32,000 nucleotides of DNA from an uncultured Erysipelotrichaceae bacterium (lineage in GTDB: Bacteria; Bacillota_I; Bacilli_A; Erysipelotrichales; Erysipelotrichaceae): the NCBI GenBank assembly GCA_964401865.1, contig CAYNZZ010000003.1, positions 1 through 32,000 of the forward strand, read 5' to 3'. Of the stretch, positions 1 through 32,000 are shown piece by piece. A program made the translations under genes and the position numbers. How positions within the stretch are numbered: the stretch's first letter is position 1; every line of letters begins with the position of its first letter. The notes under the pieces are model-generated. The model searched no databases and was not told the origin of the DNA. It saw nothing but the letters and a program-made list of their open reading frames with translations.

Positions 1-252
1 CCCTAAAGTATTAAGATAGTTACGGAGTCCTGAAGTATTGATTTAGTGATTAACAAAAAGATACACAGGCAATCTAGTCAAAAAGTTACGGAGTCCTGAA
101 GTATTGATTTAGTGATTAACTAAATCACCTTGGTTACATCCTAGAACATAGTTACGGAGTCCTGAAGTATTGATTTAGTGATTAACAAAAGATGTGCGAA
201 ATTTATACCTATTTTAGTTACGGAGTCCTGAAGTATTGATTTAGTGATTAAC
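1..252 (+). CRISPR. CRISPR array, promoter-distal (trailer) end; type II-like geometry (36-nt repeats, 30-nt spacers); continues upstream of the window
   Basis: There are four identical copies of GTTACGGAGTCCTGAAGTATTGATTTAGTGATTAAC at 19-54, 85-120, 151-186 and 217-252. Unique 30-nt spacers lie at 55-84, 121-150 and 187-216. Bases 1-18 are the 3' part of a further spacer. The strand is assigned from complementarity to the + strand tracrRNA at 1284-1317. Confidence 0.95.
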
Positions 253-337
253 TTTTTAGGAAATATTTGTGGGGCTTAATTCTGTGAATTATAGATAAAT
301 AAAAAGTATAATTCGATTGTTTTGTAAAATTTTAATA

Positions 338-1291
338 ATGAGAGCATATATTGATAACGAAAACTATATAGATATATCTATAGAGTTAAAGAAATTTAAC
401 TATATAAGAGGGTTTAATGGATCGGGTAAGACTAAATTGCTTGATTATTTTAAAAATGCCTTTGAAGCCAAAGAAAAACGATTTTTATTAGACGGCAATA
501 AAATATCAAAAGGTGATTATGATGTTTATTACGTTGGAGAACATGACGATTTAGATATTGAGAGTGTATTAGGAGCAAAGAGTTATTTAAAGCAAGATTT
601 AAAGAATTCAATTGCTTCTTTAGAAGACAGTGAAAAGGATCGAATTGAGAATTATATTAATTCATTGGTCAAACTAATTAATGATAGTATTCAAGATGTT
701 AGGATTGGCGATATATCTGTAGAAATGAATCTGAATTTAAATGATTTAATCATGAAAAACAGCATTGTTAAAAATAGTGGATACGCAGTCGATAAATTAC
801 CTAATACTATAAAAAGAACAGAATATATAAATATGATAATCAAATTAATTAAAAGATATAAAAAGCCATGTGTACTGCTTATTGATGAAGTGTTCATGAA
901 TTTATCTTTTGTTAATAGACAAAATATGATAAATAACTTATATAATGAGTTAGCTGATGAAAATGTTATTGTTATAGTAACTGGGTCTGGTAATGATATT
1001 ATGAATTTTAATTCGATTTTTGTATTTGAAAATGAAATAAAAAATTTAATCATCGATGATATGACTTTTAAAAAATTAATAGCAATTAAAGAAAAGTGTT
1101 CTATTGAGGATGTTGAAAAATATTTTTTAGATGAAGAATTAAGTGATATCAAGTTAAAAATATATAGAGAATTAAATATAATCGATAGATTTGTTAATAA
1201 AAATGGTGAATTCAATAATTTTTCTGAGTTTTATGAATATTTGATTGAAGAATATAGTATAATAAATTTGCGAAGAGATTCGCATCACTAA
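338..1291 (+). CDS. P-loop NTPase (ABC/SMC/RecF-like motif order), function unknown; located between the CRISPR array and the tracrRNA
   Basis: An uninterrupted 324-codon ORF (317-1291) in extremely AT-rich DNA, where stop codons should be frequent. Walker A is GFNGSGKT near the N-terminus. Walker B is CVLLIDE about 150 aa later, preceded by a degenerate ABC-signature-like LPNTIKR. The start is set at the first ATG (338); TAAAAT at 325-330 lies 7 nt upstream and there is no SD. TTG at 317 is the alternative start. Confidence 0.8.
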   Translation: MRAYIDNENYIDISIELKKFNYIRGFNGSGKTKLLDYFKNAFEAKEKRFLLDGNKISKGDYDVYYVGEHDDLDIESVLGAKSYLKQDLKNSIASLEDSEKDRIENYINSLVKLINDSIQDVRIGDISVEMNLNLNDLIMKNSIVKNSGYAVDKLPNTIKRTEYINMIIKLIKRYKKPCVLLIDEVFMNLSFVNRQNMINNLYNELADENVIVIVTGSGNDIMNFNSIFVFENEIKNLIIDDMTFKKLIAIKEKCSIEDVEKYFLDEELSDIKLKIYRELNIIDRFVNKNGEFNNFSEFYEYLIEEYSIINLRRDSHH

Positions 1292-1381
1292 ATCAGTACG
1301 AAATTCAGGACTTCGTATTAAGGGCCTCGAAAGAGTGACCCGTAAAAAAATAGAACAGTTATGCTGTTCTATTTTTATTTT
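1270..1381 (+). ncRNA. tracrRNA: tracrRNA (anti-repeat 1284-1317, AAGG nexus-like motif, GNRA-capped stem 1322-1341, intrinsic terminator 1349-1381)
   Basis: Hand alignment gives 30 bp of pairing. Repeat nt 3-16 pair with 1317-1304 (14 bp, one G.U). Then there is a 4-nt tracr bulge, GAAA at 1300-1303. Repeat nt 17-32 pair with 1299-1284 (16 bp, one U.G). Downstream, UUAAGGG is followed by GGGCCUC-GAAA-GAGUGACCC and then the hairpin AUAGAACAG-UUAUG-CUGUUCUAU plus UUUUUAUUUU. The 5' end is uncertain; TATAAT at 1258-1263 would place a TSS near 1270. Confidence 0.8.
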
Positions 1382-1650
1382 ATACAATTAATAGTAATTC
1401 ATTTAAGATTCCGCTGAATAGTTTCGTAATAATAAATAATCTATTTTGGAATAATTATAGCGTTTATATTTAACAGTAATAAACAAATAACAGATTGTCC
1501 TTGCTGGTCAGATGATAGATAAACTAAAAATTGGGTATATAAACGAGTTGCTAAATTAGTTGCAAATTGCAAAGACAAAGACCGTGCGAATTCAATATTT
1601 CACTCTAAAATCATTTAATTTTTATTATTGTTTCAACAAAGCTATACATA

Positions 1651-1679
1651 TAGACAATGATAGTTGAATTTGTTATAAT
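1651..1679 (+). promoter_or_regulatory. Sigma-A type promoter of the purine-riboswitch operon
   Basis: TAGACA (1651-1656), a 17-nt spacer and TATAAT (1674-1679), with a TGn extended -10 element (TG at 1671-1672). Confidence 0.65.
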
Positions 1680-1696
1680 TTTATCGGTTTTAAATT

Positions 1697-1767
1697 AGTC
1701 ATATATGGCGCTAATATGGTGCGTTAAGTTTCTACCCAACTGCCGTAAATTGTTGGACTATGATGAT
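1697..1767 (+). promoter_or_regulatory. Purine riboswitch aptamer, guanine/hypoxanthine class by discriminator C
   Basis: The sequence matches the conserved blocks of the B. subtilis xpt aptamer as I remember it: P1 CAUAUA...UAUGAUG, L2 AUAUGG, J2/3 AAGUUUCUACC, L3 CCGUAAAU. The P3 3' strand GUUGGA is followed by C (1758) and then UAUG. C at this position specifies guanine-type ligands; U specifies adenine. Confidence 0.85.
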
Positions 1768-1784
1768 ATTTTAGAAATGATTTT

Positions 1785-1819
1785 AGGCTTCTATATATCA
1801 TATATGGAAGCCTTTTATT
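1785..1819 (+). terminator. Riboswitch expression platform: intrinsic terminator (predicted OFF switch)
   Basis: A 13-bp hairpin, AGGCUUCUAUAUA-UCA-UAUAUGGAAGCCU (1785-1813), is followed by UUUAUU. It lies between the aptamer and the SD (GGGGGAA) / ATG 1834. Confidence 0.7.
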
Positions 1820-1833
1820 CTAAGGGGGAAAAG

Positions 1834-2667
1834 ATGAATAAAAAGATACCTTATTTGTTTTTGCTGCCAGGTATAGTGTTACTGCTTTTTTTCTTGATAG
1901 CGCCACTATTTTCTATACTATGGCCTACGCTATTTCCTGATGGGTTTTCATTAAGTGCTTATATTAGTTTCTTTACCGATGAGTATTATATCGAAATATT
2001 GGTCAGAACTATTAGAATTGCATTAATCGCTACTTTGATATGTGTTATCTTGGGTGTTCCAACTGCATATTTTATCTCGAGATGTAATGCAAAGTGGAAG
2101 GGACTTCTGATTGCGATTTCGATTTTCCCTATGCTTACAAATTCGGTAGTCAGATCTTTTGCTTGGATAAACATTTTAGGTAAAAACGGAGTAATTAATA
2201 AATTAGGAATGTCCTTAGGCTTAATTGAAGAACCCATTAGCATGTTATATACTGAGTTTTCAGTTTTGATTGGTACGATATATTTATTTTTGCCACTAAT
2301 TATCATGACATTGATTGGAGTTATGGATCAGATCGATAATGATATGATGGAAGCAGCTGAAAGTTTGGGTGCTAGTAAGCTTAAAGCTTTCTTAAAAGTT
2401 GTATTGCCACTTAGTATTCCTGGTATCTTGACTGGTGCAGTGCTTGTTTTTACTGGCGCTTTAACAGCTTATACAACTCCTCAATTATTGGGCGGCAATA
2501 AATCACTTGTATTAGCAACTTTGATCTATCAAAGAGCCGTTACACTTAATGATTGGACTGGAGCTAGTGTGATTGCCGCAGTAATGATTATTATTACTTT
2601 GGTTGTTATGAAAGTATTGAACTTTATTGCAGCTAGATTAGATAAGAGAGGTGAAATAGATGCGTAG
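1834..2667 (+). CDS. ABC transporter permease (PotB-like, binding-protein-dependent transport family)
   Basis: The protein is polytopic and has an EAA-like loop (MEAAESLGASKLKAFLKVVLP). The start is moved to ATG 1834 (MNKKIPYLF...) behind the SD AAGGGGGAA, because the ORF-track extension 1705-1833 overlaps the riboswitch. Confidence 0.9.
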   Translation: MNKKIPYLFLLPGIVLLLFFLIAPLFSILWPTLFPDGFSLSAYISFFTDEYYIEILVRTIRIALIATLICVILGVPTAYFISRCNAKWKGLLIAISIFPMLTNSVVRSFAWINILGKNGVINKLGMSLGLIEEPISMLYTEFSVLIGTIYLFLPLIIMTLIGVMDQIDNDMMEAAESLGASKLKAFLKVVLPLSIPGILTGAVLVFTGALTAYTTPQLLGGNKSLVLATLIYQRAVTLNDWTGASVIAAVMIIITLVVMKVLNFIAARLDKRGEIDA

Positions 2668-3442
2668 ATATAAAGGATTAACGATATTTGCGATATTAGT
2701 ATTCTCTTTCTTATTCATCCCTTTATTGATAATTGCTGTCACGGCATTTGGAAGTGAACCGACAATAACATTTCCGATTAATGGCTTTTCACTTGAATGG
2801 TTTGCAAAAGCCATCAACTCGGCATCTTTTAGAAAAGCATTTGCTCTTAGTATAGAAATAGCTTTCTTAGCAACTATATTGGCTTTGATAGTCGGGATAC
2901 CTGCTGCTTATGCGTTGAGCAGATATAGTGTTAAAGGAAGAAAACTTATTAAAAACTTCTTCTTATCGCCAACAATTGTTCCTGGGATTGTAGTTGGTTA
3001 TGCATTATTTAGAATTGTCGTTATTAAACTTAGGATACCCGTTTTCCAAGGCTTATTGCTAGGACATTTCTTGGTAGTATTACCATATATCATTAGAGTT
3101 GTGGGTGGCTCGCTTGAACAGTTTGATTATTCGGTTGAAGAAGTTGCTTGGAGCTTAGGCTGTGATAAATTTAGAGCATTCTTTAAGGTGGTTATACCTA
3201 ATATATCTAGTGGTATTATTTCTGCCTTCTTATTGGCGTTCATCAATTCTTTTAACAACATTCCGGTTTCAATGTTCTTAGGAGGTCCTGGTATTACTAC
3301 ATTACCGGCTTCATTAATGAGTTATGTTGAATATAATTACGATCCAACAGTATCAGCTGTATCTGTATTACTTATGTTAGCTACAATCGTAATTATGTTT
3401 ATTGTAGAGAAAACATTGGGTATTAGTGCCCTTGCGAAATAG
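2660..3442 (+). CDS. ABC transporter permease (PotC-like)
   Basis: A six-TM-like hydrophobic profile with an EAA-like loop (EEVAWSLGCDKFRAFFKVVIP). It overlaps the upstream permease by 8 nt. Confidence 0.9.
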   Translation: MRRYKGLTIFAILVFSFLFIPLLIIAVTAFGSEPTITFPINGFSLEWFAKAINSASFRKAFALSIEIAFLATILALIVGIPAAYALSRYSVKGRKLIKNFFLSPTIVPGIVVGYALFRIVVIKLRIPVFQGLLLGHFLVVLPYIIRVVGGSLEQFDYSVEEVAWSLGCDKFRAFFKVVIPNISSGIISAFLLAFINSFNNIPVSMFLGGPGITTLPASLMSYVEYNYDPTVSAVSVLLMLATIVIMFIVEKTLGISALAK

Positions 3443-3451
3443 GAGGTTAAT

Positions 3452-4483
3452 ATGGCGTTTGTTGATTTAAAAGATATATGTGTAAGTTATGATGGAAAAA
3501 AGAACATCTTGGAAGGTTTGAATCTTCAAATTAACGAAGGCGAACTAGTATCACTGCTAGGACCTTCTGGTTGTGGTAAAACAACCACATTGAGGGTTAT
3601 TGCAGGATATATTGATTCTAAGAGCGGAGAGTTTTTAGTTGATGGCGAAAACTATACTAAAGTTCCTGTTCATAAAAGAAATTTTGGAATTGTTTTCCAA
3701 AGCTATGCTTTATTTCCTCATTTGACTGTATATGAAAATGTTGCCTTTGGCTTGAAAATGCGTAAATTGGATAAAGAAACCATTGATAAAAAGGTTATGA
3801 ATATGTTAGATGTATGTGGTTTAAAAGAGTTCAAGGATCGTTTGCCAAAACAGATGTCTGGTGGTCAAAGACAGCGTGTTGCATTAGCTAGAGCCCTTGT
3901 AATCGAACCTAAACTACTATTATTAGATGAACCACTTAGTAATCTTGATGCAAAATTAAGAGTACAGATGCGTGTAGAAATCAAAAGATTACAGAAACAG
4001 TTGGGTATCACTACTATTTTTGTAACTCATGATCAAGAAGAATGTTTCTCAATTTCTGATCGTGTGGCCGTTATGAATGGCGGAGTAATCGAACAATACG
4101 ATACTCCTGAAAATATTTATGCTCGTCCAAATACTGAATTTGTTGCGAGATTTATCGGTTTTGAAAACTTTATTGAAGTTGAAAGAGAATCTAAAAATCA
4201 TTATAGTGCTCAAGGACATTTATTTAAAGTTAGTGATGATAGAGATGCGCAAAAGGCAAAAATTTCTATCAGACCTGATGATATAGAAATTGTTGAAAGT
4301 TCAAAGGGAGATAACTGTGTGTCAGGCACAATTCAAGTTAGAACTTTCTTGGGAAAGAGTTATCAATATGCTGTCAAATGTGATGTTGGAACATTGATAG
4401 TTAATGGTGGCAGTAACAGAGTGTATGAAACGGGCGATACAATTTGTATGCATCTGCCTTTTCATAAAATTGTTCTTGTTTAA
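3452..4483 (+). CDS. ABC transporter ATP-binding protein (PotA/MalK-like with C-terminal TOBE-like domain)
   Basis: Walker A GPSGCGKTT, signature MSGGQRQRVALARAL, Walker B LLLLDEP, H-loop VTHD. SD AGGAGG lies upstream. Confidence 0.95.
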   Translation: MAFVDLKDICVSYDGKKNILEGLNLQINEGELVSLLGPSGCGKTTTLRVIAGYIDSKSGEFLVDGENYTKVPVHKRNFGIVFQSYALFPHLTVYENVAFGLKMRKLDKETIDKKVMNMLDVCGLKEFKDRLPKQMSGGQRQRVALARALVIEPKLLLLDEPLSNLDAKLRVQMRVEIKRLQKQLGITTIFVTHDQEECFSISDRVAVMNGGVIEQYDTPENIYARPNTEFVARFIGFENFIEVERESKNHYSAQGHLFKVSDDRDAQKAKISIRPDDIEIVESSKGDNCVSGTIQVRTFLGKSYQYAVKCDVGTLIVNGGSNRVYETGDTICMHLPFHKIVLV

Positions 4484-4506
4484 ATTAAGGGAGGAAAGTT
4501 AAGAAC

Positions 4507-5565
4507 ATGAAAAAAATTATTGCGTTAATACTTTGTGCATCAATTGTATTAGCAATTAGCGGATGTTCATCAAAAGGAAACGATGAACAAACAGTAGCAG
4601 GATGTAAATTGACTGTATCTACATTCCAATTGAGTGAAGATATTGTTAATGCAGACATTATTCAACCATTTGCTGAAAAGTATGATTGTGAAATTGTTAC
4701 CGATTTAGGTAATGCAGCTGACCGTTACACTAAACTTGAAAACAATCCAGAAAGCGGAATTGATGTCATCGAATTAAATCAATCTACTGCAGCTAAAGGA
4801 TATGTTGCTGGCTTATTTGATACTATCGATCAATCAAAAGTAAGCAATCTTGATGAATTAATCGCTTCAGCAAAATCTATGCAAGAAGAAAGTGGTTATG
4901 GTCCAGCATTTGTAATTCAAAGTTGTGGTATTATCTACAATCCTGAAACAGTTGGATATGAAATTACTTCTTGGGATGACTTATGGAATGAAGATCTACA
5001 AGGTGCAATAGCTATCCCGGATATCACTACTACATTTGGACCTGCTATGGTACATATCGCTAGTGACCATGCATCACAAGATATCAAGGCCGATAATGGA
5101 GAAGCAGCTTTCAAAGCATTAGAAGAAATCAAACCTAATGTGGTTAAAACATATACAAAATCAAGTGATTTAGCTAATATGTTTGCTGCTGGTGAAATTA
5201 AGGCGGCTGTTGTAGGTGACTTCGCTGTTCCAAACATCAAAAAGGCTGATAGTAATGTAGTTTACATGGTTCCTGAAAGTGGAACATATGCCAATTTTAA
5301 CACAATCGATGTTGTTGCGAATTCTGCTAATAAAGAATGGGCATACAAATATATTGAATGGCGTATTTCTCAAGAATTGCAATCAGTTACAAGTCTTTCA
5401 TTAAATGAAGGTCCAACAAACGCAAATGTTGAATTAACTGAAGAACAAAGCGCTAATTTGACATATGGCGATGTTGCACAAAATGCTAAGACTATTGATT
5501 ATACATTCGTAAATCCATTGTTACCTGAATGGATTGATCAATGGAATCGTATCTTAAACCGTTAA
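4507..5565 (+). CDS. ABC transporter substrate-binding lipoprotein (PotD/PotF-like family); ligand unknown, possibly a purine derivative
   Basis: It has a signal peptide with lipobox LAISGC and the size and composition of a type II periplasmic binding protein. It belongs to the riboswitch-controlled operon. Confidence 0.85.
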   Translation: MKKIIALILCASIVLAISGCSSKGNDEQTVAGCKLTVSTFQLSEDIVNADIIQPFAEKYDCEIVTDLGNAADRYTKLENNPESGIDVIELNQSTAAKGYVAGLFDTIDQSKVSNLDELIASAKSMQEESGYGPAFVIQSCGIIYNPETVGYEITSWDDLWNEDLQGAIAIPDITTTFGPAMVHIASDHASQDIKADNGEAAFKALEEIKPNVVKTYTKSSDLANMFAAGEIKAAVVGDFAVPNIKKADSNVVYMVPESGTYANFNTIDVVANSANKEWAYKYIEWRISQELQSVTSLSLNEGPTNANVELTEEQSANLTYGDVAQNAKTIDYTFVNPLLPEWIDQWNRILNR

Positions 5566-5582
5566 TTTAAAAGGGGATAAAT

Positions 5583-7256
5583 ATGTCATATGATAAAATT
5601 GTCAGAAATTGTCAAGTGTTCAATAGCTTTACAAAACGCTTTGTAAAATGTGATGTGGCAATTAAAGACGGTTATTTTGTAAGAGTTGACGAAGGAATAA
5701 TTGATGATGCTACTATCATCGATGGTCACAACAGTTATATGGTTCCTGGTTTAATTGACATTCATATGCATATTGAAAGTTCAATGAGTATTCCTACTCG
5801 CTTTAGCGATGCAGTTTTGCGTCATGGAACAACGACAGTAGTTGCTGATCCGCATGAAATTGCAAATGTTTTTGGCGAAGAAGGGATACTCTTCTTTTTA
5901 TCTTTAAAAACACCATTAGATATTTTTTATGGTATTCCTTCAAGTGTTCCAGCTACTAATCCAAATTTAGAAACTACCGGAGGAATAATCGAAGTCGAAC
6001 AAGTTGAACGATTACTAAAGGAAGATAGAATTGTTTGTCTTGGTGAAGTAATGAACTTTCAAGATGTTTGTTATAAAAAAGATTCATTGAGTTACAAAAT
6101 AATTGAAACTTGCAGAAATGAACGTTTCCAAATGCCTTTAGAGGGTCATTGCCCTAAGATTTCTAAAGGACCTTTAGCCGATTTTTTAGCTAGGGGTATC
6201 AGCGCTGATCACACTCATCAAACAAAAGAAAGTGTATATGAAAAAATAACTAACGGTATGTTTTTAGAAATACAAAGAAAATCGATGAGTAAAGAAGTTA
6301 TCTCAACACTTGTTGACAATAATTTCTATGAATATTTTTGCCTAGTTACTGATGATGTAATGGCGGATAAGCTTCGTTATGGTCATTTAAATGAATTGGT
6401 TAAATTAGCTATTGAATTAGGTATGCCAAAAGAAATGGCGATATATTGTGCAACTTTCACACCAGCGAGAAGAATGCACTTAGAAAATAGGGGGGCAATA
6501 GTTCCTGGCAGAATTGCTGATTTTATATTATTGAACGATGTCGAATCTTTTGACATAAAGGAAGTATATAAAAATGGCGAATTAGTGGATAATTTGAGGG
6601 CGGTTAAAGCGGATATTCCAAATGAGTTTTTAAATAGTATTCATTGCAAAGTAGCACAAAAAAAAGATTTTGAAATCATTCTGGATGGCAAAGAAGCTCT
6701 ATGCAATATCATGGAAATAGAACCGCATTCTACTTTTACTAAACATATTCAAGAGTGGTTACCAATCGAAAACAGAATGCTTCGATACGATGGTTTGGCT
6801 TTACTGACGGTTTTTGAACGTTATGGGAAAAGCGGAAATATTGCTCATGGACTAGTGAAAAACACCATCAAGGAAAAAGGAGCTATTGCGACATCATGGG
6901 CTCATGATCACCATAATGTTTTGGTTTTGGGAAATGATGTTGATTCGATGGTTAATGCACAAAATGAATTATTATCAATTGGTGGTGGCTTTGTAGTGGC
7001 GAAAGACGGAAAAGTAATAGCGAAGTGTTCTTTAGAAATCGGTGGTATTGTATCTGAAAGAAGTATTGATGAGTTGGGAGAAGACGTAGAAAAGATAAGA
7101 AAAGCGATGCAAGATATTGGATATGAACATGACAATGAATTGATGTCGATTTCAACATTATCATTACTAGTTTCACCTGCTTTAAAAATAAGTGATAAGG
7201 GTATGGTTGACACCAGAACTCAAGAATTTGTACCTTTAGTGGAGAATATAAAGTGA
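5583..7256 (+). CDS. ade: Adenine deaminase
   Basis: At 557 aa with PGLIDIHMHIESSM and the downstream metal-ligand pattern, it matches the adenine deaminase subfamily of amidohydrolases. Confidence 0.9.
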   Translation: MSYDKIVRNCQVFNSFTKRFVKCDVAIKDGYFVRVDEGIIDDATIIDGHNSYMVPGLIDIHMHIESSMSIPTRFSDAVLRHGTTTVVADPHEIANVFGEEGILFFLSLKTPLDIFYGIPSSVPATNPNLETTGGIIEVEQVERLLKEDRIVCLGEVMNFQDVCYKKDSLSYKIIETCRNERFQMPLEGHCPKISKGPLADFLARGISADHTHQTKESVYEKITNGMFLEIQRKSMSKEVISTLVDNNFYEYFCLVTDDVMADKLRYGHLNELVKLAIELGMPKEMAIYCATFTPARRMHLENRGAIVPGRIADFILLNDVESFDIKEVYKNGELVDNLRAVKADIPNEFLNSIHCKVAQKKDFEIILDGKEALCNIMEIEPHSTFTKHIQEWLPIENRMLRYDGLALLTVFERYGKSGNIAHGLVKNTIKEKGAIATSWAHDHHNVLVLGNDVDSMVNAQNELLSIGGGFVVAKDGKVIAKCSLEIGGIVSERSIDELGEDVEKIRKAMQDIGYEHDNELMSISTLSLLVSPALKISDKGMVDTRTQEFVPLVENIK

Positions 7257-8569
7257 AAACCTTAATAAAAAATGCTTGGATTTTAACAATCGATGAAGAA
7301 ATGAATGAATATAAAAATGGTGATATTGTCTTTGATGGTAACATTATTAGCTATGTAGGAAAGTCTTTAGAACATCAAGATATAGATTATGTTGTTGATG
7401 GGACAAATTGTTTACTAATGCCTGGGATGGTTAATACTCACTGTCATGTGCCGATGATACCATTTAGATCCTTAGGTGACGATTGCCCAGATCGTTTAAG
7501 ACGTTTTTTATTTCCGCTAGAGAACGCTTGCATGAATAGAGAATTAGCTTATCTGAGCGCAAAATATGGTATGGCAGAGATGCTGCTTTCAGGTATTACG
7601 ACATTTGCAGATATGTATTATTTCTTAGATGATTTAGCCAAAGCTAGCGAAGAGATGGGGATAAGATCTATGTTGGCTGAAACAGTTATCGATCAAAAAA
7701 GCTGCGATGCCGAAAATGACCAAGAAGGTTTAAAACTCGGTGAGTCATTTATTGAGAATTGGGAAAATCATGAATTAGTCAGACCCATTTTGTCTTTACA
7801 TGCTACCAATACTAATAAGGCTGAAACATTTAAACAGGCGATGGAAATTGTAAAAAAACATAATACTTTATTGATGTGCCATGTTGCAGAGATGGATTAT
7901 GAAATGAAGTATTTTAAGAATGAATATGGTTTGACGCCAATTGAATGGTTGAATAGTTTAGGATGTTTAAACAAACATTTATTAGCTGTTCATTGTATTC
8001 ATGTGAATAATAGCGATATTCAAATGATGTCAAAAAATAATGTTAAGGTTTCGCATTGTATAGCTTCTAATCTAAAGGCTGGAAAGGGCATAGCTCCGAT
8101 ATATGACATGGTTAAGCAAGGAATTGATGTAGGATTTGGGACCGATGGTGCTAGTAGCGGAAACACATTAGATTTGTTTATTCAGATGCGTATGTTCGCG
8201 GGGGCACAAAAGACTAAATATCATGATCGTTCTTTATTTCCGGCTAAAGAGATTGTTAAAATCGCTACTATGGGCGGGGCTAAGACCTTGAACATGGAAA
8301 AAGAAATCGGTTCTTTAGAAGTTGGAAAAAAAGCAGATATTGTTATGCTATCTCTTGATGCCGTTCATATGTTTCCGATTCACGATCCGTATTCATTGAT
8401 TGTATATAGTGCTAATTCAAGTGATGTAAAAGATGTATTTGTCAATGGTGAGCACATTGTAAAAAATCATACTCTTAAACTCGATTTGGATATGATTCGT
8501 AGAGAATTATCTGAAGCGATGAAAGAATTTAACTTAAAAGCCGAAGAATTGAACAACACAATAATTTGA
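7253..8569 (+). CDS. Amidohydrolase, MtaD / guanine-deaminase-like (nucleobase or nucleoside deaminase family); substrate not assignable
   Basis: MPGMVNTHCHVPM (HxH metal motif), HVAE and a C-terminal GTDG motif. The GTG start overlaps the ade stop (GTGA). Confidence 0.85.
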   Translation: MKTLIKNAWILTIDEEMNEYKNGDIVFDGNIISYVGKSLEHQDIDYVVDGTNCLLMPGMVNTHCHVPMIPFRSLGDDCPDRLRRFLFPLENACMNRELAYLSAKYGMAEMLLSGITTFADMYYFLDDLAKASEEMGIRSMLAETVIDQKSCDAENDQEGLKLGESFIENWENHELVRPILSLHATNTNKAETFKQAMEIVKKHNTLLMCHVAEMDYEMKYFKNEYGLTPIEWLNSLGCLNKHLLAVHCIHVNNSDIQMMSKNNVKVSHCIASNLKAGKGIAPIYDMVKQGIDVGFGTDGASSGNTLDLFIQMRMFAGAQKTKYHDRSLFPAKEIVKIATMGGAKTLNMEKEIGSLEVGKKADIVMLSLDAVHMFPIHDPYSLIVYSANSSDVKDVFVNGEHIVKNHTLKLDLDMIRRELSEAMKEFNLKAEELNNTII

Positions 8570-8574
8570 AAATA

Positions 8575-8612
8575 AAAATTAGAATCCATTATTTTATGAA
8601 TTCTAATTTTTT
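8575..8612. terminator. Bidirectional intrinsic terminator between convergent genes
   Basis: The hairpin AAAATTAGAAT...ATTCTAATTTT is flanked by A-runs and T-runs on both sides. Confidence 0.6.
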
Positions 8613-8624
8613 ATTTGTATAAAA

Positions 8625-9482
8625 TTATTTCTCTAGTTTTTTGTAGTATTGAACGGCGATGCATCCAAGACCTGTGTGAATTGCGACAGGGCTACATAAT
8701 GCATTGATACTGGTTTCATTATTTGGAAATGTTTTTTCAACTTTTTCTTTAAATGTTAAAGCATCGCCATAATTGTCAACATGGACGATATGAATGATAT
8801 AGTCGTCGCTGTCAATTTTTGATTTCATAATATCTAAAGTACGATCAAGAGCTCTTTTAAAGGTGCGGACCTTATCAATTAAATCGATTTTACCATTTGT
8901 TTCTTTAGAGATTCGTAATATGGGTTTAATATTTAACAAAGAAGCGATACGAAATGCAACTGGTGTTAAGCGACCGCTTTTACTCAAGTGTTTTAAGTCA
9001 GTCGGAACTAACAATGTATCGCAACTATTGATAATCTCATTCACTTTTTTTATTGCTTCGGCTTCATCCATGCCTTCGTCACTTATGTGTTTCTTAAGAT
9101 ATTCAATACAATATTCTTGCACATATGCGGTTGTGTATGTATCAATACAAGTAATAGGCATTGCATGGTCTTGAGCAGAGAGATACAAAGCATTCATTGT
9201 GCCTGATAAACCGCTACAAATAGGCACAGCAATTACTTTTTCAAAACCTTCTTCCTTAATCTTGTCAAATAAATTTTCCATTAAACCTAAAGATGGTAAA
9301 GAGGTTGCCATGTTCAAATCGTCTTTTAAATTAGAAATGACATTGCCGACTGTAATTTGTTCAAGATCAAACATGTTTTTACCATTTACTGATATTTGAA
9401 GTGGAAGAGAAAAAATTTGTTTTTCAGCCATTTGATCAATAGAAAAACCGGTTCCACTATCAGTAATATATGCAATTTTCAT
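8625..9482 (-). CDS. DegV family protein (fatty-acid binding)
   Basis: MKIAYITDSGTG at the N-terminus and an overall DegV-like sequence. The start is set at ATG 9482, behind the SD AAGGAAGGTG. Confidence 0.9.
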   Translation of the reverse strand: MKIAYITDSGTGFSIDQMAEKQIFSLPLQISVNGKNMFDLEQITVGNVISNLKDDLNMATSLPSLGLMENLFDKIKEEGFEKVIAVPICSGLSGTMNALYLSAQDHAMPITCIDTYTTAYVQEYCIEYLKKHISDEGMDEAEAIKKVNEIINSCDTLLVPTDLKHLSKSGRLTPVAFRIASLLNIKPILRISKETNGKIDLIDKVRTFKRALDRTLDIMKSKIDSDDYIIHIVHVDNYGDALTFKEKVEKTFPNNETSINALCSPVAIHTGLGCIAVQYYKKLEK

Positions 9483-9526
9483 AAAATCACCTTCCTTTAT
9501 TAAGTGTAACATAGTATGTCAAATAT

Positions 9527-9534
9527 TGTATAAT
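9527..9534 (+). promoter_or_regulatory. Candidate -10 element 6 nt upstream of the dnaE ATG (leaderless candidate)
   Basis: TGTATAAT is followed by GAACCT and then ATG 9541. No SD is present. Confidence 0.45.
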
Positions 9535-9540
9535 GAACCT

Positions 9541-12500
9541 ATGAGTACAGCGCTATTTATCCGCAGTGAATACAGCTTATTACAGAGCTTGTGTCCGATT
9601 AACAAAGTAGTTAAAAAGGCCAAAGATTATGGATATCAATCATTGGCGATAACTGATTTTAATGTGCTTTCTGGTGTTAGCCATTTTAAAAAAGAATGTT
9701 TAAATAATAATTTAAAAGCTATTTATGGCATTGAAGTGACAGTATTGATAAACGGCGAGAGTTTTGAAGTGGTGGTTCTTGCGAAAAATGACAATGCATA
9801 TACAAAATTGATGCACTTAGCAACCTATTTAGACATCGACAAAAAAGGGATTGGTTATCAGGAACTAAAAGAGTACACAGATGATTGCTTCGTGATTTTG
9901 GAAAGCGACAATATGTATGCGACATCATTTTTTTTAAAAAGAGAAGCTGGCGAAAAAGCTTTATTAGAAAGCATGTCTTTTTTTAAAGGTGAAGTGGTTG
10001 TTGGACTTTTTGATAATGATAAAGCATTTAATAGAAAACTTAACGCTGGCATTAAAGAAATATGCAAGAAAAATGGAATTAAAACAGTTTTCATGATGCG
10101 AACATTATATGTAGATAACGATGACGAACAGGCTTATCATGCCTTAAAAGCAATTAAAGAAAAAAAGCTTTATAATGATCCTGATTTAGAAATTGAAAGT
10201 GGACGTTATTTTTATTCGACCAGCGATTTGATAGATTTATATGATGAAGAAGATTTGGTTTATAGTGACTATATCGCAAGTAATTGTAATGTTAGTCTAA
10301 ATCATAAAACTTCGCTTCCGGAATATAGAAATGATAAGGGAGCCAATCCAAAAGATTATCTGATTAATTTATGCCGAGCAGGTTTAAACAGAAGACTAAA
10401 AGGACATAAAAATCCTATATACGAGAATCGTTTAAATCATGAATTAAAGATAATTATTTCGATGCATTTTGAAAACTATTTTCTAATTGTTTATGATTTT
10501 ATTCTGTTTGCCAAGAAAAACGACATCATGGTTGGACCGGGCAGAGGAAGTGCTGCTGGTTCGCTAGTATCTTATTGTTTGGGAATAACTGACATCGATC
10601 CGATCCGATATGGTCTGATTTTTGAAAGATTTTTAAATCCTGAAAGAGTTACAATGCCTGATATTGATTGTGATTTTCCTGATGATAGACGTGATGAAGT
10701 AATAAAATACTGTCTTCAAAAGTATGGAAAAAACCATGTAGGACATATTGTGACATACGGAACATTGAAAGCTAAACAAGCATTGCGTGATGTTGGCAGG
10801 GTTTTAAATTATCCGTTAAGCGAAATAGACTTGTTATGTAAGATGATACCAAATGATCCAAAGATGACCTTGGCTAAAGCCTATGATATAGAAGCTTTTA
10901 AGTTAAGAATAGATACCAATATTAAAAACAAAAATTTATTTAATCTATGTTTAAAACTAGAAGGTTTGCCAAGACATATTTCAACTCATGCGGCTGGTAT
11001 AGTTATGTCTAGCAAGGATTTAAGTGATATTGTTCCGCTATTTTCTTTAGAAGACGATATATATACTACCCAAATGACGATGGAATATTTGGAAGACTTA
11101 GGACTGATTAAAATGGATTTTTTAGGGCTCAGAAATCTTTCTATTCTTCATGAAATAATTAATGACATCAAAAAAGATGATAATAGTTTCAATATCGCTA
11201 ATATTCCGCTAGATGATGCTAAAACAATTAAACTAATACAAGATGTTAATACATTAGGTATTTTCCAATTAGAATCATCAGGCATGCAGAACTTATTAAG
11301 ACTAATAAAACCAGTTAATTTTGAAGAGGTAGGCTTAACTATCGCTTTGTTTAGGCCTGGACCAATGGAAAACATCCCACTATTTATTAAAAATCGAGCT
11401 AATCCTGACTTGATTACTTATATGTGTGATGATTTAAAAGAAATTCTAAAAGAAACCTATGGTATTATAGTTTATCAAGAACAGATAATGATGATTGCCA
11501 CTAAGATGGCGGGTTTTTCAATGGCTAAAGCGGATATTTTACGCAAAGCGATGTCTAAAAAGAAAGCTGATGAATTGAGTAGTTTATCTAGTGATTTTAT
11601 TTCCGGTTGCGTTTCAAGAGGTTATAAAGAAGATATGGCCAGGGAACTATATGAATTAATCTTTAAATTTGCTAATTATGGTTTTAATAAATCACATTCT
11701 ATTGCCTACGCAAAGATTGCTTATGAATTATCTTATTTAAAAGCCAACTTCCCTTTATATTTTTATAAAGCGATATTAAATGGAGTTAAAGGTTCGGAAG
11801 TAAAGACATATGAATACATACTTGAATGCATAAAAACTGGTGTTCAATTACAAGGTTTTTCTGTCAATAAATCTAGCGATAATTATTTGATTAGTGACAA
11901 TAAAATAATTATGCCATTATCAATCGTTAAAGATGTCGGAACTATTGCTGTCAACAATATTATTGACGATAGATTCATTAATGGACCATATAAAGATTAT
12001 GAAGATACGATTATTAGATTCAACAATATGAATATAAATAAAAATATAATTGAAAATTTAATTATGGCTGGCGCTTTTGATGAATTTAATTATTCCAGAA
12101 AGACAATGTTAGAAAATTTAAGTGTCATGTTAAAATATGCCTCAACTTATCATAACGGACAATTAGCTTTAGGAGAATTTGATGTTAAACCATCTCTTAC
12201 TTTCTATAAGGATGACTTAATGACCAAAGCCAATGATGAGAAAAATGTTTTAGGATTTTACTTTAGTGTTAATCCGATCTTGAATTTGAAACAGAAATAT
12301 AAAATTGAAACCAAGCCTTTTTCAATGATGGAAACCATTGATGGAATTATTAGAGGTTTTGGACAAATACATCGCTTAAAGGAACATAAAACCAAGAAAG
12401 GCGATTGGATGGCGTTTTTGGAATTGCGTGATGAAACAGGTAGTTTAGATCTTGTTTTGATGCCGAATATTTATCGTCAATATCAAGGCGGAATTAGACG

Positions 12501-12594
12501 TAATGACTATCTGTATTTTGAAGGTCGAATGGATAAGAAAAATTCTTGCCTAGCAAGAAATATAAAAATATATAAGGAGAATGGCAATGACTAA
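9541..12594 (+). CDS. dnaE: DNA polymerase III alpha subunit, DnaE type
   Basis: About 1017 aa with PHP-like, palm/fingers (GLIKMDFLGLRNL, FQLES) and OB-fold regions. The start is set at ATG 9541 (MSTALFIRSEYSLL). Confidence 0.95.
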   Translation: MSTALFIRSEYSLLQSLCPINKVVKKAKDYGYQSLAITDFNVLSGVSHFKKECLNNNLKAIYGIEVTVLINGESFEVVVLAKNDNAYTKLMHLATYLDIDKKGIGYQELKEYTDDCFVILESDNMYATSFFLKREAGEKALLESMSFFKGEVVVGLFDNDKAFNRKLNAGIKEICKKNGIKTVFMMRTLYVDNDDEQAYHALKAIKEKKLYNDPDLEIESGRYFYSTSDLIDLYDEEDLVYSDYIASNCNVSLNHKTSLPEYRNDKGANPKDYLINLCRAGLNRRLKGHKNPIYENRLNHELKIIISMHFENYFLIVYDFILFAKKNDIMVGPGRGSAAGSLVSYCLGITDIDPIRYGLIFERFLNPERVTMPDIDCDFPDDRRDEVIKYCLQKYGKNHVGHIVTYGTLKAKQALRDVGRVLNYPLSEIDLLCKMIPNDPKMTLAKAYDIEAFKLRIDTNIKNKNLFNLCLKLEGLPRHISTHAAGIVMSSKDLSDIVPLFSLEDDIYTTQMTMEYLEDLGLIKMDFLGLRNLSILHEIINDIKKDDNSFNIANIPLDDAKTIKLIQDVNTLGIFQLESSGMQNLLRLIKPVNFEEVGLTIALFRPGPMENIPLFIKNRANPDLITYMCDDLKEILKETYGIIVYQEQIMMIATKMAGFSMAKADILRKAMSKKKADELSSLSSDFISGCVSRGYKEDMARELYELIFKFANYGFNKSHSIAYAKIAYELSYLKANFPLYFYKAILNGVKGSEVKTYEYILECIKTGVQLQGFSVNKSSDNYLISDNKIIMPLSIVKDVGTIAVNNIIDDRFINGPYKDYEDTIIRFNNMNINKNIIENLIMAGAFDEFNYSRKTMLENLSVMLKYASTYHNGQLALGEFDVKPSLTFYKDDLMTKANDEKNVLGFYFSVNPILNLKQKYKIETKPFSMMETIDGIIRGFGQIHRLKEHKTKKGDWMAFLELRDETGSLDLVLMPNIYRQYQGGIRRNDYLYFEGRMDKKNSCLARNIKIYKENGND

Positions 12595-13249
12595 AATATT
12601 AATTGTTGATGATGAAAGTAATATCCGAGAAGTAGTAAAAGAATATGCTAGAGTATCTGGTTTTGAGTGCTCGGAAGCCAGTGATGGTCTTGAAGCGATA
12701 AAATTAGTAAAGGAAAATGATTTTGACTGTGTGATTTTAGATATTATGATGCCTGAACTCGATGGCTTTTCGGCTTGTAAAAAAATCAAGGAATTAAAAG
12801 ATATTCCTGTTATTATGCTCTCTGCTCGACAAGAAGAAAATGATAAGTTATTCTGTTTTGAAATAGGCGTTGATGATTATGTTACCAAACCATTTTCTCC
12901 CAAAGAACTAATGGCCCGAATTAAAGCGGTAACTGAAAGAAGAAAAAATAGACAGGAAACGAGTCTTGAATTTGAAGAATTAAAAATAAATATTAATGCA
13001 CGAACCGTTACTATTGACGGAAGAAAAATAATGATGACGCCAAAAGAGATGGATTTACTTATTTATTTAGTGCAAAACAAGAATATCGCTCTATCGAGAG
13101 AAAACATTTTACAGGCTGTTTGGCGATACGATTACTATGGCGATGACAGAACGGTTGATACACACATCAAAATGTTGAGACATAGTTTAGAAAAATATCG
13201 TGACCATGTAGTTACAGTTAGAGGAATGGGGTACAAGTTTGAAATTTGA
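12587..13249 (+). CDS. OmpR-family response regulator
   Basis: The receiver domain has DD, the phospho-acceptor D in ILDIMMPELDG, and KPF. The C-terminus is a winged helix (VRGMGYKF). SD AAGGAG lies 7 nt before ATG 12587, and the gene overlaps the dnaE stop. Confidence 0.95.
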   Translation: MTKILIVDDESNIREVVKEYARVSGFECSEASDGLEAIKLVKENDFDCVILDIMMPELDGFSACKKIKELKDIPVIMLSARQEENDKLFCFEIGVDDYVTKPFSPKELMARIKAVTERRKNRQETSLEFEELKININARTVTIDGRKIMMTPKEMDLLIYLVQNKNIALSRENILQAVWRYDYYGDDRTVDTHIKMLRHSLEKYRDHVVTVRGMGYKFEI

Positions 13250-14708
13250 CTTTCACGGTTTAGCATTCAATGTCTTTAAATACTTTTTTATCTTTTCTTT
13301 ATCGATATTAGTGTTCTTAGGCGTACTACAGTTAGTGATGATTAGGCCGTATTATCGCGATAATCGTCTTATGATGATTTCTAATCTGGCAAGTACAATT
13401 GAATCAAATCTATTAAATAAAAAAGCTAATCAAAGTGATATTGATAATATTTTTGCGTTGATTGTCAATAATGATACCTGTGTCGCAATTTATGCTGAAG
13501 ATGGAAAGAATATTTATAACAGCGACGCTTTGGGCGAAGCTTGTATGATTAATAAAGAGTTGACTGTTAATAATATGAATATAAATATAGCTGAAAATCC
13601 TAGTTCAATTATTGAATTTTTAAAAGCTAATAAAAGCATTGATTCAACAATAGTATCGGATATAACTGGTTTAGAGATGCTGATGTACGCTAAAGAAATA
13701 AAGAGTAATCTTGTCAATTATTACTTGGTTATTAATTCGCCATTAGAACCTGTTGAATCAGTAGTAGATTTTATTTTGAATCAATATATTTATATTGCAA
13801 TCATCGTGTTCGTAGTAGCGCTCGTCTTTTCAATTTATTTTGCTAATAAACTTTCTTCACCGATTGTCAGGATGAAAAAAGAAGCTAATCGTTTAGGAAG
13901 CGGGCACTATGATGTCGAGTTTAAATCTAATAATGATTATTTTACGGAGACTAGAGATTTGGCTAATACATTAGATAATGCGGCTATTGAATTATCTAAG
14001 ATTGATGAATTGAGAAAAGATTTGATCGCTAATATGTCGCACGATATTAAAACACCGCTCACGATGATACAGGCTTACGCAGAAATGATCGAAGATATTT
14101 CTGGAGATGATCCAATTAAACGTAAAGAACATCTTGATGTCATTTTAAAAGAGACAGAATATTTAAATAAATTGGTGACCGATATGCAAGAATTATCGAA
14201 GATGCAAGCTGGTTATATCGAATTAAAACGAAATAATTTTGATTTAAAGAATGCAACAGAAGATATATTAGACTTGTTGCATGAATTGTTTGTAGAAAAT
14301 GAAATTAACTTAGTTTTAAGTTTAAAAGAAGTAACGATATATGGTGATGAGATTAAAATATCGCAAGTAATTTATAATTATGTTTCTAATGCTATTAAGC
14401 ATTCAAAAAAAGGTCAGAATATTTATATCAACATTATTGACGATGAAGAAAAAGTGATATTTGAAGTTATTGATGAAGGTGATGGAATCGCTGAAGAAGA
14501 TTTACCTTATATTTGGGATCGATACTATAAGATTGATAAAGGTTTTAAACGAAATTTAGAATCGACCGGTCTTGGTTTAGCAATTGTCAAAGTTATTCTA
14601 GACGCTCACCATTTTAAATATGGTGTTGAATCATCGCTTAATAAAGGAGCAAAGTTCTATTTTGAACTATCGAAAGAATATGAAGAAGAAAACGAAGGAT
14701 TATCTTAG
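13239..14708 (+). CDS. Sensor histidine kinase (2 TM, extracytoplasmic loop, HAMP, HisKA, HATPase_c)
   Basis: H-box MSHDIKTPL, an N-box NAIKHS region, and G-boxes DEGDGI and GLGLAIV. The TTG start overlaps the response-regulator stop. Confidence 0.9.
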   Translation: MKFDFHGLAFNVFKYFFIFSLSILVFLGVLQLVMIRPYYRDNRLMMISNLASTIESNLLNKKANQSDIDNIFALIVNNDTCVAIYAEDGKNIYNSDALGEACMINKELTVNNMNINIAENPSSIIEFLKANKSIDSTIVSDITGLEMLMYAKEIKSNLVNYYLVINSPLEPVESVVDFILNQYIYIAIIVFVVALVFSIYFANKLSSPIVRMKKEANRLGSGHYDVEFKSNNDYFTETRDLANTLDNAAIELSKIDELRKDLIANMSHDIKTPLTMIQAYAEMIEDISGDDPIKRKEHLDVILKETEYLNKLVTDMQELSKMQAGYIELKRNNFDLKNATEDILDLLHELFVENEINLVLSLKEVTIYGDEIKISQVIYNYVSNAIKHSKKGQNIYINIIDDEEKVIFEVIDEGDGIAEEDLPYIWDRYYKIDKGFKRNLESTGLGLAIVKVILDAHHFKYGVESSLNKGAKFYFELSKEYEEENEGLS

Positions 14709-15354
14709 ATTTGTAAATATACCGATATATCAGGACGATGAGATGTTTTGTGTCAACACGGATACTGTATTGCTAGGGATGTTTTTAAAGGATTTAAAAA
14801 ATAAGAGCGTACTTGATGTCGGCACTAATAATGGAGCTTTACTCTTATATGCTAGTGCAATGGAGCCCAAGTATTTATGTGGTATTGATATTCTTGAAGA
14901 TGCGGTTAATTTAGCGAGAGAAAATCTAAAACTCAATGAAATCAAGGGAGAGATAGAATTATCTAAGTTGCAGGATTTTGAACATCAACCTTTTGATGTT
15001 GTTATATGTAATCCGCCATTTTTTAAAGAAATGAATGTACGTAAAAATATAAATAAACAGATTGCTATGTTTGAAGACAATTTAAAACTAGATGATTTGT
15101 TTAAAAATATTAAACGACTATTGAAAGATAATGGAAGTGGTTTTATGATTTATCCTGCAAATCGTTTTTTAGAGTTTTATGAAATTTGTGTTAAATACGA
15201 CTTTAAAATGATGAAAATTCGTTTTGTATATGATAAAAACAAGGAAGAAGCCAGTCGCTTTTTAGTAAAAATTAAAAGAGGGAAGATGACCAGAGTTAAG
15301 ATTTTAAAGCCTATTTTAATAAATGATGGAAAGATAGAATTTGATTATTTATAA
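14680..15354 (+). CDS. Class I SAM-dependent methyltransferase, tRNA1(Val) m6A37 (YfiC/TrmN6)-like
   Basis: SAM motif VLDVGTNNGALLL and catalytic ICNPPFF. The start at ATG 14680 is chosen by N-terminal comparison with YfiC-like proteins and overlaps the kinase 3' end by 29 nt. The start is uncertain. Confidence 0.75.
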   Translation: MKKKTKDYLRFVNIPIYQDDEMFCVNTDTVLLGMFLKDLKNKSVLDVGTNNGALLLYASAMEPKYLCGIDILEDAVNLARENLKLNEIKGEIELSKLQDFEHQPFDVVICNPPFFKEMNVRKNINKQIAMFEDNLKLDDLFKNIKRLLKDNGSGFMIYPANRFLEFYEICVKYDFKMMKIRFVYDKNKEEASRFLVKIKRGKMTRVKILKPILINDGKIEFDYL

Positions 15355-15355
15355 T
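15327..15355 (+). promoter_or_regulatory. Candidate promoter placing the TSS at the ATG of the UPF0597 gene (leaderless candidate)
   Basis: TGGAAA (15327-15332), a 17-nt spacer, TATAAT (15350-15355), then AAAACT and ATG 15362. No SD is present. Confidence 0.45.
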
Positions 15356-15361
15356 AAAACT

Positions 15362-16627
15362 ATGAAAAAAGAACAATATGATATTTTTTGTGAATTGTTA
15401 CATTCTGAATTATTAAAAGCCATGGGCTGTACTGAACCGATTGCAATTGCATATTTGGCAAGTGTGACTAGAGACTTGTTAGGTGAGGACATCAAAGAAG
15501 CGACAATTGAAGTCAGCGGCAATATAGCTAAGAACGTAAAAAGTGTAATAGTTCCCAATACTGGCAAAATGAAGGGTATTAAGGTAGCGGTGGCTGCTGG
15601 TATTTTGTTTGGTAAAACCGACAAGAAACTTGAGGTTATTGCCGATATTGAACAAGAAGATTGCAAATGTATTGATGATTTCATCAATAATCATGAAATA
15701 AAAATTGAATTAGCTAAAACACCTTATATATTCGATCTCATTTTGACTTTAAGAGGAGAGAATCATGTGGCATCTTGCAGAATAGTAAATTATCATACTA
15801 ATATCGTTTTTAAGAAATTGGATGATGAAGTTATCTTTGAGAAAGATATTGATGAGACTGTTGATAAGATTAAGCCGAAAATGACAGTTGAAGAAATAGT
15901 GGAATATGCAAAAATAGTCGATTTAAACGATATTAAAGATGTATTAGATGTACAAATCGAAAGCAACATGAATATCGCTTTAGAAGGTTTTAAAAATGAT
16001 TATGGAGCCAATATCGGTAAGGTCTTGCTCAATAATTATGAAAATAGTGTTTATACAAAAATGAAGGCTTACGCCGCTAGTGCTAGTGATGCGAGAATGA
16101 ATGGATGTGAATTACCAGTTGTCATTGTCTCAGGAAGTGGAAATCAAGGTATTACTGCATCGGTTCCGGTCATTGTGTATGCAAGAGAAAAAGGTTTTTC
16201 TGATGAAGAATTATATCGGGCTTTAGTGGTTTCTAATTTGGTGACTATTCATTTAAAAAAGGAAATCGGAAGATTGAGTGCATATTGTGGAGCTACAAGC
16301 GCTGGTGTCGGAGCTGGGGCTGGAATTGCTTTTATCGAAAGTCATGACTATGTAACAATTGCTCATACTATTGTTAATGCATTGGGAATTATATCAGGCA
16401 TGGTATGCGATGGAGCTAAGGCAAGTTGTGCTGCTAAGATACAGGCGGCCATCGATTCAGGAATCTTTGGTTATCAAATGTACAAGATGCATCAAGAATT
16501 TAAAGGTGGCGATGGTTTGATTGAAAAAGGCGTTGAAAAAACAATTGCGAACATATCACGTTTAGCCTCTCAAGGTATGGCACAGACCGACGCAGAAATC
16601 ATTGATATGATGATTGAAAACTGTTGA
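15362..16627 (+). CDS. UPF0597 / YhaM-like protein (L-cysteine desulfidase family)
   Basis: N-terminal LKAMGCTEPIAIAYLAS and the later GSGNQG and CDGAKASCA motifs are typical of this family. Confidence 0.8.
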   Translation: MKKEQYDIFCELLHSELLKAMGCTEPIAIAYLASVTRDLLGEDIKEATIEVSGNIAKNVKSVIVPNTGKMKGIKVAVAAGILFGKTDKKLEVIADIEQEDCKCIDDFINNHEIKIELAKTPYIFDLILTLRGENHVASCRIVNYHTNIVFKKLDDEVIFEKDIDETVDKIKPKMTVEEIVEYAKIVDLNDIKDVLDVQIESNMNIALEGFKNDYGANIGKVLLNNYENSVYTKMKAYAASASDARMNGCELPVVIVSGSGNQGITASVPVIVYAREKGFSDEELYRALVVSNLVTIHLKKEIGRLSAYCGATSAGVGAGAGIAFIESHDYVTIAHTIVNALGIISGMVCDGAKASCAAKIQAAIDSGIFGYQMYKMHQEFKGGDGLIEKGVEKTIANISRLASQGMAQTDAEIIDMMIENC

Positions 16628-16758
16628 AAAGTTAGACCTTTTATGCTATCATACTTTTGTTATAGTCTCCTTGGAGTCTATAACCGCTCAAAAAAGGTTA
16701 GAAATATGCGTATGCATTACCTTCATGGCGCGTCTTAAGAAGAAAAGGAGGTTTAACT
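16624..16758 (+). promoter_or_regulatory. rplU promoter plus structured 5' leader (possible ribosomal protein L21 leader)
   Basis: TTGAAA (16624-16629), a 17-nt spacer and TGcTATCAT (-10 at 16647-16652). The leader that follows is about 100 nt and contains the hairpin GUUAUAG-U-CUC[CUUG]GAG-U-CUAUAAC (16658-16683) and a second AAGGU...ACCUU stem. The family assignment is from context only. Confidence 0.45.
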
Positions 16759-17070
16759 ATGTACGCAATTATCGAAACAGGCGGAAAACAACTTAAAGTT
16801 GAACAAGGTTCAGTAATTTATGTAGAGAAACTTGATGTTCAAGAAGGTGAAAATTACACTTTTGATAAAGTTGTTGCCTTAGGTGCTGATAGCTTAAAAC
16901 TTGGTAATCCTTATGTTGAAGGAGCAAGTGTTTCTTGCAAAGTTGAAAAACAAGGAAAAGCTAAAAAGATTATTGTTTTCAAGTATAAAGCTAAAAAAGG
17001 CTCTACAAGAAGAAAACAAGGTCATCGTCAACCATATACTAAATTAACTGTTGAAAGCATTAATGCCTAA
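16759..17070 (+). CDS. rplU: 50S ribosomal protein L21
   Basis: [11 protein letters not shown] with the conserved L21 sequence. SD AAAGGAGG. Confidence 0.97.
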
Positions 17071-17387
17071 TGGTTAAAGTCATTTATAGTATAGATGATG
17101 ATAGGATTACTTACTTAAATGTGAGTGGTCATGCTGATAGTGGTGAGTACGGTAAAGATCTTATCTGCGCAGCTATCAGTTCGATTATCTTTGGTTTGAT
17201 GAATGCTATTGATTTACTTGAATTGTCTGATATAAGTATTAGACAGGAAGAGAATGAAATTGAGTTTATCAATTCAAGTGATAATGTAAGAGCGAAAGAT
17301 TATTTTGATCTTACTATGATACAATTAAAGACGATTGAAGAATCGTATAATCAATATTTAGTTATTAAAAGAAAGGAGCTATCATGA
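17070..17387 (+). CDS. prp: Ribosomal-processing cysteine protease Prp (YsxB family)
   Basis: It has the GHA...ICAAIS His/Cys dyad and sits between rplU and rpmA. Confidence 0.9.
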
Positions 17388-17668
17388 AATATATTTTAAA
17401 TATTCAATATTTCGCTTCTAAGAAGGGTGTAGGTTCCACTAAGAACGGTCGTGATTCTCATTCTAAACGTTTAGGCGCTAAGAAATCAGATGGTGAATTC
17501 GCAACTGCAGGTTCAATCTTATACCGCCAAAGAGGTACAAAAATTCATCCAGGCACAAATGTAATGCGTGGCGGTGATGATACTTTATTCTGTACTTGTG
17601 ATGGTATTGTTAAGTTTGAACGTTTGGGAAAAGATCGTAAGAAAGTTTCGGTTTACCCAGTAGCTTAG
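17384..17668 (+). CDS. rpmA: 50S ribosomal protein L27 with cleavable N-terminal extension
   Basis: The conserved [15 protein letters not shown] core is preceded by [10 protein letters not shown], the Prp cleavage context typical of Bacillota. Confidence 0.97.
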
Positions 17669-17674
17669 ATAATT

Positions 17675-17698
17675 AAAGCCCTTTGACAGGGCTTTTTT
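17675..17698 (+). terminator. Intrinsic terminator/attenuator between rpmA and obg
   Basis: AAAGCCCU-UUGAC-AGGGCUUU is followed by a U-run, directly before the obg SD AAAGGAG. Confidence 0.75.
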
Positions 17699-17709
17699 AA
17701 AGGAGATTT

Positions 17710-18996
17710 ATGCAATTTATAGATAAAGTAAAATTACATTTAAAGGCTGGTAATGGCGGTGATGGCATAGTTGCTTTTAGGAGAGAGAAATACGTTCCTC
17801 TTGGTGGACCGGCAGGTGGCGATGGCGGTAATGGCGGTTCTATTATTTTTGAGGTCGATACCAACAAATCGACACTTTTAGATCTTAGATATGCTAAACA
17901 GATTAGAGCCAATAATGGCGAAAATGGTAAAAATAAAAAAATGTATGGTGCTAGCAGTGAGGATGTTATTGTTAAGGTACCGCTAGGAACAATGGTTAAA
18001 GATGCTTATACTGGTGATTTGATTGCTGATTTATGTACTGTTGGACAAAAAGAAGTGATTTGTAAGGGTGGCAAGGGCGGTAAAGGTAATCGCCATTTTG
18101 CAACCGCTAGGAATAGTGCTCCCGAGTACGCTCAACTTGGTGAAAGTGGTGAAGAAAAAGATGTAGTAGTGGAATTAAAACTATTGGCTGATGTTGGACT
18201 AGTTGGTTTTCCAAGCGTTGGCAAATCGACATTCTTATCGGTAGTATCGAATGCAAGACCAGAAATTGCCGATTATCCATTCACAACTTTAACTCCACAA
18301 CTTGGGCTTGTTAAAGTTGATGATACAAGTTTTGTAATTGCTGATTTACCAGGCTTAATTGAAGGCGCGAGCGAAGGAAAGGGATTGGGACACGATTTCT
18401 TAAAACATATTGAAAGGTGTCGTGTTATCTTGCACATTGTTGATATGGGTGCAAATGATGGTAGAGATCCGCTTGAAGACTATAAAATCATTCAAAACGA
18501 ATTGTCTAGCTATCCAGTTAATCTGGCAATTCGACCATCAATTGTTTTAGCTAATAAAATGGATTTAGATAATGCAAAAGCTAATCTTGAGCGTTTTAAA
18601 GAAGCATATCCTGATGTAGAGGTGTATGAGGCGACCACTATCATTGATGAAGGTTTAAAACCGGTGCTATATCGTTTGAAAGATTTATTGATCGAGACAC
18701 CTGCATTTCCTATTTACGATGAACAGAAATCATCTAATAAAGTTATCTATAAATTCAAAGAAGAAGAATATCCTTTTGAAATATTTAATGAGGGCAATGG
18801 TGTATATCGCATTGAAGGTGAAAAAGTTTCCCGTTTACTTGGACAGGTTGACTTTGATGATGAAGACAGCATTTTAAGATTTTCTCGTACATTGAAAAAC
18901 CTTAAAGTTGATCAGGCGTTGCGAGAAAAGGGTTGTAAAAACGGTGATCGAATCTATATCGAAGATTTTGGTTTCGATTTTATTGAAGAAGAATAA
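17710..18996 (+). CDS. obg: GTPase Obg/CgtA
   Basis: A glycine-rich Obg fold (GGDGGNGGS), G motifs GFPSVGKST, DLPGLIEGA and NKMD, and a C-terminal TGS-like/OCT domain. Confidence 0.97.
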   Translation: MQFIDKVKLHLKAGNGGDGIVAFRREKYVPLGGPAGGDGGNGGSIIFEVDTNKSTLLDLRYAKQIRANNGENGKNKKMYGASSEDVIVKVPLGTMVKDAYTGDLIADLCTVGQKEVICKGGKGGKGNRHFATARNSAPEYAQLGESGEEKDVVVELKLLADVGLVGFPSVGKSTFLSVVSNARPEIADYPFTTLTPQLGLVKVDDTSFVIADLPGLIEGASEGKGLGHDFLKHIERCRVILHIVDMGANDGRDPLEDYKIIQNELSSYPVNLAIRPSIVLANKMDLDNAKANLERFKEAYPDVEVYEATTIIDEGLKPVLYRLKDLLIETPAFPIYDEQKSSNKVIYKFKEEEYPFEIFNEGNGVYRIEGEKVSRLLGQVDFDDEDSILRFSRTLKNLKVDQALREKGCKNGDRIYIEDFGFDFIEEE

Positions 18997-18999
18997 AAT

Positions 19000-19026
19000 A
19001 AATGGCATCTAATAGGTGTCATTTTT
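19000..19026 (+). terminator. Probable obg terminator
   Basis: An 8-bp stem, AAAUGGCA/UGUCAUUU (one G.U), with a 9-nt loop followed by UUUAUUAUU. The structure is rather weak. Confidence 0.45.
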
Positions 19027-19074
19027 ATTATTGTTTCAATGTGTTATGATTAGAATAACTCATAGGAGCGAACA

Positions 19075-20163
19075 ATGTAGAAAATATTAGTTATAAATCC
19101 TGGATCGACATCCACAAAATTATCGCTTTTTGAAGATGATAAAGAAATAGAAACGATAGATGAATTTCATGATTCGTCTTTTTTAAAAACCTTTCCAACA
19201 ATTAATGATCAATTAGATTATCGTATGGAGATAGTCTATGCATTTTTAAATAAGCATCATGTTAAAAAGATTGACGCAATTGCTTGTCGGGGCGGTGCTA
19301 GTTATTCAGTTGAAGGCGGAACATATCTGGTTGATGACTTGTTGATTGAAGATACCAAAAAGGCTAAAGGTGGTCTATATCATTCTTCGATGTTAGGAGT
19401 TCAGATTGGTAAAAAGGTTCAAGAGAGTTATGGCGGTATCGCATATATGTCTGATCCTACTGTGGTAGATGAATACTCAGAATTGGCTAGAGTTACTGGC
19501 ATTGATGGCATTTATCGCAAAAGCATTTGTCATGCTTTGAATCAAAAAGCTGTTGCTAAAAGATATGCTGAATCAATAAATAGAAGATATGAAGAATTAA
19601 ATTTGATTGTATGCCATATTGATGGAGGAATCACAATAATGGCTCATAATCACGGAAAGATGATCGATGGAAATGACGGTGGTGGGGGAGAAGGACCTTT
19701 TACACCAACGCGTATGGGTTCAATGGCTGTTAGCGATGTAATCAATTACTTATGGGATAAACCAAAGAGCGAAATGCTTGAATTATGCAGTGTATCTGGT
19801 GGCTTATCGAGTTACTTTGGCACTTCAAATAGTGATGAAATACACCGACTTGTGGAAAATGGCAATCAGAAAGCGATAAGAGTATGGCAAGCCATGATAT
19901 ATCAGATATGTAAGGCTGTTGGTTCTATGGCGACCGTTTTAAAAGGTGATGTCGATCAGATAATTTTAACTGGTGGCTTACTTCGTTTTAATGATATTTA
20001 TTTAGGAATTAAGGAAAGATGTGCATTCATTTCGCCGATAACTGTCTATTGTGGCGAGTTTGAACAAAGCTCCCTTGCGATGAACGCTCTACATGCTTTA
20101 CAAAATAAAATAGAAGTAAAACGATATAGCGGCAAAGCTGTTTGGGATGGTTTTAAAGATTGA
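19075..20163 (+). pseudogene. buk: Butyrate kinase with an in-frame TAG at codon 2 (otherwise intact)
   Basis: SD AGGAG (19064-19068) lies 6 nt before ATG 19075, which is immediately followed by TAG (19078-19080). In the same frame KILVINPGSTSTKLSLFEDDKEI... runs uninterrupted into the track ORF 19225-20163. The INPGSTSTK ATP-binding motif is upstream of the first internal ATG. Confidence 0.7.
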
Positions 20164-20201
20164 CTTATCGGCAATAATGATTTTATTTGCTGTGGTGATT
20201 T

Positions 20202-20210
20202 TGTTATAAT
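20202..20210 (+). promoter_or_regulatory. Extended -10 element 6 nt upstream of the ruvA ATG (leaderless candidate)
   Basis: TGtTATAAT is followed by AGAGCC and ATG 20217. No SD is present. Confidence 0.5.
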
Positions 20211-20216
20211 AGAGCC

Positions 20217-20780
20217 ATGATTGGATTTGTAAGAGGAAAAGTATTTAATTTCGGAGCTGATTATTGTTTGATTGATACTGGTTCAATAGGTTATCGAATC
20301 AATTTTTGCCATCCTGAAGAATTGAAAATAGGTCAAGAAGTATTGATATACACGTATCAAAATGTAAGAGAAGATGAAATAAGCTTATTTGGCTTTTTAA
20401 CTCTGGAAGAATACGAATTATTTTTAAAATTGATCTCTGTTAAGGGCTTAGGACCAAAGACGGCTTCTAATATTTTGGGATTTACAACTGTTAGTAATAT
20501 AACTGATGCGATAGAAAATAATGATGTTGCATTTATAAAGAGATTGCCTGGTATTGGTTCTAAAACAGCTTCACAGATAATACTAGATTTAAAAGGCAAA
20601 CTTGTAGAAAAGAAAAATGATGAAGTAGTAAACGAAAAGATGCAAGATGTTGTTCAAGCATTAAAGTCTTTGGGCTACAAAAATAGTGAAATTACGCCAG
20701 TCATAAAGAAAATCGAAGGGGAAGACTTGTCGGTAGATGCTTATATTAAAAAAGCACTAGGACTATTATTGAAAGGATAA
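20217..20780 (+). CDS. ruvA: Holliday junction DNA helicase RuvA
   Basis: MIGFVRGKV..., the HhH motifs (GLGPKTA, GIGSKTA) and a C-terminal domain III. Confidence 0.95.
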
Positions 20781-20781
20781 T

Positions 20782-21798
20782 ATGCTGGAAGAAAGAATTT
20801 TATCGCCTGATAATCTTTATCGGGATGAAGATGATATTTCTCTAAGACCGCAAAGTCTTAGTGAATATGTTGGTCAAAAGAATTTAAAAGAGAATTTAGA
20901 AATATTTATTAAAGCTGCTAAGTTAAGAGATGAGTCATTGGACCATGTCTTATTGTATGGTCCTCCCGGTTTAGGCAAGACTACTTTAGCTTATATTTTA
21001 GCTAATGAAATGGGTTCAAAAGTTAAGATTACAACAGGTCCAAGCATCGAAAGAAGTGGGGATTTAGCAGCTATTTTATCAACGCTAGAGGCAGGAGATA
21101 TCTTATTTATTGACGAGATACATAGACTCCCTAAGGCTATTGAAGAAGTCTTGTATCCAGCGATGGAGGATTTCTGCATTGATATCGTTGTTGGAAAGGA
21201 GTCTGGCGCCAGATCTATTCGCTTAGATTTGCCTCCCTTTACTTTGGTTGGAGCGACTACAAGAGCTGGTGATGTCTCAGCGCCTTTACGTGATCGTTTC
21301 GGCATTGTTTCAAAACTAGAGTATTATTCCAATGAAGAACTTGAAGCCATTTTAAAAAGAACAGCAAAAGTATTTCATATTGAAGCATCATCTGAATCAG
21401 TCAAAGAAATTGCTAAGCGTTCAAGAGGGACTCCTCGTATTGCTAATCGTCTATTTCGAAGAGTTAGAGATTTTGGCCAGGTGTTAAATGAAGGCAATGT
21501 TGATTTGTCTTTGACTCAGGAAGCCTTAGATAGATTAAAGGTCGATTCGTTAGGACTAGATAATGTCGATATTCGATATCTAAGAGGAATTATCGACAGA
21601 TTTAATGGGGGCCCTGTAGGCTTGGAGGCTATTGCTTCGGCTATTGGTGAAGAAACGATGACCTTAGAAGATGTATATGAACCATATTTATTACAGATTG
21701 GTTTTATCAATCGTACACCAAGGGGGAGAGTAGTAACTTCTAAAGCGTATGAACATTTGAAGATTAATATGCATCAAACCTTATTCAAAGATTTTTAA
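20782..21798 (+). CDS. ruvB: Holliday junction DNA helicase RuvB
   Basis: [12 protein letters not shown], Walker [10 protein letters not shown], Walker B ILFIDEIH and sensor motifs. Confidence 0.97.
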
Positions 21799-21820
21799 AA
21801 GATAGCGAAAGCTATCTTTT
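21797..21820 (+). terminator. ruvB intrinsic terminator
   Basis: AAAGAUAGC-GAAA-GCUAUCUUU followed by U. Confidence 0.7.
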
Positions 21821-21847
21821 ATGCTACTTGATTTAATAAAAAGAAGG

Positions 21848-22582
21848 TTAACCAATAACCTTCTTAATAGCGTATTTTTCAAATAATACTTTATTGTATT
21901 CGTCAGCACCATCACAATTGCTGGAACGGAATACCGGAGCATCGTATCCGTTTTTAAGTAATAATTCTACAAAGCGACCAATTACTGCTTGTGATAGATA
22001 AGAACCAGTCATTGTACTGATCGGCCCCATGATATGTTTATCATCTATTTCTACGCCAGCATCGCCATATGGTGCCATGTTATCAAGCACAATATCAGAT
22101 AATTCAAATAGATGTTTACCACTTGGATGGCGGCTTGAAATAGTTTGCGAATGTTTTAAAGAAGTGATGCCAATGATGTGAACGCCTTTTTCTTTTAATC
22201 GTGTTAGATATTCGATTACTAAACCGTTACGTCCTGAATTACTGGCAGCTATTACTACATCGCCATTTTTTACATCATATAATAATTCTAAAATATCAGC
22301 ATAACTCGATGTTCTTTCAAGTGCTGTACTTTTTGTGGGATGAGTAGCCAAAGTCATCTCTATTTCGTTGATAGGATATATTTTGGCATAACCACCAGCT
22401 CTGCCATATAAATCTTGACCGATTAAATGTGAATGACCGGTACCAAAAGTATAAATTTTTCCGCCGTTTATTTCACATTCATACAAAATTTTTGCTGCTT
22501 CTTCAATTGCCGGAGCGTTTTCTTCCATCATTTTATTGAAAGTTTCTAAAACGAATTTATTATATTTTTCTACAAAGCCCAC
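21848..22582 (-). CDS. SIS-domain protein (UPF0309-like sugar phosphate isomerase/binding protein)
   Basis: It has a GTGHSH and SNSGRN SIS-type phosphosugar-binding pattern. The GTG start lies behind the SD GGAGG. Confidence 0.8.
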   Translation of the reverse strand: MGFVEKYNKFVLETFNKMMEENAPAIEEAAKILYECEINGGKIYTFGTGHSHLIGQDLYGRAGGYAKIYPINEIEMTLATHPTKSTALERTSSYADILELLYDVKNGDVVIAASNSGRNGLVIEYLTRLKEKGVHIIGITSLKHSQTISSRHPSGKHLFELSDIVLDNMAPYGDAGVEIDDKHIMGPISTMTGSYLSQAVIGRFVELLLKNGYDAPVFRSSNCDGADEYNKVLFEKYAIKKVIG

Positions 22583-22635
22583 AAGTAAAACCTCCTTTTG
22601 ACCATTGCATCATAAGCATAACATAAAACCAATTC

Positions 22636-23166
22636 TTATTGAGCGTTTCTTTTTTTGAATATCACTTCTAAATATTTTAAAGAGAAAAAGATGGCCGCAA
22701 CCCCCACAATCCAAGAAAGAGACAAAACTACATTATCATTTTTAACGCCTTCAGAAACATATGCATTAACTATTAGTAGTACACCGCTTGCCATATATAA
22801 TATGAATCTTAATACTAAACCAGACATTGGGGTTTTAGTAGACATTGCTGTTTTTATTTCTTTATGCGGCTCGTAATTTTCGATAATTACACAATTGCTT
22901 AATAGTTTTCTGAATTTATATTCTAAAAAGATATAGGCAACTAGAGAAATGGCTATCGAAATCCATATATTTAGCCTGAATAGAATATACATAAAAATAA
23001 ATACCAATACGGTTAAGATGAAACGCGAGTAGTAAGTTTTGAATGATGTTTCCTGATTCTTGGAGATACGATATCCTCTTTTTTGAGATCTATTATAGTA
23101 AACAGGTCTTCCTTGTTTATCGTGATAGATATTGATTCCGTCTAATAAAATATTTTGATTTTTCAT
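22636..23166 (-). CDS. Hypothetical membrane protein (about 4 TM)
   Basis: A long ORF with hydrophobic segments, upstream of and co-directional with the SIS gene. The start is set at ATG 23166, behind AAAGGT; the alternative is 23202. Confidence 0.6.
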   Translation of the reverse strand: MKNQNILLDGINIYHDKQGRPVYYNRSQKRGYRISKNQETSFKTYYSRFILTVLVFIFMYILFRLNIWISIAISLVAYIFLEYKFRKLLSNCVIIENYEPHKEIKTAMSTKTPMSGLVLRFILYMASGVLLIVNAYVSEGVKNDNVVLSLSWIVGVAAIFFSLKYLEVIFKKRNAQ

Positions 23167-23292
23167 TTTGTTACCTTTGACTAAAGTATAACAGATAGCC
23201 ATTTCTTTTTACAGTTTATATGGATTGTGGGTAATGGAATTTATATAGAAAAAAATATATAATTATATTCGAGAAGGAAGAAGGTAAAAATA

Positions 23293-24468
23293 ATGATTTT
23301 TGCAAAAAAAGAAACAGTTTGGAAAGAATTGAATGCTTACTGGACTTCAAAAGAAATTTATCAGCAGCCTAGTACATGGCACAAAACTTATGAACAGGTA
23401 TGTGCTGAGAAAACCGAAATTGCTTCATTGATTGCTAAGGTGGTTAATGCTCCGGATTATGACATCGTTTTAACTGGTGCAGGAACTAGTGAATTTGTGG
23501 GTAATGCGGTTTATTCTTATTTGAACACTTTAACAAATTATAAGGCTAAATCTTATGCGACTACTGATATAGTTGCCTGTCCTGAAAATTACTTATCTAG
23601 GACTAAACCGACGCTTTTGATTTCGTTTGGTCGTTCAGGTAATTCACCAGAATCAGTAGCGGCAGTGGAATGTGCTAATGAAGTTTGCGATAATGTATAT
23701 CATTTGTTTATTACTTGTAATCACGATGGCGCTCTATCGAAGTTTGCGATTGGAAAAGATAATTGTTATGCGATTAATTTAACCGAAGAAACACACGACC
23801 AAAGTTTTGCGATGACTTCATCGTTTACCAATATGTACTTGGCGGCTGTTTTAGCATTTAATTTGGATCGTTTGGATGATCTTGAAGATGTGATTGATGA
23901 TATCACTAATAAAACACAGTTGTTCTTAGACGAAAGATATAAGAAGATAGTTAAATTAGTTGATGAATTTAATTTCAAGAGAATTGTATATCTTGGATCG
24001 AATGTCAACAAAGGGATTGCCCAAGAATCTGCTTTGAAATTGTGTGAGCTTACTAAAGGTATCATTGATACGAATTATGACACACCAATGGGCTTTAGAC
24101 ATGGACCTAAGTCAGTAATTAATCCCGAAACATTAACTGTTGTATATTTAAGTGATGATGAATACACAAGACAATACGAATATGACATTATTAAAGAGAT
24201 GTCAGGGCAAAGAAATGGCAATAAGATTGTTGCAGTCGGTTCAAATGAAGATAGTAAAATCGAAGAATTGGTTGATTTATACATTTCTTTTGATAACAGA
24301 ATGAAACTTGATAACATTTTCTTAGGTCTAGAGTATATTACGGTCGCTCAGACTTTAGCCATCTTTAAATCAATTAGTATGTCAATTACTCCAGATAACC
24401 CATGTCCAAGCGGTGAGGTAAATCGCGTGGTTCAAGGTGTAACTATTTATCCATATAAGAAAAGATAG
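23293..24468 (+). CDS. agaS: AgaS-like double-SIS sugar-phosphate isomerase/deaminase (galactosamine-6-phosphate deaminase family)
   Basis: Strong block-by-block resemblance to E. coli AgaS: LTGAGTS, LISFGRSGNSPESVAAVE, ETHDQSFAMTSS, GFRHGPKS, NRVVQGV. Confidence 0.9.
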   Translation: MIFAKKETVWKELNAYWTSKEIYQQPSTWHKTYEQVCAEKTEIASLIAKVVNAPDYDIVLTGAGTSEFVGNAVYSYLNTLTNYKAKSYATTDIVACPENYLSRTKPTLLISFGRSGNSPESVAAVECANEVCDNVYHLFITCNHDGALSKFAIGKDNCYAINLTEETHDQSFAMTSSFTNMYLAAVLAFNLDRLDDLEDVIDDITNKTQLFLDERYKKIVKLVDEFNFKRIVYLGSNVNKGIAQESALKLCELTKGIIDTNYDTPMGFRHGPKSVINPETLTVVYLSDDEYTRQYEYDIIKEMSGQRNGNKIVAVGSNEDSKIEELVDLYISFDNRMKLDNIFLGLEYITVAQTLAIFKSISMSITPDNPCPSGEVNRVVQGVTIYPYKKR

Positions 24469-24476
24469 GGGCAAAA

Positions 24477-24911
24477 ATGGTAGGAATTATTGTAACTGGA
24501 CATGGCGAGTTTGCCACTGGTTTAACAGCAGCTTTGGATTTGATTGCTGGTCCGCAAAAAAATTATTGTGCAGTTGATTTTAAAGGAGACACAACTGAAA
24601 CTCTAAATAAGAATCTGGAAGAAGCTTTTAAAAGTTTAAGTGACTGCAATGGAATTATTGTGTTCTCTGACCTTCCAGGCGGTTCACCATTTAAATCATC
24701 TGTTGAAGTATCGTTTGGAAAATATGAAAATGTACATGTTTTGGGTGGTACTAACTTGCCGATGTTATGCGAAATTGCAATGGCTAGAAGTTTCATTGAA
24801 GATGTTAATGCTTTAGTTGAAATGGCTATTAACATTGGCAAGGAACAGATTATTGAATTTAAAATGCCTGAATCTGTCGAAGAAAGTGTAGAACCTGAAG
24901 AAGGGATTTAG
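24477..24911 (+). CDS. PTS mannose/sorbose/GalNAc-family EIIA component
   Basis: MVGIIVTGHGEFA with the phosphorylatable His; about 144 aa. Confidence 0.9.
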   Translation: MVGIIVTGHGEFATGLTAALDLIAGPQKNYCAVDFKGDTTETLNKNLEEAFKSLSDCNGIIVFSDLPGGSPFKSSVEVSFGKYENVHVLGGTNLPMLCEIAMARSFIEDVNALVEMAINIGKEQIIEFKMPESVEESVEPEEGI

Positions 24912-24926
24912 TTTAAACAATATCTA

Positions 24927-24954
24927 AAAAGCCGTGTTATGTGAAACGGCTTTT
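24927..24954 (+). terminator. Intrinsic terminator after EIIA
   Basis: AAAAGCCGU-loop-ACGGCUUUU. Confidence 0.8.
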
Positions 24955-25083
24955 AGTATGTTTTGATTGAGAATTGTACAAATGAATATGTACACTAAAC
25001 GATAGAAAAGGGTACTCATATGTTATATAATAATTTTAGAGATAAGTTTTATTCTTTCTTTTAGAAAGGAGGTTATTACATTT

Positions 25084-25560
25084 ATGCCTAATATAATATT
25101 AACGAGAATTGACAATCGCTTGATACATGGTCAGGTTGCGACTCAATGGTCTGGAGCTATTGGTATTAATTTGATTTTGGTTGCTAATGATAAAGTTGCT
25201 GCCGATCCTATGCGTCAAGGATTAATGGATATGGCAGCGCCTTCTTATGCAGGTACTCGTTATTGGACGATCGAAAAAACTATCAACACAATTCATCGAG
25301 CAAGTGAAGCTCAGAAAATTTTCCTTATTTTAGATAATCCGCACGATGCATTAAAACTAGTTGAGGGTGGAGTTCCTATTACAAAATTAAATGTTGGAAA
25401 TATGCATATGTCTGAAGGGAAACGTCAGGTAGCTACCAGTGTCGCAGTTGATGACAAAGATGTTGAAGCATTTAAAAAGCTTCGTGATTTAGGTGTTGAA
25501 ATCTTTATTCAGCGTACACCTGATGTTGCGAAAGAAGATGCAGAAGTATTATTTAAATAA
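25084..25560 (+). CDS. PTS mannose-family EIIB component
   Basis: ILTRIDNRLIHGQV with the active-site His; SD GAAAGGAGG. Confidence 0.92.
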   Translation: MPNIILTRIDNRLIHGQVATQWSGAIGINLILVANDKVAADPMRQGLMDMAAPSYAGTRYWTIEKTINTIHRASEAQKIFLILDNPHDALKLVEGGVPITKLNVGNMHMSEGKRQVATSVAVDDKDVEAFKKLRDLGVEIFIQRTPDVAKEDAEVLFK

Positions 25561-25595
25561 TAAAACACAATCTGTAGAAAGGAGGATTATATCGA

Positions 25596-26396
25596 ATGGA
25601 TGTAATTCAAATTGTTTTATTGGCATTAGTAACATTTATTCTTGCTATTGATCAATTTTCATTGACTGAAGTTTTGTATCGTCCAATGGTTGCTTGTCCT
25701 ATTATCGGCCTGGTTTTAGGTGATGTAGAGACTGGCTTAGTGGTTGGCGGTACATATGAATTGATGATGGTTGGTAATATGCCGGTTGGTGGTGCTCAAC
25801 CACCAAATGTCGTTCTAGGTTCTATTGTTGCGATGATTTTCGCAGTCAGAAGTGGAATGACAGTTGATGCAGCCCTTGGTACTGCTGTGATCTTCTCGCT
25901 ATTTGGACAATATGCAGTAACTTTGACATTTACTATAATGTCTGGATTAATGGCAAAAGCTGATAAGGCTGCTGCCGATGCAAATCCTAAAGGAATTAGC
26001 CAAGTTAATATTATTTCTTGTCTGATTCTTGGTTCGTTATTTGCTTTAATGGCTGTTATTGCCTATGTTGGTGGTAACGCAATGACTCCGGTTCTTAAAA
26101 AAATCTCCGAAGACTTCTCATGGTTGATGGCTGGTTTAGGAGCTGCCGGTGGTATGATGCGTAATGTTGGTTTTGCGGTTTTATTAAAGATTATGATGTC
26201 AAATGAATTCTGGGGTATTTACCTTGCTGGTTTCGCTGTTGATGCAATATTCGTTAATATTGGCGCAACTAGTTCTTCGGCTTTAATTCTTGTGGCATTT
26301 ATTGGTGTTGCAATTGCGATTTATGACTTTACTATGAGTTTAAGAATTAAACAGTTTGCTGGTTCTGGAAATGGAGGCATGAGTGATGGAATATAA
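25596..26396 (+). CDS. PTS mannose-family EIIC component
   Basis: A polytopic 266-aa protein with EIIC(Man)-like sequence; SD AAAGGAGG. Confidence 0.9.
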   Translation: MDVIQIVLLALVTFILAIDQFSLTEVLYRPMVACPIIGLVLGDVETGLVVGGTYELMMVGNMPVGGAQPPNVVLGSIVAMIFAVRSGMTVDAALGTAVIFSLFGQYAVTLTFTIMSGLMAKADKAAADANPKGISQVNIISCLILGSLFALMAVIAYVGGNAMTPVLKKISEDFSWLMAGLGAAGGMMRNVGFAVLLKIMMSNEFWGIYLAGFAVDAIFVNIGATSSSALILVAFIGVAIAIYDFTMSLRIKQFAGSGNGGMSDGI

Positions 26397-27258
26397 TGCT
26401 ATGACATATAAGGATACTAATCCTGCTAGACCTCTTGATAGAAAGACTTTAAATAAAATGGTATGGAGATCAACTATGCTACAAGCTTCTTTCAACTACG
26501 AAAGAATGCAAGCTGCCGGTTGGTTATGGGGTATTTTGCCTGGGCTTGAAAAAATCCATACAAATAAAGAAGATTTGAGTGCATCTATGACTCATAACTT
26601 AAATTTCTTTAATACTCATCCATTCTTAGTAACGTTTGTAATGGGCATCGTATTATCTTTGGAACAGCAGAAAGCTGATATTGAAACTATTCGTTCTGTT
26701 CGTGTTGCTGCAATGGGTCCATTGGGTGGTATCGGCGATGCTATTTTCTGGTTCGCTTTATATCCAATTGTAGCTGGTATCACTGCTACAATGGCTATTA
26801 ACAAGAATATCGTTGGCGTTATTTTATACTTTGCAGTTATTTTTACATTCCAAATGGCACTTCGTTTCTTCTTAATGAATTGGTCATATCGTTTAGGTAC
26901 AAGCGCAATTACTGTCTTGACTAAGAACGCTAAGGAATTTACGCGCTCCGCTTCAATGCTCGGTATCTTTATCGTAGGTGCATTAACTTGCAACTATGCT
27001 AATGTAAGCTTAGGTATGGTAATTCCAAATGGTGATTCATCAATCGATTTACAACAGATGCTAGATAACATACTTCCTGCTGCTTTATCATTAGCCGTTA
27101 CTATGCTTTGTTTCTGGCTAATCAAAAAGAAGAATTGGTCAGCTACAAAATGTATTCTATTGCTTCTTGTGATTGGCATTGTTGGATGTATTTTTGGTAT
27201 CTTTGGTGGACCTGCTGGAGATTATACTTCTTTAGTATCAGTGCCATGGCACGCATAA
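26386..27258 (+). CDS. PTS mannose-family EIID component
   Basis: It has the FNYERMQAAGW motif typical of EIID(Man). The start is set at ATG 26386, 8 nt after GGAGG. Confidence 0.9.
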   Translation: MEYNAMTYKDTNPARPLDRKTLNKMVWRSTMLQASFNYERMQAAGWLWGILPGLEKIHTNKEDLSASMTHNLNFFNTHPFLVTFVMGIVLSLEQQKADIETIRSVRVAAMGPLGGIGDAIFWFALYPIVAGITATMAINKNIVGVILYFAVIFTFQMALRFFLMNWSYRLGTSAITVLTKNAKEFTRSASMLGIFIVGALTCNYANVSLGMVIPNGDSSIDLQQMLDNILPAALSLAVTMLCFWLIKKKNWSATKCILLLLVIGIVGCIFGIFGGPAGDYTSLVSVPWHA

Positions 27259-27278
27259 GATAATTAAGTGTTTGTTTA

Positions 27279-27305
27279 AAAAGGTATGCTTAGTGCATAC
27301 CTTTT
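27279..27305 (+). terminator. Intrinsic terminator after EIID
   Basis: AAAAGGUAUGC-UUAGU-GCAUACCUUUU. Confidence 0.8.
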
Positions 27306-27339
27306 ATATAGATGATATAATTGCATCAGGAGGTATCAT

Positions 27340-27999
27340 ATGCCATCACCTACAATTAGCACTTTAGTATTAATATTTGTTGTACTCGCTATTACAATTT
27401 CTTTATTCATCAATCATAAAAAGAAAAAAATATATGTTGAATTGATTACACTTATTGAAGATGGTGATAGTTTAGAATTTGAAAGTAAAATAAACGACAA
27501 AATGACTAGATTGTTATTCAATCCTTTTCAGTTGGACTATCTAAGATTAAATGAAGCAATAATAAGTACTGATTCTAAAAAAATTGAAGAAGCACTTTCG
27601 ATATTTGACAAACGTCGATTAAACGATAAACAAAAAGAAGATATTTACATGAAAGGATTCAATTATTATATTTCGATCGAAAATAAACAAGGTGCTAAAA
27701 AGTATTTAGATTTAATAAATGAACTTCCAAACGAGCAAATGAAAAAAGAAACTAATATTATTTATGATACTTATATTATGAAAGGTCATCATTACCTAGA
27801 TGAAATAATCGAAGAAACCGAAGAACTTGAAGATACCTATAAAGGTGTAAATGAGTTTTTGATCTCTAAAATGTATGAAAATAAAAATGACGAAAAGATG
27901 GCTAAAGAGTATTATCGAAGGGCCGAGAAACATATGAAATTATTAGATGATAAGCTTAAAAAGGAGCATAAAGAGAAAAAGGATAATAAAACTATTTAA
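27340..27999 (+). CDS. Hypothetical N-terminally membrane-anchored helical-repeat (TPR-like) protein
   Basis: SD AGGAGG, one N-terminal TM segment, then Lys/Glu-rich helical sequence. I recognise no family. Confidence 0.6.
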   Translation: MPSPTISTLVLIFVVLAITISLFINHKKKKIYVELITLIEDGDSLEFESKINDKMTRLLFNPFQLDYLRLNEAIISTDSKKIEEALSIFDKRRLNDKQKEDIYMKGFNYYISIENKQGAKKYLDLINELPNEQMKKETNIIYDTYIMKGHHYLDEIIEETEELEDTYKGVNEFLISKMYENKNDEKMAKEYYRRAEKHMKLLDDKLKKEHKEKKDNKTI

Positions 28000-28020
28000 A
28001 TTGTCTAAAATGCTAATATT

Positions 28021-28055
28021 AAAAACGCAACATAGCTGAGTCTATGTTGCGTTTT
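28021..28055. terminator. Bidirectional intrinsic terminator between convergent genes
   Basis: A 14-bp perfect stem, AAAACGCAACAUAG/CUAUGUUGCGUUUU, with A-runs and T-runs on both sides. Confidence 0.85.
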
Positions 28056-28062
28056 ATATATG

Positions 28063-29376
28063 TTAAAACAATTCTTTTTGGTGAGTAGCGTAAAGATATT
28101 CATCAATGGTGTTTCCAATTCTATCAATAATTAAAAGCTCCGGATCATTTGCTAAAGTTTTTTCTCTAACCTTAGTATATTGAATAGGCATGAATTGGCT
28201 TAATAGATTTAATGGCACACCGTTTTTAAAATTATTTAGTAAGATTGTAACGGCTTTTTCTACATCTTTGTTTTGCATATAATATCTAGAACGATCAGAG
28301 AATGACCATTTGCGCTTATAGGCTATCTCTTCTTCGGTTCCGTGATAGTGTTTTTTCCAATTTTTGTCATTTTGAAGCATAGACTCATCTAATACTTCAA
28401 TAAAATGGCTTTGTTTATCTTCACTGATGCAAGCTTTTTCAGCATAAGCTAGAGCGAATAATCCTTCTCTAGCAGCGAATGTCAATCCTGGACCAACTTT
28501 TAAAATACCAATACCATCTTCAACCAATTCTCTTAGTTTGATTTTAGTTTGATAATCGGTTGAATGACCTTCAAAAATTAGATTAGGATATTTTTTTATT
28601 TCAGCACATAATTGGGTAGCTTTAGCTCGGTCGTATTCGGTACATCCAGAATCTTTCTCCTCAACTCCTGGTTGAACAACGATGGCGATAACTCTACTCC
28701 ATGCATCATCAAGTTTTTCTTCATGAAAGGCTTCTTTGAATGCTTTTACTGTTTTTTGGAAATCTTCTACTTTGGTAACTTGGACCCCCTCATCAACAGC
28801 ACTTGTTGCACCACCTGGAATAGGAACTTCGCTTCCAACGATATAAATAGGTTCGTATGCATTTTCGTTTTCTTTTAAATATTCTTTAAAAGTCTCTTCA
28901 GCGACCTTGGCAAGCCTTGCACCTCGATGGGAAATTATTTCATCAGATAAACGTGTATTAGGATCGTCGCTTTTAACTTTCATACTGGTATCGATATGAA
29001 TTTTGCTAAAGCCCGCTTTTACATATGCACGAATCAAATCTTCGGCGTTTTTCATGGCTTCTTCTTCATCTAAATGTGTCCATGTCAAAGGACCTAAATG
29101 GTCGCCGCCTAAAAATAGTTTTGAAGTATCAAAACCTTCTTTTTCAGCAATCTCGAATACATAATTTTTAAAGTCAACCGGTGTCATTCCGGTATATCCG
29201 CCAAACTGATCGCATTGATTGGCTGTGCTTTCAATTAAAACGCATGAATCAGTAGCTAATCCTTTTTTTATTACTGCTTTAATGACAAAACGATTGGCAC
29301 TGCATGCGGAGTATATCCCAACAGCTTTTCCTTCTTTTTGGATACTGACTAGTCTTTTAAGTGGATTTGTTTTCAT
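28063..29376 (-). CDS. GatZ/KbaZ(AgaZ)-family protein (tagatose-bisphosphate aldolase non-catalytic subunit / tagatose-6-P-converting family)
   Basis: It resembles E. coli KbaZ over its full length: GIYSACSA, ESTANQCDQFGGYTGMTP, GGDHLGP, FEGHSTDYQT, LKVGPGLTF. Confidence 0.9.
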   Translation of the reverse strand: MKTNPLKRLVSIQKEGKAVGIYSACSANRFVIKAVIKKGLATDSCVLIESTANQCDQFGGYTGMTPVDFKNYVFEIAEKEGFDTSKLFLGGDHLGPLTWTHLDEEEAMKNAEDLIRAYVKAGFSKIHIDTSMKVKSDDPNTRLSDEIISHRGARLAKVAEETFKEYLKENENAYEPIYIVGSEVPIPGGATSAVDEGVQVTKVEDFQKTVKAFKEAFHEEKLDDAWSRVIAIVVQPGVEEKDSGCTEYDRAKATQLCAEIKKYPNLIFEGHSTDYQTKIKLRELVEDGIGILKVGPGLTFAAREGLFALAYAEKACISEDKQSHFIEVLDESMLQNDKNWKKHYHGTEEEIAYKRKWSFSDRSRYYMQNKDVEKAVTILLNNFKNGVPLNLLSQFMPIQYTKVREKTLANDPELLIIDRIGNTIDEYLYATHQKELF

Positions 29377-29747
29377 TTCTTCTCCTTTATACTTAAATAA
29401 TAATTTTTAATAGCCGCAAAACTTTCGTCGCTCAGGTCATGTTCAATCAAACACGAATCATTATATGCAATATTTTCTTCAACACCCAAATCAATTAATA
29501 TTTGTGCAATCATTTCGTGCCTTTCATACATTTTTTCTGCCTCGGCGATGCCAATAGAACTTAGTTTTATCAAATTGTCAACTACATCTAAATATCCTTC
29601 ATCTTTTAATTGTTTAAGAGCGATAGATACAGTTGGTCTAGAAAAACTAAGGTATTCAGCAACATCTATCGATCTAACATTTCCTTTTTGTTTAGATATT
29701 ATGTAGATGGCTTCAAGATAATTTTGTCGTGTTTCTGTTTTGTTCAT
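29373..29747 (-). CDS. DtxR/MntR-family transcriptional regulator (short, 124 aa)
   Basis: An N-terminal winged HTH (NYLEAIYII...SIDVAEYLSFSRPTVSIALKQL) and a dimerisation/metal region (ERHEMIAQIL, LIEHDLS). The stop overlaps the gatZ-like start (ATGA). Confidence 0.85.
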   Translation of the reverse strand: MNKTETRQNYLEAIYIISKQKGNVRSIDVAEYLSFSRPTVSIALKQLKDEGYLDVVDNLIKLSSIGIAEAEKMYERHEMIAQILIDLGVEENIAYNDSCLIEHDLSDESFAAIKNYYLSIKEKK

Positions 29748-29753
29748 GTTTTA

Positions 29754-29762
29754 ATTTTAACA
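29754..29762 (-). promoter_or_regulatory. Extended -10 element 6 nt upstream of the MntR-like gene ATG (leaderless candidate)
   Basis: The minus strand reads TGtTAAAAT, then TAAAAC, then ATG (29747). No SD is present. Confidence 0.45.
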
Positions 29763-29811
29763 TGTTTTAATAGTATTGATAAAACAAACTCCTTTAAGTA
29801 TTATTTAATAT

Positions 29812-30078
29812 ATGAAGTTTAGACAAGGCGTTGCGTATTTGTTATCGATAGTGTTTATATATGTTTTTTTGTTTCTTGTAGATTTGACAATAATTTCTGC
29901 AATTATTGAGTTGTTTACTACAAGTTCTTTTGTCAAACTTGTATGTAATGTAGTGTTTTTGTTGATTGTTAATCCGATTTTGACTTATTTAATTGGTGAG
30001 AGAATACCGTTTAAGATATATGGTTTAAAGGTTGAAGAAGGTATTGAAGCTGATCTTAAAAAGGATGTAGACTTATAA
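29812..30078 (+). CDS. Hypothetical small membrane protein (88 aa, 2-3 TM)
   Basis: A hydrophobic ORF in an otherwise empty gap. It has no SD, and TATTAT lies 7 nt upstream of the ATG. Confidence 0.5.
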   Translation: MKFRQGVAYLLSIVFIYVFLFLVDLTIISAIIELFTTSSFVKLVCNVVFLLIVNPILTYLIGERIPFKIYGLKVEEGIEADLKKDVDL

Positions 30079-30096
30079 TCAAGAAGTTGTTATTTA

Positions 30097-30105
30097 TGGT
30101 AGAAT
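30097..30105 (+). promoter_or_regulatory. Extended -10 element 6 nt upstream of the murG ATG (leaderless candidate)
   Basis: TGgTAGAAT, then GATTAT, then ATG 30112. No SD is present. Confidence 0.5.
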
Positions 30106-30111
30106 GATTAT

Positions 30112-31170
30112 ATGAAAATTGTAATGGTTGCAGGGGGTAGTGGTGGGCATATTTATCCTGCTATTACACTGGCTAAAGAATGTATAAATAAAGGACATGA
30201 AGTCTTTTTTATTGGTGCAAATGATAGGATGGAAAAAGATGCAGTTCCATCTTTTGATATAGAATTTATCGGTTTGAATGTCAAAACCACAAGAGGTGGC
30301 ATCATTCAAAAGATGAGCAGTGCATTTTCGATGCTTACGAGTTATCTCAAATCTAAGAGTACATTAAAGAAAAGAAAAGTTGATTTAGTTATTGGTTTTG
30401 GTAATTATATTTCGGTTCCAGTTATTTTGGCGGCAAAAGATTTAAAAATAAAGACGGTTATTCATGAACAGAATTCATTTGTCGGAAGAGCTAATCGTTT
30501 TTTAGATAATAAAGTTGATTTGATAATCGGCTCATATGAAGAAAATAAAGAACAATTTAAGAATCCTAATTTAGTTATTTTAGGTAACCCTCAGTCATCG
30601 GTTGCTTTAAAATGTGAAAGAGATGATAGAGTCATTGCTGATTTAGGACTGGATCCTAATAAAAAGACTTTACTTATTTTTATGGGTTCGCTAGGTTCGG
30701 AAAGTGTAATGAAGAATATTCTAGATTTTTTCAATTTGACTGATGGCTCATATCAAATTATTTATGCGACTGGTTCAAAATTATTTGAAATGGCCAAAGA
30801 CTACTCAAATGACTATATTAAGATTGTTGAAAAAGTAGAAGGCGTTAAAGTGATGAAGAGTTCAACACTGTTATTATCTAGAGCTGGAGCGACTACAATA
30901 GCTGAGATTACATCGGTTGGCATGCCTAGTATTTTAATTCCATCGCCATATGTTCCTAATAATCATCAGTTTTACAACGCTAAGGCGTTAGTGGACAAAA
31001 AAGCAGCTTTGATGCTAGAAGAAAAAGATTTAAACAAAGAAAGTTTAAATGAGTTGATTAATAAATGTATGAATAGCGAAGAATTGCGAAATGAATTATC
31101 TAAAAACGCAAGAAAACAAGCTAGAGATCATGCGATTGAAGATATTATTTTAAGGATAGAAGAATTATGA
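30112..31170 (+). CDS. murG: UDP-N-acetylglucosamine--N-acetylmuramyl-(pentapeptide) pyrophosphoryl-undecaprenol GlcNAc transferase
   Basis: MKIVMVAGGSGGHIYPA with a G-loop, the later HEQN motif and a C-terminal RAGATTIAE. Confidence 0.95.
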   Translation: MKIVMVAGGSGGHIYPAITLAKECINKGHEVFFIGANDRMEKDAVPSFDIEFIGLNVKTTRGGIIQKMSSAFSMLTSYLKSKSTLKKRKVDLVIGFGNYISVPVILAAKDLKIKTVIHEQNSFVGRANRFLDNKVDLIIGSYEENKEQFKNPNLVILGNPQSSVALKCERDDRVIADLGLDPNKKTLLIFMGSLGSESVMKNILDFFNLTDGSYQIIYATGSKLFEMAKDYSNDYIKIVEKVEGVKVMKSSTLLLSRAGATTIAEITSVGMPSILIPSPYVPNNHQFYNAKALVDKKAALMLEEKDLNKESLNELINKCMNSEELRNELSKNARKQARDHAIEDIILRIEEL

Positions 31171-32000
31171 AAAGAGAAGTTTTAAATTTTTTGTCATCGC
31201 ATGGTGATTTAAAAACCGATGCGAAATTTAAAGATATTACTACCATTAAAATTGGTGGCAATATTGCATATTTAGTTTCGCCATATGATATCAATCGACT
31301 ATCTTTAATCATTAAGTTTTTAAGACAAGAAGATATCGACTACAAGATCATTGGTAGAGGATCAAATATTATTTGTGGTAATCAGGATTGGGATGGTTGT
31401 GTCATAAGACTTGAACACCTAAATCAGTATCATTTTGAAGATGACGGTACATTATATGTTGAAGCGGGCGTAACTGCTCCAAGATTAGCTAATGTCATGG
31501 CGGTTCAAGGATTGAGTGGTTTAGAGTTCGCTAGTGGAATACCTGGCACAATTGGTGGTCTTATTTATATGAATGCTGGCGCTTACAAGAAGTCGATGAG
31601 TGATATTATCAGCGAAGTTTTGGTTTTGATTGATGATGAACTTGTATGGATGAAAAATGAAGAGCTAGATTATTCATATCGTTCATCAATCTTTCAAAGA
31701 CATCCAGACTGGGCCATTTTAGCATGCCGATTAAAAGTTGAAAAAGCTAAGCCGGAGGTTATTAAAGAATTAATTGCCGATCGTTTAAAGAGAAGAAGGG
31801 CTACTCAACCTTTAGACAAACCTAGTGCAGGAAGCTGTTTTAGAAATCCTGATAATGATTTTGCGTGGCGTTTAATCGATGCAGTTGGTTTTAGAGGTTA
31901 TCGTTATAATGGAGTAGAGATATCATCTAAGCATCCTAACTTTATTTTGAATGTCAATAATGCGACGGCTGATGATTTTATTACAACCACAAATTTAATT
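31167..32000 (+). CDS. murB: UDP-N-acetylenolpyruvoylglucosamine reductase (partial; runs off the window)
   Basis: My own translation from ATG 31167 (ATGA overlap with the murG stop) gives MKREVLNFL...TIKIGGNIAYLV...IGRGSNII...GIPGTIGG...SAGSCFRNP. The frame is open to position 32000. Confidence 0.93.
   Translation, partial: MKREVLNFLSSHGDLKTDAKFKDITTIKIGGNIAYLVSPYDINRLSLIIKFLRQEDIDYKIIGRGSNIICGNQDWDGCVIRLEHLNQYHFEDDGTLYVEAGVTAPRLANVMAVQGLSGLEFASGIPGTIGGLIYMNAGAYKKSMSDIISEVLVLIDDELVWMKNEELDYSYRSSIFQRHPDWAILACRLKVEKAKPEVIKELIADRLKRRRATQPLDKPSAGSCFRNPDNDFAWRLIDAVGFRGYRYNGVEISSKHPNFILNVNNATADDFITTTNLI

What the first reader, a model, noticed from the sequence alone, without database searches (positions are those of the whole stretch)
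1..1381. Array -> P-loop ATPase gene -> tracrRNA on one strand: a non-canonical type II-like CRISPR module
Seen in the sequence:
- The last of four perfect repeats ends at 252.
- An ORF for a Walker A/B ATPase starts 85 nt later on the same strand (338-1291).
- Its stop codon (1289-1291) lies inside a 34-nt anti-repeat (1284-1317), which is followed by a nexus-like AAGG, a GNRA-capped stem and a terminator.
- To the right, an unrelated riboswitch operon begins at 1651. Any cas9/cas1/cas2 must therefore lie left of the array or be absent.

Established knowledge: canonical II-A loci run cas9-cas1-cas2-csn2-leader-array, with the fourth gene upstream of the leader. II-C loci have no fourth gene.

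Inference: a gene wedged at the trailer end between array and tracrRNA is one of two things. It could be a relocated, highly divergent Csn2-like protein that, unlike known Csn2, keeps catalytic ATPase motifs. Or it could be an undescribed accessory ATPase of a type II system.
Basis: partly seen in the sequence, partly recalled or inferred. Interest (0 to 1): 0.8.

Follow-up and report, generated by a model that had tools for sequence, protein, structure and literature searches.

The report
Type II CRISPR with displaced Csn2
This is the right-hand end of a real Cas9 (type II) CRISPR locus from a gut Erysipelotrichaceae bacterium, in which the spacer array sits between cas2 and a divergent Csn2-like gene that still has an ATP-binding site, with the tracrRNA gene right behind it: an unusual but conserved variant of a known system.

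Summary
There are four perfect 36-nt repeats (19-252), a 317-aa Walker A/B ORF (338-1291), and a 34-nt anti-repeat (1284-1317) that contains the stop codon, followed by a nexus-like stem and a terminator.

Contigs carrying the identical protein extend leftwards to WYL-cas9-cas1-cas2-leader-array. The full order is therefore cas9-cas1-cas2-leader-array-ATPase-tracrRNA. Independent Erysipelotrichaceae assemblies whose ATPase is only 23-41% identical show the same order.

The ATPase is a Csn2 homologue:
- All tested family members match long "Csn2" profiles of PADLOC.
- The best solved-structure match of a confident model is Stu0660, the long Csn2 of S. thermophilus.
- Distant members (e.g. Holdemania massiliensis, annotated "hypothetical") sit in the canonical cas2-csn2-leader-array position.

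Unlike the textbook "inactivated" Csn2, this family keeps an invariant Walker A GK[ST], the Walker B Asp and an ABC-signature-like LSxSxKR. The catalytic Glu and the H-loop His are not conserved.

Cas9 and Cas1 score closer to II-C representatives (Nme/Geo, Pasteurella) than to Sa/St1/Listeria II-A ones.

The tracrRNA has its own -10 box inside the ORF's 3' end and starts with a small covarying hairpin.

Verdict: a real, conserved variant of type II-A. Interest is moderate.

The parts
1..18 (+). 3' part of a spacer; the window begins inside the CRISPR array
   Evidence: 18 nt precede the first repeat and have no counterpart elsewhere. Related contigs show cas2 and a 74-nt leader further left.
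19..252 (+). Trailer-proximal end of the CRISPR array: four identical 36-nt repeats (19-54, 85-120, 151-186, 217-252) and three 30-nt spacers
   Evidence: the repeat finder family D1 with period 66. Exact repeat and spacer listing. 0 matches expected by chance. The leader is on the cas2 side, and degenerate last repeats lie on the ATPase side in L012, L013 and L021.
253..337 (+). Trailer / intergenic region with no terminator, so the array and the ATPase gene can be co-transcribed. There is no Shine-Dalgarno sequence before the ATG in this genome.
   Evidence: No terminator-like site in 253-337. The same holds in L012 between cas2 and the tracrRNA terminator. Relatives have GGAGG-like SD sequences and the window does not.
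338..1291 (+). csn2-like gene, 317 aa: P-loop NTPase of ABC/SMC type. Walker A at residues 25-32, Walker B D183-E184, degenerate signature motif at residues ~154-160, helical insertion at residues 83-175, C-terminal helical domain.
   Evidence: ORF. PADLOC Csn2 PDLC01597, E = 4.3e-15. Family alignment. AF2 model pLDDT 92.4. Foldseek top hit 3zth_A Stu0660. Found next to type II components in all 13 contexts examined.
1258..1263 (+). TATAAT -10 box of the tracrRNA promoter, inside the last codons of the csn2-like ORF
   Evidence: Read from the sequence. A -10-like hexamer lies about 6 nt upstream of the 5' hairpin in about ten of the 11 other loci; L016 does not fit the spacing. No good -35 in the window. 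Inferred, not mapped.
1270..1283 (+). 5' hairpin of the tracrRNA, GCGAA-GAGA-TTCGC, directly abutting the anti-repeat
   Evidence: MFE folds. Every related tracrRNA has a 5-8 bp hairpin of different sequence at the same place, e.g. GCGTA/TACGC, ACATACC/GGTATGT, ACGGA/TCCGT, GATACCAA/TTGGTATC, ACGAAC/GTTCGT, ACAAGG/CCTTGT.
1284..1317 (+). Anti-repeat of the tracrRNA; contains the stop codon of the csn2-like ORF (1289-1291)
   Evidence: Inverted repeats I5-I14. 30-bp duplex with a 4-nt bulge, -42.5 kcal/mol. Unique in the window, 0 expected.
1318..1345 (+). tracrRNA tail: UUAAGG nexus-like element and a GGGCCUC-GAAA-GAGUGACCC stem, then GUAAAAAAA
   Evidence: Fold. UAAGG(G/C)C...GCCCGUAAG is conserved in the tracrRNAs of L011-L021.
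1346..1381 (+). Intrinsic terminator: 14-bp stem, 3-nt loop, T run. Ends the tracrRNA and any read-through from the ATPase gene.
   Evidence: Terminator scan and fold.

Best explanation
Window 1-1381 is the 3' end of a complete type II CRISPR-Cas locus of an uncultured Erysipelotrichaceae bacterium. The order is WYL regulator gene, cas9, cas1, cas2, 74-nt leader, array, csn2-like gene, tracrRNA.

Shown:
- The array is read on the + strand from the cas2-side leader.
- The tracrRNA gene lies on the same strand. It has a -10 box in the last codons of the csn2-like ORF, a 5' hairpin, a 34-nt anti-repeat, a nexus-like stem and a terminator.
- The 317-aa protein is a divergent member of the long-Csn2 group and keeps an ABC-type nucleotide-binding site.

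Inferred:
- The tracrRNA pairs with each repeat of the pre-crRNA. The duplexes are cut by RNase III and loaded into Cas9 for DNA interference, as in other type II systems.
- The Csn2-like protein works with Cas1-Cas2 and Cas9 in capturing and integrating new spacers at the leader-proximal repeat, as Csn2 does in type II-A.
- Because Walker A, the Walker B Asp, a D-loop-like segment and a signature-like LSxSxKR are retained, nucleotide binding probably controls head-to-tail association of its ATPase heads around DNA ends. Robust hydrolysis is doubtful.
- No terminator separates array, gene and tracrRNA. The gene may therefore be expressed from read-through of the pre-crRNA transcript, and its mRNA 3' end would carry the tracrRNA sequence.
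For: Locus:
- Ten contigs carry the identical protein (its index lists 37 collection blocks, 24 read). All ten share the purine-riboswitch operon on the right. The seven that extend leftwards show cas9/cas1/cas2 there, four of them back to the WYL gene and full-length cas9 (1274 aa). Cas2 ends 74 nt before a single collapsed repeat.
- Cas identities are confirmed by PADLOC and NCBIfam: Cas9 TIGR01865 502 bits, Cas1 227 bits, Cas2.
- An independent k127 MAG assembly (L012) resolves the whole order with 22 repeats between cas2 and the gene.
- L011, L013 and L021 show array, gene, tracrRNA. L014 and L019 show cas2, leader, repeat, gene, tracrRNA.

Orientation:
- The leader ends in ...GCTAGAG before the first repeat in L001, L012, L014 and L019.
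- Degenerate last repeats lie next to the gene.
- The terminator and tail lie 3' of the anti-repeat on the + strand.

tracrRNA:
- Duplex of -42.5 kcal/mol, unique in the window.
- The same -10 / hairpin / anti-repeat / UAAGG / stem / terminator layout occurs in 11 other loci.

Csn2 identity:
- PDLC01597, E = 4.3e-15 for the window protein. 26/27 members hit it (best 2e-24) and 24/27 hit PDLC02142 (best 1.9e-33).
- The AF2 model (pLDDT 92.4) has Stu0660 (3zth) as best PDB hit over its full length: E = 7.3e-8, about 100-fold better than the next hit, TM 0.57/0.53. E. faecalis Csn2 (3s5u) is also hit.
- A model of the Holdemania member has the short Csn2 structures 3qhq, 3s5u and 3toc on top.
- P0007, P0028 and P0031 directly abut cas2. 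P0031 is followed by leader and array, the canonical II-A order.

ATPase site:
- G30, K31 and D183 are invariant in 27 sequences. LSxSxKR aligns with LSGGQKR of EcfA2.
- The P-loop lies between strand 20-24 and helix 31-42 in the model.
Against: - No Pfam or NCBIfam Csn2 model matches any of 27 family members.
- hhalign of the family against a canonical short Csn2 gives probability 0.2%.
- phmmer of sub-regions finds no Stu0660.
- PADLOC scores are moderate (54-91 bits), so this is a sister group rather than a training member of those profiles.
- TM-scores to Csn2 structures are only about 0.5. ABC NBDs, OLD and GajA follow closely, and for the Holdemania model they are on a par.
- Cas9 and Cas1 score better against II-C than II-A references.
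- The window gene has no recognisable Shine-Dalgarno sequence.
- No protospacer was found, so current activity is unproven.
- Expression, RNA processing, oligomeric state, DNA binding and nucleotide binding are all untested.
Confidence: 0.8

Rival explanations
1. The protein is an accessory ABC/SMC/OLD-like ATPase that is not a Csn2 homologue in any meaningful sense. It would have been recruited independently to a type II-C-like locus (cas9-cas1-cas2-array) and would do something other than Csn2 does, for example regulation, abortive-infection-like signalling or DNA-end processing.
For: - Only ABC, SMC, RecF and AAA models match in Pfam and NCBIfam.
- PDB profile hits are ABC-F, ECF, SMC and Rad50.
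- AriA, MADS and PtuA ATPase models also match weakly.
- Cas9 and Cas1 are closest to II-C references, and the array follows cas2 as in II-C.
- There is no sequence similarity to short Csn2.
Against: - Csn2 profiles are the best PADLOC hits for all members, 7 or more orders of magnitude better than AriA or MADS for the window protein.
- Csn2 structures are the top Foldseek hits for two independent models.
- Family members occupy the exact csn2 slot, overlapping cas2, in Holdemania and two other loci.
- No nuclease or other partner gene is conserved next to it.
Confidence: 0.12
2. The locus is decaying. The csn2-like gene was cut off from the cas operon by array growth or rearrangement and is poorly expressed or not expressed in this genome, so the arrangement has no functional meaning.
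For: - No Shine-Dalgarno sequence and no clear promoter before the ATG in the window, whereas relatives have strong SD sequences.
- Related loci show decay: split cas1 and no array in L020, an IS element next to the array in L021.
- No protospacers were found.
Against: - The ORF is intact and identical in contigs from many samples.
- cas9, cas1 and cas2 are intact in L001-L004.
- The order is kept in loci whose Cas9 proteins are only 35-50% identical and whose ATPases are 23-41% identical. That requires long-term selection.
- The repeats are perfect.
Confidence: 0.06
3. Chance neighbour or assembly artefact: an orphan array next to an unrelated ATPase, or a mis-join.
For: The window alone shows no cas genes. 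The Logan contigs collapse the array to one repeat.
Against: - The cas genes are found to the left in the seven of the ten contigs with the identical protein that extend leftwards.
- Megahit k127 and k141 assemblies resolve full arrays in the same place.
- The tracrRNA matches the array repeat.
Confidence: 0.01

Closest known systems
Type II-A CRISPR-Cas with long Csn2 (S. thermophilus Stu0660-type, 'Csn2b')
   Same: - cas9, cas1, cas2 plus a fourth gene of about 300-350 aa.
- 36-nt repeats, 30-nt spacers, a leader ending in GAG, and a tracrRNA with a bulged repeat:anti-repeat duplex.
- Best solved-structure match of the protein, over full length including a C-terminal domain.
   Different: - The array lies between cas2 and the fourth gene instead of after it.
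- The tracrRNA lies behind the fourth gene, with its promoter inside the ORF.
- Walker A/B are intact, whereas Csn2 is described as an inactivated P-loop ATPase (PMC10734277).
- No detectable sequence similarity to Stu0660 by phmmer.
- Cas9 scores about 125-130 bits against St1/SaCas9 and 260-300 bits against II-C Cas9s.
Variant fourth genes of type II-A loci (Mycoplasma and Staphylococcus 'novel cas genes', Chylinski et al. 2013, PMC3737331), and the long Csn2 profiles in CRISPR-typing sets (PADLOC PDLC01597, 02142, 01379, 02136)
   Same: - A fourth gene without obvious similarity to classical Csn2, tied to particular Cas9 subclusters.
- Our family matches these long profiles at E = 1e-15 to 1e-33.
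   Different: [quoted passage not shown]
- Scores here are moderate, so this is a sister lineage.
- NCBI annotates the Holdemania member as a hypothetical protein.
- I could not see which organisms the profiles were built from.
Type II-C CRISPR-Cas (N. meningitidis, Geobacillus, Pasteurella)
   Same: - Cas9 and Cas1 are most similar to these representatives.
- The array directly follows cas2.
   Different: - II-C is defined by having only cas9, cas1 and cas2. Here a fourth, Csn2-like gene is conserved in the locus.
- There are no promoter-like -10 boxes inside the repeats (read).
ABC / SMC / Rad50-type ATPase heads, and OLD/GajA-type defence ATPases
   Same: - Walker A, Walker B, a D-loop-like DExxxxL and a signature-like LSxSxKR align with ABC NBDs.
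- These are the next-best fold matches.
   Different: - No H-loop His (Ser instead), Glu instead of the Q-loop Gln, and the catalytic Glu is not conserved.
- No transmembrane, coiled-coil or Toprim partner.
- Strict association with type II CRISPR components.

Membership tests
Type II CRISPR-Cas system | cas9 (RuvC + HNH) in the locus | tested here: met
   A 1274-aa Cas9 lies left of the array in contigs with the identical ATPase and right flank. TIGR01865 501.8 bits, HNH_4/RuvC_III. It lies outside the window.
Type II CRISPR-Cas system | cas1 and cas2 adaptation genes | tested here: met
   Cas1 TIGR03639 227 bits; Cas2 TIGR01573 76 bits.
Type II CRISPR-Cas system | CRISPR array plus a tracrRNA gene whose anti-repeat pairs with the repeat | tested here: met
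   Four perfect repeats. 30-bp duplex at -42.5 kcal/mol, unique in the window. Tail and terminator present.
Type II CRISPR-Cas system | tracrRNA expression and RNase III co-processing with pre-crRNA | not testable with these tools
   Needs RNA-seq or northern blots. The Rfam tracrRNA model does not match even at E <= 10, as expected for a family without conserved sequence.
Subtype II-A | Presence of a csn2 gene in the locus | tested here: met
   The fourth gene matches PADLOC Csn2 profiles and has the Csn2 fold as best match. Pfam and NCBIfam Csn2 models do not match.
Subtype II-A | Operon order cas9-cas1-cas2-csn2 followed by leader and array | tested here: not met
   Here and in L012, L014 and L019 the leader and array lie between cas2 and the gene. 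The canonical order occurs in distant relatives (L018, L020, L023).
Subtype II-A | Cas9 and Cas1 cluster with II-A representatives | tested here: inconclusive
   Only bit scores against solved structures and plasmid records were compared. Nme/Geo-type Cas9 score 260-300 bits against 124-129 bits for Sa/St1. Cas1 is best to Pasteurella II-C. No phylogeny with full reference sets was possible.
Subtype II-C | Only cas9, cas1 and cas2, with no fourth signature gene | tested here: not met
   A conserved fourth gene is linked in all 13 contexts examined.
Csn2 protein family | Sequence match to curated Csn2 models | tested here: inconclusive
   Met for the long PADLOC models (E = 4e-15; family best 2e-33). 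Not met for Pfam or NCBIfam. No overlap with the ~25 short-Csn2 models hit by Listeria and Nicoliella Csn2. hhalign against short Csn2 gives probability 0.2%.
Csn2 protein family | Csn2 fold (alpha/beta head derived from a P-loop NTPase, plus a helical insertion) | tested here: met
   Foldseek top hit 3zth_A (E = 7.3e-8, full length, TM 0.57/0.53); 3s5u also hit. The Holdemania member has 3qhq, 3s5u and 3toc as top hits. TM-scores are modest.
Csn2 protein family | Inactivated nucleotide-binding site | tested here: not met
   GxxGxGK[ST] is intact, with G30/K31 invariant and D183 invariant. This is the main difference from described Csn2 (PMC10734277).
Csn2 protein family | Tetrameric ring that binds dsDNA ends; complex with Cas1-Cas2 and Cas9; required for spacer acquisition | not testable with these tools
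   Needs biochemistry, cryo-EM and genetics.
ABC-type ATPase | Walker A, Walker B, signature LSGGQ, Q-loop Gln, H-loop His | tested here: inconclusive
   Walker A and B are met. The signature is degenerate (family LSxSxKR; window LPNTIKR). The Q-loop position is Glu, the H-loop is Ser, and the catalytic Glu is present in 14 of 27 members, including the window protein.

The most novel reading that the evidence does not exclude
This Erysipelotrichaceae lineage would preserve an intermediate between subtypes II-C and II-A. It would be a II-C-like core (Cas9 and Cas1 closest to Nme/Geo/Pasteurella, array directly after cas2) that captured a still nucleotide-binding ABC-type ATPase together with the tracrRNA gene beyond the array. 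Classical Csn2 would then be the later, inactivated and operon-integrated descendant. In this lineage Csn2 function (closing around DNA ends, hand-off to Cas1-Cas2) would be nucleotide-regulated. Its expression would be coupled to pre-crRNA transcription and to tracrRNA-guided processing at the last repeat.
Probability: 0.2. Interest if true: 0.7.

Novelty: new variant of a known kind. Interest (0 to 1): 0.5.

Why it matters
Csn2 is the least understood component of type II-A adaptation, and reviews describe it as an inactivated P-loop ATPase. Three points follow from this locus.

- A conserved Csn2 lineage with an intact nucleotide-binding site gives a direct handle on where Csn2 came from and on what the ATPase head once did. 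K31A, D183A and E184Q mutants and ATP-binding assays are simple tests.
- The gene order, together with II-C-like Cas9 and Cas1, bears on how II-A arose from II-C. It also shows that automatic typing can miscall such loci as II-C plus a "hypothetical protein" when it expects csn2 next to cas2 and relies on Pfam or NCBIfam models.
- For tool builders, the locus supplies a compact, well-delimited tracrRNA (about 110 nt, with a defined 5' hairpin) for a 1274-aa Cas9 clade that has no solved structure.

Tried and rejected
- The word-indexed homologue search found only the protein itself, with a single query and with the family alignment.
A 5-sequence alignment found two GTDB loci and none in JGI metagenomes. 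An exact repeat scan of JGI metagenomes found nothing.
- tblastn of the protein against plasmids gave no match.
- Protospacer hunt: five spacers, three from the window and two leader-proximal ones from L012, were scanned exactly against IMG/VR. The whole arrays of L011 and L012 were run by blastn against cultured phages. Only chance-level hits came back. No PAM and no independent check of orientation resulted.
- RNAalifold on a MAFFT alignment of 11 tracrRNAs recovered only part of one stem, because the sequence-based alignment misplaces the hairpins. The hairpin covariation is therefore reported from per-sequence folds and direct reading.
- The key classification papers (Chylinski 2014; Makarova 2015 and 2020; Lee 2012 on Stu0660) are not in the library. 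I could not check whether P-loop-intact Csn2 families have been described. My recollection that Chylinski 2014 defined several extra Csn2 families is unverified.
- An NJ tree of the family is star-like and does not separate the array-inserted loci from the canonical-order loci.
- The idea that the repeats carry their own promoters, as in Neisseria II-C, was rejected. The repeat has no acceptable -10 box.
Full report
**1. Observation**

- The 36-nt repeat GTTACGGAGTCCTGAAGTATTGATTTAGTGATTAAC occurs four times without mismatch (19-54, 85-120, 151-186, 217-252) with 30-nt spacers. The window starts 18 nt inside a spacer.
- An ORF of 317 codons runs from 338 to the TAA at 1289-1291. It encodes GFNGSGKT and VLLIDE.
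- The stop codon lies inside ATCACTAAATCAGTACGAAATTCAGGACTTCGTA (1284-1317). This is the only + strand match in 32 kb to the gapped reverse complement of the repeat, with none expected in shuffles.
- That segment pairs with the repeat over 30 bp with a 4-nt bulge, at -42.5 kcal/mol.
- Downstream come UUAAGG, a GAAA-capped stem and a 14-bp terminator hairpin with a T run. The fold has z = -5.4.
- The next unit to the right is a promoter (1651-1679) and a purine riboswitch (1679-1780, 66 bits) in front of an ABC transporter operon.

**2. The rest of the locus**

The identical protein is listed in 37 blocks of the assembly collection, and ten places were returned. All ten share the riboswitch operon on the right. 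The seven that extend leftwards show cas genes there, and four of them (L001-L004) reach back to a WYL-domain gene. The order in those four is WYL gene, cas9 (1274 aa), cas1 (305 aa) and cas2 (110 aa). The cas identities are confirmed by PADLOC and NCBIfam.

In these k=31 assemblies the array is collapsed. cas2 is followed by a 74-nt leader, one repeat, and then the same 85-nt trailer and ORF as in the window. Some contigs begin inside the repeat.

The true order is therefore cas9-cas1-cas2-leader-array-ATPase-tracrRNA.

**3. The order is conserved, not an accident**

A full HMMER scan of 1.84 billion cluster representatives found only 34 relatives, about 290-330 aa long. I looked at 13 contexts.
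- L012 is an uncultured Erysipelotrichaceae MAG assembled with k127. Its ATPase is 30% identical and its Cas9 50% identical. It shows WYL, cas9, cas1, cas2, a short leader, 22 repeats, the ATPase 46 nt after a degenerate last repeat, and then a tracrRNA.
- L011, L013 and L021 show array, gene, tracrRNA.
- L014 and L019 show cas2, leader, collapsed repeat, gene, tracrRNA.
- The leader ends in GCTAGAG before the first repeat in four loci. Degenerate repeats lie on the gene side. This fixes the array polarity with the leader at cas2.
- Between the leader and the terminator behind the tracrRNA there is no convincing terminator in the window or in L012.
- Three relatives directly abut cas2 (L018, L020, L023). 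In L023, Holdemania massiliensis WP_303017141.1, annotated "hypothetical protein", the gene is followed by leader and array, and the tracrRNA lies upstream of cas9. That is the canonical II-A layout.
- L015, L016 and L017 are short contigs. They show the tracrRNA behind the gene but no array within the available upstream flank.

**4. What the protein is**

Sequence evidence:
- Pfam and NCBIfam give only sub-threshold ABC, SMC, RecF and AAA matches, for the window protein and for all 27 aligned members.
- PADLOC's Csn2 model PDLC01597 matches the window protein at 4.3e-15. It matches 26 of 27 members (best 2e-24). PDLC02142 matches 24 of 27 (best 1.9e-33), often over nearly the full length. Three further Csn2 models match subsets.
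- These five long models (272-338 positions) are disjoint from the roughly 25 short models hit by bona fide Listeria and Nicoliella Csn2.
- hhalign sees no similarity between the family and short Csn2. The literature likewise states that the short and the Stu0660-type Csn2 share structure but no sequence (PMC3695520).

Structural evidence:
- An AlphaFold model built on the family alignment is confident (pLDDT 92.4, pTM 0.86).
- Its best PDB match is Stu0660 (3zth), the long Csn2, aligned over the full length. E = 7.3e-8, about 100-fold better than GajA, OLD and ABC NBDs; TM 0.57/0.53. The E. faecalis Csn2 is also in the list.
- A weaker model (pLDDT 74) of the Holdemania member has the short Csn2 structures 3qhq, 3s5u and 3toc on top, on a par with ABC NBDs.

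Profile matches, fold and the canonical position of distant members together make this a divergent lineage of the long-Csn2 group.

**5. The ATPase site**

In 27 sequences G30, K31 (Walker A, GxxGxGK[ST]) and D183 (Walker B) are invariant. K81-S82 and E75 are almost invariant. A segment LSxSxKR, 20 residues before Walker B, aligns with the ABC signature LSGGQKR of EcfA2, and DExxxxL aligns with the D-loop.

Other catalytic positions are not kept. The residue after D183 is Glu in the window protein and in 14 of 27 members; elsewhere it is D, G, H, N or Y. The H-loop position is Ser, and the window's own signature is degenerate (LPNTIKR).

I conclude that nucleotide binding is probably retained across the family. 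Efficient hydrolysis is doubtful and, if present, lineage-specific. This differs from the published description of Csn2 as an inactivated P-loop ATPase (PMC10734277). I could not check whether the profile-defined long Csn2 groups share this feature, because the relevant papers are not in the library.

**6. The tracrRNA**

Comparison of 12 loci shows a common layout:
- A -10-like hexamer (window: TATAAT at 1258-1263, inside the ORF).
- About 6 nt of spacing.
- A 5-8 bp hairpin whose sequence differs between loci while pairing is kept (window: 1270-1283, GCGAA-GAGA-TTCGC).
- The anti-repeat directly after the hairpin.
- UAAGG(G/C)C...GCCCGUAAG.
- A terminator hairpin.

One locus (L016) does not fit the hexamer spacing. 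The transcript is therefore predicted to start at about 1270 and end at about 1380. This is inferred, not mapped. In the window clade the promoter, and in the window itself part of the anti-repeat, overlap the 3' end of the ORF. Any read-through mRNA would thus carry the tracrRNA at its 3' end. Rfam's tracrRNA model does not match. That is expected, because tracrRNAs lack conserved sequence (PMC3737331).

**7. Subtype**

By gene content the locus is II-A. By similarity, Cas9 scores 260-300 bits against Nme- and Geo-type II-C Cas9 structures, compared with 124-129 bits for SaCas9 and St1Cas9. The assignment of the PDB codes to species is from my own knowledge, except St1 and BlCas9, which are labelled in the output. 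The Holdemania Cas9 behaves the same way. Cas1 is closest to Pasteurella II-C among plasmid records.

This fits a lineage near the II-C/II-A boundary, but bit scores are not a phylogeny. The array directly after cas2 is also the II-C position. Hence the more novel reading: a II-C-like core that acquired a still nucleotide-binding ATPase beyond the array. I give that reading about 20%.

**8. Mechanism proposed**

Shown: the parts list, their order and polarity, and their conservation.

Inferred from established type II biology:
- Pre-crRNA from the leader pairs with the tracrRNA, is cut by RNase III and is loaded on Cas9.
- Cas1-Cas2 integrates spacers at the leader-proximal repeat with help from Cas9 and the Csn2-like protein (PMC6620040, PMC6182153, PMC8034620).

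Speculative:
- Nucleotide-dependent head engagement of the Csn2-like protein around DNA ends.
- Expression of the gene by read-through from the array.

**9. Verdict**

It is a conserved variant of a known kind rather than a new kind of system. Relatives are already recognised by CRISPR-typing Csn2 profiles, canonical-order relatives exist, and variable tracrRNA positions and variant fourth genes are documented (PMC3737331).

The features I did not find described in the literature available to me are:
- the array between cas2 and csn2;
- the csn2-tracrRNA overlap;
- the conserved 5' hairpin of the tracrRNA;
- the intact P-loop.

I found no paper describing this order. Interest: 0.5.

Noticed in passing
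L001:3775-4743; L012:407-1375; L023:2697-3710 (left of the window): A WYL-domain protein gene (322-337 aa; PADLOC WYL, E = 1e-18) sits directly upstream of cas9, with an 11-nt gap in L001. It is conserved in loci whose Cas9 proteins are only 30-50% identical, which suggests a dedicated transcriptional regulator of this type II clade.
   Followed up: partly
window 1270-1283, and the equivalent positions in L011-L023: Every tracrRNA of this clade begins with a short hairpin directly abutting the anti-repeat. The stems differ in sequence but keep pairing, and the loops are mostly GAGA, GAAA, GATA or GACG. Its role is unknown: 5'-end protection, processing or Cas9 contact are possibilities.
   Followed up: partly
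L001:9806-9879; L012:6544-6598; L014 and L019 leaders: The short leader (about 55-75 nt between cas2 and the first repeat) ends in GCTAGAG in four divergent loci. In at least three of them (L001, L014, L019) it also carries a small hairpin just before or overlapping the motif. This may be the counterpart of the II-A leader-anchoring sequence.
   Followed up: partly
window 300-340: The csn2-like gene in this genome has no Shine-Dalgarno sequence before its ATG, whereas homologues in L011 and L013-L017 have GGAGG-like sites. Translation efficiency, or reliance on another initiation mode, is unclear.
   Followed up: no
window 1651-4483 and onwards: A purine riboswitch (Rfam RF00167, 66 bits, 1679-1780) with its own terminator (1785-1813) controls an ABC transporter. 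The transporter comprises two permeases, an ATPase and a binding protein. It is followed by two amidohydrolases, one of them of adenine-deaminase type, which suggests a purine uptake and salvage operon.
   Followed up: partly
window 16672-16745: Ribosomal protein L21 leader (RF00559, 42 bits), consistent with a Bacillota host.
   Followed up: no
L004:616-3695 versus L001-L003:2393-3695: In one sample the flank upstream of the WYL gene carries a ParB-like gene and a large serine recombinase instead of the tRNA (uracil-5) methyltransferase gene. A mobile element therefore borders the CRISPR locus in some strains.
   Followed up: no
L020:3989-5234; L021:60-1174: Two related loci show signs of decay. 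In L020 cas1 is split into 160-aa and 109-aa ORFs and no array is found. In L021 an IS element (rve transposase) lies directly upstream of the array.
   Followed up: no
L023:9001-9957 (Holdemania massiliensis WP_303017141.1): The fourth gene of a canonical-order type II-A locus in a cultured species is annotated only as 'hypothetical protein'. NCBIfam and Pfam Csn2 models miss this whole family, so such loci may be typed as II-C.
   Followed up: partly
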